A DNA stretch of 64,000 nucleotides from an uncultured Chloroflexia bacterium (GTDB taxonomy: Bacteria > Chloroflexota > Limnocylindria > Limnocylindrales > CSP1-4): NCBI GenBank assembly GCA_963712745.1, contig CAVQJC010000006.1:288001-352000 (forward strand), written 5' to 3'. The translations under genes were made by a program, and so were the position numbers. This document shows, piece by piece, positions 1 through 64,000 of this stretch. Under the pieces are notes generated by a model. The model did not search any database and was not told where the DNA came from. It was given only the letters and a program-made list of their open reading frames with translations. Within the stretch, counting starts at the first letter, position 1. Every line of letters begins with the position of its first letter.

Positions 1-721
1 AAGACGCCGTACCCGAGGAGGAGCCCGCGGCGGAGGAGCCCGCGGCGGAGGAGCCGGAACGAGCGACCGAGCCGGTCAAGGGTTCGTCGACCAAGGCCGC
101 GGCTAGTGGCGGTGGCGGTGGCGGTGGCGGTGGCGTCGAAGAGCTTCCGTACATCGACGACCCGGTAAGCAAGTGGTGGATCGCGGTCATCATCGCGGTC
201 TTCGCATTGATCTTCGCGTGGGCGGTGCTTCTTGGCCGCGGCGGTCTGCTGGGCGATATCCTCGACAGCGCCGAGCCAACCGCTTCCCCGGAGTCGACGC
301 TCGCGGTTAGCCCATCAGCCGAACCCACGGACGAGGCCAGCACCGAACCCGTCTCGGGGACCATCGAGCCGACCGCCGAGCCCACGCCCGAGCCGACCGC
401 CGAGCCCACGCCCGAGCCGACCGCCGAGCCCACGCCCGAGCCGACCGCCGAGCCCACGCCCGAGCCGACCGCCGAGCCCACGCCCGAGCCGACCGCCGAG
501 CCCACGCCCGAGCCGACCGCCGACCCACGCCCGAGCCGACCGCCGAGCCCACGCCCGAGCCGACCGCCGAACCATCCATCGGACCCTGCCCCACGCTGGA
601 CCCCGAGGCCAGCCTTTCGCCCGACGAGTCGATCAGGCCCTCCCCCGTGCCCTGCTACACGCCAGAGCCGAGCACGTTGCCGGAGCCGAGCGGTCTACCC
701 TCTAGCGACGTCCTGGACTGA
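1..721 (+). CDS. 5'-truncated single-pass membrane protein with acidic/Gly linker and EPTAEPTP repeats; apparent 1-bp frameshift at ~524
   Basis: Frame 3 is open from the window start (EEPAAEEP..G9..KWWIAVIIAVFALIFAWAVLL TM). The 24-bp unit at 510 lacks one G. The EPTAEPTP reading continues in frame 2 to TGA 719-721. Confidence 0.7.
108..134 (+). repeat. (GGCGGT)n microsatellite encoding 9 Gly
   Basis: Seen directly in the sequence. Confidence 0.85.
366..570 (+). repeat. 24-bp coding tandem repeat GAGCCGACCGCCGAGCCCACGCCC (EPTAEPTP), 8 units plus a partial
   Basis: Units start at 366, 390, 414, 438, 462, 486, 510 (23 bp) and 533, with a partial unit at 557. Confidence 0.95.
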
Positions 722-791
722 CCACGATGGGGTAGAAGGCGCGAGGTATCGGCCGCCCCCGCCCGACCGGTATGCGCCTGCGCGCGCGGCA

Positions 792-1427
792 ATGGTTCGT
801 GACCAACTCGAGGCACGCGGTATCCATGACCGAGCAGCCCTATCGGCGATGGCGACGGTGCCCAGGGAGGCCTTCGTCCCACGCGGCCGCGAAGGGGACG
901 CGTATTCGGACGGCCCGCTCTCCATCGGACACGGGCAGACGATCTCGCAGCCGTACATGGTGGCGCGCATGACGGCTGCGCTGGACCTGGCCACCCTGGG
1001 CTGGCCATGGGCCGGGCTAGCCCCATCCTTCCTCGATGTCGGCACCGGCTCCGGGTACCAGGCAGCGGTGCTGGCGCAGTGCGGGGCCCGGGTCACGTCG
1101 ATCGAGCGGGAGCCCGATTTGGCGGAGACCGCTCAGCAGCGGCTGCTCGACCTCGGCTACCAGGTCGAGGTGCTGGTTGGCGACGGCAGCGCCGGCTACC
1201 CTCCGCACGCGCCGTATGCGGGAATCATCGTGGCGGCCGGTGCCCCGATGGTGCCTCGGCCGCTCGAATCCCAGTTGACTGATGGTGGGCGGCTCGTGAT
1301 CCCGGTCGGTGGGATCCGCTCGCAGCAGCTCACCATCGTGAAGCGCACCGGCAAGGACTTCGAGACGCGAACGGCCGACGCGTGCGTGTTCGTTCCTCTG
1401 GTGGGCACGCACGGTCATCCCAGCTGA
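792..1427 (+). CDS. pcm: Protein-L-isoaspartate O-methyltransferase
   Basis: VPREAFV, IGHGQTISQPYMV, LDVGTGSGYQAA, APYAGIIVAAG and FVPL motifs. Start is uncertain; ATG 792 chosen. Confidence 0.93.
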   Translation: MVRDQLEARGIHDRAALSAMATVPREAFVPRGREGDAYSDGPLSIGHGQTISQPYMVARMTAALDLATLGWPWAGLAPSFLDVGTGSGYQAAVLAQCGARVTSIEREPDLAETAQQRLLDLGYQVEVLVGDGSAGYPPHAPYAGIIVAAGAPMVPRPLESQLTDGGRLVIPVGGIRSQQLTIVKRTGKDFETRTADACVFVPLVGTHGHPS

Positions 1428-1461
1428 TCGTGCCTTGGACCCGATGCTATCCTCGCCCGCG

Positions 1462-2535
1462 ATGACACATGTCTTCGTAGCCCCTCATCCGGACGACGTC
1501 GCCCTCTCCTGCGGCGGCCTCGTCGCCAGCCTCCGCGAGCTCGGGCAGTCGGTCACAATCCTGACCGTCTACTCGGGCGTGTTCACCGGCGATGCCGAGA
1601 TGGCTGACTACCAGCGCGAGGCGCTGGGTTTCGGCACCAAGGCACTCCATCCCGCGACGCAGGCCTTCAACCGCTCGAACATCGCGGCAGAGTATCCGGT
1701 CACCACGGCCACCGGTGCAGGCGCCCCGTGGCAGGCTGACCCTCACCGCCTCGACGCCACCCAGGAGCGAGCCAACACCCAGGCCCGCCAGTTTTGGCAG
1801 CGCGCCGCGTGGTCGCGCAGTGCGAACATCACCAACGATGCCAGCGAGGACCGGCCGCTTCGGGACGATGTGGCATCACAGGGAACGCTGGCACGCTATG
1901 ACCTGGACGCAGCCGACGCTGCCACCATGCGCAAGGTCGAAGATGAACGCTGGGCCTATTTCATCGAGGCGGCGCTGGTCGACCTTGATCTGCCCGACGC
2001 AGTCCACCGCGGCTACGAGGGTGATGAGGCCCTGCTCGGGTACCCCTTCGAGGACGACGAGCCGCCCACCGACATCCTGCGCCGCGAGATCCTGCGGCTC
2101 GAGCCCCAGCACGTGTACTTCCCCCTGGGAGTCGGCGGTCACGTCGATCACCGGTTGTGCCGCGACGCAGGCCTCGCCCTACTGACCGACGAGGTGTCAT
2201 GGGTGATGCCTGCGCCACGGATGGCTGGCAAGCTTTCGTTCTACGAGGACTTCCCCTACGCGTGGTGGAGCGGCTTCTCAGGGCCGGCCGACCTGGCCGG
2301 CCAGGACATCGACGTCCCGTCAGGGCTCGCGCTTGAGGCACGCTACGCGGATATCAGCGATCAGCTGGAGCGCAAGACGGCTGGCCTCAAGACCTACGCC
2401 AGCCAGGTGCAACGTCTCTTCGACAGCGAGCAAGGCATGCTCGACGCCGTCACCGGCTATGGCGCGCGCGTGGCTGAGGCCGGCGGAGTGGGTACGGGCG
2501 CGGCGGAACGGTACTGGAGCGTCGTCCGCTCATAG
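1462..2535 (+). CDS. PIG-L/LmbE family deacetylase
   Basis: VAPHPDD..SCGG, GGHVDH, YEDFPY and YASQ motifs. Confidence 0.85.
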   Translation: MTHVFVAPHPDDVALSCGGLVASLRELGQSVTILTVYSGVFTGDAEMADYQREALGFGTKALHPATQAFNRSNIAAEYPVTTATGAGAPWQADPHRLDATQERANTQARQFWQRAAWSRSANITNDASEDRPLRDDVASQGTLARYDLDAADAATMRKVEDERWAYFIEAALVDLDLPDAVHRGYEGDEALLGYPFEDDEPPTDILRREILRLEPQHVYFPLGVGGHVDHRLCRDAGLALLTDEVSWVMPAPRMAGKLSFYEDFPYAWWSGFSGPADLAGQDIDVPSGLALEARYADISDQLERKTAGLKTYASQVQRLFDSEQGMLDAVTGYGARVAEAGGVGTGAAERYWSVVRS

Positions 2536-2657
2536 ACGGCCGGCTCCATCCGGACCGCCCTGCTCTCCACCAGTACCTTCGACCGACGGTCGCGGCTCAC
2601 GCCCGCGAGTAGCCTCGAGATCACGATGACCGAGCGATCAGCGCGGTATGGCTGCCC

Positions 2658-3509
2658 ATGACCGCGACCCTCGAACGAACGAGCCCTATCGAGCCGGCGC
2701 TCACGGCCGACCGCAGACGTCCGCTACGCGTGGCCACGGTCGCGCTGGCCCTCGCCGGCTGGGCCGTCGGCATCCTGACGTTCGCCGTACTCCTCGCGAC
2801 AAACGGCGGGCTCACGGTCGGAACGGACCTCGAAGCCTACCTTCGAGCCGGGGATGACTTGGTGGCCGGCAACCCGGTCTACATCGGCCAGATCGGCGAG
2901 CTCGATGTCTTCAGCTACGCGCCTCCATGGGCCGTGCTCTTCGGGGCTCTTTCGTGGGTGCCCGACTTGGTCATGCAGATCGGCATCATGGTCCTGGGAG
3001 TGCTCTGCATCCGCTACGTGGCGGGTTCGTGGCTGTGGTCGGGACTGGTCTTCTTCTACCCGGTCAGCGTGATGGTGCTGATGGCAGGCAATATCGAATG
3101 GCTCATCGCCGCCTCGGCGGTGCTGGCCGCAAGGGGACGCGCCGAGCCGTTGGTGTTCATGGCCCTCGCCAAAGTCGCCCCGATCCTGGGCGTCCGACCC
3201 GGTCAGTGGCGGCAGGTCGTGGTCGCGCTCGCCCTCGCGTTCCTGGTGACGCTGCCGTGGCTGTACCTGTGGCCGGAGTGGATCGAGCATCTGCTGCGCC
3301 AGCCGACCACCATCGACATCCACATCGGGCCGCCCTGGTACGCGCGCCTGCCATTCGCACTGGCGCTGCTGCTGTTGCGCCGGCCGTGGGCATCAGCCCT
3401 GGCCGTGGTGGTGGCCATGCCTTCGCTCTGGCTGGGGACGCTGGTCATCCTGGCCGCGCCCGTGCGGCTATGGATCGACGGTCGCCGGCCTCAGGAACCT
3501 GCCGGCTAG
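2658..3509 (+). CDS. GT87 (DUF2029)-like polytopic membrane glycosyltransferase
   Basis: TM followed by DLEAY...NPVY, then FSYAPP, GN and KVAP motifs; many TM segments. Confidence 0.7.
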   Translation: MTATLERTSPIEPALTADRRRPLRVATVALALAGWAVGILTFAVLLATNGGLTVGTDLEAYLRAGDDLVAGNPVYIGQIGELDVFSYAPPWAVLFGALSWVPDLVMQIGIMVLGVLCIRYVAGSWLWSGLVFFYPVSVMVLMAGNIEWLIAASAVLAARGRAEPLVFMALAKVAPILGVRPGQWRQVVVALALAFLVTLPWLYLWPEWIEHLLRQPTTIDIHIGPPWYARLPFALALLLLRRPWASALAVVVAMPSLWLGTLVILAAPVRLWIDGRRPQEPAG

Positions 3510-3543
3510 GCGTCACGCGCCAGCAGCGACCACGAGTCGTTCT

Positions 3544-3615
3544 TGGGGAAACTCCCCGGTCCTGGGGCCGCCCCGGCGACGTTCGAAGCGCGACCGCGGA
3601 CCGGGGACTACCCCA
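3544..3615. terminator. Stem-loop between convergent genes
   Basis: TCCCCGGTCC (3553-3562) pairs with GGACCGGGGA (3598-3607), extended by TGGGG/CCCCA. No U-tract. Confidence 0.45.
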
Positions 3616-4446
3616 TCAGACGGTGTCGCTGGTCCTGGGAGCGGGAGCCGCAGCGCGGGTACGCCGGTGGATGATGGGGATGCGGAGGAGATCCCAGAGC
3701 ACGCTCAGGCCGAGCCGGAAGCGCACCTGCATGCGCGAGCCGTGGATGTCGTGCCACATCACCGGCACGATGGCATAGCGGTACGCCAGTCGCCGGGTCA
3801 GGTAGATGACTTCGGCGTCGAAGACGATGCCGTCGGTCTTGAGACGTCCGAAGATGTCGTGGCCGGCTGCGCGACGGAAGCCCTTGAAGCCGCACTGCGT
3901 GTCCGGCACGTCGCCGGTGACCCAAGCGCCCGCGATCAGCCGGTAGATGCGGCCCAGCACCCGCCGAAAGGTGGGCTGGCTGGCACGTCGATCGGAGCCG
4001 TCGGGATGGATACGGCTGCCCAGCGCAACGTCGTGGCTGGCGAGCGCCTCGATCAGCAACGGGATCTGGTCGGGCGGCGTGGCCATGTCAGCGTCGGTGA
4101 AGACGATGAGGTCACCCTCGGCAGCCAGGATGCCGGCGGAAACGGCAGCACCCTTACCGGCGTGGGGTCGGCGCAGGACGCGCAGGCGCGCCGGCGTTCC
4201 TTCTGGCCCGCGCAGGGCTTCGGGTCGGGCCAAGACGAGCGCGGCGGTGTCGTCATCGGAACCGTCGTCGACCACGAGCACGTCCCAGGCGCCGAGCCCG
4301 GCCGACGAGCGGCCGTGGCTGCGAGCGGGTCCACCACGGTGCAACCAGCCGAAGAGCTCGTCGAGCGCTGGCCCGATGCGCTCCGACTCGTTGTAGGCCG
4401 GCAGCACGATGGTGAGATTGGGGCGCGCCCGATGGTTGGATATCAC
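3616..4446 (-). CDS. GT2 polyprenyl/dolichyl-phosphate glycosyltransferase (DPM/DPG-synthase-like)
   Basis: VLPAYNE, VVDDGSDD, GKGAAV, FTDAD and DTQCGFK motifs. Confidence 0.9.
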   Translation of the reverse strand: MISNHRARPNLTIVLPAYNESERIGPALDELFGWLHRGGPARSHGRSSAGLGAWDVLVVDDGSDDDTAALVLARPEALRGPEGTPARLRVLRRPHAGKGAAVSAGILAAEGDLIVFTDADMATPPDQIPLLIEALASHDVALGSRIHPDGSDRRASQPTFRRVLGRIYRLIAGAWVTGDVPDTQCGFKGFRRAAGHDIFGRLKTDGIVFDAEVIYLTRRLAYRYAIVPVMWHDIHGSRMQVRFRLGLSVLWDLLRIPIIHRRTRAAAPAPRTSDTV

Positions 4447-4600
4447 TCCGGAAGGCTAGCGGTCATGTCCAGTCGGCCGGATGGTTCCTTGGTCCCATCG
4501 CGAGTCCACCACATCGCACCCCTCCGACCACGAGAACCCCCGGGGGTGGCCCATTCGTACCCCGGGGGCAGCGGCGAGACCGTTGCTAGTGTGGGATGCA

Positions 4601-6238
4601 ATGGCCATCCCCATCCTGCTCTTCGTGGTCGCGCTGGCCGTGCGCGTAGTCACGGCGATGCTGTTCGCCGAACCGGCCTACCCCGACGCGCTCTACTACG
4701 TGAACTTGGGGCGTGAGCTGGCCGCCGGTGGCGGCTTCAGCGTGGACTACATCTGGAACTTCGTGGAGGTCGGCGGGGTGCTGCCCGAGCAAGGCAGCTT
4801 GCCCATCCCTTCGAATGCGCATTGGATGCCCCTCGCGGCGGTGGTGCAGGTGCCCTTCATCTGGATCTTGGGCCCGACCGCGGTCGCGTCGGCGCTTCCG
4901 TTCTGGCTGGCCGCGGCAGCGACGTCTCCCCTGGCCTATCTCATCGGCCGCGACGCCGGGATGCCCGGCTGGCAGGCAGCGGCCGCCGGCTTGCTGGTGG
5001 CCGTACCGGCGGGCGTGTCGGCGTACCTCGGTCAGCCCGACAACTTCGCCCTGTTCATGTTCCTGGGCGCGCTCGCGCTGTGGCTCTGCGCAAGGGGCCT
5101 GCGGGGCCACAGGTGGTCCTTCGCAGCCGGCGGCCTTGTCGTCGGCCTGGCCTACCTCTCGCGCAACGACGGTGTGCTGCTGGGCGTGCCGTTCGCTCTG
5201 GCCTTCGTCCACGATCTGTTGCGCCGCCCAAGAGCCTCTCGCATCGGCTGGCCCGCAGCGTTGCTGTGTGCCGGTGGCTTCGTCCTGGTCGCCGCGCCCT
5301 GGTTGTTCCGTCAGCTGGACGTCTTCGGCTCACTCTCGCCCTCGTCGGTCGGCGGCCGCATCCTCTTCATCACCGAGTACCGCGAGCTCTACAGCGTGAG
5401 CACCGAGACCACCCTTGAGTCGTTCCTGTCGCAGGGTATCGGCCCCATCATCGAGAGCCGACTGCGGGGCCTGTGGGATGCCCTGCTGATCTTCGTGGCC
5501 GGGCCCATGCTGGCGCTGCTCGTACCATTCACGCTCGTCGGGGCATGGGTCAGTCGACGCAGCCGCGACTTCCTGCCGTGGTTCATCTATACCCTGACGC
5601 TGTTCGTCTTCACCGCGCTGGTCTCGGCCGTGCATGTCCCCTACGGCACGTTCATCCACTCGGCCGTGGCCCTGGTGCCCCACGCGTACCTGCTGGTGAT
5701 GCTCGGCGTAGCAGCCGCCGTGGGCTGGGTGGCAGCACGCCGCACGTCATGGGACGCCCCGCGCGCCAGCCGCAACTTCAGCCTGATGCTGGTCGGTGTC
5801 ATCGCCGCGGTGTCGGTGGTCGCGACGCTCTCCACCACGAGTGCGTGGCGACGTGAGCGCGACAGCCGGGTGGAAATCCTGGCCGCCCTCGCGGCCGACG
5901 CGCAGCCTGGCGACGTCGTCATGAGCCCTGACGCCGGCGCGTACCGGTACCACGGCGGCTGGGCCGGCGTGGTCACGCCCGACGATCCCCTGGCTGTGGT
6001 CGAAGAGGCATTGCGGCGATACGACGTGCGTTGGCTGGCACTGGAGAGCGCGCATATCACCGCCGGCCTTCGCCCCGTGCTTGCCGGCGAGCTCAGGCCG
6101 GACTGGCTCTCCGAACCGCTCGTCGTGCTGCCGCCCCTGCCGGCCAAGGAGGAAGACGGGCAAGCTGCTGAGCGGCTGCCGCGGGCGGCGCTGTACGCCG
6201 TCTGCCTTGGTCCTGCCGACGCGCGGTGCGACAAATGA
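4601..6238 (+). CDS. GT-C (PMT/ArnT-like, GT39/83) membrane glycosyltransferase
   Basis: TM followed by PDALYY..GRELAAGGG, then HWMPL, SRNDG and PWLFRQ; about 12 TMs plus a C-terminal extracytoplasmic domain. Confidence 0.7.
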   Translation: MAIPILLFVVALAVRVVTAMLFAEPAYPDALYYVNLGRELAAGGGFSVDYIWNFVEVGGVLPEQGSLPIPSNAHWMPLAAVVQVPFIWILGPTAVASALPFWLAAAATSPLAYLIGRDAGMPGWQAAAAGLLVAVPAGVSAYLGQPDNFALFMFLGALALWLCARGLRGHRWSFAAGGLVVGLAYLSRNDGVLLGVPFALAFVHDLLRRPRASRIGWPAALLCAGGFVLVAAPWLFRQLDVFGSLSPSSVGGRILFITEYRELYSVSTETTLESFLSQGIGPIIESRLRGLWDALLIFVAGPMLALLVPFTLVGAWVSRRSRDFLPWFIYTLTLFVFTALVSAVHVPYGTFIHSAVALVPHAYLLVMLGVAAAVGWVAARRTSWDAPRASRNFSLMLVGVIAAVSVVATLSTTSAWRRERDSRVEILAALAADAQPGDVVMSPDAGAYRYHGGWAGVVTPDDPLAVVEEALRRYDVRWLALESAHITAGLRPVLAGELRPDWLSEPLVVLPPLPAKEEDGQAAERLPRAALYAVCLGPADARCDK

Positions 6239-7887
6239 GCGTGTACATCCCCTTGGGCCTGTATCTGCTGGCGCTGGCCGTCCGCCTGCTGGCGGCAGCA
6301 GAGATCCCTTTCCCTACGACCGAGCCCAGCGCCTACTACGTCGGCGTGGCACAGAACCTAGTGGCCGGGAACGGACTCGTCAGCGACGCGGTCTGGAGCT
6401 ACGCCACGCCGCCGTTGGAGGCACCCAAGCCGGCCTTCGAGCTGTGGCTGCCGATGAGCACCTTCGTGTCGGCGGCGGCCATGTCGGTGCTGGGTTCCAC
6501 GTTCTGGGCAGCCCAGGTGGGTTCGTCACTGCTGGGGGCAGCCGTGGCGCCGCTGGCCTGGGCCATCGGCCGCGAAGCCGCGAATGCCCACGGGCTCGAC
6601 ATGAGACGCGGAAGAGCCGTGGCGATCACCTCGGGTCTGCTCGCCGCCGTGCTCAGCCCGCTCGTCCTCGGTTCCGCCGTACCCGATTCCTACACACCCT
6701 TCACCGTCTTCCTGTTGGCTGGGGCGCTGCTCGTACCGAGGGTCATCGGCTTCCGCGACGGACACGACGAGGCCAGGGGTCCAGACATCCTCGCCGGCCT
6801 TGGGCTCGGTGTGGCCCTGGGACTGGCCTACCTCTCGCGCCAGGAGGTCATCTGGCTAGGTCTGACCTTCGTCCTCATGCTGGCCTGGACCGCGCGCACG
6901 AGGCCGGCCGGCAGGCGCCTCCGGGAGTCCGTCAGGCGCCTGTGGCCGGTCGTGGCCGGTGGCCTGGTGATAGTGGTCCCGTGGCTGCTGCGCAACGCAC
7001 TCGAGCTGGGTGGCCCGTTTCCTGGACAGGCAGTGGAGAACATGTTCCTCCTCGAGAACGAGGACATCTTCGCCTGGCGCGACCGCCCCGATGTGGCCAC
7101 GTACCTGGGTCAGGGCCTGGGCACGGTGCTGTGGAACCCGCTGGTCGCAGCCTGGGACAGCCTCCTCAACGTAGTGATCTTGCCGGCCTTCCCAGTCGGC
7201 ATCGCCGGCCTGATCGCCCTGGTCGGCATGCGGCGCTCCCCAGCGCTGCGTCGCCCGACCGCGCTCGTGGCTGTGCTTGTCAGCGCGCTACTCACGTTCG
7301 CGACCACGATGCTGTTGTTCCCCGTAGCCACCCTGTGGGGCACGTTCATGCATGCCTCGGGGCCGCTGCTGGTGGGCCTTGGTGTGGTGGCTGCGCTTGG
7401 CGGCGACGCCCTGCTGGCTCGCGTCTCGACACGCCGGGGCTGGGAGCGACCCAACATCATCCTCGCGCCCATCGCCCTGGTGGCCACGGCGGCAGTGATG
7501 ACCGCCTTCAGCGTGGCAGTCCTCTCCGAGCAGTCGCGTTCGACCCAGGCGCGATACGCGGCGCTGGCGACCCAGCTCCGCGAGGTCGCCGTGGCGGACG
7601 GGGAGGCCGTTCCCCCCACGCTGATCAGCGACCATCCCATGTGGCTCGCCGCTGCGCTCGGAGGCCAGGCGGTCGTCCTGCCCGACGAGGATCTCGATGC
7701 CATCCTCGAGCTGGCGGATGTCTTCGAGGCGCCCTGGGTCGTCGTCATCGACGAGCGCGGGCCCTACCCCGAGGCCCTGCTCAGGGAGGACGCACGGGGC
7801 TGCCTGACGACCGATCCAGTGCCCCTGGAGGCGGCAGACGAGGGCTCATGGCTGTTCCGGCTGGCCGATGCGTGCACGTCATCGTGA
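6235..7887 (+). CDS. Second GT-C membrane glycosyltransferase, paralog of the upstream gene
   Basis: ATGA overlap with the upstream stop. Parallel motifs: SAYY..AQNLVAGNG, LWLPM, SRQE, PWLLRN, GTFMHA. Confidence 0.7.
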   Translation: MSVYIPLGLYLLALAVRLLAAAEIPFPTTEPSAYYVGVAQNLVAGNGLVSDAVWSYATPPLEAPKPAFELWLPMSTFVSAAAMSVLGSTFWAAQVGSSLLGAAVAPLAWAIGREAANAHGLDMRRGRAVAITSGLLAAVLSPLVLGSAVPDSYTPFTVFLLAGALLVPRVIGFRDGHDEARGPDILAGLGLGVALGLAYLSRQEVIWLGLTFVLMLAWTARTRPAGRRLRESVRRLWPVVAGGLVIVVPWLLRNALELGGPFPGQAVENMFLLENEDIFAWRDRPDVATYLGQGLGTVLWNPLVAAWDSLLNVVILPAFPVGIAGLIALVGMRRSPALRRPTALVAVLVSALLTFATTMLLFPVATLWGTFMHASGPLLVGLGVVAALGGDALLARVSTRRGWERPNIILAPIALVATAAVMTAFSVAVLSEQSRSTQARYAALATQLREVAVADGEAVPPTLISDHPMWLAAALGGQAVVLPDEDLDAILELADVFEAPWVVVIDERGPYPEALLREDARGCLTTDPVPLEAADEGSWLFRLADACTSS

Positions 7888-8092
7888 GTACTGGCGCAGG
7901 GACGGCCCCTCTCAACCCCTATACTCCGAGCCACATGGACCGCGGGACGCCGCGTGCGCGGCGGCAAGGAACCGGGAGACAAGAGGCATGCACAGGGGCC
8001 ACAGCCCCCGGCATGCGACTCGAAGTTGTCGGCCAAGCAATCCGGGGCACGATGCTGCGGCTCGAGCCTCACCCCAGGGAGAGGAGTGTGGA

Positions 8093-8839
8093 ATGACTCC
8101 GGGCGAGTACCAGGGACCTGATCGACGCCGAGGCGGCCCCGACCGGCGAGAGCCTAATGCGCGGGTCAAGATCCTGCTCGTCGATGACCACGCCCTGTTC
8201 CGGGTGGGCATGCGGCAGACCCTTGACGCTGAGGACGACTTCGATGTCGTGGCCGAAGCTGACGACTCCCGCAGTGCCATCGATGCGGCGGCGGCGAGCA
8301 CGCCGGATATCGTGCTGCTCGACCTGTCGCTGCCGGCCCCCGGTGGGATCGAGACGACGCAGCGAGTGAAGCGCGAGGTGCCCAGCGCCGGCATCATCGC
8401 ACTGGCCGCGACCGAGGACGAGGACCAGCTCTTCGAGGCCATCAAGGCCGGCGCGGCTGCGTTCCTGCTCAAGGACATCGGACCAGAGGACCTTGTCACC
8501 ATCATCCGCCGGGTCAACAACGGCGAGTACCTCATCAACGACAAGGTCTTCGCGCGCCCGTCAGTCGCGAATCGTGTGCTCAAGGAATTCCGTGAGCTGG
8601 CCGTCTATGGGCAAGAAGCTGCCCCCATCTTCGCGCCCCTTTCCCCGCGTGAGGTCGAGATCCTCGACAACATCGCCAAGGGCATGACCAACAAGCAGGT
8701 GGCCTATGCCCTGTCGATCAGCGAGCAGACCGTCAAGAACCACATGAGCTCGATCCTCCGCAAGCTCTCGGTCAACGACCGCACGCAGGCCGTCGTCTAC
8801 GCCATGAAGCAGGGCTGGATCAGGATCCCCGAGGATTGA
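8093..8839 (+). CDS. NarL/FixJ-family (DegU-like) response regulator, REC + LuxR HTH
   Basis: GAGGAG RBS; LLVDDH, LLDLSLP, FLLKD and LSPREVEIL..GMTNKQVA..ISEQTVKNH motifs. Confidence 0.92.
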   Translation: MTPGEYQGPDRRRGGPDRREPNARVKILLVDDHALFRVGMRQTLDAEDDFDVVAEADDSRSAIDAAAASTPDIVLLDLSLPAPGGIETTQRVKREVPSAGIIALAATEDEDQLFEAIKAGAAAFLLKDIGPEDLVTIIRRVNNGEYLINDKVFARPSVANRVLKEFRELAVYGQEAAPIFAPLSPREVEILDNIAKGMTNKQVAYALSISEQTVKNHMSSILRKLSVNDRTQAVVYAMKQGWIRIPED

Positions 8840-10197
8840 GCAGCCCGGACCCTTCGCGCACACCCGGGCCTCCACCGGCCGTCGCGGGTCAACCGACCGC
8901 GCCGACTCCCGCGCCGCCTGAACCAGGCATGCCTCCCCCAGCCCCGGGCGCTTCGGCCCCGGGTCAGGCCGCCACAGCGGCCGGGCGGCCACCAGAGGGC
9001 CTCCCGGCGAGTCCACCACCAGGCACGCGACCAGGTCCGGCCACCATCATCAGCCTCCGTTCCGAGCTCGAAGACGACATCAGTCGCATCGAGGGGGAGA
9101 ACAGCGAGATCGACCTGCTCATGGAGCAGGTGCTCGTGGAGATCGAGCGGCACGAGGCTCGCCGGGCCAAGATGGAGACACGCCTGGCCGCGCTCGAGAC
9201 CGCCGCCACGCCCGACCCGGATGAGCTCAGAGAGGTCCGCGACGGACTCCTGGCACTGACCCGGAGAGAGCTGCTGTTCGACGCACAGCGGCAGGTGCTG
9301 GAGGGCAAGCAACGCGTGCTCGCCCGGTTCCTCCAACGGCTCGTCGAAATCGACAACAGCCTCTCGTCCATGGGTGGCGGCCCGTCTCGGCCCGCGCCCG
9401 TGGCCTCGCCCGGCCTGCGCCCGCTGGCAGCGGCAGCTGGCGGTAGTGGTGCGCCAGGGCTCAACCAGCCAGCCATGACCATGCGAAGCCAGGAGGACCT
9501 ACGCCGCGAGATCGTGCGCCAGCTCCACGACGGTCCGGCCCAGTCGCTGGCCAATATCGGCCTGCAGGCAGAGATCGTCGAGCGCCTGATGCAGAGGCAG
9601 GATCCGCGCGCGACCGACGAGATCGAGGTCCTCCGCCAGCTCGTGCAACAGTCGCTCGACACGACCAAGGAGTTCATCTTCGAGATCCGGCCGATGGTGC
9701 TCGACGACCTTGGCCTGGGGCCCACCATCCGGCGCATCGCCGCTGACCGGGCGCGACGTACCGGCATCAACGTGGAGTACGACTCCCACGGCCCCGAGGA
9801 GCGGCTCGACTCGGACATCGAGAGCGCCATCTATCGCAGTGTCGTGGAAGCCATCGCCGGCTACCTCGCGCTGCGCCCGCCGTCGGTGCTGGTGCGCCTG
9901 GACTGGGGCGAGCGCGAGCTGGTGGCCAGCGTCGAGGGCACCTGGCCTCGCTTCAACCCGGAGGGGCAGGCTGAGGCGAGCGAAGCTGCCACGGCCCGCT
10001 CGATGGAGACGCCGCCGGCGCTACTGGCGATGATGGAGGAGAGGCGGTCCGCCGACCTTGAAGCCGACGTCGCCGCGCGCTCACTCGCGCCCGAGAAGGT
10101 CAAGGAGATCGGCGAACGCGCTCGGGCTCTGGGTCTCACCCTGTCGATCCGCGACGATGGCCAGATCATGGAGCTGGTAGCCCCCATCAAGCGCTAG
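8836..10197 (+). CDS. DegS-like soluble HisKA_3 histidine kinase with degenerate HATPase domain
   Basis: Coiled coil, LHDGPAQSLAN H-box and IFEIRPMVLDDLGL as in DegS. N, G1 and G2 boxes are not recognisable. Confidence 0.8.
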   Translation: MSSPDPSRTPGPPPAVAGQPTAPTPAPPEPGMPPPAPGASAPGQAATAAGRPPEGLPASPPPGTRPGPATIISLRSELEDDISRIEGENSEIDLLMEQVLVEIERHEARRAKMETRLAALETAATPDPDELREVRDGLLALTRRELLFDAQRQVLEGKQRVLARFLQRLVEIDNSLSSMGGGPSRPAPVASPGLRPLAAAAGGSGAPGLNQPAMTMRSQEDLRREIVRQLHDGPAQSLANIGLQAEIVERLMQRQDPRATDEIEVLRQLVQQSLDTTKEFIFEIRPMVLDDLGLGPTIRRIAADRARRTGINVEYDSHGPEERLDSDIESAIYRSVVEAIAGYLALRPPSVLVRLDWGERELVASVEGTWPRFNPEGQAEASEAATARSMETPPALLAMMEERRSADLEADVAARSLAPEKVKEIGERARALGLTLSIRDDGQIMELVAPIKR

Positions 10198-10218
10198 ATC
10201 GCCGGGCGAGGGTCCGCT

Positions 10219-11148
10219 TCAGGCGATCGCGCGGAAGTGCTGCCAGAGGGAGAGGTCGAGGTCGGGGACCAGCTTACGCAGGCGCCGGACCTCGGGTGTG
10301 TAGTAGCGGACCAGCAGGTCGATGTGCTCGTCGGACACGGCGACCTTCTCCAGCTTGGCCTTGTTGCGCGGGCGGGCCAGCTCGTCTGGTGGCAGCTCGA
10401 ACGGCGACAGGCCCAGGAATTCGAACGTCCGCGCCAGCTGCCCGGCGGCGTCGGCCGCACAAGACTCGTACTGCAACACCAGCAGCCGCTCGGGCGGGTA
10501 CTGCTCCAGCAGCCACTCGATCTGGGTGGCGTAGAGCCCGCGTTCGATGGCGTCGGTCACGACTCGCACGCGGTCACCGAACACGCGCACGGCGCCGGTC
10601 ACGTCCTCGCCGTCGAGGAGGCCGCCCCGGTCCTGGTGGCTCATGCCCGAGATGTACCTCTCGATGGGGTCTCGTAGCAGGACGATGCCCTTGGCGTCGG
10701 GCGCGGCCAGCTTGACCATCGGCGGCACCCAGGCACAGTTCATGTACTCGGGTGTCTTCTCGCCGACGATCTTGCCCGCCGGACGCGGGAAGTAGCTGTG
10801 ATACTGGAGGATCTGCTCGTCGGTCGGCCACTCGGACCAGAGACGGTCGAAGAAGTGGAGCTCCGGGCGCTGGTTCTCAGGCTGAACCACCCCGGGATGC
10901 TGCTCGATGAGTCGGAACCACCAGGTGGTGCCCGACTTCTGCGCGCCGAAGATGACGAAGTCCGGTGCGCCGGTGGTCCAGCCCTCGGGGCAATCCGGAT
11001 GCGGCGCCAGGGTCTCGAAGACCTTGCGGCGGGCACGTACGCTGGCCGGGTCCATGGCCTTGTCGCCGCGGCGCGGCGCGGGCTTGGCAGCCGCAGGCTG
11101 GTAGAGACCGAGTCTGCGGCGCAGTCGGCGCAGTCGGATCTGGCGCAT
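10219..11148 (-). CDS. PAPS-dependent sulfotransferase
   Basis: 5'-PSB loop GAQKSGTT, ELHFFD, GEKTPEY and 3'-PB LRDPIERYIS. Start uncertain. Confidence 0.85.
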   Translation of the reverse strand: MRQIRLRRLRRRLGLYQPAAAKPAPRRGDKAMDPASVRARRKVFETLAPHPDCPEGWTTGAPDFVIFGAQKSGTTWWFRLIEQHPGVVQPENQRPELHFFDRLWSEWPTDEQILQYHSYFPRPAGKIVGEKTPEYMNCAWVPPMVKLAAPDAKGIVLLRDPIERYISGMSHQDRGGLLDGEDVTGAVRVFGDRVRVVTDAIERGLYATQIEWLLEQYPPERLLVLQYESCAADAAGQLARTFEFLGLSPFELPPDELARPRNKAKLEKVAVSDEHIDLLVRYYTPEVRRLRKLVPDLDLSLWQHFRAIA

Positions 11149-11540
11149 ACGCGAACCTCGGGGATGAAGCGGGAAGGTGACCGGCCGAATCATAGCCGCC
11201 GGGACCCGAGGGTGCCGTTCGCGACGAGGTCCGACAACCGTTCCGCGGCCGGGCCCTGCCTCCGGCTTGCGAACCGCTCGCAGGTACACAGGACTCCTAC
11301 CACGGCTCCTATGCCGTATAGCCCGATAGTCATATCGCCGGAGCGGCCGGGCCTGCCTAGGATTCCGGTGACACTTGTCACACCAGTTGGAGTCCTGCTC
11401 TTGTTGTCAACCCCCGGCGAGCACGTGCTCGGACCGCTTCGAGCGAATGCACACCGTCCGCCCGGTCGAATCGCGGCTCCCGGTCTACCCTTGGGCACCC
11501 ACTTCGGCCGCCTGCCGACCATGGCCACGAGGAACCGAGC

Positions 11541-12770
11541 GTGAGCGAACAGATCCGAGTCGTCATCGTCGATGACATCGCCGAGACCCGAGAACACCTG
11601 ACCAAGCTGCTCTCGTTCGAGTCAGATATCCAGGTCGTGGGTGCGGCTTCGTCTGGCGAGGAAGCGGTCGACATCACCGGAAAGCTCCAGCCCGACATCG
11701 TCCTCATGGACATCAACATGCCGGGTATGGACGGCATCGCCACCACGGAGCGGATCTCGGCCACCTTCCCCGCGACGTCCATCATCATGATGAGCGTCCA
11801 GGGCGAGGCCGACTACCTGCGTCGATCGATGCTGGCCGGTGCCCGCGAGTTCCTGGTGAAGCCCTTCAGCTCCGACGAGCTCACTGCCTCCATCCGGCAG
11901 GTGCACGTGCGTGAGAAGCAGAAGCGCGGGCGCATGGTCGTGCCGGCCCAGGCTGTGCCAGGCGGGGACTCGGACAAGAAGGACGGCAAGATCGTCACTC
12001 TCTTCGCTCCCAAGGGCGGAGTCGGTCGCACCACGCTTGCGGTCAACCTGGCGGTGGCGATGGCCGGTGAGCAGCGCCAGGCAGTAACGTTGGTGGACGG
12101 TTCGTTCCAGTTCGGCGATGTCGGCGTGCTGTTGAACCTGAACCCCAAGAACAAGTCCATCATCGATGTCGTGGCCGACCCGGGCACCACCGACGAGGAC
12201 CTCGTCGACACCACGCTCATCAACCACAGCACAGGCATCAAGGTGCTCCTGGCGCCGCCCAGCCCCGAGATGGCCGAGCTCATCACCGTCGACCAGATCC
12301 GGCGCATGATGGGCCGTCTGCGCCAGACCAACGACTTCACCGTGGTCGATCTGTGGCCACACTTCAACGACGTTTCGCTGGCCCTGCTCGACATGTCGGA
12401 CGTGATCCTCACGATCCTGACCCTCGAGATCACCAACATCAAGAACATCCGCCTGTTCCTCGAGGTGGCCGACCAACTCGGCTACGGCGACCGGCTCAAG
12501 CTCGTACTCAACCGAGCGGACTCGGCCTTCGGCATCCGCGTGGCCGACGTCGAGAACTCGGTCGGCCGCAAGATCGACCACCAGGTCGTTTCCGACGGAC
12601 GGACCGTCGTATACGCGCTCAACCGTGGCGTCCCGTTCGTGTGGAGCAATAGCCAGGCTCCCGTGAGCGAAGACATCCTCAAGATCTCACGTGCCCTGGT
12701 CTCGGAAGAAGGCTCCTCCGAGGGTGACGCAGAGAAGGAGCCGGCACGCAAACTCTTCGGACGGCGGTGA
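11541..12770 (+). CDS. cpaE: CpaE/TadZ-like protein: REC domain + MinD/ParA ATPase
   Basis: IVDD..LMDINMP REC domain and deviant Walker A KGGVGRTT; lies directly upstream of CpaF. Confidence 0.85.
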   Translation: MSEQIRVVIVDDIAETREHLTKLLSFESDIQVVGAASSGEEAVDITGKLQPDIVLMDINMPGMDGIATTERISATFPATSIIMMSVQGEADYLRRSMLAGAREFLVKPFSSDELTASIRQVHVREKQKRGRMVVPAQAVPGGDSDKKDGKIVTLFAPKGGVGRTTLAVNLAVAMAGEQRQAVTLVDGSFQFGDVGVLLNLNPKNKSIIDVVADPGTTDEDLVDTTLINHSTGIKVLLAPPSPEMAELITVDQIRRMMGRLRQTNDFTVVDLWPHFNDVSLALLDMSDVILTILTLEITNIKNIRLFLEVADQLGYGDRLKLVLNRADSAFGIRVADVENSVGRKIDHQVVSDGRTVVYALNRGVPFVWSNSQAPVSEDILKISRALVSEEGSSEGDAEKEPARKLFGRR

Positions 12771-12804
12771 AGTCGTCATGGATCCTCGCTAGGGAGATGT
12801 CGAG

Positions 12805-14232
12805 ATGTCACTGCTGAAGCGAATTGAGAGCGCCAAGCCTGCGGGTGGTGGCGCGCCAGTCGGACCCCTGCCGCCTCCGCCGCCCGGAGGTGCCCAGCCG
12901 CCGCCTGCCATGCCTCCGGGCGCTGTTGCTCCGCCGCCGATGCCGCAGCGCGTCATCAGCCAGGTGCCGGTGCGCGAGTCCTTCCGCGACACCAAGTACC
13001 GCATCCAGCAGCGGGTCATCTCCGACCTGGACCCCAAGCTCGACCTCACCAACCAGGTCGAGGTCCGGCGCCAGATCGAAGAGATCTTCAGCATCGCAGT
13101 CGACGAAGAGGGCCTGGCCCTCACGCGCGCCGAACGCGTGCGCATGCTGGAGCAGATCACCGACGAGATCGTGGGCCTCGGCCCGCTCGAGCCGCTGCTG
13201 CGTGACGAGTCCATCACCGAGATCATGGTCAACGGCCCGCGCCAGGTCTACATCGAGCGCGGCGGCAAACTGGAACTGACCAACATCTCGTTCCAGAACG
13301 ACGACCACGTGATGCGCATCATCGATCGCATCATCAGCCCCATCGGCCGCCGAGTCGACGAGTCAAGCCCGATGGTTGACGCCCGTCTCACCGACGGCTC
13401 CCGCGTCAACGCCATCATCCCGCCCCTCTCGCTGGTCGGCCCCGTCATCACCGTCCGCAAGTTCGCGGCCTCGCCCTTCACCGTCGACGACCTCATCCGC
13501 TTCGGCACGGCCACTCCCGAGATGTTCGACTTCCTCAAGGCCTGCGTCGAGGCGCGCCTCAATGTCTTCGTCTCGGGCGGTACAGGCTCCGGCAAGACCA
13601 CGACCCTCAACGTGCTCTCCTCGTTCATCCCCAACGACGAGCGCATCGTGACCATCGAGGACGCGGCCGAGCTGCAGCTCCGCCAGGAGCACGTCATCAC
13701 GCTCGAATCTCGGCCGCCCAATATCGAGGGCAAGGGCGCCATCCCCATTCGCGAACTCGTGCGCAACTCGCTGCGCATGCGGCCTGACCGCATCGTCGTG
13801 GGTGAGGTCCGGTCGGCCGAGGCCCTCGACATGCTCCAGGCCATGAATACGGGCCACGACGGTTCGATGTCCACCGGCCACTCCAACAGCCCGCGCGACA
13901 TGCTCGCGCGCGTGGAGACGATGGTGCTGATGGCCGGTGTCGACCTGCCGTTGCGGGCCATCCGCGAGCAGATCGCCTCCGCCGTCGACCTCATCGTCCA
14001 CCAGTCCCGCATGAAGGACGGCTCGCGCCGCGTGACCAGCATCACCGAGGTGCAGGGCATGGAGGGCGACGTCATCGTGATGCAGGAAGTCTTCACCTTC
14101 GAGCAGACTGGTGTCGTAGATGGCCAGATCCAGGGTCTGCTGCGGCCCACCGGCATCCGGCCCAAGTTCACCGAGAAGTTCGAGGTCATGGGCATCAACC
14201 TGCCGCCGGCCCTCTTCGGTTACCGGTCCTAG
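12805..14232 (+). CDS. cpaF: CpaF/TadA pilus assembly ATPase
   Basis: GLGPLEPLL, SGGTGSGKTT, IEDAAEL, LRMRPDRIVVGEVR and AMNTGHDGS motifs. Confidence 0.95.
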   Translation: MSLLKRIESAKPAGGGAPVGPLPPPPPGGAQPPPAMPPGAVAPPPMPQRVISQVPVRESFRDTKYRIQQRVISDLDPKLDLTNQVEVRRQIEEIFSIAVDEEGLALTRAERVRMLEQITDEIVGLGPLEPLLRDESITEIMVNGPRQVYIERGGKLELTNISFQNDDHVMRIIDRIISPIGRRVDESSPMVDARLTDGSRVNAIIPPLSLVGPVITVRKFAASPFTVDDLIRFGTATPEMFDFLKACVEARLNVFVSGGTGSGKTTTLNVLSSFIPNDERIVTIEDAAELQLRQEHVITLESRPPNIEGKGAIPIRELVRNSLRMRPDRIVVGEVRSAEALDMLQAMNTGHDGSMSTGHSNSPRDMLARVETMVLMAGVDLPLRAIREQIASAVDLIVHQSRMKDGSRRVTSITEVQGMEGDVIVMQEVFTFEQTGVVDGQIQGLLRPTGIRPKFTEKFEVMGINLPPALFGYRS

Positions 14233-14242
14233 GAGCTAAGCC

Positions 14243-15262
14243 ATGGATCCTGCCGTCCTCGTCGCCATCATGGCCGCCGCCGCGGTCCTGCTGCTGTTCT
14301 TCGGCGTCTTCGGCGGCCGCCGCGTCTCGCCCACCGAACGCATCGAGCAGGTCGCCATCGCGGCGACCGAGGCCCGCAAGCGTGACGAAAGCGCAGCGGA
14401 CAAGAAGTCCCTACGCTCACGGCTCTTCGGTGGCCGAGCAGCGGCAGGCGTCGACCGCGCGGTGTCACAGCGAGACTGGGGCTCGACCATGGCCCGCGAT
14501 CTGGCGCGTGCCGACCTGCAGCTACGCCCCTCGGAGTACCTGGCCATCCGCATCGCGGCGGTGATCGGAGCCCCGGTGGTGTTGTTCCTGCTCGGAAAGA
14601 CGATCATGCCCGGGCTCGACAATCCCATCGCGCTGCTAGTGGCCACGGTCATGGGCTGGTGGGTCCCGCGCTTCTACGTGGGACGCCGCAAGGCCAAGCG
14701 CCTGCAGGCGTTCAACGACCACCTAGCTGACACCATCACGCTGGTCGCCAATGCCCTGCGCGCCGGCGCTTCCTTCCTGCAAGCCATCGAGCTGGTCGTC
14801 CGGGAGACCCAGCCGCCTATCTCCACCGAGTTCAACCGCGTCATCCGCGAGGTGAACCTGGGCCTGCCCTTCGAACAGGCACTGGCCAACATGGTGCGGC
14901 GCGTCCGCTCCGATGACCTCGAGCTGATGACTACGGCCATCTCCATCCAGCACCAGGTCGGCGGCAACCTCGCGGAGATCCTGGACTCCATCGCCTTCAC
15001 CATCCGCGAGCGCATCCGCATCCAGGGCGAGATCCGGACCCTTACCGCACAGCAGAGGCTCTCCGGCTACGTGGTGGCGGGCCTGCCCATCTTCCTGGTC
15101 CTCCTGCTCTCGGTCATCGCACCGACGTTCATGGAGCCGATGTTCCTGGCCCCGCCGGACGTGCTCGGCATCCCGCTGGGCGTGATCATCCTCGCTATCG
15201 GCGGGGTCATGATGCTCATCGGCTTCCTGGCCATCCGCCGCATCGTCGACATCGAGGTCTAG
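14243..15262 (+). CDS. tadB: TadB (T2SS F family) platform protein
   Basis: ALRAGAS..EF.RV..E.NLG and GGNLAEIL motifs; operon position. Confidence 0.9.
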   Translation: MDPAVLVAIMAAAAVLLLFFGVFGGRRVSPTERIEQVAIAATEARKRDESAADKKSLRSRLFGGRAAAGVDRAVSQRDWGSTMARDLARADLQLRPSEYLAIRIAAVIGAPVVLFLLGKTIMPGLDNPIALLVATVMGWWVPRFYVGRRKAKRLQAFNDHLADTITLVANALRAGASFLQAIELVVRETQPPISTEFNRVIREVNLGLPFEQALANMVRRVRSDDLELMTTAISIQHQVGGNLAEILDSIAFTIRERIRIQGEIRTLTAQQRLSGYVVAGLPIFLVLLLSVIAPTFMEPMFLAPPDVLGIPLGVIILAIGGVMMLIGFLAIRRIVDIEV

Positions 15263-15266
15263 CGCA

Positions 15267-16199
15267 ATGGGAATCCCCTTCCTCATGGCGCTGCTGGCTG
15301 CCGGCGGCGTCCTGCTCATCGTCTGGGCCCTGCTCGGGGCTCGCACCTCCGACCCGGTCCAGGCTCGTCTGAGCCAGCTGGGTACCCTCGAAGGTGTCAC
15401 CAGCCTCGAGGAGATCGAGCTCCAGCAGCCGGTCATGGACCGCACCCTGCGTCCGCTCATGCGGCGGCTCGCTGGTATCGGTACCCGGCTGACCTCCCGC
15501 GAGCGCGTGGGTCGCACCGAGGGCCGCCTCGCAGAAGCCGGCTATCCCTACGGGCTGCGTACGATCGACTTCATGGGCCTCAAGGTCGTGGCTGCGCTCG
15601 TCGTCAGCGGCCTGGCCTTCCTGCTCTTCGGCGCGGCGCTGGGGTCGGGCGCGACCACGAGCCTGATCGTGGCCGGCGTGGCCCTGGTCATCGGTTTCTT
15701 CGTGCCCGATTACTGGCTGATCAGCCGCATCAGGGCCCGTCAGAAGGCGATCCTGCTAGCCATCCCCGACGTGCTCGACCTGCTCACCATCTCGGTCAAG
15801 GCCGGTCTCGGCTTCGATGCCGCGCTGGGCAAGGTCATCGAAAAGACGGAGGGACCGCTGACGGACGAGTTCCGTCGCGCTCTTGCGGAGGTCCGCATCG
15901 GCAAGCCCCGGCGCGATGCCCTCAAGGAGTTGGTGGCCCGTACCAACGTGCCGGCACTGACCAACTTCATCGGGGCCATCATCCAGGCCGAGCAGCTCGG
16001 TGTAGCCATCGCCAACGTCCTCGAAGTGCAGGCGGAGCAGCTCCGCATCGAGCGCCGCCAGCGCGCCGAGGAGATGGCCGCCAAGGCGCCCATCAAGATG
16101 CTCTTCCCGCTCGTTGGCTGCATCTTCCCCTCGATGTTCATCGTCATCCTGGGGCCGGCAATGATCCTCATCGTCAAGAACCTGGGCAACGTCAACTAG
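15267..16199 (+). CDS. tadC: TadC (T2SS F family) platform protein
   Basis: PDVLDLL..SVKAGLGFD and AEEMAAKAPIKMLFPLV..IFP motifs. Confidence 0.9.
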   Translation: MGIPFLMALLAAGGVLLIVWALLGARTSDPVQARLSQLGTLEGVTSLEEIELQQPVMDRTLRPLMRRLAGIGTRLTSRERVGRTEGRLAEAGYPYGLRTIDFMGLKVVAALVVSGLAFLLFGAALGSGATTSLIVAGVALVIGFFVPDYWLISRIRARQKAILLAIPDVLDLLTISVKAGLGFDAALGKVIEKTEGPLTDEFRRALAEVRIGKPRRDALKELVARTNVPALTNFIGAIIQAEQLGVAIANVLEVQAEQLRIERRQRAEEMAAKAPIKMLFPLVGCIFPSMFIVILGPAMILIVKNLGNVN

Positions 16200-16235
16200 G
16201 TCGGCGGGCCCTCGCCTGAAGATGGATCGAGAACC

Positions 16236-16658
16236 ATGAGTGGAGACCGATTGCGCCTGCGCCGGGTCGGTGACGACACTGTCGTGTGTCACCGGGTCGT
16301 GCTCGGCAAGTCCTTCGCTCAGCGCTTCATGGGCCTCATGGGGCGTGCGTCGATAGCCGACGGAGAAGGCCTCTATCTGCCCACCTCGAGCATCCACATG
16401 ATGTTCATGCGCTTCCCCATCGACGCGCTCTTCGTCTCGAAGGCCGCGGACGGCGAGCATCGAGCGGTGGTCGGCGTCCGACCCGATCTACCGCCCTGGC
16501 GCGGCATCGTGCTGCCCGTGCGCGGTGCGGAAGGCGTCGTCGAGATGCCCGCGGGCACCCTCGCTCGTGCGGGCGTGAAGGTCGGCGACCAAGTCGTCAT
16601 CGAGCCCACGCCCAGCGTCGGACAAGACACCGATAAGGCCGGGGAGAGCGAGGTCTAA
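16236..16658 (+). CDS. DUF192 family protein
   Basis: RFMGLMGR, IHMMFMRFPIDALF and VVEMPAG motifs. Confidence 0.85.
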   Translation: MSGDRLRLRRVGDDTVVCHRVVLGKSFAQRFMGLMGRASIADGEGLYLPTSSIHMMFMRFPIDALFVSKAADGEHRAVVGVRPDLPPWRGIVLPVRGAEGVVEMPAGTLARAGVKVGDQVVIEPTPSVGQDTDKAGESEV

Positions 16659-16681
16659 GGGTTCGGCGCCAGGCTTGGCGC

Positions 16682-17335
16682 GTGCGTTTCCTGATGGACC
16701 TGTTGCTCCCGCCTACCTGCCCCGGATGTGGGCGCGAGGGCAAGGTGCTCTGTGACGATTGCTGCGCGCCCTTGCGGCGCCGGCTGGCCGAACCGCCAGG
16801 TTCTCCCCTGGGCCTGCCGGCGGTGATGCCGCCCGGTCTGCTGCAGCTGGAGTGGTGCGCCATGTACAGCGGACCCGTGCGCGCCGCCCTCCATGCGCTC
16901 AAGTACCGCGGGGAGCGCCGGCTGGCCCAGCCGCTCGGGGCCGTGCTGGCCGAGCGCTGGAGGCGGGCGGGGCGGGGTGGGGATTTGCTGACGTGGGTGC
17001 CCGTCCACCCGTCCAGGCGCCGCGAGCGAGGCTTCGACCAGGCGGAGGAGCTGGCACGGGTCGTAGCCAGAGAGCTGAGCCTACCTGTGGAGCGCTGCCT
17101 CGAGCGTCGGCTCCGTACCAGCGCCCTCCACGGACTGAGCCGGGACGAACGCGCCGGCAGCACGGCTGGTGCGTTCGTCGCCGTGCCCGCCTCGAGGCCA
17201 TGGCTGCAGGGATGCTGGGTCGTCATCGTCGACGACATCCTGACCACCGGTGCGACGCTCGCAGGCTGCGCCGCGGCCCTGGCTGAGGGCGGTGCAGCGG
17301 CCGTCTCAGCCATGACCGTAGCGCGCGACCGCTGA
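16682..17335 (+). CDS. comF: ComF family protein (Zn finger + PRT domain)
   Basis: LLPPTCPGC..LCDDC, VPVH..RRRERGFDQ and IVDDILTTGATL motifs. Confidence 0.9.
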   Translation: MRFLMDLLLPPTCPGCGREGKVLCDDCCAPLRRRLAEPPGSPLGLPAVMPPGLLQLEWCAMYSGPVRAALHALKYRGERRLAQPLGAVLAERWRRAGRGGDLLTWVPVHPSRRRERGFDQAEELARVVARELSLPVERCLERRLRTSALHGLSRDERAGSTAGAFVAVPASRPWLQGCWVVIVDDILTTGATLAGCAAALAEGGAAAVSAMTVARDR

Positions 17336-17514
17336 CCAGCCGTGCCGACGGCCGACCGGCCGCGGCAGCAGCGGTTAGCCGGCCGTGGCGGCACCGGCTA
17401 GCCGGACGTGGCGGCGGCGTGGATACCTCGTGCGGCCGAGGTGACGACACCGTACGGCCGAGGCGGGCGGCGGCGGCGCGGCCTATCATCGGACCAAAAG
17501 CGGAGGTGTAGCTG

Positions 17515-18099
17515 GTGCGAACCACGATCAGAGGCAAGAACCTGACCGTCTCGGACAAGGACCGTGCCTACATCGAGCGCAAGTTGCAGCGCCTGGAGCG
17601 GATGCTCGATGATCGCAGCGAAGCCGAGGTCGAGCTTCGGATCGAGGGCAACCGCAAGGTCGCCGACAGTCACGTCGTCGACGTCGCGGTCCTGGCCGCG
17701 GGACAGCATCTGCGCGGCATGGCGGCCGCCTCGACGTTCATGGTCGCGGCCGATGAGGTCATCGACAAGATCGAACGTCGAGTGGTGGAGGCCCGCCAGC
17801 GCCCACGCGACCGCCGTCGCGCAGAGCACGCACGATACGCGGAGTCGGCACTGTCCACGGAGCCACTGGACATGGATGCCTCCGAGGATGACGAGGACGC
17901 GCGCATCGTCAAGATCAAGCGCTTTGCTATCGAGCCCATGTTCGAGGAGGACGCGATCACGCGCATGGAGGAACTGGGGCACACGTTCTTCATCTTCGTC
18001 AACGCGGAGAACGAGCGTGTCGCGGTCCTCTACCGACGCAAGGACGGTCGCTACGGTCTCATCGAGCCTGCCATCGGCGGCGGCTACAGCGACGACTAG
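17515..18099 (+). CDS. hpf: Long-form ribosome hibernation promoting factor (HPF/RaiA)
   Basis: IRGKNL..YIERKLQRL N-domain and PMFEEDAITRMEELGHTFFIF..YGLIEP C-domain; GGAGG RBS. Confidence 0.92.
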   Translation: MRTTIRGKNLTVSDKDRAYIERKLQRLERMLDDRSEAEVELRIEGNRKVADSHVVDVAVLAAGQHLRGMAAASTFMVAADEVIDKIERRVVEARQRPRDRRRAEHARYAESALSTEPLDMDASEDDEDARIVKIKRFAIEPMFEEDAITRMEELGHTFFIFVNAENERVAVLYRRKDGRYGLIEPAIGGGYSDD

Positions 18100-18273
18100 T
18101 ACGGAGTGCACCCGATCGCAGCGTGATGGAGGACCGTTCCCCCACTGCCACCCGGTACCAATGGACCATATTCCCCGGGGCGTCCCCGCAACGAAGATGT
18201 AGCGGCCGCCGGACGGTGGCTGCACCGAAGCGGAAAGCCCGGTGTCCGAAATGGAAGACGCTGTCGGGGTGTT

Positions 18274-18717
18274 ATGAGCGTCCAGAACCCACGGGCCTTC
18301 AACGAGTGGCTCCGAGCACAGCTCAAGGCCAAGAAGATGTCGCAGCGCCAGCTGGCGCAGCAGTCAGGCGTGGACCACTCCACGATCTCGCGCCTGCTCC
18401 GGGGTGACCGCACGCCGTCCCTGGGAACGGCCACGAAGCTGGCCAAGGGCCTTCGAGAACTTCGCGACGATACCGATTCGCCACAGTACTTCGGCCTCAC
18501 CTCTTCCTCGAGCACGCATCCGACCGCGCGCGTGGAGTACGCGCTCCGCTCGGATGACCTCATGAGCGAGCCCCAGGTCCGACAGGTCATGGAGTACTAC
18601 CTGGCCTTGCGCATGCGCCGGCTCTCGGTCCGCCAGACGGGTCGCTACGCACCGGTCCGCCCGGTCGCAGCGGTACGCTCGGTGCCGCCGTCCAGCCCGC
18701 CCAACAAGAAGCACTGA
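18274..18717 (+). CDS. XRE-family HTH transcriptional regulator
   Basis: MSQRQLAQQSGVDHSTISRLLRGDRTPSL. Confidence 0.88.
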   Translation: MSVQNPRAFNEWLRAQLKAKKMSQRQLAQQSGVDHSTISRLLRGDRTPSLGTATKLAKGLRELRDDTDSPQYFGLTSSSSTHPTARVEYALRSDDLMSEPQVRQVMEYYLALRMRRLSVRQTGRYAPVRPVAAVRSVPPSSPPNKKH

Positions 18718-18796
18718 CCGGCGGCGGGTCGGCCGCCTCCACGTCGCGTATCCTCGACCACGGCCCTGCCCGCGCCTGCCCGGCGCTGTGCCCCAG

Positions 18797-20005
18797 CTAG
18801 GCCGTGGTCGCTTCCTGCTCGACCGACCCGTCGTCCTCGGCAGCGCCCGCGCCCGGCGCATCCGCGTCGTCATTCGAGGCCGTCGGACGGCCACCCTTGG
18901 TCTTGGGCGAGAGCAGGTAGGCGATGAACCCCAGGATGATGACCGAGAGCACGCTGATGGCCCGGTCCACCAGCGCGATGGCGGCAGCCTCGTTGGGGTC
19001 GGCCTGATAGACCACCGTGAGCAGGCCCACGATACCGGCCTCCACGATGCCCAGGCCGGCCGGCGTGAAGGGTACGGCGGTAAGGAGCGAGGCCACCAGA
19101 GCCACGAAGAACGCGCCGCTGATGCCCAGCGAAATCTCGAAGTCGAGGGCATAGGTCACGAACAGCAGCCGCAGGGCCTCGGTAGTCCAGATGAGCAGCG
19201 TGAGCATCGCGACCATGGGCAGGGTCCGACGGTCGGTCGAGAAGACGCCTTCCTCGAAGCGTTCGTACAGCCCCTTGGCCCGCTCGGGTAGCGGAAGTCG
19301 TTCGACCAGCCGCCGTCCGAAGTTGCGCAGGCTGAAGAGGCCGATGGCGATGATGACCACCACCACGATGCCCAACAGCATGATCAGGCGCACGGTCTCG
19401 TCCAGGCCGGTGCGGAAGGACCAGAAGGCTGCCCCCAGGCCGAGGATGACGATGGCGAAGATGTCGAACATGCGCTCGATGAAGATCGTCCCGAAGGTCG
19501 CTGACAGCGAGACCGGGTAGTTGACCTTCAGCAGCCACGCTCGGTAGACCTCGCCGAGCTTGGCCGGCACGACGCTGTTGACGAGCCAGCTGACGAAGAT
19601 GATCTCCGTGGAGTCACGCACACCCACCCTGGCCCCGATGCCGCGCAGCAGCAGCGACCAGCGGTAGCCGCGCAGCGGGAAGCCGAGGTAGTAGATGACG
19701 AAGGCGGCCAGCAGCCACCAGGGATCAGCGCCGAGGACGTGGCCCACGAGCGTGTCGAGCTCGAACCCCGGCAGAGCGACGGCGAAGAGGATGAGGACGA
19801 TGATCGGGACGATGATCGAGGCCTGGGTCCGGCGGTTGCGCAGGCGATCGGTCAGCGGGACCGCGCCCTCGGAGAGGTCGTCCTGCAGGAGCGGATCTTC
19901 CTTCACCGCATCGCCGACGTCGGGGACCTCGTCGAGAGCGAGCACGAAGGGCTCGGTCCGCTCGCGGATCTCGCGGCCCCCGTCGCCGCCGCTCGGCTCA
20001 CTCAC
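18797..20005 (-). CDS. Lysylphosphatidylglycerol synthase TM / UPF0104 flippase-like protein
   Basis: LRGYRW, NSVVPAKLGEVYR, IERMFD and TPAGLGIVE motifs. The GTG start overlaps the PHP stop. Confidence 0.85.
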   Translation of the reverse strand: MSEPSGGDGGREIRERTEPFVLALDEVPDVGDAVKEDPLLQDDLSEGAVPLTDRLRNRRTQASIIVPIIVLILFAVALPGFELDTLVGHVLGADPWWLLAAFVIYYLGFPLRGYRWSLLLRGIGARVGVRDSTEIIFVSWLVNSVVPAKLGEVYRAWLLKVNYPVSLSATFGTIFIERMFDIFAIVILGLGAAFWSFRTGLDETVRLIMLLGIVVVVIIAIGLFSLRNFGRRLVERLPLPERAKGLYERFEEGVFSTDRRTLPMVAMLTLLIWTTEALRLLFVTYALDFEISLGISGAFFVALVASLLTAVPFTPAGLGIVEAGIVGLLTVVYQADPNEAAAIALVDRAISVLSVIILGFIAYLLSPKTKGGRPTASNDDADAPGAGAAEDDGSVEQEATTA

Positions 20006-20757
20006 GGCGCCCTCTCGGTGCTTCCGCCCGTCGCGCCGGGCCGGATACGCCCGTTGCCCTTGGCGCGGTTGACGAGCTTGGCCAGCGGCGTCCACAGACG
20101 CACGTAGTACGAGGCGCGGCCGGTCATCAGCTCGGCGTCGGGCAGCAGGGCACGCAGTTCCTCGGCAGTGCTGAACGGTCCCGGCAGCACCGTCGTGGCG
20201 ATACCCAGCTCGGTGAGGCTGTGGGCATCCGAGGAGGCCACGCCGGGCAGCCCCCGGCGTTCGGCGAACGCTCCCGCGAGCGGGTTGGCATCCCGGTAGG
20301 CACGGGCGTTGTGCGTCTCCACGTAGTCAACGATACCGGCCAACTCCTCGAGCTTCTGGTCGACCTCACCGGCCTGACTGCCGCCGGAGCTGCGGAAGCT
20401 GTCGAACGGGTGGGGCAGGCCCACCAGGCCGCCCTGCTCGCGGATGGCTGCCGCGGTCTCGACCGCGGAGAGCCCCGGGGGCACGAGGTCGCGCAGGAAC
20501 AGACCAAGCATGTCGCCGTCGGCAGAGCGGATCTCCTCACCCACGATGACCTGCAGGCCAGGCGGCGCAGACTCCGCGGCTTTTCGTGCGCCGTCGATAC
20601 GCTCGTGATCGGTGATGGCCAGGTGGGTCAAGCCCAGGCTCACGGCCTTGGCCATCATCTTGCGCGGGTCGGCGAGCGAGTCGAAGGAGGCGGAGCTGTG
20701 GGTGTGCAGGTCGACGAACGAGCGGCGCCCGGCGGAGGAGCCCGCTGCGTCGGACAT
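20002..20757 (-). CDS. PHP-domain phosphoesterase
   Basis: DLHTHS, AITDHE, GEE, PHPF and SSDAH motifs. Confidence 0.9.
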   Translation of the reverse strand: MSDAAGSSAGRRSFVDLHTHSSASFDSLADPRKMMAKAVSLGLTHLAITDHERIDGARKAAESAPPGLQVIVGEEIRSADGDMLGLFLRDLVPPGLSAVETAAAIREQGGLVGLPHPFDSFRSSGGSQAGEVDQKLEELAGIVDYVETHNARAYRDANPLAGAFAERRGLPGVASSDAHSLTELGIATTVLPGPFSTAEELRALLPDAELMTGRASYYVRLWTPLAKLVNRAKGNGRIRPGATGGSTERAP

Positions 20758-20759
20758 GC

Positions 20760-21749
20760 CTAGACCTTCTGGACCAGCGACGACTTGAAGAAGTCGAAAT
20801 GCTCCATGGCCAGGCCGGTGCCCAGGGCCACGCAGTTGAGCGGGTTCTCGGCCACGTGACAGGGCACGCCCGTGACCTGCGTCAGGAGGCGGTCCATATT
20901 GCGCAACAGGGCCCCGCCGCCAGTCATGACCATGCCCTTGTCGATGATGTCGCTGGCCAGCTCGGGCGGGGTCTGCTCGAGTACCGCCCGCACGGCCGTG
21001 ACGACCTGCTGCAGCGGTTTCTCCATGGCCTCCATGACCTCCGAGCTCGTCAGCGGGATAGTCCGGGGCAAGCCGGCGACGAGGTCGCGTCCTCGCACAT
21101 CGAGGGTGAGCTCGCGCTCGAGCGGCAGGGCCGTGCCGATGGCGATCTTGACCTCCTCGGCGGTGCGCTCACCGATCATGAGGTTGTACTTGCGGCGGAT
21201 ATAGCCGGCGATGGCCTCGTCGAAGCGGTTGCCGCCAACGCGTAGGGAGCGGCTGACCACGATCCCACCGAGGGCCACCACCGCGATCTCGCTGGTGCCG
21301 CCGCCGATATCGATGACCATGTTCCCCGAGGCGCCCGAGATGGGCACGTTGGCGCCGATGGCGGCTGCCAGCGGCTCCTCGATGAGGTAGGCCTCCCGAG
21401 CTCCTGCCTTGAGCGCGGCATCGCGCACCGCGCGCTTTTCCACGCTGGTTACCCCGGAGGGCACGCAGACCATGACATCCGGTTTGGTGAAGGTGCGCCC
21501 GGCCTTGCGGATGAAGTAGCGCAGCATCGCCTCGGTGATGACGTAGTCGGCGATCACACCGTCTTTCATGGGCCTGATGGCCGAGATGTTGTCTGGAGTG
21601 CGGCCGATCATCTCGCGCGCCTCTTCGCCCACGGCCACGATGTGGTTGCTCTCGCTGATGGCTACCACCGAGGGCTCGCGGATGACGATGCCCTTGCCCT
21701 TGACGTACACGAGCACGTTGGCCGTGCCCAGGTCGATCCCGATCTTCAT
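20760..21749 (-). CDS. mreB: Rod shape-determining protein MreB/Mbl
   Basis: [21 protein letters not shown] and TGGGALL motifs. Confidence 0.96.
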
Positions 21750-21758
21750 GTGGGCCGG

Positions 21759-23081
21759 CTAGCGAGCCGGATCCTGCTCGATGCGGGCGCCGAGGTCGAG
21801 CAGCTTGCCTTCGATGCCTTCGTAGCCGCGGCGCACGTGATGGACGCCGTGGATCGTGGAATGGCCCTGCGCCGCGAGGGCGCCGAGGATGAGCGAGGCC
21901 CCGGCCCGCAGGTCGCCGACCTCGACCTCCGCGCCCTGCAACTGGGAGGGGCCGCTGATGACCGCATGATGAGCATCCTGGATCTCTGCATTCGCACCCA
22001 TGAGGCCAAGATCGGTGAGCCACTCCAAGCGGTCCTCGTAGATGGTCTCATGGACCGTGCTCCGGCCGCGTGCCTGTGTCAGCAGCACCCCGGTGGGTGG
22101 CTGCAGGTCCGTGGCCAGACCGGGGTAGGCCCCGGTCTCGATGTCGGTGGCGCTGTAGCCTCCCAACCCGGCTCCGCGCACGGTGATGCGATCACCCTCG
22201 CCGCGGACTTCGACGCCGACCTGCTCGAGCACGTCGAGGAAGGCGCCGAGGTGGGCGCCCGGCGCGCCGCTGAGGGTGACTTCACCACCGGTGATGGCCG
22301 CAGCCACCGCGAACGTGCCGGCCTCGATGCGGTCGGCGATGACATGGTGGGTAGCTCCGCGCAGGCGGCGGCGACCCTCGACCTCGATGACGTCGGGGGC
22401 GGTGCGCTCGACCTCCGCACCCATCGACTGCAGCAGCCGGATGAGGTCGTCGATCTCAGGCTCGCGAGCGGCCGGTCGGATGGTCGTGTGGCCGTCCGCG
22501 AGTGTGGCCGCGAGTAGGGCGTTCTCGGTGCCCATGACCGTGACATGCGGGAAGCCCACCTCGCCACCGCGCAGGCGGCCGGGAGCCTGGGCGAAGTAGT
22601 AGCCGTTGCGGTAATCGATGGTGGCACCCAGCGCCTCCATCGCCTCCACATGCAGATCCACCGGACGCCGGCCGATGCGGTCGCCGCCAGGGTTGCTGAT
22701 GATGACCTTGCCGAGACGGGCCAACAGCGGACCAAGCAGGATGAAGCTGGCGCGCATGCGTGCGGCTGCCTCGAGCGGCACGAAGTTCCAGTCGATGTCG
22801 CCGGCGCTGACCTCGTAGGTGTTGGGCTCGGGGTGCTCGACCACCACGCCGAGGTCGCTCAGCACCTCCGCCATCAGGGAGACGTCGGCGATCTCAGGCA
22901 CATTCGTGAAACGGCAGCGCTCACCCGTAAGCGTGGCCGCGGCCAGCAGCTTGAGTGCCGCGTTCTTGGAGCCGCTGATGGGCACCTCGCCGCGCAGGGC
23001 CAGACCACCCTCGATACGAATCGTCTCATCGGGGACGACCGGGGCCTGGTACTCCCAGTGGAAGGGCCGAGTGGCTGCCAT
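21759..23081 (-). CDS. murA: UDP-N-acetylglucosamine 1-carboxyvinyltransferase
   Basis: SGSKNAAL, MRAS, PGGDRIGRRPVDLH, DRIEAGT, DLRAG and RGYE motifs. Confidence 0.96.
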   Translation of the reverse strand: MAATRPFHWEYQAPVVPDETIRIEGGLALRGEVPISGSKNAALKLLAAATLTGERCRFTNVPEIADVSLMAEVLSDLGVVVEHPEPNTYEVSAGDIDWNFVPLEAAARMRASFILLGPLLARLGKVIISNPGGDRIGRRPVDLHVEAMEALGATIDYRNGYYFAQAPGRLRGGEVGFPHVTVMGTENALLAATLADGHTTIRPAAREPEIDDLIRLLQSMGAEVERTAPDVIEVEGRRRLRGATHHVIADRIEAGTFAVAAAITGGEVTLSGAPGAHLGAFLDVLEQVGVEVRGEGDRITVRGAGLGGYSATDIETGAYPGLATDLQPPTGVLLTQARGRSTVHETIYEDRLEWLTDLGLMGANAEIQDAHHAVISGPSQLQGAEVEVGDLRAGASLILGALAAQGHSTIHGVHHVRRGYEGIEGKLLDLGARIEQDPAR

Positions 23082-23106
23082 CAGGACCTAGTCTCGGCTA
23101 TCTGGC

Positions 23107-23535
23107 CTAACGGCGCTGCCGGGGCCCCTCGCGGTGCCGGCGCTCGGCGACGCGGATACGCAGCAGCGCCCGCTCCATGGCAGCCCGGGCACGCGCCAGG
23201 TCGTCCGGTTCGTCGAACCCGGCAGCGATGGCCCGCTCGGCCTCGTTGCGCGCCTCCTCGGCGGCTTCGAGGTCGATCTCCGCAGCGAGGTCGGCCAGCT
23301 CGGCCATGACCACGACCTTGTCGGGTCGCACCTGCACGAACCCGCCGGCGATGGCGAAGTACTCCACCTCGCCGCCCTTCTGGATGCGCAGCTCGCCCAC
23401 GCCGAGCATCGAGAGCAGCGGCGCGTGGTGGGGTAGCACACCGAACTCGCCCTCCGTGCCGGGGCAGTAGACCGCATCGACCATGTCCGAGTAGGTCTCG
23501 CGCTCGGGAGTCACGATCTCCAGCTGGAGCGGCAT
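23107..23535 (-). CDS. atpC: ATP synthase F1 epsilon
   Basis: EIVTPE and GEFGVLPHHAP motifs. Confidence 0.95.
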   Translation of the reverse strand: MPLQLEIVTPERETYSDMVDAVYCPGTEGEFGVLPHHAPLLSMLGVGELRIQKGGEVEYFAIAGGFVQVRPDKVVVMAELADLAAEIDLEAAEEARNEAERAIAAGFDEPDDLARARAAMERALLRIRVAERRHREGPRQRR

Positions 23536-23576
23536 GGCCTAGCCCTCCTCCCCTGCTCGCGGACGGGTTGCCATCG

Positions 23577-25884
<2,308 letters not shown>

Positions 25885-25932
25885 GAGCTGGTGGCTTCCT
25901 CCTGTTGGGGGACGGCGTCGGCCGTCGCTCGG

Positions 25933-27465
<1,533 letters not shown>

Positions 27466-27485
27466 GCGTGTTCCTTCTGGCGGCG

Positions 27486-28031
27486 TCAGCTAGCGATGGT
27501 CGAGAGGTGGGAGCGGAGTCGTTCGAGGCGGCCGCGAGCGGAGCCGTCGATGAGCTGGTCGCCCACGCGTACGGCGAGCCCACCGAGCAGGGCCGGGTCG
27601 ACTTCCTGGTGGAGCTCGATGCGTTTGCCGGTGAGGGTCTCGAGGCGGCCCTGGAGAGCCTCCATCTCGGCAGCATCGAGCGTGCTGGCGGAGGTCGCGG
27701 TGGCCTCCACGATGCCCTCGCGCAGCCGGTAGAGGCGCATGAACTCCCGGATGACCGTGGGCAGCTGCTCGAAGCGGCCCCGGCGGACGAGGAGCGCGAG
27801 CAGATTGCCCTGGCGGCCACTCACGTCGTCGCCGAGGATGCGCTTGAGGACATCTACGCGCGAGGCTGCGGGCACAGCCGGATTCGAAAGCAGGCGCACG
27901 ACCTGGCTGTCGGTCAGGCGCTCATCGGCCACGACGAACGCCGCCAGCCAGGCCTCCATCGAGTCGTCGCGTTCAGCGATCTCGAAGGCGGCCGCCGCGT
28001 AGCGGCGAGCCGTGCTACGGGCTAGCGCCAT
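27486..28031 (-). CDS. atpH: ATP synthase F1 delta
   Basis: ARRYAAA and [16 protein letters not shown] motifs. Confidence 0.95.
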
Positions 28032-28056
28032 GCACCACCCGCGTCGATGTGTGGCA

Positions 28057-28647
28057 TCAGTTGCGAGCGTCTCCGGCTGGAGCCTCAGCCGAGACCTGGG
28101 TCAGGAACTCGTCCACGAGCCGCTTTTCGCGGTCGTCGCTCATGGTCTCACCCACGACCTTGCCGGCAGCGGCCAGAGCCAATTCTGCGACCTGGCCACG
28201 AACGTCGGCGAGGGCGCGCTTGCGCTCGGCGTCGATCTCGGCGACAGCGCGCTCGCGCAGGCGGTCGATCTCCGCCTGTGTCTCGGCGACGCCCTTCTCA
28301 CGCTCATCGTCCGCGACCTTCTGGGCACGCTGGACGATCTCGCTGGCCTCCTTGCGGGCCTCGTTGAGTAGCGCCTGCCGCTGGTCGGCTGCGGCCTCAC
28401 GGTCGCGCCGGGCTGCGTCGGCATCCTTGAGCCCCTGCTCGATGCGCTCGCGCCGCTCGGCCAGCCGCTCGCCGAGCGGCTCGATGACGATCTTCCAGGC
28501 AAGCAGGAAGAAGACGGCGAAGTTGGCGCCGGCCACGATGACCCAGAACAGGTTGACGGTGAGCCCGCCCCCTTCCTCACCACCCGATTCGGCGGCGAGC
28601 ACGGGTAGTGCCTCGGTCAGGCCCTGTGCGACGGCCAGGAGTTCCAC
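28057..28647 (-). CDS. atpF: ATP synthase F0 subunit b
   Basis: TM (NFAVFFLL) followed by a long charged coiled coil; operon position. Confidence 0.93.
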   Translation of the reverse strand: MELLAVAQGLTEALPVLAAESGGEEGGGLTVNLFWVIVAGANFAVFFLLAWKIVIEPLGERLAERRERIEQGLKDADAARRDREAAADQRQALLNEARKEASEIVQRAQKVADDEREKGVAETQAEIDRLRERAVAEIDAERKRALADVRGQVAELALAAAGKVVGETMSDDREKRLVDEFLTQVSAEAPAGDARN

Positions 28648-28668
28648 AGCTACGACGTACCCGACTGT

Positions 28669-29067
28669 CTAGGCGACGAAGACGAGGGCCAGGGCCACGA
28701 CCAGCGCGATGATGCCGAGACCCTCAGCGAACGCAGCCATGAGGACCGCGACGCTGCGGATCTGGCCAGCGGCGTCGGGGTTGCGGCCGATGGCGCTGGC
28801 AGACATGCCGGCGAGGATGCCGATGGCGAGACCGGGTCCGACGATGCTGATGGCGGCGAGGCCAGCGCCGATAGGTGCGAGGTCGACCGGCTGACTCGCG
28901 GCGGCCGCAGCCTCGGTGGCTTCGGCGGCAAGTGTCGGCGAGACCAACATCAGCAGGGCGATGCCGGTGATAGCGGCCGCGACGATGAGGTAGATGGGCA
29001 GCCTACGCCATCGCCGGCCCTCCGCCGCCGACGCGACTGCCTGGGACATTGCCTGTGCTGCTTGCAT
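28669..29067 (-). CDS. atpE: ATP synthase F0 subunit c with N-terminal extension
   Basis: IGAGLA..GPGLAIG..GRNP..FAEGL; strong AGGAGG upstream of ATG 29067. Confidence 0.92.
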   Translation of the reverse strand: MQAAQAMSQAVASAAEGRRWRRLPIYLIVAAAITGIALLMLVSPTLAAEATEAAAAASQPVDLAPIGAGLAAISIVGPGLAIGILAGMSASAIGRNPDAAGQIRSVAVLMAAFAEGLGIIALVVALALVFVA

Positions 29068-29165
29068 TCCGGGCTTCCTCCTGGTTTGGTGACGCTCGCT
29101 GTGCCGGGCGCCTCGCCCGGTGGTTGGTGTGGTACTGAGGTGGGCTGCTATGCCCGTCTTGGTCT

Positions 29166-30254
29166 CTAGGCGCTGGCGGTGGCCCCCTGTTCCCCGTCCT
29201 TGTAGGCGAACGAATCGGCGGCAAGCGCCTCCCCTTCCTCATGCTCCTCTTCGTGATGGCTCTCGATGGCCGCCAGGATGAAGATCAGGGTCAGGGTGGA
29301 GAAGATGAGTGCCTGGACGAAGGTCAGGATGATCTCCAGTCCGTAGAGCGCGACCGGGATGAGGAGGGCGCCAGCGAGCGCGGTGACGATGGCCAGGGCC
29401 ACCTCACCGCCGTAGATGTTGCCGAAGAGTCGCATCGACAGCGTTATCGGCTTGACGAACTCGAGGATGAGCTCGATCAGGCCCACGAACATGCCGATGA
29501 GCCCCGCGCCGATGCCGCCCTTGAACTCGTAGACAGGGAAGAACCTAGAGAGATAGCCGCCGACGCCAAGTACGCGGAAGCCCTGGAACTGGAAGTAAAG
29601 CCAGGCGAACAGGGCCAGTCCGAGCGTGACGTTGAGGTCGCTGGTAGGGGCGCGCGTGGCCGGCAGGATGCCGATGCCCGGAATCAGGCCGCTCCAGTTG
29701 AAGGCGAGGATGAGCACGAAGAAGGCGGCGAAGATGGGGACGTAGCGCCCGGCCTTGCTGCCACCCATGCCGAAGGACCAGCCGCTCAGCGACTCGTGCG
29801 CCCATTCGGCGAAGTTCTGGAAGAAGCCGGGCACGTCTCCGCGACCGCGAGTAGCCAGTATGAGCACGCCGAGCACGATGGCGGTGATGACGAACATCGT
29901 CACCAGCGTGTCGGTGAGGCTGATCTCGAAGGTCACCAGGCCAGTGTCGCCGTGGCCACCGCCGGCCACCCAGACTTCGTGAGGGCGCGGCAGGTGGAGC
30001 GTGCCGTTGACCAGGCAATTGATGGTGTCGGTCAAGTCACCGGTTTCGAGGCAAGCCTGATCCGGGTTGTCGTAGTCGAAGGGAGCGGTCGGTCCCCACA
30101 GCAGTGCTCCGAGATTGATGACGATGAGGAACACGATCGAGCCGATCAGGAATCTCGTCGAGACGCGGCTCTTCTTGTCCGCGCTGAACTCGATCTGGTC
30201 GTTCGGTTCGTCCGACAGGTTCTGGGCGTCTGCCGGGGCCGGATCGTTGGACAC
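29166..30254 (-). CDS. atpB: ATP synthase F0 subunit a with N-terminal extension
   Basis: NWSGLIP, PTSDLN, KPITLSMRLFGNIYGGE and VQALIF motifs. Confidence 0.95.
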   Translation of the reverse strand: MSNDPAPADAQNLSDEPNDQIEFSADKKSRVSTRFLIGSIVFLIVINLGALLWGPTAPFDYDNPDQACLETGDLTDTINCLVNGTLHLPRPHEVWVAGGGHGDTGLVTFEISLTDTLVTMFVITAIVLGVLILATRGRGDVPGFFQNFAEWAHESLSGWSFGMGGSKAGRYVPIFAAFFVLILAFNWSGLIPGIGILPATRAPTSDLNVTLGLALFAWLYFQFQGFRVLGVGGYLSRFFPVYEFKGGIGAGLIGMFVGLIELILEFVKPITLSMRLFGNIYGGEVALAIVTALAGALLIPVALYGLEIILTFVQALIFSTLTLIFILAAIESHHEEEHEEGEALAADSFAYKDGEQGATASA

Positions 30255-30289
30255 GCTAGCTCCGTTGGGACGGAGCGCCGATGCGTCCG

Positions 30290-30508
30290 TCAGTCATCTA
30301 TCTGCGCGAGGAACCGGCCCAGGATGCGCCAGTCCGCCACAGCCCCCACCAGGATCCCGAGTAGGAACCCGCTGATCACGAGCAGAGGATTGGTGCCCAG
30401 CTGCTGGTCGAGCCAGTGGCCGAGCAGGAGCCCCCCGAACGTCGTCACGAATAGGACGAGCCCGATCTCGCTGAACAGGGCGAAGTATGCGAATGATTTC
30501 CCGTCCAT
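30290..30508 (-). CDS. AtpZ/AtpI (gene 1) family protein
   Basis: GLLLGHWLDQQLGTNP; first gene of the atp operon. Confidence 0.85.
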   Translation of the reverse strand: MDGKSFAYFALFSEIGLVLFVTTFGGLLLGHWLDQQLGTNPLLVISGFLLGILVGAVADWRILGRFLAQIDD

Positions 30509-30534
30509 GTGGGCGCCCCTCGCGGGCGGCTAGG

Positions 30535-30543
30535 AGTATAGCA
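30535..30543 (-). promoter_or_regulatory. Extended -10 promoter of the atp operon (TGCTATACT)
   Basis: TGnTATACT on the minus strand, 26 nt upstream of the atpZ ATG. Confidence 0.6.
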
Positions 30544-30573
30544 GCACGCTCGTGCTGCACCTTTCGGCGCCGC

Positions 30574-31755
30574 TCACCCTGCGGCACCTTCGTCGTCGGC
30601 GGTGGGGGGCAGACCGTCCGGCTCATCGTAGGTCGTGGCCTCCAGTGCCCCGTCGGGACCCACTCGGAAGGTCACCAGCAGGAGCACGATGCCGGAGGCG
30701 ATGACGATGAGCATGAAGGCATAGATCGGGCCCGACCCACCCGACAGGACGAGGCTGAGCACGGCCAGCACGATGGTGAGGGCATAGATGAGGAGCACGG
30801 CCCCCTTGTGCGACAGGCCCAGGTCGAGCAACCGGTGGTGGAAGTGCCCGCGGTCGGGCGTGAAAGGTGAGTGTCCGCTGAGGATGCGCCGGGTGATGAT
30901 CCAGAAAGTGTCGATGATGGGCACGCCCAGGATGAGCAAGGCCACGGCGATCTTGGCCGATCCGAGGATGGCCAGTACCGCCAGCAGGTAGCCCACGACC
31001 ATCACGCCGGTGGTGCCGATGAAGACCCGGGCGGGGTTGAAGTTCCAGGGTAGGTAGCCCAGCAGCGCGCCCGCGAGCACGGCGCAGACGAGCGCGACCA
31101 TGGGCTGATAGGCGGACTGGTAGCCCAGCGAGACGTAGCCCAGCGTCACCGCCGCGACGATGGCCACCCCGGTCGAGAGGCCGTCGAGGCCGTCGATGAA
31201 GTTGATGCTGTTGATCATGCCCACGATCCAGAGTGCTGTGACCAGCCCGGCCCCGATGCCGGCGAAGGTGAGCGTGTCCTCGCCGAAGATGCCGCCGAGG
31301 AAATCGAGCGGGTTGTTGATCTCCAGGATGGTCAGGCCCAGGGCGATGGCGAAGAGGGCCAGCAGCAGCTGGAAGAAGAACTGCCAGCGAGCTCGAATCT
31401 GCCACTTGTCGTCGATGAAGCCAAAGGCGGCTGCCAGCACCGCGCCACCGAAGACCGCCAGCAGTGCACCATCGTCGAGCAGGTAGCGGTCGAGCAACCA
31501 CTGCGGGCCGGAAACGAATAGCCCCAGCTGCCACTGCAGCGCCAGCGCCACGAGCCCGACCAAGACGAAGGCAGCGGCGACTGCCAGGCCGCCCGCTCGG
31601 GGAATCGGCCGTTCGTGGATGCGACGGCCCGAGTCAGGCTCGTCGATGGCCCCGGCGCGCGTGGCCAGGCGCATCGCCAGCGGTGTCAGCAGGTAGGCGA
31701 CGACGGCAGCAGCGGCCCCTACGAGGAGGATCGGCAGCAGCGCCTCGAAGTTCAC
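30574..31755 (-). CDS. WecA/TagO-type polyprenyl-phosphate HexNAc-1-P transferase (MraY family)
   Basis: [38 protein letters not shown] and [10 protein letters not shown] motifs. Confidence 0.92.
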
Positions 31756-33032
31756 GCCACAGAAAGCCCCGCTACGGGGAATCGCGCGCAGATCTCGCGT
31801 ACCTCGGCACGCACCGCTTCAAGGGCACGGGCGTCGTCACGCCCGCGCAGGGTGCGCACGATAAGCTCACCGACCGTGCGCATCTCGGCCGGGCCGAACC
31901 CGCGGGTGGTCGTGGCGGGCGTACCCACGCGGATGCCCGAGGCCTTGTTGGGCGGCAGCGGGTCGAAGGGAATGGCGTTCTTGTTGACGGTGATGCCGAC
32001 CTCGTCGAGCAGCTCCTCAGCCTCGGTACCGGTCACACCGAGGGGAGTCACGTCGACGAGGATGAGGTGGTTGTCCGTGCCGCCCGAGACGAGCTCGGTG
32101 CCGTTGGCCAGCAACGTCTCGGCCAGTACCGCCGCGTTCTCGACGGTGCGATGCTGGTCGTTGCGGAACGTCTCCCCGCGGGCCTCCAGCAAGGCCACGG
32201 CCTTGGCCGCGATGACGTGCATCAGCGGTCCGCCCTGGGTGCCGGGGAAGACCGCGCGGTCGATCAGCCGCCCGAGCTCGGCCGTGCCGAAGATCATGCC
32301 TCCACGCGGCCCGCGCAAGGTCTTGTGGTTAGTGGTGGTCACGATGTCAGCGTGGGGGAAAGGGCTGGGGTGCACGCCGGCGGCCACCAGGCCCGCGACA
32401 TGGGCCATGTCGACCATCAGCAGCGCATCCGCACCGTGGGCGATGGCGGCCATGCGTTCGAAGTCGATGAGGCGAGGGTAGGCGCTGGCACCGGCCACCA
32501 GCATTCTGGGCCGAACTGCCTGCGCCTGGCGCTCGAGCGCGTCGTAGTCGATACGTCCGTCGGTCTCGGAGACGCCATAGGCGTGGACGTCGAAGTAGCG
32601 TCCGCTGAAGTTGATGGGGTGACCGTGGGTGAGGTGGCCCCCGTGCGCCAGGCTCATACCCAGGATGGTGTCGCCGTGCTCCAGCACGGCCAGGTAGGCA
32701 GCCATGTTGGCCTGCGCTCCTGAATGGGGCTGGACGTTGACGAACTCGGCGCCCGGGAACAGCTCCAGCGCACGCTCCTCGGCCAGGAGCTCCACGACGT
32801 CGACGTGCTCGCAGCCGCCGTAGTAGCGGCGGCCCGGCTGGCCCTCAGCGTACTTGTTGGTCAGCCACGAACCGGTAGCTTCCATGACCGCCGCTGAGGT
32901 GTAGTTCTCGCTCGCGATGAGTTCGATCTTCCAGGTTTGACGCTCGCGCTCGGCGACCATGGCGGCCCACAGCTCCGGGTCGACGGCCGCGAGGGGGGTG
33001 TCGGCCAGCTGGCGGCCAGAGGTAGGGGTCAT
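31752..33032 (-). CDS. glyA: Serine hydroxymethyltransferase
   Basis: LIASENY, NKYAEG..RYYGG, GGHLTHG and [14 protein letters not shown] motifs. Confidence 0.97.
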
Positions 33033-33087
33033 CGGTGCTCCGTTCGTCGGTCCCTGCGCGTTCGTTGAGTGTACTCGGGGAGCGGGT

Positions 33088-33726
33088 TCAGTCTTGCCCT
33101 GCCGCAAGGTCGATGGCGACGCGCTCCAGGGCGCCCTCACGCAGCACGGTCCAGGACCCATCAGTAGCCACCGAGACCACGGTCGACGCGACGCCGCCCC
33201 GGACCGGGCCGTCGTCGAGCACGAGCGCGAGAGCGTCGCCCACCGCCGCCAGCAGCGCCTCCGCGGTCAGCGCAGGCTCCTCGCCCGAGCGGTTGGCCGA
33301 CGTCACCGCGATGGGTCCGAGCACGCGGGCGAGCGCGCGCGGCACGGCGTGGTCGGGGATGCGCAGGCCGAGCGTGTCACGGCCACCGGTCACCGCCTCG
33401 GGCACGAGCCCGGGACGACGGAGGGGCAGCACCAGCGTGAGCGGCCCCGGCCAATAGCGGGCCGCCAGGCGACGCGCCGGCGCGCTCACTTCCACGAGGC
33501 CGTCGACCTGGTCGAGGCCATCGATGAGCAGGGCGATGCCCTTCTCCTGTGGGCGCCGCTTGGCAGCGATGACAGCCGCCAGCGCGTCAGGGCGTGGCAC
33601 TACTCCGATGCCGTAGACGGTCTCGGTGGGGATGCCTACGATGCCACCGGCCTGCATGGCCAGGATGGCGTCGGCCAGGGCCTCAGCATCGCCGGCGGGC
33701 TGCACCGACGGTCGACCCTCAGTCAT
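33088..33726 (-). CDS. tsaC: L-threonylcarbamoyladenylate synthase (TsaC/Sua5)
   Basis: PTETVYG, KRRP, WPGPLT, TSANRSG and STVV motifs. Confidence 0.93.
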
Positions 33727-34639
33727 CGGGTCGGTCCAGCTGAACCACGCGGGGAGTGTCGGAGAGGTCGCGGTGCAGCGTGAAGCGCCACTCGGGCAGG
33801 GCCTCGGAGGCTGCCGCCTCCATCAGCTCGCCCTGGTCGCCACCGATCTCCAGGAACATGGCGCCTCCGGGTCCGACCACCTCGGGTGCGCGTGTGAGGA
33901 GGCGGCGGACGATAGCGAGGCCGTCGGGGCCACCGTCAAGCGCATCGACCGGCTCGAAGCTGGCCGCGATGGCCAGGCCAGGCACCACCTCGGTCGGGAT
34001 GTAGGGCAGGTTTGCCAGCAGCAGATCGACCGGGCCGGGCGGCGGGGGCGCCACGTCGACAAGGTCGCCTTCGGCGAAGGTGAAGAGATGGGCCAGGCCA
34101 TGCGAGACGACGTTGATGGTGGCCACGTCCCGGGCATCACCGCTGATGTCGCTGACGTGGAAGCGGACGGTGTCGCCGTAGCCACGGCGGCGGAGTTCGA
34201 GCGCGATGGCCACTGGGATGGCACCCGAGCCCGTGCCCACATCCCACACGACGTAGGCTCCGGCATCCTGGTCGCGCATGGAGCCGGTGAGGTCGTCCCG
34301 GATGCGCGTCAGCGCCAGCTCCACCAGCGTCTCGGTCTCCGGTCGCGGGATGAGCACACGCGGGTCGACCGAGATGGCCGAACCGTAGAACTCCTTGAGC
34401 CCGCGGATGTAGGCCACTGGCTCGCCCGTCTCGCGGCGCGCGACGTTGGCCTCGAAACGGTCGAGCTGGCCGGTGCTCAGGACCGTCTCCGGATGTGCCG
34501 CGAGCGCGCTGCGATCCACGCCCAGCACCCACGCGAGCAGCACCTCGGCGTCGAGGCGCGCGGACTCCGAGCCGGATGCCTCAAGACGCGCGGTGGCGTC
34601 GGTGAGGAGCTCGGCGACCCTCTGGGGGCGGATCTCCAT
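33719..34639 (-). CDS. prmC: Release factor glutamine methyltransferase
   Basis: GEPVAYI, LIPRPETE, DVGTGSG, NLPY and ALDGGPDG motifs. Confidence 0.93.
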   Translation of the reverse strand: MEIRPQRVAELLTDATARLEASGSESARLDAEVLLAWVLGVDRSALAAHPETVLSTGQLDRFEANVARRETGEPVAYIRGLKEFYGSAISVDPRVLIPRPETETLVELALTRIRDDLTGSMRDQDAGAYVVWDVGTGSGAIPVAIALELRRRGYGDTVRFHVSDISGDARDVATINVVSHGLAHLFTFAEGDLVDVAPPPPGPVDLLLANLPYIPTEVVPGLAIAASFEPVDALDGGPDGLAIVRRLLTRAPEVVGPGGAMFLEIGGDQGELMEAAASEALPEWRFTLHRDLSDTPRVVQLDRPDD

Positions 34640-34655
34640 GATGCCGCGCGGGCGC

Positions 34656-35753
34656 CTAGCGGGCGGCGCCGGGCTGGCTCTCCAGGGAGGCCAGTCGGGC
34701 CGCCTGGTCAGTATGGATGAGAGCGTCGATGAGCTTGTCGAGGTCCCCGTCGAGGATGGCAGGCATGCCATGCAGGTCGAGCCCGATGCGATGGTCGGTG
34801 ATGCGGTCCTGGGGGTAGTTGTAGGTGCGGATCTTCTCCGCCCGTTCGCCGCTGCCGACCATCGAACGCCTGGCCTCCGCCTCCTCCTCCTGGGCTTTGC
34901 GCTGCTCCTGCTCGAGCAGGCGCGCGCGGAGCACGGACATGGCTTTGGCCTTGTTCTTGTGCTGGCTCTTCTCATCCTGGATCTCGACCACGAGGCCGCT
35001 CGGCAAGTGGGTGATACGCACCGCCGAGTCGGTCGTGTTGACGGACTGGCCGCCGGGGCCCGAGGCGCGTTTGACGTCGATGCGAAGGTCCCTGGCTTCG
35101 TCGATCTGGACATCGACCTCGTCGGCCTTGGGCAACACGGCCACGGTGGCCGTGGAAGTGTGGATGCGCCCGCTCGATTCGGTCTCCGGCACGCGCTGAA
35201 CGCGGTGCACGCCACCCTCGTACTTGAGCCGGCTCCAGGCACCCTGGCCGCTGATCTCGAAGATGACCTCGCGCAGGCCTTTCACACCGGACTCGTTGGC
35301 GGACAGCGTCTCCGCCTTCCAGCGGTGCCGCTCCGCGTAGCGGGCGTACATGCGGAAGAGATCGGCGGCGAAGATGGCGGCCTCTTCGCCGCCAGTCCCG
35401 CCACGGATCTCGATGATGACGTCGCGGTCGTCGTTAGGGTCCTTGGGCAGGAGCTGGATACGCAGGTCCTCGTTGAGCCGGGCCACCTCAGTCTCGTTCT
35501 CCGCGATCAACTCGCGGGCAAGCTCCTTCAGTTCAGGGTCGCTCTCGGTCTGCAACTCATGGCGGGCCGATTCCAGGGCGGCCTGGACACCGCGCAGGGC
35601 ACGGTAGTTCTCGACGATGGGCCCGATCTGCGCCTGCTCCCTGCCCAGCACCTTGCTGCGCTCCCGATCGGCAGCGACCTCAGGCTTCGACCATTCGGCC
35701 TCGATGGCCTGAAGGCGGCGCTCCAGCTCCTCGAGCCGGGCATCGAGGCTCAT
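34656..35753 (-). CDS. prfA: Peptide chain release factor 1
   Basis: HRVQRVPET (PxT motif) and [14 protein letters not shown]. Confidence 0.97.
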
Positions 35754-36988
35754 GCGCCCTCCGTGGCGCCTCCGGCCCTGCCAGCCGGGGTCTCGTTGCC
35801 GTCGGGCATCTCCACCGGGCTGGCCGCGACGTCAGCGGCCGTCTCGGCCGGCGGGTCAGCGGGATGGGCCGCAGTAGCGGCGACTTCGCTCTCGAGAGCC
35901 TCGGGTGCCGGCTCGGCTTCGCCGGCGGCAGCTTCGGCCTCCTCGGCCTCGATGCGCGCACCCATCTCCTTGGCCAGTTCGTCGACGTCGGGCATGGGCT
36001 CCCTGGGCGGATCCCAGCTGCCCTCGGGCGCGGTGTCGCCATTGGCCGCCAGGCCTTCCTGCATGGCGCAGATTGCGATCTCGATCATCGAATCGTCCGG
36101 CTGCTTGGTTGTGATCTTCTGGATCCAGATGCCGGGCATGAAGAGCCACTTCCAGAAACCCTGCTCACGACGGACGGCGCCGAACTTGAGCAGCTCGTAC
36201 GAAACCGCTGCGATGACCGGCACGAGCAGGATGCGCCCCAGGATGGCCACCCACAGGTCCACGCCGGCAAGCAGGCTGAACAGCAGGATGCTGACGATGA
36301 TGAAGATGACCAGGAACTCGGTGCCGCAGCGGGGATGCGCGGTGGGGAACTTGCGCACATTGTCGACTTGCAGCGGCAGGTCGGCTTCGAGCGTGTGGAT
36401 GGTCATGTGCTCCGCGCCGTGGTATTGGAAGACCCGGCCGATCTCAGCCGAGCGACTGACCAGGGCCAGGTAGCCGACGAAAACGACGACACGCACGAGT
36501 CCCTCGAGAATGTGCACCAGGAACGACTCGATGCCGCTGTCGACCTCGCCGAATAGCAGCGTGACGCCGCCCTGGGCCAGCAACAGCGGCATCAGCACGA
36601 ACAGGCCGACGGCCAGGCCGATGGTCACGAGCATGGTCAGCGCGATGGCCTTGCCACCGAAGGCCACACCCTCTCCAGCTGCTGCCAGCGAGCCCGATCT
36701 CATGAGCCACTTGGTGCCGATGACGAGGGTCTCGTAGAGCACCACGACACCGCGGAAGAACGGGGCGCGGGCGAAGCGACGGCGATGAAGGACGCTGTCG
36801 AGCCGCTCCTGGCCGGCAAAGATCTGGCCGTCGGGGCCACGCACGGCCACTCCGATGGCGTCCTTGCCGCGCATGTAGACGCCCTCCATGAGCGCCTGTC
36901 CGCCATAGGCGAAGCGGGGCGATGCTTCGGTGCCGGGATCGCCGCTCAGCGGGGCGGCCGTCCCCTGCCCTGCCGGCGACTGGGTCAC
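35750..36988 (-). CDS. DUF1385 membrane protein with acidic C-terminal tail
   Basis: [18 protein letters not shown] and HPRCGT motifs; usual rpmE-DUF1385-prfA/prmC context. Confidence 0.9.
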
Positions 36989-37002
36989 GTTGCGGTGCTG
37001 CT

Positions 37003-37215
37003 CTAGAGCTTCGCCGAGCGCTCGAGGCGCTTCTGGAAACGCTCGACCTGGCCGGCGGTGTCGACGATGGTCTGTTTGCCGGTGTAGAAGGGGTGGCAGT
37101 TGGAACAGATGTCAACGCGCAGCTCCTCCTGGGTGGAGCCGATGGTGAACTCGATGCCGCAGGAGGCGCAGTGCACCTGTGCCTGGTAGTACTTGGGATG
37201 CATGTCGGGCTTCAT
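37003..37215 (-). CDS. rpmE: 50S ribosomal protein L31 (Zn-binding type)
   Basis: [25 protein letters not shown]. Confidence 0.97.
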
Positions 37216-37233
37216 GTTGTGGGTCCTTCGGGG

Positions 37234-37500
37234 TCAGCTGGCGAGCGTCTCGGCTTCGATGCGGATGCGCTTCTTGTCCTTGCGCGCATGCTCGAAGCGG
37301 ACGCGCCCGTCGACAGTGGCGAAGACGGTGTAATCCCTGCCCAGGCCGGTACCGGGGCCTGAGAGGAACGTCATCCCGCGCTGGCGCACGATGATCGAAC
37401 CAGCGCTGACGAGCTCGCCATCGCCGGCCTTGACGCCGAGGCGCTGGCCGACGCTGTCGCGACCGTTCTTGGAGCTGGAACCTGCTTTCTTGTGGGCCAC
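37234..37500 (-). CDS. rpmA: 50S ribosomal protein L27
   Basis: [20 protein letters not shown]. Confidence 0.97.
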
Positions 37501-37503
37501 GTT

Positions 37504-38214
37504 CTACTCGTCCTTCTTGGTCTCTTCGGCGTCCCTGGTCTCATCGGCGTCGGCAGCAGCTTCGCCGTCACTCTCGGCTGGGGCCTCGGGCTCCGCGGGG
37601 GCAGAGGCCTGGGCCTCCGGCTCCGAAGCAGCAGGCGCTTTGACCTCGGGCTCCGCAGGGGCAGACGCCTGGGCCTCCGGCTCGGGCTCCGCAGCGGCCT
37701 CCTTGGCGGTGGACTTCTTCTTGGTGGCCTTCGGCTTGGCCGGCGCCTCCGCCTCGGCCAGCTTGGCTGCCAGCGCCTTGTCGGCTGCGGCCTGCTCCTC
37801 GGCGGCCTTCTTGGCTGCGGCCTGCTCCGCCTTCTCGGCCTCCTTGGCCTTCCTGGCCTCGGCCTTCTGCGCACTCTCGGCATCCTCGGCAGCGCTCTTG
37901 CCGCCGAAGGCGATGTCGGTGATACGGAGCGTGGTCAGCTCAGCACGAAAGCCCTTCTTCACGCGGGTGCGGGCCTTGGGCTTGTACTTGAAGACGATGA
38001 TCTTGTCGCCGCGGTCCTGGCCCAGGACTTCGGCCGAGACCGTGGCACCGTCGACGACCGGCTGGCCGATCGCGGCGTCGTCGTCGTCCGCGACCAGCAA
38101 GACGCGATCGAGCGTGATGGAGTCGCCGGGCTGGACGTCCAGGCGATCGACCTGGATCTCCGAACCGAGCTCGACGCGGTGCTGCTTGCCGCCTGATTCG
38201 ATGACTGCGTACAT
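37504..38214 (-). CDS. rplU: 50S ribosomal protein L21 with long Ala/Glu/Lys/Pro tail
   Basis: MYAVIESGGKQHRV..KIIVFKYKPK; the tail is about 130 aa. Confidence 0.95.
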   Translation of the reverse strand: MYAVIESGGKQHRVELGSEIQVDRLDVQPGDSITLDRVLLVADDDDAAIGQPVVDGATVSAEVLGQDRGDKIIVFKYKPKARTRVKKGFRAELTTLRITDIAFGGKSAAEDAESAQKAEARKAKEAEKAEQAAAKKAAEEQAAADKALAAKLAEAEAPAKPKATKKKSTAKEAAAEPEPEAQASAPAEPEVKAPAASEPEAQASAPAEPEAPAESDGEAAADADETRDAEETKKDE

Positions 38215-38318
38215 GGGCTTCCCGTTGCGTGGTCGGTACGTGATGTGAGTGACTGGGTCGACGCGGGGCGCGAGTCGCAGGCGAACACGGCGCGACAGAC
38301 TCCCGGGCGCGAACGGTG

Positions 38319-38348
38319 ATGTTAGCGGGATTCCGCGAAGAGCGTCAA
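38319..38348 (-). promoter_or_regulatory. Sigma70-type promoter of rplU-rpmA-rpmE (TTGACG-N18-TAACAT)
   Basis: Near-consensus -35 and -10 boxes about 105 nt upstream of rplU. Confidence 0.7.
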
Positions 38349-38431
38349 CCGCGACCGCTCGCGGCGAAGGCGTGGCGCGGATGCAGCACAACTAGCGAGC
38401 CACCCGTGGCGTCGAGTATGGTCAGCAAGGT

Positions 38432-38914
38432 ATGGCCCGCACCTTCTACGACACGCTCATGCTCAACCCCAAGGCCGACCGTGAGCTCATCACGGTCGCG
38501 TACCGGCACCTGGCCAAGCGCTACCACCCCGACAAGGATCTCTCGTCGGAAGCGGCTGCGCGCATGGTGGAGCTGAACGAGGCCTACGCGGTGCTGTCCG
38601 ACCCGGACAAGCGCGCGGAGTACGACCGCCGCATCGGGCTGGCTGAAGCGGCCGGGCCGGCACTCGTGTCGGGCGACAGCCGAGCGGCGCGGCACGGGGC
38701 CGTGAACACGTCCTCCCCGAGCGGGCGCTTCGGGGAAGCCGGCGCCCCTCCCTCGAGCCCGCCAGCGGTAGGGCGGCCGCTGACCTTCGGCCGCTACCAG
38801 GGCTGGACCCTCAACCAGGTCGCCCGCTACGACGGCGATTACATCGAGTGGCTATCGCGCACGACCATGGGCCGCAACTACAAGCGCGAGCTGGACGAGC
38901 TGCGGCACCGGTAG
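38432..38914 (+). CDS. DnaJ-domain protein with C-terminal FG(R/K)Y..YxxW (DUF3820/ExoX-C-like) domain
   Basis: J-domain YHPD..LNEAYAVLSDP; PLTFGRYQGWTL..DYIEWL. Confidence 0.85.
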   Translation: MARTFYDTLMLNPKADRELITVAYRHLAKRYHPDKDLSSEAAARMVELNEAYAVLSDPDKRAEYDRRIGLAEAAGPALVSGDSRAARHGAVNTSSPSGRFGEAGAPPSSPPAVGRPLTFGRYQGWTLNQVARYDGDYIEWLSRTTMGRNYKRELDELRHR

Positions 38915-39044
38915 GGCGCCGAGGCGGCCGGGTAGCAGGGAGGATCATTGCCCGCGTGGGGCGGGCCCCAGCGCCGCGAGAAGCACGTCGCCGTCGGACA
39001 GTGGCGGACTCTGCTCGACGGGGAGGCTGTCCCCGAGTCTGTTC

Positions 39045-40307
39045 CTAGGCAGCTCCGGAGCTGGCATGCCCGCCAGAGTGGCGCTCGTCACGCTGCGCCC
39101 TGGGGATGGCCCACTGCAGCATCACCGGCGCCACCAGCGTGGTTAGGATGACAGCCGCCAGCAGCACCGCGTACATCTCATGCCCGATCAGGCCCAGCGT
39201 CAGACCCAGGGCAGAGACCACGATGCCGACCTCGCCGCGCGGACTCATGCCCACGCCGACCACGATCGAGTTCCACTTGCCCAGCCTCCAGGAGCCGGCG
39301 ATGCCGCCGACGAGCTTGGTCAGGACGCCCATGACCGCCAGCACGAGCACGATGATGAGCAGCTCTGGATCGAGCAGCGCGCTCATGTCGATGTTGGCGC
39401 CGGTGACGGCGAAGAAGAACGGCGCGAAGATGCCCAGCAGCGGCCGGAAGCCGTGCTCCACCTCCTCGCGGACCGGGGTCTCGGCGACCATCAGCCCGAC
39501 CACGAAGGCGCCGATGATGGCCGCCAGACCGACGAACTGCGCCAGCAGAGCGCCGGCGAACATGATGATGAAGACCGGTACGGTCGGGGTGTCCGCGAAC
39601 CTGGGCCAGGTGAAGAGCCTGCGCGGCAGGCGACGGCCCAACGGGGCCAGCGCCAGGCCGATGCCTACGAACGCGATGCCGGCGACCATGGTCAGCAGGG
39701 TCTCGGGGCCAAGGTCGCCCTCAGCCACGCCGGAGAGCAGTCCGATGGCCAGCAGTGCCAGGATGTCGTCGACGATGGCGGCGCCGAGGATGACTCGCGA
39801 GAAGGCTCTGTCGAGGACCCCCATGTCCGCCAGGACGCGACTGGTGATGCCGATGCTGGTAGCTGCGAGCGCCAGACCGGTGAGCACCGCGGCGAGCATG
39901 TCCTCACCGATGGCCAGCCCGATGGCAGCGCCCGCCATGATGGGCAGGATGAAGCCGATGGTGCCGACGGCGATGGCCATCACCCCGACTTTGAGCAGGT
40001 CGTCGATCCGGACCTCGAGGCCGACGGTGAACAGCAGGATGATGACACCCAGCTCAGCGAAGACCTCCGCGGTGACGGTGACATCGGCCAGGCCCAGCGC
40101 GAAGGGACCCACGATGAAGCCGCCCAGCATCTCGCCGATGACGCCGGGCTGGTTGATGCGCCGAAAGATCTCCTCGCCGGCCTTGGCCGCGATGAAGAGG
40201 ATGAAGAGGCTGAACATGGCGCTGGCGAAGGCCGCGCCCTCTTCGCCACCACTGCCCGATGAGAAGAACAGGCCGTCAGGAAACGGGAGCTCGGGCAGGA
40301 AGGGCAT
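39045..40307 (-). CDS. CPA2 cation:proton antiporter (NapA/KefB-like)
   Basis: GEMLGG, LLFTVGLE, ATSIGI, AIVDD and PRGEV motifs. Confidence 0.92.
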   Translation of the reverse strand: MPFLPELPFPDGLFFSSGSGGEEGAAFASAMFSLFILFIAAKAGEEIFRRINQPGVIGEMLGGFIVGPFALGLADVTVTAEVFAELGVIILLFTVGLEVRIDDLLKVGVMAIAVGTIGFILPIMAGAAIGLAIGEDMLAAVLTGLALAATSIGITSRVLADMGVLDRAFSRVILGAAIVDDILALLAIGLLSGVAEGDLGPETLLTMVAGIAFVGIGLALAPLGRRLPRRLFTWPRFADTPTVPVFIIMFAGALLAQFVGLAAIIGAFVVGLMVAETPVREEVEHGFRPLLGIFAPFFFAVTGANIDMSALLDPELLIIVLVLAVMGVLTKLVGGIAGSWRLGKWNSIVVGVGMSPRGEVGIVVSALGLTLGLIGHEMYAVLLAAVILTTLVAPVMLQWAIPRAQRDERHSGGHASSGAA

Positions 40308-40399
40308 ACGGCTACAGCGTAGCGGGCAAGGCGGCGGGACGGCTCATGCGAAGTGGCTCGTCAGCGGGGGCCATGCGGCCGGGGCCGTTCGGCTGGGAC

Positions 40400-41542
40400 T
40401 CAGATGGAACGCGAGCGACGCATGGCCAGCGACTCGAGGATGCCCAGACCGAGGGCGGCGCTGATGAGCGAGGCCCCCCCGTGTGTCACGAACGGCAGGG
40501 GGATACCGGTGATGGGCATGACCCCGAGGACCATTCCGATGTTGATGATCATCTGGAACAGGAGCATGCCCGCGATGCCGCCCGAGAAGGCGAGCGTGAA
40601 GGTGTCACCAGAACGCCAGCCCACGTGCAGCACGCGCCAGATGAGCAGCGCGAAGAGAGCCAGCACCACCGCACCTCCGAGGAAGCCGAGTTCCTCGCCC
40701 ACGCGCGCGAACACGAAGTCGGTCGAGCCCACCGGCAGGTTCTGTCCGGCCAGGCCGTTGGTCAGGCCGCGGCCGAAGAGTCCCCCGGAGCTGACCGTGA
40801 TCTGCGACTGCTGCAGCTGGTAGCCCGAGCCGAGCGGGTCGGCGGCGGGATCGATGAACGAGACCAGGCGCTGCTTCTGGTAGTCGCGCAGCACCACCTC
40901 CCAGGCCACGGGCACCATGGCCAGCACGCCCAGCACCATGGCCGCGATCCAGCGCAAGCTGGCGCCGGACATGAAGAGCGCGCCAAGCATGATGGCGCCG
41001 AACACGAGAGAAGTGCCCAGGTCTGGCTGGAAAAGCACCAGGCCCAGGAGCGGGGCCACCACGAGGGCCGCGCCCAGGACCGTGCGCAGGCCGGAGATGC
41101 TCGACTCGCGCGTGGCCAGGTAGTGCGCCAGCACTACCGCCAGCAGGATCTTGGCCACTTCGGAGAACTGGAACTGCAGCCCGAAGATCGAGACCCAGCG
41201 GGAAACGCCACCGGTACCGCTGCCGATCACCAGGGTAAGCACCAGCAGGGCGATGCTGAAGCCATAGATCGGCCACGCGAAGGTGCGCAGCCAGTGGTGG
41301 TCGGCAGCGGCGGTGGCGACGAAGACGACAGCCGCGAGCGCGAGCCAGATGAGCCCGCGCGTGAAGATCGAGCCGGGCCGGAAGGGGTCGTCGGCCGAGT
41401 TGGTGAAGGCCATGAGCAGGCCGATGACGGTGAGCGAGAGGGCGAAGATGGCCAGCGGCAGGTCGAAGCCGTACCAGCGGCCCTCCCCTTCCCTGGCGGT
41501 CAGCGTACCGACACGCGCCGGCTCCAGTCGCAGCGTGCTCAT
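40400..41542 (-). CDS. rodA: SEDS peptidoglycan glycosyltransferase RodA
   Basis: RW..FQFSEVAK, QPDLGT, GYQ..QS, TDFVF..GEELG and GIPLPFV motifs; adjacent to PBP2. Confidence 0.93.
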   Translation of the reverse strand: MSTLRLEPARVGTLTAREGEGRWYGFDLPLAIFALSLTVIGLLMAFTNSADDPFRPGSIFTRGLIWLALAAVVFVATAAADHHWLRTFAWPIYGFSIALLVLTLVIGSGTGGVSRWVSIFGLQFQFSEVAKILLAVVLAHYLATRESSISGLRTVLGAALVVAPLLGLVLFQPDLGTSLVFGAIMLGALFMSGASLRWIAAMVLGVLAMVPVAWEVVLRDYQKQRLVSFIDPAADPLGSGYQLQQSQITVSSGGLFGRGLTNGLAGQNLPVGSTDFVFARVGEELGFLGGAVVLALFALLIWRVLHVGWRSGDTFTLAFSGGIAGMLLFQMIINIGMVLGVMPITGIPLPFVTHGGASLISAALGLGILESLAMRRSRSI

Positions 41543-43477
41543 CTAGCTGTTCCTGTCGTAGAAGTTGTCGCGCTGCAGGTAATGGTGGTTTCGCAGGTCG
41601 ACCTTAAGCCCGTAATGGAGCTGCAGGAAGTACTTCACGACCTCGGTCGCGGCGTTGCCCGTGGTACGGGTATCGTCGAGATAGGCCAGCACCACGAGGT
41701 TGGAGTCTTCGCGCTTGACGGCATTGATACCGGTCGGGTCAGACGCGGTCTTTCGGGCCTGCCTTGGCACGAAGGCCGCGAACCAGTTGCTGAAGGGCAG
41801 GCGGCCGCTCTTGTCGCGAATGCCGAACTCGGCCGTGCCGGACTTGCCCGCCACGACGATGGGCAGGTCGACGAGGTTGTCGGTGTGGCGGATGGTCACG
41901 ACGCGACGGGACGCCACGCGCATGGTGCGCAGGACAGCAGGGTCGATGTCCATCTTGCGCACCACCTCGGGCGGCACCTTCCCGATGACCTTGCCCTCGG
42001 CATCGAGGATCTTGCGCACCAGCTGGGGCTTGTAGATGGTGCCGCCGTTGGCGAGCGCGGCATAGGCGTTCAGCACCTGGATGGGCGTGCTCATGTTGTA
42101 GCCCTGGCCGATACCAGCCTGGTAGAGCTCACCGGTGAAGTAGATCTCGTTCAGCGTGCGCCGCTTCCACTCGTTGGTGGGCACGATGCCGGCCGCCTCG
42201 CTAGGCAGGTCTATGCCGGTCGGTTTGCCGAATCCGAACTGGTGAGCCCAGTAGGCGAGCCGGTCGATGGTGAGCTTGCCGGCCAGCTGGTAGAAGAACG
42301 TGTCGCTCGAGTGCCCGAAGCCGTCGAAGATGTTGAGCGGCCCCCAGCCCTTGCGGTTCCACTCCCAGTACTTCCAGTCGCCGATCTCGAGGAAGGGCTT
42401 GGTCTGGATGCGCGAACTGCTCGAGATCTTGCCGTCGGCGAGGGCGCCCGTGCCGGTCACGAGCTTGTACGTCGAACCGGGCGGGTACTGCTCGTTGATG
42501 GCCACGTTGAGCATGGGCTTGGACGGGTCGCGCAGGAGCTTGGTGTACTGGGACATCGCGATGCCCTGCGCGAACTCGTTGTTGTCGTAGGACGGCAACG
42601 AGACCATGGCCAGAATCTCGCCGTTCTGCGGGTTCATGGCGATGAAGGCCCCGCGCTTGCTGCCGATCCGTCTCATGGCCCACTTCAGCGCCTTCTCGGC
42701 GTTGCGCTGGACCTTGGTGTCGATGGTCAGTTCGAGCGATCGACCAGGCTCGGCCTCGCGCAGGACGCGCGGCGTGTGGATCTCGTGGCCTTCGCGGTCC
42801 AGGTCCACCTCTTCGAGACCGTGGGTCCCGCGAAGCACGTCTTCATAGGTGGCCTCCAGGCCGGCCTTGCCGAGCAGATCCTCCGGGTAGTAGCCCTCGT
42901 CCTTGAGGCGCTGGTACTCGGGCCCGCTGATGCGTCCGGTCCAGCCGAGGACATGGGCCATGAGCTTGCCCTGTGGATAGCGCCGCCGAGCCTCGAGGTC
43001 GACCCGGACTCCGGGGAACATGTCCGGGTCCTCGGCGATCACTCGGGCCGTCTCGGTATCGATATCGGAGATGCGCACGAGCTCGAACTGGGAGCCGGTG
43101 TGGGCGTCTATGCGCTCGATGATCTTGCGCTGCTTCACGCCGGTCAGTCGGGAGATGCGTTCGGCGACCTCGGGTCGCTCCTCGAACGGCAGCTCTGCGG
43201 GCAGGATGCGCAGCACGAAGGTGGGCACGTTCTCGACGAGCAGCCGGCCCCTGCGGTCGTACATCAGCCCACGTGCGACCGAGATCGGCCGTTCCGCAGT
43301 GAGCTGGAGCGCGGTGTAGGCCTCGAACGACGAGGCTTCGGCCACCTGCAGTTGGAACAGGCGCAGGCCGAGACCGGTCACCGCCAGCACGATGGCCACG
43401 CCGAAGGCGATGAACCGAGGCGCAAGACTGCGCTGGTTCGGCTGCGACCGGCCGGTGCTGATGGGATCGCCCGTCAT
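41543..43477 (-). CDS. mrdA: Penicillin-binding protein 2
   Basis: RGLMYDR, GKAGLE, PGSTYK (SxxK), SSD and KSGTAE motifs. Confidence 0.94.
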   Translation of the reverse strand: MTGDPISTGRSQPNQRSLAPRFIAFGVAIVLAVTGLGLRLFQLQVAEASSFEAYTALQLTAERPISVARGLMYDRRGRLLVENVPTFVLRILPAELPFEERPEVAERISRLTGVKQRKIIERIDAHTGSQFELVRISDIDTETARVIAEDPDMFPGVRVDLEARRRYPQGKLMAHVLGWTGRISGPEYQRLKDEGYYPEDLLGKAGLEATYEDVLRGTHGLEEVDLDREGHEIHTPRVLREAEPGRSLELTIDTKVQRNAEKALKWAMRRIGSKRGAFIAMNPQNGEILAMVSLPSYDNNEFAQGIAMSQYTKLLRDPSKPMLNVAINEQYPPGSTYKLVTGTGALADGKISSSSRIQTKPFLEIGDWKYWEWNRKGWGPLNIFDGFGHSSDTFFYQLAGKLTIDRLAYWAHQFGFGKPTGIDLPSEAAGIVPTNEWKRRTLNEIYFTGELYQAGIGQGYNMSTPIQVLNAYAALANGGTIYKPQLVRKILDAEGKVIGKVPPEVVRKMDIDPAVLRTMRVASRRVVTIRHTDNLVDLPIVVAGKSGTAEFGIRDKSGRLPFSNWFAAFVPRQARKTASDPTGINAVKREDSNLVVLAYLDDTRTTGNAATEVVKYFLQLHYGLKVDLRNHHYLQRDNFYDRNS

Positions 43478-43481
43478 GCGC

Positions 43482-43985
43482 TCACCATGCCAGCCGCTCG
43501 GGCTCGCCGAAACGCAGGTCGAGAGCCCGTACGAGTGGCACCGATACGCCCGCGACGATGCCATTGAGCAGCCCGATCAACAGCAGGCCGGGAATGGACA
43601 GCCCCACGAACGAGATGCCCGTGGTGAAGGCCAGCAACGCCAGCACCATCAACTGGTAGCCCAGCGTGAGCACGAAAGCGGTCCCACTGATCACGGCCAG
43701 TCTCGGAGGCCACACCGCCCGGGCCACCAGCAGCGCCAGGGCTGTCAGTAGAACGAGCGTCAACGCCGAAGACCCCAGAGCACGCCCGGGTAGTAGTAGA
43801 TCGAGCGTAATGCCTCCAACGAAAGCCCAGGTCATCCCGCTCTCGAAGCCGAGCACCATCGCCACGGCGATGCCCACGGCAAAAACGAGGTCGGGCCGGA
43901 CACTGCCCACCTGAAGATGGGTCAGCACGCTCGACTCCAGGATGGCAGCAAGGACAGCTCCCACGGCAGGAGCCAACACGCTCAT
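43482..43985 (-). CDS. mreD: Rod shape-determining protein MreD
   Basis: Hydrophobic protein with RPDLV and GGITLDLL..LG; directly upstream of mrdA. Confidence 0.85.
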   Translation of the reverse strand: MSVLAPAVGAVLAAILESSVLTHLQVGSVRPDLVFAVGIAVAMVLGFESGMTWAFVGGITLDLLLPGRALGSSALTLVLLTALALLVARAVWPPRLAVISGTAFVLTLGYQLMVLALLAFTTGISFVGLSIPGLLLIGLLNGIVAGVSVPLVRALDLRFGEPERLAW

Positions 43986-44264
43986 CAGGGTGTGTCGATA
44001 GCTCTGAGGTTTCCACGGCTCGAGATGGCGCGGTCGAGTCGCCCCTCGCGCTGCGGGCCATCTCTCCTACGAGTATAGCGGAGCTCCGAAGCCCCCCCTC
44101 GAGTCGCGGCCGTGACGTCGCTGCGCCCGGCCGGCTGCATCGGCGACGAGAGTGCCATGCACCGTCCCGCGCTCAAGGGCAACCCCCCTCCCCTCCTGCG
44201 CCTCTGTGTTTCACCGGACGGAATGGCCCCCCACTCGCGCATATCTGCCCCCATCTCAACGAGT

Positions 44265-44286
44265 CGCAACCGATCGATCGGTTGCG
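44265..44286. repeat. Perfect 22-bp palindrome CGCAACCGATCGATCGGTTGCG
   Basis: The sequence equals its own reverse complement. Confidence 0.9.
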
Positions 44287-44327
44287 TTGTGCGGTGTGCC
44301 CGCATAGCGCCAGCATTGCGAGCTTCA

Positions 44328-44343
44328 AGTGTCACGTGGACCA
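44328..44343. promoter_or_regulatory. Degenerate parS-like site AGTGTCACGTGGACCA
   Basis: CACGTG core; tandem 19-bp duplicate of the adjacent parS. Confidence 0.5.
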
Positions 44344-44346
44344 TCA

Positions 44347-44362
44347 AGTTTCACGTGGAACA
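44347..44362. promoter_or_regulatory. parS site AGTTTCACGTGGAACA
   Basis: Matches the TGTTNCACGTGAAACA-type consensus; upstream of parAB. Confidence 0.88.
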
Positions 44363-44544
44363 GAGAGACATACGGCGCGACCTCTGTACCCGGAGTCCCG
44401 GCATGGTGAGGTGACGCGCGACCCAGCGAAGGTCCGCGTGGTCTTCAAGCCGACGCAGCGATGGACGCCCGCACCTACCTGCCCGAGTGGGCACCGGTTC
44501 GATCGACGAGCTGTACGGCTCCGGAGCGGTTCCCCTCGTCACGA

Positions 44545-44560
44545 TGTTCCACGTGGAACG
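44545..44560. promoter_or_regulatory. parS site TGTTCCACGTGGAACG
   Basis: Near-perfect parS palindrome. Confidence 0.88.
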
Positions 44561-44571
44561 ACTCTGCACGA

Positions 44572-44580
44572 TGTGGACAA
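44572..44580 (-). promoter_or_regulatory. DnaA-box-like 9-mer (TTGTCCACA)
   Basis: TGTGGACAA on the plus strand; high-GC-type DnaA box. Confidence 0.55.
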
Positions 44581-44725
44581 GGTGCGCATAAGTGCCAGAG
44601 GCGACGCCAGTGATCAACCACTCGTAGACTCAAACGCCCACCGACGCACGCTTTCCCATGAGGGAATGCCACTAGCGCCCTGAACCGCGCCCGTCACGGT
44701 CCGTCCAGAGCGCCCGAAGAGAAGG

Positions 44726-44734
44726 TGTGGACAA
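44726..44734 (-). promoter_or_regulatory. DnaA-box-like 9-mer (TTGTCCACA)
   Basis: Second copy; both copies continue identically as TGTGGACAAGGTG. Confidence 0.55.
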
Positions 44735-44808
44735 GGTGGTGCCAGGAGGCAACATCCGCCATCTCAGAGTAAACTTGTCACGTGTGCAGCGAAGGGTTTG
44801 GGGGTTAG

Positions 44809-45651
44809 GTGGGCGAGATCGTCGCCTGCGCAAATCAGAAGGGTGGAGTCGGGAAGACCACGACCGTGGTCAGCCTCGCTTCGTACTTGGCGCTGGACGG
44901 GCACAAGGTCCTCTTGGTGGACATGGACCCGCAGGGCAACGCCACCAGTGGCGTAGGCCTGGACAAGGAGACCGTCGCTACCTCGGTGTATGACGTCCTG
45001 CTGGATGATTCTGCGCTTGACGATGTGATTCGCCCCACGGCGATCGACCGCCTTTCACTCGTCCCGTCGAATCGCAGCCTGGCCGGAGCAGAGGTAGAGC
45101 TCGTGCCGAATGCCGGCCGTGAGCGCCGATTGAAGCAGGTACTCGGCGGATTGGAGGAACCTTTCGACTTCATCCTGCTTGACTGCCCTCCCTCGCTCGG
45201 CCTGCTCACGGTCAACGCGCTCACTGCCTCGGATAGTGTCCTTATCCCCCTCCAGTGCGAGTACTACGCGCTCGAGGGACTGGGCCAGCTCATGGCTACG
45301 ATCGAGCTCATCAGGGACCACCTCAACCCCCAACTGTCGATGAAAGGGGTCGTTCTCACGATGCACGATGGCCGCACGAGTCTTTCAGCAGATGTCACGG
45401 CTGAAGTACGCCGACACCTGGGCTCCCAGGTCTTCCAGGCTGTCGTGCCCAGGAGCGTTCGGCTGGCTGAGGCTCCAAGCTATGGACAACCGATCGCGCA
45501 GTACAGTCCGCTCTCTCGTGGTGCTCTGGCGTATCAGGCGATCGCCGCCGAGTTCCTGGTCAGGAGCGGCGTCGAACCGGGCGACGGCCTCAGACTCGCC
45601 AGAGGCCGCTATCAGGCACCGCGCAGCGACCAGGAAGGGGAGGTGAGCTAG
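44809..45651 (+). CDS. parA: Chromosome partitioning ATPase ParA/Soj
   Basis: NQKGGVGKTTT, DPQGNAT, DCPPSLG, QCEYYALEG and RLAEAPS motifs. Confidence 0.96.
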   Translation: MGEIVACANQKGGVGKTTTVVSLASYLALDGHKVLLVDMDPQGNATSGVGLDKETVATSVYDVLLDDSALDDVIRPTAIDRLSLVPSNRSLAGAEVELVPNAGRERRLKQVLGGLEEPFDFILLDCPPSLGLLTVNALTASDSVLIPLQCEYYALEGLGQLMATIELIRDHLNPQLSMKGVVLTMHDGRTSLSADVTAEVRRHLGSQVFQAVVPRSVRLAEAPSYGQPIAQYSPLSRGALAYQAIAAEFLVRSGVEPGDGLRLARGRYQAPRSDQEGEVS

Positions 45652-45653
45652 TC

Positions 45654-49461
<3,808 letters not shown>

Positions 49462-49465
<4 letters not shown>

Positions 49466-52029
49466 CCGACCCAGTCGGAAACGTCCGCTCGGTCCCCATC
49501 GAGGAGGAGCTCAAGTCGGCCTATCTCGATTACGCCATGAGCGTGATCGTCAGTCGTGCCCTGCCAGACGTGCGCGACGGCCTCAAGCCCGTCCACCGCC
49601 GGATCCTGTACACGATGAACGAGATGGGGCTGAACTCGAGTTCCTCCTATCGAAAGTGCGCGGCCATCGTCGGCGACGTCATGGGCAAGTACCACCCCCA
49701 CGGGGACCAGGCCATCTACGACGCTCTGGTGCGCCTGGCCCAGGATTTCTCACTGCGCTTCCCGCTGGTGGACGGCCAGGGCAACTTCGGCTCGGTCGAC
49801 GGCGACCCCGCCGCGGCCATGCGCTACACCGAGGCGCGCATGACGGCCATCACCGCCGAGATCCTGGCCGATATCGACAAGGAAACCGTCGAATTCGTCG
49901 AGAACTACGACGGCACCCGCATGCAGCCCGCTGTGCTGCCCGCGAAGCTGCCCAACCTGCTCATCAACGGCTCGGCCGGCATCGCGGTGGGCATGGCCAC
50001 CAACATCCCGCCCCACAACCTGGGTGAGGTCGTGCGCGCCACGCAGGCATTGATCGACGACCCTGACATGAACACGGATCAGCTGTGCGAGCACCTGCTC
50101 GGTCCAGACCTGCCCACCGGGGGCATGATCTTCCGCTACGACCGCCGCCGAAATCCGGCCACCGGCGAGTGGGAAGAGATCGACGCCATCCGCGACATGT
50201 ACCGCCATGGTCGGGGGCGCGTGGTGATGCAGGCGCAAGTGGTCTTCGAGGAGACGCGCGCCGGCCGCACCGCCATCGTGGCCACGGCCATCCCCTATCA
50301 GGTCAACAAGTCCACCCTGCTGGAGAAGATCGCTGACCTGGTCAAGACCGGCAAGGTCGACGGCATCGCCGACCTGCGCGACGAGTCTGACCGGGACGGC
50401 ATGCGCATCGTCATCGAGTGCAAGAAGGACGCTGCGCCGCGCAAGGTCCTGAACAACCTGTTCAAGCACACAGCCCTGAAGATGGCCTTCAACGCCAACG
50501 TCGTGGCCCTTGTCGACGGCCAGCCCCAGACGCTCTCACTCAAACAGCTGCTGCACCATCACATCGAATGGCGCCAGGTGGTCGTGCGGCGGCGCACCGA
50601 GTTCGACCTGCAGAAGGCCAGGGACCGGGCCCATATCCTGGAGGGCCTCAAGACCGCGCTCGACAATCTCGATGCGGTCATCAGTACCATCCGCGAGTCG
50701 GCCGACGTCGAGACTGCGCGGCGGAACCTGATGCAGCGCTTCGGCCTGTCCGAGATCCAGGCCAACGCCATCCTCGAGATGCAGCTGCGCCGCCTGGCCG
50801 CTCTCGAGCGCCAGAAGATCGAGGACGAGTACATCACCATCATCCAGAAGATCGCCGAGCTCGAGGACATCCTGGCCAACCCCAAGCGTGTGCTGCAGAT
50901 CATCCGCGACGAACTGGGTGAGCTGGACGTCAAGTACGGAGAGGACCGCCGAACCAGGATCGAGGGCAGCGCCGACAAGGAGCTGAGCGACGACGACCTC
51001 ATCGCCGATGAGGACGTGGTCATCACCATCAGCGGTCGCGGCTACATCAAGCGCCAGCCGCTCATCACCTACCGTCGCCAGGCGCGCGGCGGCAAGGGCA
51101 TCATCGGAGCTCGTACCGTGGAGGAGGACGCCGTCGGTCACCTGCTCGTGGCCAACACCCATGACTGGGCCCTCTTCTTCACCGACCGCGGCCGGGTCTT
51201 CAGCTCCAAGGTGCACCAGATCCCCGATGCCAGCCGACAGGCCAAGGGCATGCCCATCATCAACCTCGAGGGTGTGCAGGTGGACTCCGGAGAACGTGTG
51301 CTCGCGACCATCACCCTGCCGAACTTCGAGCCCGGCCACAACCTGGTCATGGCCACGGTCAAGGGCATGGTCAAGAAGACCGCCATCGAGAAGTTCGAAC
51401 GAGTCCGTTCGACCGGTATCCGCGCCATCACCGTAGCCGAGGACGACCAGCTGGCCTGGGTAGCCGTGTCGTCCGGTGCAGACGACATCATCCTGGCCAC
51501 GGCCATGGGCCGTATCGCCCGGTTCAAGGAGGGGGAGGTGCGACCCATGGGCCGCGACGCGGCCGGTGTCATCGGTATCCGGTTGGCCAACAAGGCCGAC
51601 CGCGTCGTCAACATGGGCGTGGTCCAGCGGGGTCACGACATCCTCGTGCTGACCGAGACCGGCTACGGCAAGCGCGTGGCCAACACCGAGTTCCGCAACA
51701 AGCACCGCGGCGGCCAGGGCGTGCGGCTCATCTCGCTGGAAGGCGCGAAGAGCGGCAAAGTCTCCGCGGTCGAGCTCGTCGACGAGTCGGACGAGGAGCT
51801 CCTGCTCATCTCCAGGGAAGGCCAGGTCGTGCGCACGGACGTGGACTCCATCAACCGCTACGGCAGCTCCGCGCGAGGTGTCATCGTGATGCGCCTGAAC
51901 GAGGGAGACTCGGTGGCCGGCATCGCCGTCTTCCGCGAGGGCTTGGCGGGGCAACGCGACGTCGGCGAGAATGACACCGATGGGCCCGAAGAGGGTGGCC
52001 CCGGCAGCGACGGAGCGGCGCAGGCATGA
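49462..52029 (+). CDS. gyrA: DNA gyrase subunit A
   Basis: [22 protein letters not shown] and the GyrA-box QARGGKG. Confidence 0.96.
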
Positions 52030-52051
52030 CGGATCCGGCCCGGACCAGCGA

Positions 52052-53083
52052 GTGACCGCCTTCGGCGAGGTCGAACGCATGCGACCCGGTGAGGCTCTGG
52101 GCCTCTACTCGGGCAATGCCAACGAGCGGCTGGCCCGCAAGATCGGCCGCTACCTGGGGGCGGATCTGGGGCGCGTGGAGGTGTTCGAGTTCGCTAACGA
52201 GAACATCTTCGTGCGCATCATCGACAACGTGCGCGAGAAGGATGTCTTCCTCGTGCAGCCCACCTGCAAGCCGGTGCAGAAGTCGATCATGGAGCTGCTC
52301 ATCATGATCGATGCGTTCAAGCGCGCCAGCGCCGGGCGCATCACCGCCGTCGTGCCTTACTACTCATATGGTCGCTCGGACAAGAAGGATCAGCCGCGGG
52401 TGCCCATCACCGCCCGCCTCGTCGCGGACATGATCAGCGTGGCCGGCGCGGACCGTCTGCTGACGATGGACCTGCACCAAGGTCAGATCCAGGGCTTCTT
52501 CAACATCCCCGTCGATGAGCTCACGGCCACCCATCTGCTTTCCAACTACTGGCGCCAGAAAGAGCTGCAGAACACCGTGGTCGTGACCGACCTCGGTTTC
52601 GCCAAGCGCGCGCGCACGTTCGCCGAGCTGGTGGGCGCGCCGATGGCCATCATCGAGAAACGCCGGGAGGGCAATGACGACCGGGCGGAGGTGATGAACG
52701 TCATCGGCGAGGTGCGAGGCAAACGCGCCATCATCGTCGACGACGAGATCGACACCGGGGGCACGCTGGTCGAGACGACCCGGGCCCTGGAGCGTGAAGG
52801 CGCGCTGGAGATCTACGGCTGCGCCACCCACGGCGTGCTCTCCGATCCGGCCGTCGACCGCATCCGCGACTCGGCGCTGCTGGAGGTCGTCATCACCGAC
52901 ACCATCCCGCTGCCGGCTTCCCACCACCTCGACAAGATCAAGGTGCTCACCGTGGCGCCGCTCATCGGTGAGGCCATCACGCGCATCCACCGGGGCGAGT
53001 CCGTGGGCGCGCTATTCTCCTCGGAGATCCAACGCACCCAGGCGATGCTGCTGTGGGGCGAAGATGACGAGGACGAGGCATGA
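52052..53083 (+). CDS. prs: Ribose-phosphate pyrophosphokinase
   Basis: PYYSYGRSDKK, MDLHQGQIQGFF, VDDEIDTGGT and ATHG motifs. Start uncertain (GTG 52052 or ATG 52079). Confidence 0.92.
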   Translation: MTAFGEVERMRPGEALGLYSGNANERLARKIGRYLGADLGRVEVFEFANENIFVRIIDNVREKDVFLVQPTCKPVQKSIMELLIMIDAFKRASAGRITAVVPYYSYGRSDKKDQPRVPITARLVADMISVAGADRLLTMDLHQGQIQGFFNIPVDELTATHLLSNYWRQKELQNTVVVTDLGFAKRARTFAELVGAPMAIIEKRREGNDDRAEVMNVIGEVRGKRAIIVDDEIDTGGTLVETTRALEREGALEIYGCATHGVLSDPAVDRIRDSALLEVVITDTIPLPASHHLDKIKVLTVAPLIGEAITRIHRGESVGALFSSEIQRTQAMLLWGEDDEDEA

Positions 53084-53358
53084 CCGACCAGTCCGGACTG
53101 GAGCCGACCAGCGGGCAGAGCAAGACGACGCTGTACCGGCCGACGGCCGGTGGCGGACTCGAGCCGGCGCCACCTCAGACCGCCGACTACCGTGACGGTC
53201 TGCGGTCGCGCCGCTGGAACGCCGCGCCGCTGGAGAACCCTGAGGTCGAGAAGACCGATCCGCGGATCGCGGTCGCGGCCATCATCCTGCTCGGCGCCCT
53301 GACGCTGGCCGTGCTCGTGATCGGCTACGGCGTGGGCCTTTGGAGCCTGCCGGCGTAG
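53080..53358 (+). CDS. Small hypothetical protein with C-terminal TM
   Basis: ATGA overlap with the prs stop, GAGG RBS and a hydrophobic C-terminus. Confidence 0.7.
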   Translation: MTDQSGLEPTSGQSKTTLYRPTAGGGLEPAPPQTADYRDGLRSRRWNAAPLENPEVEKTDPRIAVAAIILLGALTLAVLVIGYGVGLWSLPA

Positions 53359-54014
53359 GCGGCCTGTCCACACCCGTCGCCCATGTCGTCTGGGACTGGA
53401 ACGGGACGCTGCTCGACGACTTCGAGCTGACGGCTCGCGTCGCTGGAAGCACGCTCGCGGCGATGGGTGTCCACGGCCTCACCGGCGACGACGTCCGCAC
53501 CCACTTCCGTCGTCCGTTCGGTGACTTCTACGCGAGGCTCTTCGGCCGGCCAGTGAGCGCGGACGAGTTCGCCTACATCCGCCGGCGCTATCAGCTCGAG
53601 TACGACGCCGAGGTCCTGGCGCTCTCGCTGCAGCCCGATGCCCTGCCGGCGCTGGACCACGTCGCAGCAAGGGCCTCGCAGTCATTGTTGTCGATGGCGC
53701 ACGACGACCAGCTCCAGGAACTGGTCGACCATCACTCGATCCGGCATCGGTTCGTGCGCATCGAGGGCAGCCCCACCAGAGACAGCGACGGCAACAAGGC
53801 CAGACGGCTGCGTGACCACCTCTCCGCCGTCGGCGTCGATGCACGGCGCACGGCCATCATCGGCGACACCGTGGACGACCACGACGCGGCTGTGGCTCTG
53901 GGGGCGCGTTCGGTCCTGGTCACCACCGGCACCACATCCCGGTCGGTGCTGGAGGCTACCCGAGCGCCGGTGGTGGATACGCTCGTCGAGGCGGCCGCGA
54001 GAGCAGTCGGCTGA
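53340..54014 (+). CDS. HAD-family hydrolase
   Basis: WDWNGTLLDD motif I and IGDTVDD motif IV. Start uncertain. Confidence 0.87.
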   Translation: MEPAGVGGLSTPVAHVVWDWNGTLLDDFELTARVAGSTLAAMGVHGLTGDDVRTHFRRPFGDFYARLFGRPVSADEFAYIRRRYQLEYDAEVLALSLQPDALPALDHVAARASQSLLSMAHDDQLQELVDHHSIRHRFVRIEGSPTRDSDGNKARRLRDHLSAVGVDARRTAIIGDTVDDHDAAVALGARSVLVTTGTTSRSVLEATRAPVVDTLVEAAARAVG

Positions 54015-54067
54015 TCGCTGGCACGTCGCTCGGTATTGGCGGTGTGGTGGGCAGGGAAGGGGTGGTG

Positions 54068-57000
54068 TCAGGCTGCGCCGTGGCAGCGCTTGAACTTCTT
54101 GCCGGAGCCACACCAGCAGGGGTCATTGCGGCCGATCTTGTCGCCGTCGGGCGGCTGGCCAAGGGCACGCGCGGGCGCTGCACTGACCGTCTCGTCACCC
54201 TTCTGCAGCTGCACGTTCTTGGGCGTCTGCGGGGCCAGCCCGGGCAGGAGCTGCGTGGTCGTCGTCACGGTGGCCCCGCTGGTGGCGGTGGCGCTGCCAC
54301 CGGATGACACGGCGGGCGTCACAGTGCCGGGCGAGGCAGGCCCGGCGTCCGCCGCAGCTGCGCCGCCGTTGCCACCGAGCTTCAGTCTGGCCAGCTGCTC
54401 GGGGGTGAGCGTGGGCATGGTCGTAGGCTCCTGGGCCGGGGCCTGCTCGCGCCGCTGGACGCTGACGCGGTAGATGGTGGACGCCACCTGGTGCTGGATG
54501 AAGCCACGCAGCTCGGAGTAGAGGCTGTAGGCCTCGCGCTTGAACTCCACGAGCGGGTCGCGCCCGCCGTAGCCGCGTAGACCTACGCCCTTGCGGAAGT
54601 CCTCGAGCTCGGTGAGGTGTTCGACCCACAGCGTGTCGATCGCGCGCAGCAGTACCGCTCGCTCTACGAGCGACCAGGTCTCCTCGCCGTATTCCTGCTC
54701 GCGCTCGTCAAGTGCGTCGGCGGCCATGTCGTTGATGTAGCCGACGATGTCCTCGCGCGACCCCTGCTCGTCGAGCCTGTCAGCGGAGAAGGCCTCACCG
54801 GTCAACCCCAGGGCGCCGAGGGATTCAGAGAGGCCCTCGAAGTCCCAGTCCGTCTCGACTTCACCCAGGTGCGCCTCGACGACGCGGGCGAGCTCCTGTT
54901 CGACGAAGGCCAGGACTGTCTCGCTGAGGTCCTCGTTGTGGAGGACCTTGTCGCGTTCCTCGTAGATCCGTTCGCGCTGCTTGTTGATGACGTCGTCGTA
55001 CTCGACGATGCGCTTGCGGATATCGAAGTTGTAGCCCTCGACACGAGACTGCGCGTTCTCGACGGTCTTGGAGACCATCCGCGACTCGATGGCCACCTCC
55101 CCCTCGAGGCCCATCTTCTCCATGAGTGCGGTGACGCGTTCGTTCGCGAAGCGCTTGAGCAACGGGTCCTCGAGGGACAGGAAGTAGCGCGAGGAGCCCG
55201 GGTCGCCCTGGCGACCGGAGCGGCCACGCAGCTGGTTGTCGATGCGGCGGGCGTCGTGTCGCTCGGTGCCGATGATGTGCAGGCCACCGGCGGCCACGAC
55301 CTTCTCGTGATCTGCATCGCACTCCGCCCTGGCTTCGGCGAAGACCTTGTCGTACGTCTCCGTGTCGACCTCGACCGGGTTGAGGCCCATGTTGTGGAGC
55401 TTCTGGCTGGCAAGACCGGCGGGGTCACCGCCGAGCTTGATGTCAGTGCCGCGGCCGGCCATGTTGGTGGCGATGGTGACCGCGCTAGAACGACCAGCCT
55501 GAGCCACGATGGGCGCTTCCTTCTCGTGGAACTTGGCGTTGAGCACCTCGTGCTTCACGCCCCGCTTCTTGAGCGCCCTCGCCAGCGTCTCGCTCTTCTC
55601 GACGGAGGTCGTGCCCACCAGGACCGGCCGGCCGGCCGCCTGCTGCTCCGCGATCTCGTCGATGACGGCGTTGAACTTGGCTTCCTCGTCGCGGAAGACG
55701 AGGTCGGCGAAGTCTTCGCGGATCATCGGCAGGTGGGTCGGGACGGCCACCACGTCAAGCCCGTAGATCTTGTAGAACTCCTCCCGCTCGGTCATCGCCG
55801 TGCCGGTCATGCCGGCGAGCTTGTCGTAGAGACGGAAGTAGTTCTGGAACGTGACCGTGGCCATGGTCATCGATTCGCGCTGGATGCGGACTCCCTCCTT
55901 GGCCTCGATAGCCTGGTGGAGACCTTCCGACCAGCGGCGCCCGGGCATCTGGCGGCCGGTGAACTCGTCCACGATGACGATCTCGTCGTCCTTGACGATG
56001 TAGTCGCGGTCCCGCTTGTAGAGCGCATGGGCCCGCAGCGACTGTTCGAAGTGACGCGGCAGTCGAGGGTCCGTCTCGACCCCGTAAAGATCGCGGACGT
56101 TGAGCATCTTCTCGATCTTGGCCACGCCTTCCTCGGTCGCCGAGACAGCGTGTTCCTTGAGGTCGACGAAGTAGTCGCCACCCTCCTCGGCCCCATCCGG
56201 CCGGGCCTCGAGGCGCGGCACCAGGCGCGCGAAGACCTTGTACAGGTCACCCGATTCCCCGGCCGCGCCGCTGATGATCAGCGGCGTCCGTGCCTCGTCG
56301 ATGAGGATGTTGTCGACCTCGTCCACGATGCCGAAGTAGCGGTCACGCTGGACCCGCTCGCTGAGCTCCTGGACCATGTTGTCGCGGAGGTAGTCGAAGC
56401 CGAGCTCGTTGTTGGTGGCGTACGTCACGTCGGCGTCGTAGGCCTCCTTGCGCTCTACCGGGCGCAGGTGCACGAGGGTCTCGTCCTTGGTGCGGTAGTC
56501 GGGGTCGAAGAGATAGGCCGTGTCGTGCTGGATGATGCCGACCGCAAGGCCCAGGCCGTGGTAGATCGGTCCCATCCACTGGGGGTCACGCTTGGCCAGG
56601 TACTCGTTGACGGTGACGATGTGGACGCCCCACCCGGACATGGCGTTGAGCGCGGCGGCCAGCGGAGCCACCAGGGTCTTGCCCTCGCCCGTCTTCATCT
56701 CGGCGATCTTGCCCTCGTGCAGGGCGATCGCCCCCAGCAACTGGACGTCGAACGGACGCATCCCCAGCTCGCGACGGCTGACTTCTCGGGCTGCCGCAAA
56801 GACGTCCGGCAGTACGTCGTCGAGCGCCGCCTGCATGCGCTTCGAGTCGGCCCTCTGCCGCTCGCGTCGCAGCGACGCCCGGCGTTCGCTATCGGGGCTG
56901 TGGATCTCCTCCTCGGAGGGCTCGCTGGCAGGTGCGGCGGTGCGCACCTCCTCGCGGACCTCGACCATCTCGGCCTTGATCTGCTCGTCGGAGAGTTCGC

Positions 57001-57103
57001 TGTAGTGGACTTCCAGCTCATTGACACGATCGACGATGGGCTGGAGCGAACGCAGATCTGATTCTTCGGAGGTCCCGATCAGGCGGGACATTAACTTACG
57101 CAT
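54068..57103 (-). CDS. secA: Preprotein translocase SecA
   Basis: MKTGEGKT, DEVDNILIDEARTPL, ATNMAGRGTDI, RGRSGRQGDPG and SEC-C CWCGSGKKFKRCH. Confidence 0.97.
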   Translation of the reverse strand: MRKLMSRLIGTSEESDLRSLQPIVDRVNELEVHYSELSDEQIKAEMVEVREEVRTAAPASEPSEEEIHSPDSERRASLRRERQRADSKRMQAALDDVLPDVFAAAREVSRRELGMRPFDVQLLGAIALHEGKIAEMKTGEGKTLVAPLAAALNAMSGWGVHIVTVNEYLAKRDPQWMGPIYHGLGLAVGIIQHDTAYLFDPDYRTKDETLVHLRPVERKEAYDADVTYATNNELGFDYLRDNMVQELSERVQRDRYFGIVDEVDNILIDEARTPLIISGAAGESGDLYKVFARLVPRLEARPDGAEEGGDYFVDLKEHAVSATEEGVAKIEKMLNVRDLYGVETDPRLPRHFEQSLRAHALYKRDRDYIVKDDEIVIVDEFTGRQMPGRRWSEGLHQAIEAKEGVRIQRESMTMATVTFQNYFRLYDKLAGMTGTAMTEREEFYKIYGLDVVAVPTHLPMIREDFADLVFRDEEAKFNAVIDEIAEQQAAGRPVLVGTTSVEKSETLARALKKRGVKHEVLNAKFHEKEAPIVAQAGRSSAVTIATNMAGRGTDIKLGGDPAGLASQKLHNMGLNPVEVDTETYDKVFAEARAECDADHEKVVAAGGLHIIGTERHDARRIDNQLRGRSGRQGDPGSSRYFLSLEDPLLKRFANERVTALMEKMGLEGEVAIESRMVSKTVENAQSRVEGYNFDIRKRIVEYDDVINKQRERIYEERDKVLHNEDLSETVLAFVEQELARVVEAHLGEVETDWDFEGLSESLGALGLTGEAFSADRLDEQGSREDIVGYINDMAADALDEREQEYGEETWSLVERAVLLRAIDTLWVEHLTELEDFRKGVGLRGYGGRDPLVEFKREAYSLYSELRGFIQHQVASTIYRVSVQRREQAPAQEPTTMPTLTPEQLARLKLGGNGGAAAADAGPASPGTVTPAVSSGGSATATSGATVTTTTQLLPGLAPQTPKNVQLQKGDETVSAAPARALGQPPDGDKIGRNDPCWCGSGKKFKRCHGAA

Positions 57104-57409
57104 GGAGTCCGAAGTATAGGGCTCACGCGCGGCCGACCCCTGTGAGAGGCAGGCGTGTGTGCGGCTCCAGACAGGCCCAGCGGGACGTGGTGCATGGGCA
57201 GGGGCGGGGCGGCACGGCCCTGGGGGCGCCGCTGGCAGCCCCAACGGCGACCGATGTTCAGCGAATCTTGGACTGACCCCTTGTGTGAAACCGGTTGCTG
57301 TCGCTACACTCGGACGAAACGCCGGCGGCCACCCCCGCCGGTGTGTCTATATGCGGCCGTTGCAAGGAACGTGCCCTGGCTAACGGTCCGATGAGGGAGA
57401 GACACATAA

Positions 57410-57658
57410 GTGAAGCCGTTTTCGGTTGAGCCCGGAGCCGAGATCGGAGATCCGTCGTTCACCGACCTGATCGCCTGCGAGCGTGACTGCCGCAACTGCA
57501 GCTACGCCGCCTGGCTGGACTGTGATGGCAACTGCGGTGAATGCGTTCACAACGGCTACTGCCCGTGCGTGAACCCCGTGGTCGCCCGAAGCAAGACCGC
57601 ACTCAAGATCATCGAGCTGCGCCCCCTGCTGCTGCAGGACCTGCGCTCTCGACGCTAG
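57410..57658 (+). CDS. Small Cys-rich protein (2x CX3CX2C + CXC)
   Basis: GAGGGAG RBS, GC3-rich codons and 8 clustered Cys; candidate promoter TTGTGT-N18-TACACT at 57281-57310. Confidence 0.7.
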   Translation: MKPFSVEPGAEIGDPSFTDLIACERDCRNCSYAAWLDCDGNCGECVHNGYCPCVNPVVARSKTALKIIELRPLLLQDLRSRR

Positions 57659-57679
57659 AAGCGACGGCCCTGACCGCCG

Positions 57680-58793
57680 ATGGACCACGCGTTGATCCGT
57701 GATCTCGTGTCCCGCGTCCACGCGACGTCGGGGCGGCTTTGACCTAGCCGCCAAGGCTCAGGAGCTGGCCGCGCTCGATGAGCGCGCCTCCCAGCCCGAC
57801 CTCTGGAACGATTCGCGCGAGGCCAAGCGCGTGCTGAGGGCTGCCGACGGCCTGCGCGAAGAGCTCGACGCCTGGAATGGCCTCATCGAGCGCGTCGACG
57901 ACATGGCCGAACTCGCCGAGCTGGCCGCCGAGACCGATGACGCCGAGCTGGAGGAAGGCGTGGCTTCCGAGTTCGCGGCCGTCGAGGCCATCTATGAGCG
58001 CATGCGCACGAGCCTGCTCTTCAGCGGCGACTACGACGACTCCGACGCCTTCATCAGCATCAGCGCCGGGGCCGGCGGTACGGAGGCCACCGACTGGGCG
58101 GAGATGCTGCTGCGCATGTACCTGCGCTGGTGTGAACGACGCGGGTTCGGCACCGAGATCGTGGACCGGCTGGAGGGCGAGGAGACCGGCATCAAGTCGG
58201 CCACCGTGTGGGTCCAGGGACGTCGGGCCTACGGCTGGCTGCGCGCGGAGGCCGGCGTGCACCGGCTCGTGCGCATCAGCCCCTACGACGCTCAGTCGCG
58301 GCGCCACACCACCTTCGTTCAGGTCGAGATCTTGCCCGAAGTGGAAGAGGCGGCGGAGATCGAGGCCATCCCCGATGACGAGCTGAAGGTCGACACCTAC
58401 CGGGCCCAGGGCGCCGGCGGGCAGCACGTCAACAAGACCGATTCCGCGGTGCGCCTGACGCACATCCCCACCGGCATCGTGGCCCAGAGCCAGAACGAAC
58501 GCTCGCAGCACCAGAACCGTGAGGCCGCCATGAAGATCCTGCGCGCGCGCCTGCTGGAGCGACGCATCGAGGAGCGCGAGGCGGAGATCCGCGAGCTCAA
58601 GGGCGAGCACAAGGACGCCGGCTGGGGCAACCAGATCCGCTCGTACGTGCTGCACCCCTACCAGATGGTCAAGGACCACCGCACAGACCACGAGACCGGC
58701 AACACCACGGCCGTGCTCGATGGCGACCTCGATGCTTTCATGGTGGCCGAGCTTGAGCGTGTCGCCACGAAGCGGGAGGGTGGCTCTGCCTGA
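57680..58793 (+). CDS. prfB: Peptide chain release factor 2 with programmed +1 frameshift
   Basis: ATG 57680 frame reads to CTT-TGA-C (57737-57743). The +1 frame has HRLVRISPY, GAGGQHVN and WGNQIRSY. Confidence 0.95.
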
Positions 58794-59667
58794 GCTCAGA
58801 GAAGCGACCGCCGCCGATATCCCGGCCATGCTCGAGGTCTTCTTCCACGCCGTGGAGGACCTCGACACCAAGCGAGGCCGGGCGCTCCACCCACGCAGCG
58901 CGGCGCCGCTGGAGATGCACTTCGAGCACTTGCTCGTGACCGACCCGAGCTCCAGCTACGTGGCCGACGACCACGGCCGCGTCATCGCCTTCGGGGTGCT
59001 CATGCGTCGCGGCGCGGATGCGTTCCTCTCGTTCCTCTTCGTGGAGCCGTCGTGGCAGGGACGACGCATCGGTCAGAGCGTGCTCGATGCCTGCATCCGT
59101 GGGGCCGGCGAGGGCGTGGCGCGTGTCTCGGTCTGTGCCGAGGCCGACCAGCCCGTGTCAACGGGGCTCTACGCCGCGGCCGGCATGGCCCCGCGTACAC
59201 CGCTCTACCTGCTGCGCGGCGCCCTGGCCGACGACGCGCTGCCGGAGTTGCCCGCGAGCGTCCACCGACGACCCATGGTGACCGAGGCGGTGGCGGCCTT
59301 CGACCAGTCCCTGATGGGCTATCAGCGACCGGCTGACCACGCCTTGTGGGCCCGCGACCGACAGGGCGTCCTCTTCCTGGACGAGACCGAGGCTGTGCTC
59401 GGCTACGGCTACGCCCACAGCAGCGGACGGGTAGGCCCAGTGGCGGCGCTCGAGCCCTCCTACCTGCCCGGCTTCATCGGCTATCTCGCGCACGTCACGC
59501 ACGTGCTCGAAGGGCGGCAGCTGGTCGTGCCCGGTCCAGCCATCTCGGCGCTGCAGCCGCTGCTGGCCGCCGGGTTGCGAATCGACGGCGCACCGGCGGT
59601 CTACTGTTCCGCAGGCCCTGGTCCACGGTTCGACCGCTACATCCCCATGAGCTTCGCCCTCCTGTAG
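58780..59667 (+). CDS. GNAT-family N-acetyltransferase
   Basis: LREATAAD, LFVEPSWQGRRIG and LYAAAG motifs. Confidence 0.85.
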   Translation: MALPELREATAADIPAMLEVFFHAVEDLDTKRGRALHPRSAAPLEMHFEHLLVTDPSSSYVADDHGRVIAFGVLMRRGADAFLSFLFVEPSWQGRRIGQSVLDACIRGAGEGVARVSVCAEADQPVSTGLYAAAGMAPRTPLYLLRGALADDALPELPASVHRRPMVTEAVAAFDQSLMGYQRPADHALWARDRQGVLFLDETEAVLGYGYAHSSGRVGPVAALEPSYLPGFIGYLAHVTHVLEGRQLVVPGPAISALQPLLAAGLRIDGAPAVYCSAGPGPRFDRYIPMSFALL

Positions 59668-59693
59668 CACAGGCCGGGCCCCACGGAGAGACG

Positions 59694-60524
59694 ATGAGCA
59701 AGCTGACACTGCCCGACACCTCGACCGAGATCGGCGCCGCGGTGGAGGTGGCCCTGGCCGCCTGCGACGCCGCGGACGCCATCTCGCTGGCCTCGTTCCG
59801 GCGGCCGATCCAGGTGGAGGCCAAGCCCGATGCCACGTTCGTGACCGAGGCCGATACGGCCGTTGAACGAGCGGTGCGGGAGTTGATCAGCGCCCGCTTC
59901 CCCGATCATGGGTTGGTGGGCGAGGAGTACGGGGAAGCAGCGTCGGAGAGCGGACGGCGCTGGATCATCGACCCTATCGACGGCACCCACAACTACATGC
60001 GGGGCGTGCCCGTGTACGCCACGTTGTTGGGGCTCGAGGTCGACGGGAGCATGGCGGTCGGCGCCGTCAGCGCCCCAGCCCTGCACCGGCGCTGGTTCAG
60101 CTGGGACCGAGGCGGAGCATGGGCCGTCGACACCGTGCCCGGCGGCTGGGACCGCGGCTCGGCCGTTCGACTGTCGGTCTCGGCGGTCGAGTCGCTGGCT
60201 GAGACCTCGGTCGTCTACTCCTCGTACCCGAGCATCGTGGAGTCGGGCCTGGCACCCGGCTTCAGCGGCCTGCTCGGCTCGGTCTGGCGAGACCGGGGCC
60301 TGGGAGACTTCTACGGCTACATGCTGGTGGCCGAGGGAGCGGCCGAGGTCATGGTCGAGTCGGAACTCAAGCTCTGGGACCTGGCCGGACCGCTGGCGGT
60401 GATGCAGCACGCCGGTGCGCGCGTGACCGACCTGGTCGGCGGGCTCGACATGCCTGCCCGGGGCGTGCTGGCCACCAATGGGCGCGTCCACGAGCCGGTC
60501 CTCGCTGCGCTCCGCGGCCAGTAG
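59694..60524 (+). CDS. Inositol monophosphatase family, HisN-like histidinol-phosphatase
   Basis: KPDATFVTEAD, GEE, IDPIDGTHNY and WDLA motifs. Confidence 0.87.
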   Translation: MSKLTLPDTSTEIGAAVEVALAACDAADAISLASFRRPIQVEAKPDATFVTEADTAVERAVRELISARFPDHGLVGEEYGEAASESGRRWIIDPIDGTHNYMRGVPVYATLLGLEVDGSMAVGAVSAPALHRRWFSWDRGGAWAVDTVPGGWDRGSAVRLSVSAVESLAETSVVYSSYPSIVESGLAPGFSGLLGSVWRDRGLGDFYGYMLVAEGAAEVMVESELKLWDLAGPLAVMQHAGARVTDLVGGLDMPARGVLATNGRVHEPVLAALRGQ

Positions 60525-60626
60525 GGCCGGCGCTCCGCGCCACCAGGGCCGCCTCGAGCGGCCGGCGCGGCCAGTGCCGACGCCGCCGGCGGGCTTGGGG
60601 CGACCCCTGTGCTACGCTCGCGGCCG

Positions 60627-61457
60627 ATGAGCGACGCCGTTTCCCGGGCCGTCGCCGGGCCACCCCCCGGAGCATCCTGGCCCGATCAGGCACCAGCCCC
60701 AGTGGTGCCCGGACCCGTACCGCCCGGAGCACCAGTCCCCGGCCAGCCCCTGCCTCCGCTGGAGAGGCTCGACTCGGTGCGTCTCGACGCGGTCAGCAAG
60801 ACCTACGACACCGGCAAGGAAGCGCTCATCGACGTCGACCTCGTCATACCCGAGGGCGACTTCATCTTCCTGGTCGGGCCATCAGGCGCCGGCAAGTCGA
60901 CGCTCATCAAGCTGCTCGTGCGAGACGAGACGGCGACCGAGGGCCACGTCGAGGTAGCCGGCCATGACCTCGGCCGCATGAAGAAGCGCGAGGTGCCTCT
61001 GCTGCGCCGCAAGATCGGCATCGTCTTCCAGGACTTTCGCCTGCTGCCGCGCAAGACCGTCTACGAGAATGTGGCCTTCGCGCTCGAGGTCACCGGTACG
61101 TCCAAGCGCCTGATGGATCCGGCCGTGGAGCGCGCGCTGGCGCTGGTGGGACTCACCGAGCAGGCCAGGCAGCGCCCGCACCAGCTCTCGGGCGGCGAGC
61201 AGCAGCGCACGGCCATCGCCCGGGCCATGGTCCACGACCCGCGACTCATCATCGCCGACGAGCCTACCGGCAACCTCGACCCGCTCATCTCGTGGGAGAT
61301 CATCCAGTTGCTGCTGCGCATCAACGAGATGGGCACGACCGTGCTCATGGCCACCCACGACGCCGAGGTCGTGACGGCACTGCGCCGGCGAGTGGTGGCC
61401 CTCGAGGACGGCCGCGTGGTGCGCGACGAGGTCGGCGGATACCATCGTGAGTACTAG
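60627..61457 (+). CDS. ftsE: Cell division ATP-binding protein FtsE
   Basis: [28 protein letters not shown] and ADEPTGNLD motifs; upstream of FtsX. Confidence 0.94.
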
Positions 61458-61469
61458 GGCCGGCCGCTG

Positions 61470-62357
61470 ATGCACTTCGTTCGCTTCTCGATCAGGCAGG
61501 CCCTGCAGGGCCTGTGGCGCAACAGCGTCATGACGTTTGCGGCCACGTTCACGATGATCCTCATGCTCATCCTGCTGAGCGCCCTGGTCATCGTCATCTC
61601 CGGCGTGGAGGCCGGCATCGAGTACATCGAATCGCGCGTGGAGGTGCGGGCCGAGTTGCACGATGGCCTGCTCGAGGAGCGGGTGACCGACTTCCAGGCC
61701 CAGATCGAGGGCCGGCCGGACGTGACCACCGTGGTCTACGTGAGCAAGGAAGAAGCGCTTGTGAACTTCCGGGACGCACGGGCCGAGCAGGGCCAGACCG
61801 ACATCACCGGCGCCTACGTCGGATACAACCCCTTCAACGCCTACCTCTCGGTCGAGCTGCGCGACCCTCGCCGCTCGGGAGACCTGGTGGAGGCGCTGGA
61901 GTCGGAGACCGGGCTGGTCACTCGAGTGCTCGGCCAGCAGTCGGGCATCGACCGACTCGTCGCACTCACGGCCCAGCTGCGCAACCTCGGAGTCATCGTC
62001 CTCAGCTTCGTGGCCTTGACGGTCTTGCTCATCGTCGTCAACAGCATCCGCATGGCCCTGATGGCGCGTGCGCAGGAGATCGAGATCATGCGCCTGGTGG
62101 GGGCCTCCGACCGCTACGTGCGCTGGCCGTTCGTGCTCGAGGGCATCTTCATCGGGCTCGGCGGAGCGGTGGTCACGCTGGTGCTGTTGCTGGTCGCCTC
62201 GCCGGGCATCAGCGACATCGCCAGCGACATCGCGGGCTCCGTGCCGCTGGGCTTCGACCGCTCCCTGACCATGCAGATCATGGCCATCACGCTCGGTGCC
62301 GGCATCGGTCTCGGCGGGGTGGGTGCCTGGATCAGCGTGCGCACCTACCTGCGTTAG
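61470..62357 (+). CDS. ftsX: Cell division permease FtsX
   Basis: VSKEEAL and [19 protein letters not shown] motifs. Confidence 0.94.
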
Positions 62358-62373
62358 CAGCGACCGATCCCCG

Positions 62374-63756
62374 ATGACCTCTCCCGCCGAAATGCCGCCG
62401 CCGGCTCCTGACCAGGATTCGCCCGGAACGGGGCGCGGCGGCTCGTCAGCGGGCCTGGTGGCGGCAGTGCTGCTGGCCGTCTCCGCCGCCGTCATCTTCC
62501 TGGCCGGTCTCTCCCTCGGCGATGGCCCATCGGGTCGCAACGCCGAGGAACGGGCAGCCATCGAGGCCTTCACGGAGACCTATCAGCGCATCGCCGATGA
62601 CTACATCGGCACCCCACTCCCGGCCGAGCTGCTCGAAGGCGCCATCGAGGGCATGTTCGACGTCCTCGATGACCCCCACTCGCGGTACATGAGCCCCGAC
62701 GAGTATGGCTCCGCGCTCGACGACGCCCGCGGCGAGTTCGAGGGCATCGGGGCGGTGATGAGCACCGAGGACACCGAAGGTGAGCGCTGCGAGCCCATCG
62801 ACGAGGTCTGCCGACTGCTGGTGGTGGAGGTGCTGGCCGGTGCACCGGCACAGTCCGCCGGGCTGGCCCCGGACGACATCGTGACCGAAGTCGACGGCAC
62901 CGCGCTCATGGGCCGCACCATCGACGACTCCGTCCTGCTCATCCGCGGGCCGCGGGGCAGCGAGGTCACGCTGACGCTCGAGCGGAACGGCGAGGAGCTC
63001 CAGCTGGTCATCACCCGCGACACCGTCGTGACCGAGGACGTGCATTCCGCGACGCTGTCGGACGGACGGGTCGGCTATATCGCCATCGAGAGCTTCAGTG
63101 CCAAGTCGGCCGATGACTTCGAGGGGGCCCTGCGCTCGCATCTCGAGGGGGGCATCGACAAGCTCATCGTCGACGTGCGCGATGATCCCGGCGGCTTCGT
63201 CGATGCCACGGTGGAGATCAGTAGCCAGTTCCTCGCTGACGGTGCGGTGCTGTGGGAGGAAGATGCCGCAGGCAGGCAGGTGTCGGTCGACGTCTCCGGC
63301 GGCGGACTCGCGACCGATCCGTCGATCGAGGTGGTGCTGCTGGTCAACGGTGGTTCGGCCTCGGCCAGCGAGATCCTCGGCGGAGCCCTGCAGGATGCCG
63401 GCCGGGCCCGGCTGGTGGGTGAGCCCACGTTCGGCAAGGGCACGGTGCAGGAATGGAGCGAGCTGCCGGGTGACAACGGTGGTTATCGGCTGTCGGTGGC
63501 CAAATGGCTGACTCGCGACAAGACCTGGGTGGAGGGCGTGGGCCTGATACCCGACGTGGTCGTGCCCGATGATGAGGGGCGCTACTGGGCCGGCGCGGCA
63601 GGCGGCGACCCTGAGGCCGACCCGCAGCTGCAGGCGGCAGTCGCGCTGCTGCTGGGTGGGCCACTGTCGAGTCCGTCCCCGCTGGCCACCGAGGCGCCCG
63701 CCACCATCGAGGCAGCCGAGCCGGCATCCTCGCCCGGCCCTGCGCCTGGGGGCTGA
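62374..63756 (+). CDS. S41 C-terminal processing peptidase (PDZ)
   Basis: [27 protein letters not shown] and TFGKGTVQ motifs. Confidence 0.92.
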
Positions 63757-63940
63757 GATGTGCCCGGGGTCCCGCCATGCGAAGCTTGGTCGGACAGATG
63801 CACCGAGCAGTCGGTGTGGACACCGCCACGCATCGGCTGCCACGGACGAAGTCGCTGACCAGTTGGCGTGGTCAAAGTCACTGAGCAACAACAAGGCCGA
63901 ACGCTGCCACTTGACAGGTCGGGTACCGTCTCCTCAAGCG

Positions 63941-64000
63941 AAAGGAGGTGGTGTGCAATGCAAACTCGTTTAAGTAGCAGCACCGCCTCGGAGGTTCGAC
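63941..64000 (+). other. Perfect SD (AAAGGAGGTG) plus start of a truncated ORF (ATG 63958, MQTRLSSSTASEVR...) inside a hairpin
   Basis: Seen directly; the ORF runs off the window edge. Confidence 0.55.

Follow-up and report, generated by a model that had tools for sequence, protein, structure and literature searches.

The 64,000-nt stretch of DNA analyzed here (the window), from a Limnocylindria (Chloroflexota) bacterium, includes the regulatory genes at the head of a Tad-pilus locus, and the architecture of this region can be stated with high confidence: a NarL-type response regulator bearing a conserved disordered tail, a pseudokinase, and a deleted canonical kinase. Binding of c-di-GMP by the tail, feeding this second messenger into the regulator, is suggested by similarity to a known peptide and is considered tentative, though close to balanced. 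Positions refer to the window.

7918..7926, + strand: conserved CCTATACTC element with TATACT at 7920-7925, 9 nt before ATG 7935
7935..8096, + strand: 53-codon stub of a deleted canonical HisKA_3 kinase gene (C-terminal alignment to the kinases of relatives)
8093..8839, + strand: NarL/FixJ-family response regulator, 248 aa (Pfam, VraR alignment, AF2, orthologs)
8108..8149, + strand: Arg/Asp-rich tail YQGPDRRRGGPDRR, residues 6-19 of the regulator (sequence; conserved in 46/46 family orthologs)
8836..10197, + strand: soluble pseudo-histidine kinase (Pfam HisKA_3 only; hhalign; AF2; Foldseek)
9502-9702, + strand: HisKA_3 DHp of the pseudokinase, HDGPAQ, with His231 at 9526-9528
about 9718-10194, + strand: degenerate CA-like domain of the pseudokinase
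11541..17335, + strand: Tad pilus operon, likely target of the regulator (Pfam)
11541-12770, + strand: REC-TadZ/CpaE-like (Pfam)
12805-14232, + strand: CpaF (Pfam)
14243-15262, + strand: TadB (Pfam)
15267-16199, + strand: TadC (Pfam)
16236-16658, + strand: DUF192 (Pfam)
16682-17335, + strand: ComF-like (Pfam)

From the Pfam matches of the regulator (Response_reg, PF00072, residues 27-139, E 5e-25; GerE, PF00196, 182-237, E 2e-22), the combination of receiver and GerE/LuxR-type HTH typical of the NarL/FixJ family can be deduced, arranged as a disordered tail (1-24), REC (25-145), a conserved linker (146-184) and the GerE HTH (185-240). The best solved relatives are VraR, NarL and DevR (HMMER alignment to VraR, 5hev_A), and the AF2 model shows a mean pLDDT of 84. 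The designation as DegU-like in the preliminary description proved no more specific than this family assignment, as the regulator reaches none of the NCBIfam equivalog cut-offs (best, NarL, with 160 bits versus 250); a DegU/DegS equivalog assignment was rejected on the same grounds. The gene starts with ATG 8093, 8 nt downstream of GGAGAGGAG, and no further in-frame start codon is present between this ATG and beta1. Within the class Limnocylindria, 245 of 301 genomes encode an ortholog, almost always behind a canonical HisKA_3 kinase and adjoining Tad pilus genes. Exact pieces of the regulator and partner genes were found in RNA-library contigs from the runs X15-X18 (8169-8310, 8491-8730, 8550-8721, 8692-8878, 8926-9116, and 10028-10222), the piece 8692-8878 spanning the regulator stop and the partner start. 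As DNA carry-over is possible and transcript ends are not readable from contigs, these pieces are only a weak hint that both genes are expressed and co-transcribed.

The receiver was correctly described as having the acid pocket (Asp31 and Asp32), the acceptor Asp77 and Lys127 in place and an alanine at the beta4 switch position; Phe124 is a further key residue. In the alignment with 5hev_A, Ala105 of LAAT, with which beta4 ends in the AF2 model, lies opposite the Thr of VTSF in VraR, leaving the NarL/FixJ phospho-switch set (DD, D, T/S, K) incomplete at the Thr/Ser place. This replacement is shared by the family orthologs (Ala in 44/46, Ser in 2/46), the DNA-binding half is almost invariant, and Asp31, Asp32, Asp77 and Lys127 are each kept in 46/46, kinase-less genomes included. 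Beyond the family, Asp32 is changed to Gly or Thr in 8/8 orthologs of family f4 and Asp77 to Glu in 4/5 orthologs of f3 and f5. As the four residues are invariant in the family, phosphorylation of the regulator has probably not been given up; the initial suggestion that control is exerted by c-di-GMP rather than by phosphorylation thus goes too far, the more so as a canonical kinase gene lies upstream in nearly all relatives.

The tail preceding the REC domain is real and translated, as had been stated, and its pattern Y-x-G-P-D/E-R-R-R-G-G-P-D-R-R is conserved well above its surroundings: among 46 family orthologs, collected using the whole protein as query, residues 6-19 reach a mean column conservation of 0.90, on a par with the folded domains (0.84 for REC), while the two flanks have values of 0.38 and 0.46. 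All 46 sequences keep [YF]xGx[DE]RRR and [DE]RRR[GS][GN]xDRR, and a strict first copy of the heptad known from the Cle proteins is found in 42 of them, so that conservation of the YxGPDRR-type motif holds up. With pLDDT values of 44-47 in the AF2 model, the tail is predicted to be disordered. In the second family, f4, it is shortened to ERRRGGDRR in 6/8 loci, which includes [RK]RxxD and lacks the Y-x-G-P part, and the third family, f3, has no tail despite possessing GGDEF genes and the same HTH. Since the tail is present without the pseudokinase in f4, the pseudokinase without the tail in f3, and the canonical kinase in all three families, occurrence of the tail is independent of both kinase types.

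A single heptad match is expected by chance at about 0.3 per proteome according to our own rough estimate, so the weight of the case rests on conservation. When all six reading frames of the genome were translated (8.43 M residues), a relaxed pattern matched at 11 places, of which only the tail itself lies in a real gene, the ten others being off-frame. When searching 61 family genomes with a degenerate DNA pattern, matching in 46, the tail was found in no other protein, and the nine second-site matches fetched were all located in Arg-rich non-coding reading frames; hence, unlike the Cle ARR, it does not represent a portable module. In the literature searched, no description of the tail or of the kinase-regulator-pseudokinase triad was found, and the terms c-di-GMP, Tad, pili, and two-component have zero occurrences in PMC13212565.

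The Cle motif had been given correctly as an Arg-rich c-di-GMP-binding sequence and reads [Y/F]XGP[D/E][R/K]R in tandem (PMC5677366). In the NMR structure of a Cle-type peptide, c-di-GMP is contacted by DRR and RR elements, and the Cle-type ARR has DRR and [R/K]RxxD elements 11 residues apart, between which Tyr163 and Gly165 are located; the exchange Y163A increases the Kd of the minimal CleD-derived peptide CSP4 about 25-fold, even single-residue deletions in the loop result in a 2- to 11-fold higher Kd, and the Cle-derived peptide CSP1 is unfolded without ligand (PMC7382256). The tail resembles the arginine-rich region (ARR) of CleA-E from Caulobacter crescentus in being a short disordered Arg/Asp-rich peptide joined to a receiver domain, its predicted disorder being paralleled by the ligand-free state of CSP1. 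Its YxGPDRRR agrees with AYVGPDRRR of CleD at 7/8 positions, YQGPDRR matches the first half-motif [Y/F]xGP[D/E]RR(R) exactly, both the DRR and the RR element are present, and the host organism encodes c-di-GMP enzymes. Besides, the phospho-switch residues of Cle receivers are dispensable. However, the second copy in the tail is GGPDRR, with Gly at the x position and a non-aromatic residue in place of Tyr163 of CleD, and the gap between DRR and RR comprises five residues (R-G-G-P-D) instead of 11, shortening the loop by six. Moreover, the tail has Asp where CleD has Arg167, and Asn at the place of Asp172, with D/E found there in 20/46 family orthologs. In contrast to the Cle ARR, which is C-terminal on single-domain CheY-like proteins binding FliM, the tail sits at the N-terminus of a REC-HTH transcription factor, and alpha4 of the regulator (110-119 in the AF2 model, EDQLFEAIKA) lacks the Arg found in Cle. 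With only the first half-motif matched, the Tyr missing, a short loop and an N-terminal place, the regulator is not a member of the Cle family and the tail, as far as can be judged from these features, is not a Cle-family ARR, contrary to the motif assignment made initially. The Cle ARR binds c-di-GMP 2:1 with nanomolar affinity. A survey of 302 ARR proteins comprised 294 alphaproteobacterial, three cyanobacterial and five unclassified ones, and none from Chloroflexota (PMC5677366, PMC7382256).

A c-di-GMP network is encoded in the genome of the window (eight GGDEF and five EAL matches, no PilZ) as well as in its relatives, most family genomes showing between 7 and 13 GGDEF matches, or more. 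With completeness of 90% or higher as criterion, GGDEF was found in 169/169 genomes of f1, 52/52 of f4 and 21/21 of f3, while f2, a streamlined family, lacks both GGDEF (0/9) and the regulator (0/12), a co-absence that represents one evolutionary contrast in reduced genomes. As PilZ was detected in just 7/41 family genomes, c-di-GMP receivers other than PilZ are needed. VpsT-type REC-LuxR regulators bind c-di-GMP via W[F/L/M][T/S]R on an extra receiver helix, and VpsT resembles the regulator as a factor combining REC and LuxR-type HTH for which control by c-di-GMP rather than by phosphorylation is proposed. The VpsT motif is not present in the regulator, the sole Trp of which is W242 in the C-terminal QGWIRIP.

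In nearly all relatives, a canonical HisKA_3+HATPase_c kinase (PF02518 present) is encoded directly upstream of the regulator, whereas the window shows only the stub, the TGA of which (8094-8096) overlaps the regulator ATG as ATGA. The last 17-18 residues of the stub (..GTMLRLEPHPRERS..) align with the extreme C-terminus of the kinases at loci L015-L017 at a score of 53-55 compared to maximum values of 38-44 in 300 shuffles, 11/17 residues being identical. The same stub tail precedes the regulator at L002, L005, L006, L009, L010, L012 and L013. A kinase ortholog elsewhere in the genome was found neither here (G000) nor in G001, G009 and G010, and the kinase is also deleted at 13 other "group A" loci of the genus. 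Judged by these alignments, the kinase gene is deleted in the sub-lineage of the window by a recent internal deletion that kept the operon start and the stop-start overlap. Accordingly, the system described at first as a pair of genes is such in this sub-lineage, while in relatives it includes the upstream kinase gene. The CCTATACTC element recurs at L002 and around the start of the canonical kinase gene at L016, L017 and L018, and is a candidate for the -10 box or for a short-leader start of the operon. A scan of 7800-10400 against the sigma-70 consensus gave no sigma-70-like promoter and no terminator, and in the intergenic regions 7880-8100 and 11280-11545 no convincing inverted repeat was found that could serve as operator (0 pairs, one 77% palindrome).

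The partner gene downstream starts with TTG 8836, overlapping the regulator TGA (8837-8839), or with ATG 8929. Since the TTG is dictated by the GAT-TGA of the regulator itself, the translational coupling asserted initially is plausible rather than certain. The product comprises a Pro-rich N-terminus, a coiled coil, the HisKA_3 DHp and the degenerate CA-like domain, without any predicted TM segment. Pfam detects only HisKA_3 (PF07730, 223-289, E 5e-12), a PDB sequence search gives the DesK DHp as single match (222-292), and the DHp has both the phospho-accepting His and DxxxQ, which is the phosphatase motif of HisKA_3 according to PMC3510030. In agreement with the initial description of an intact H-box without ATP-binding boxes, HATPase_c (PF02518) with its N, G1 and G2 boxes is absent from this protein and from the best 120 homologs listed, all of which show PF07730 alone. 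An hhalign comparison (probability 98.9) with a canonical kinase from this clade pairs AGYLAL with the N-box QNVRKH, and VEG with DNG of G1. The AF2 model (pLDDT 82) nevertheless keeps the kinase-core fold completely, its top Foldseek match being DesKC (TM 0.74); 4qpj and 4qpk (phosphotransferase) and 4q20 (DivL) are also among the matches. HDGPxQ is retained in 49/49 pseudokinase genes examined, and as judged from this retention, the His and the phosphatase motif of this widely conserved protein are under selection. With His and DxxxQ retained, the pseudokinase may still act on the phosphorylated regulator.

The homologs are labeled DegS in their source databases. The pair resembles DegS-DegU of Bacillus subtilis and DesK-DesR in that a protein with a HisKA_3 DHp carrying HDxxxQ and with a soluble N-terminus of coiled-coil type is combined with a NarL-family regulator; it differs from DegS and DesK by the missing N, G1 and G2 boxes. 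According to the model, the combination of a DHp helical hairpin with a CA-like alpha/beta domain unable to bind ATP is shared with ChpT, Spo0B and DivL. The latter, however, are of HisKA or unrelated DHp types and act in defined phosphorelays, whereas the pseudokinase is of the HisKA_3 type, has kept the phosphatase motif and has arisen beside a canonical paralog.

Linkage to Tad genes, noted initially for the window, extends across the genus, where at least 19 genomes have a REC match at a distance of 3.3-4 kb from the regulator, and to f4, where REC-TadZ and CpaF are encoded downstream of the regulator in 8/8 loci. The receiver of the TadZ/CpaE-like protein has DD, D, S and K all in place. 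A convincing small ORF for a Flp pilin was not found at 11200-11560. For Pseudomonas aeruginosa, PMC3510237 describes the PprA-PprB system, whose NarL/LuxR-family regulator has its gene in the flp-rcp-tad locus and activates Flp pilus genes. Both systems have genes for a NarL-type regulator and its kinase amid Tad/Flp genes, and the most evident model is that the regulator directly controls the pilus genes. PprAB, however, is a classical pair from another phylum, without pseudokinase, Arg-rich tail or kinase deletion.

In the interpretation favored here, the intact Asp pocket would still be used, receiving phosphoryl groups from other donors in this genome and from the cognate kinase in relatives, while the pseudokinase would dock on the receiver domain as phosphatase or holding partner. 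The tail would be a second, independent input, most likely a short Cle-like peptide folding round c-di-GMP, and the two tails of a regulator dimer might share an intercalated c-di-GMP dimer; the second-messenger level would thereby reach transcription of the adjoining tad genes. Points counted for c-di-GMP were the CleD match, conservation and disorder of the tail, the GGDEF network, the independence from the kinases, the Tad linkage, the pseudokinase and the kinase deletion, and those counted against it the incomplete second half-motif, the N-terminal place, the missing alpha4 Arg, the absence of Y-x-G-P in f4 and of the whole tail in f3, and the lack of any other carrier in the search. Alternatively, the protein could be an ordinary phospho-dependent NarL-type regulator whose similarity to Cle reflects convergence over few residues, a somewhat doubtful but sizeable possibility. 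The tail would then do other work, such as docking to RNA polymerase, TadZ, the kinase or the pseudokinase through an acidic surface of that partner, contacting the DNA or RNA backbone, or folding back on the acidic receiver pocket. The invariant phosphorylation site, the canonical kinase in nearly all relatives, the match to only half of the Cle motif at wrong spacing and position, the ability of f3 to manage without a tail and a heptad not rare by composition (roughly estimated chance rate and off-frame matches given above) all fit such a regulator. However, as the tail tracks neither kinase nor pseudokinase across families, obligate docking on either is argued against; the tail and the HTH also lie at opposite ends of the protein, and Y-x-G-P-D-R-R-R specifically matches a peptide proven to bind c-di-GMP.

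Going beyond the favored interpretation, the tail could be a minimal c-di-GMP sensor of the ARR type that evolved independently, placed N-terminally on a class-wide Tad master regulator, with c-di-GMP as main input after loss of the kinase and the pseudokinase resetting or relaying the remaining phosphoryl groups, possibly to the TadZ receiver. This is rather unlikely but, if true, would be the first such sensor outside CheY-like motor regulators and Alphaproteobacteria. Complete abandonment of phosphorylation in the lineage, leaving c-di-GMP as sole input and the pseudokinase inert or purely structural, is improbable: although the kinase is deleted here and at the other group A loci without a replacement ortholog in the four genomes searched, the Thr switch is Ala in nearly all family orthologs and the pocket decays further in f4, f3 and f5, the acid pocket, acceptor Asp and Lys are invariant even in kinase-less genomes, invariance of His and DxxxQ in the pseudokinases is hard to explain without phosphoryl chemistry, and f3, having the most decayed receiver, has no tail. 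Compatible with a c-di-GMP input, yet likewise improbable, is a role of the pseudokinase as a ChpT/Spo0B-like phosphotransferase between the receivers of the regulator and of the TadZ/CpaE-like protein, by which transcription would be coupled to pilus assembly. Such a function would suit the fold of DHp and nucleotide-free CA-like domain with structural matches to 4qpj, 4qpk and DesK, the invariant His, and the complete TadZ receiver, two receivers being encoded nearby. On the other hand, no phosphodonor kinase remains at the locus of this genome, f4 has REC-TadZ yet no pseudokinase, and DxxxQ is indicative of phosphatase chemistry (PMC3510030).

New in this analysis are the class-wide conservation of the regulator, its usual kinase and Tad context and the deletion of the kinase to a stub in one sub-lineage. 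Apart from c-di-GMP, the locus preserves a histidine kinase deletion with operon start and stop-start overlap intact, and encodes a HisKA_3 pseudokinase of wide conservation, with selection on its His and its phosphatase motif. If the 14-residue tail suffices for binding c-di-GMP, the linear-peptide solution of the Cle type would have arisen more than once, here in a shorter form, and an uncultured class abundant in soil and sediment would possess a transcription-factor effector for this messenger. The full tail of f1, the 9-residue core of f4 and the tailless regulator of f3 would then constitute a natural variant series for the minimum need for binding.

The regulator gene stands between the remnant of a kinase gene and a pseudokinase gene, close to a tad operon. 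The features in the window are:

4481–6238 and 6226–7887, plus strand: two PMT_2 (GT-C) glycosyltransferase genes, immediately 5' of the kinase stub
7935–8096, plus strand: kinase stub, 53 codons, its TGA overlapping the regulator ATG
8093 (ATG) to 8837–8839 (TGA), plus strand: regulator gene, 248 aa by sequence reading
8108–8149, plus strand: Arg-rich tail of the regulator, residues 6–19, reading YQGPDRRRGGPDRR
8528–8644, plus strand: receiver-HTH linker of the regulator, residues 146–184, near-invariant across the class
8836 (TTG) or 8929 (ATG) to 10197, plus strand: pseudokinase partner frame, the TTG overlapping the regulator TGA
10219–11289, minus strand: sulfotransferase gene inserted between pseudokinase and tad operon
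11541 to about 17335, plus strand: tad operon
11541–12770, plus strand: TadZ/CpaE-like gene with a receiver domain
16236–17335, plus strand: end of the tad operon, DUF192 and a ComF-like phosphoribosyltransferase with double zinc ribbon

Upstream of the regulator ATG lies GGAGAGGAG. Pfam assigns a receiver (residues 27–139) and a GerE/LuxR HTH (182–237), and the top NCBIfam ranks are NarL, NarP and MadR. As none of these reaches its equivalog cut-off, the protein, previously termed DegU-like, is by its profile matches a NarL/FixJ-family regulator and not specifically a DegU. Alignment with VraR (5hev_A, E 1.9e-37) places Ala105 of 'LAAT' opposite the conserved Thr of 'VTSF', bearing out the proposed Ala at the beta4 switch position, and the other switch positions are filled by Asp31, Asp32, Asp77, Phe124 and Lys127, so that acid pocket, phospho-acceptor and Lys are kept as described. 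In the AF2 model (input alignment of 95 sequences, mean pLDDT 84) beta4 ends at residue 105, and residues 1–24 are disordered (pLDDT 44–47). The linker is about 11–13 residues longer than that of VraR and reads YLINDKVF..RVLKEFRELAVYG..IFAPLSPRE; it resembles a conserved surface for interaction.

Source labels on homologs assign the uncultured organism to Candidatus Limnocylindria/Limnocylindrales (Chloroflexota). With the whole protein as query, an ortholog was found in 24/24 other genomes drawn from the genus at 81–97% identity, two of them in pieces. Class-wide, including 12 genomes flagged unpublished, it is present in 245/301 genomes, with 87/91 in the window's family f1, 81/92 in f3, 74/103 in f4, 2/2 in f5 and 0/12 in f2, the family of streamlined genomes. 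The C-terminal half is almost invariant within f1 (mean conservation 0.97), and its sequence blocks are kept even in orthologs 55% identical overall. At receiver position 32 all 46 f1 orthologs have Asp, 8/8 from f4 have Gly or Thr, and those of f3/f5 have Ala, Ser or Pro; at position 77, four of the five f3/f5 orthologs carry Glu. The expected conservation of the Thr-to-Ala change at position 105 holds for f1 and f4 and fails for f3/f5, which carry Thr. In four f3 regulators (L050, L051, L053 and L054) Glu occupies the phospho-acceptor position and the second acid-pocket residue is Ala, Ser or Pro, and they still lie between a canonical HisKA_3+HATPase kinase (5') and a pseudokinase (3'). Broken copies also occur: the pseudokinase is split or frameshifted at L003 and L007, the upstream kinase frame truncated at L020, the regulator fragmented in genomes G011 and G016 and interrupted by an internal TGA in G022. 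Either errors of assembly or genuine decay could account for them.

The tail is translated, since the sequence offers no alternative in-frame start between ATG 8093 and beta1. Among 46 f1 orthologs retrieved with the whole protein, and thus an unbiased set, the pattern [YF]xGP[DE][RK]R is found in 42, and both [YF]xGx[DE]RRR and [DE]RRR[GS][GN]xDRR in all 46. Mean column conservation is 0.90 for residues 6–19, compared with 0.38 and 0.46 for the flanks and 0.84 for the receiver domain. A search seeded on residues 1–40 returned 458 proteins, with the motif in all of the best 120, by construction because the query contained the tail. Among the best 150 matches of a tail-free search of 1.84 billion representatives, the intact motif is limited to close relatives (P0126, 77% identity; P0160, 72%), with decayed Arg-rich versions at 58–81% identity and none further out. 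In f4 the tail is a shorter core, ERRRGGDRR (6/8 loci), and in f3 and f5 orthologs it is absent (0/5). No protein other than the regulator carried it in the genomes searched.

The cited motif of the Arg-rich region (ARR) of the Caulobacter Cle proteins agrees with the published definition, by which CheY-like proteins end in a tandem of [Y/F]XGP[D/E][R/K]R; 294 of the 302 ARR proteins found by Nesper et al. are alphaproteobacterial (PMC5677366). In the CleD peptide (..AYVGPDRRRFNSADYKGPRKRKAD.., Hee et al.), D154, R155, R156, Y163, R168, R169 and D172 contact c-di-GMP, and the key elements DRR and [R/K]RxxD are 11 residues apart (PMC7382256). Like CleD, the tail has an exact Y-x-G-P-D-R-R-R, continued by G-G-P-D-R-R-E-P-N with the G-P and R-R of CleD. 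Unlike CleD, it lacks the contact Tyr, has Asp for R167, a loop shorter by 6 residues and Asn for D172, where 20/46 orthologs have D or E. CSP4, the minimal 19-residue CleD-derived peptide, binds c-di-GMP at 177 nM; Kd rises to 4,365 nM with Y163A, 7,657 nM with G165A and 338–1,948 nM with single loop deletions, and R169A abolishes binding (PMC7382256, Table 1). Because of the shorter spacing, the N-terminal position and the absent alpha4 Arg, the tail was ruled out as a member of the Cle group. In its residues it retains the Arg/Asp chemistry of guanine-base binding, and c-di-GMP is, tentatively, its most likely ligand. The main rival, a tail with a non-nucleotide role, is only slightly less likely.

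Circumstantial evidence for c-di-GMP comes from the gene content. Genome G000, from which the window derives (84.6% complete), has eight GGDEF and five EAL matches and no PilZ was found in it; PilZ occurs in just 7/41 f1 genomes. Among genomes at least 90% complete, three unpublished ones included, GGDEF is present in 169/169 from f1, 52/52 from f4, 21/21 from f3, 1/1 from f5 and 0/9 from f2. In f2 (G025–G037, about 1.1 Mb, same order) GGDEF (0/9) and regulator (0/12) are absent together, a single contrast and weak as evidence for c-di-GMP.

The partner TTG at 8836 is forced by the terminal GAT-TGA of the regulator, and most of 49 loci have a candidate start codon within –3 to about +40 nt of the regulator stop. 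The genes are tightly linked, as the claimed translational coupling implied, and strict coupling is plausible. The collection's gene call for the partner (P0273, 358 aa) implies a start near Met96, probably too far downstream (window 8836–9120), as relatives share a conserved coiled coil ahead of that residue. Exact matches to RNA-library contigs cover parts of the two genes, with one contig spanning the junction, a weak hint of expression. Pfam recognizes HisKA_3 alone (223–289) and a PDB sequence search the DesK DHp alone (222–292), and no membrane segment is predicted. When a profile of 48 partner homologs was aligned with a canonical kinase from the same class (probability 98.9), the N-box QNVRKH was paired with AGYLAL and the G1 box DNG with VEG, in accordance with the reported lack of ATP boxes. 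The AF2 model of residues 205–453 (pLDDT 82) shows a DHp hairpin and an alpha/beta domain with inserted helices; DesKC (3ehf_D) is the best Foldseek match (TM 0.74), ahead of further kinase cores, two phosphotransferase entries (4qpj and 4qpk) and DivL. His231 and the HDxxxQ motif, the intact H-box of the preliminary description, are kept in 49/49 downstream genes examined. With its ATP boxes replaced, a modelled kinase-core fold and this motif retained, the partner is predicted to be a true pseudokinase with conserved DHp. HisKA_3 kinases depend on the DxxxQ motif for their phosphatase activity (PMC3510030).

A canonical kinase (HisKA_3, N-box EALxNVxKH, G1 box DDGxG; PF02518 confirmed at L058) lies directly upstream of the regulator in every family. 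In f1 and f3/f5 the regulator is followed by the pseudokinase, which did not turn up at the eight f4 loci examined. The upstream kinase is absent from 14 loci of the genus (L001–L014, group A), the window included, and retained in place in G007 and G019. No ortholog was found elsewhere in G000, G001, G009 and G010, the best matches being paralogs at 31–38% identity. The last 17–18 residues of the stub match the very C-terminal end of the kinases in relatives L015–L017 (11/17 identical), scoring 53–55 against a maximum of 38–44 in 300 shuffles, and its tail sequence recurs at seven further group A loci. The element CCTATACTC precedes the stub start and is common to the kinase gene start region in L016–L018. 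The simplest reading would be an internal deletion of the kinase that retained the operon start and the stop-start junction. TATACT, within the shared element, may be a –10 box; a consensus scan found no full promoter at the locus.

That c-di-GMP acts on the regulator rather than phosphorylation, as proposed earlier, appears improbable: acid pocket, acceptor Asp and Lys are invariant even in kinase-less genomes, which argues against phosphorylation having been abandoned.

The TadZ/CpaE-like receiver has all phospho-switch residues (VDD, LMDINMP, MMS and VKP); the receiver-like domains described for other TadZ/CpaE proteins are degenerate. No Flp pilin gene was recognized at 11200–11560. The noted Tad neighbourhood recurs in relatives, with a REC-TadZ-like match 3.3–4 kb from the regulator in at least 19 genomes of the genus and REC-TadZ plus CpaF downstream in 8/8 f4 loci. 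As with PprAB, a NarL/LuxR regulator within the P. aeruginosa flp-rcp-tad locus (PMC3510237), a NarL-family regulator lies near tad genes in the window, and by this analogy it would control tad transcription. The pseudokinase may dock on the regulator receiver, as phosphatase or holding partner. Since its presence across families tracks neither kinase gene, the tail would be an independent second input, and a regulator dimer may contribute two tails.
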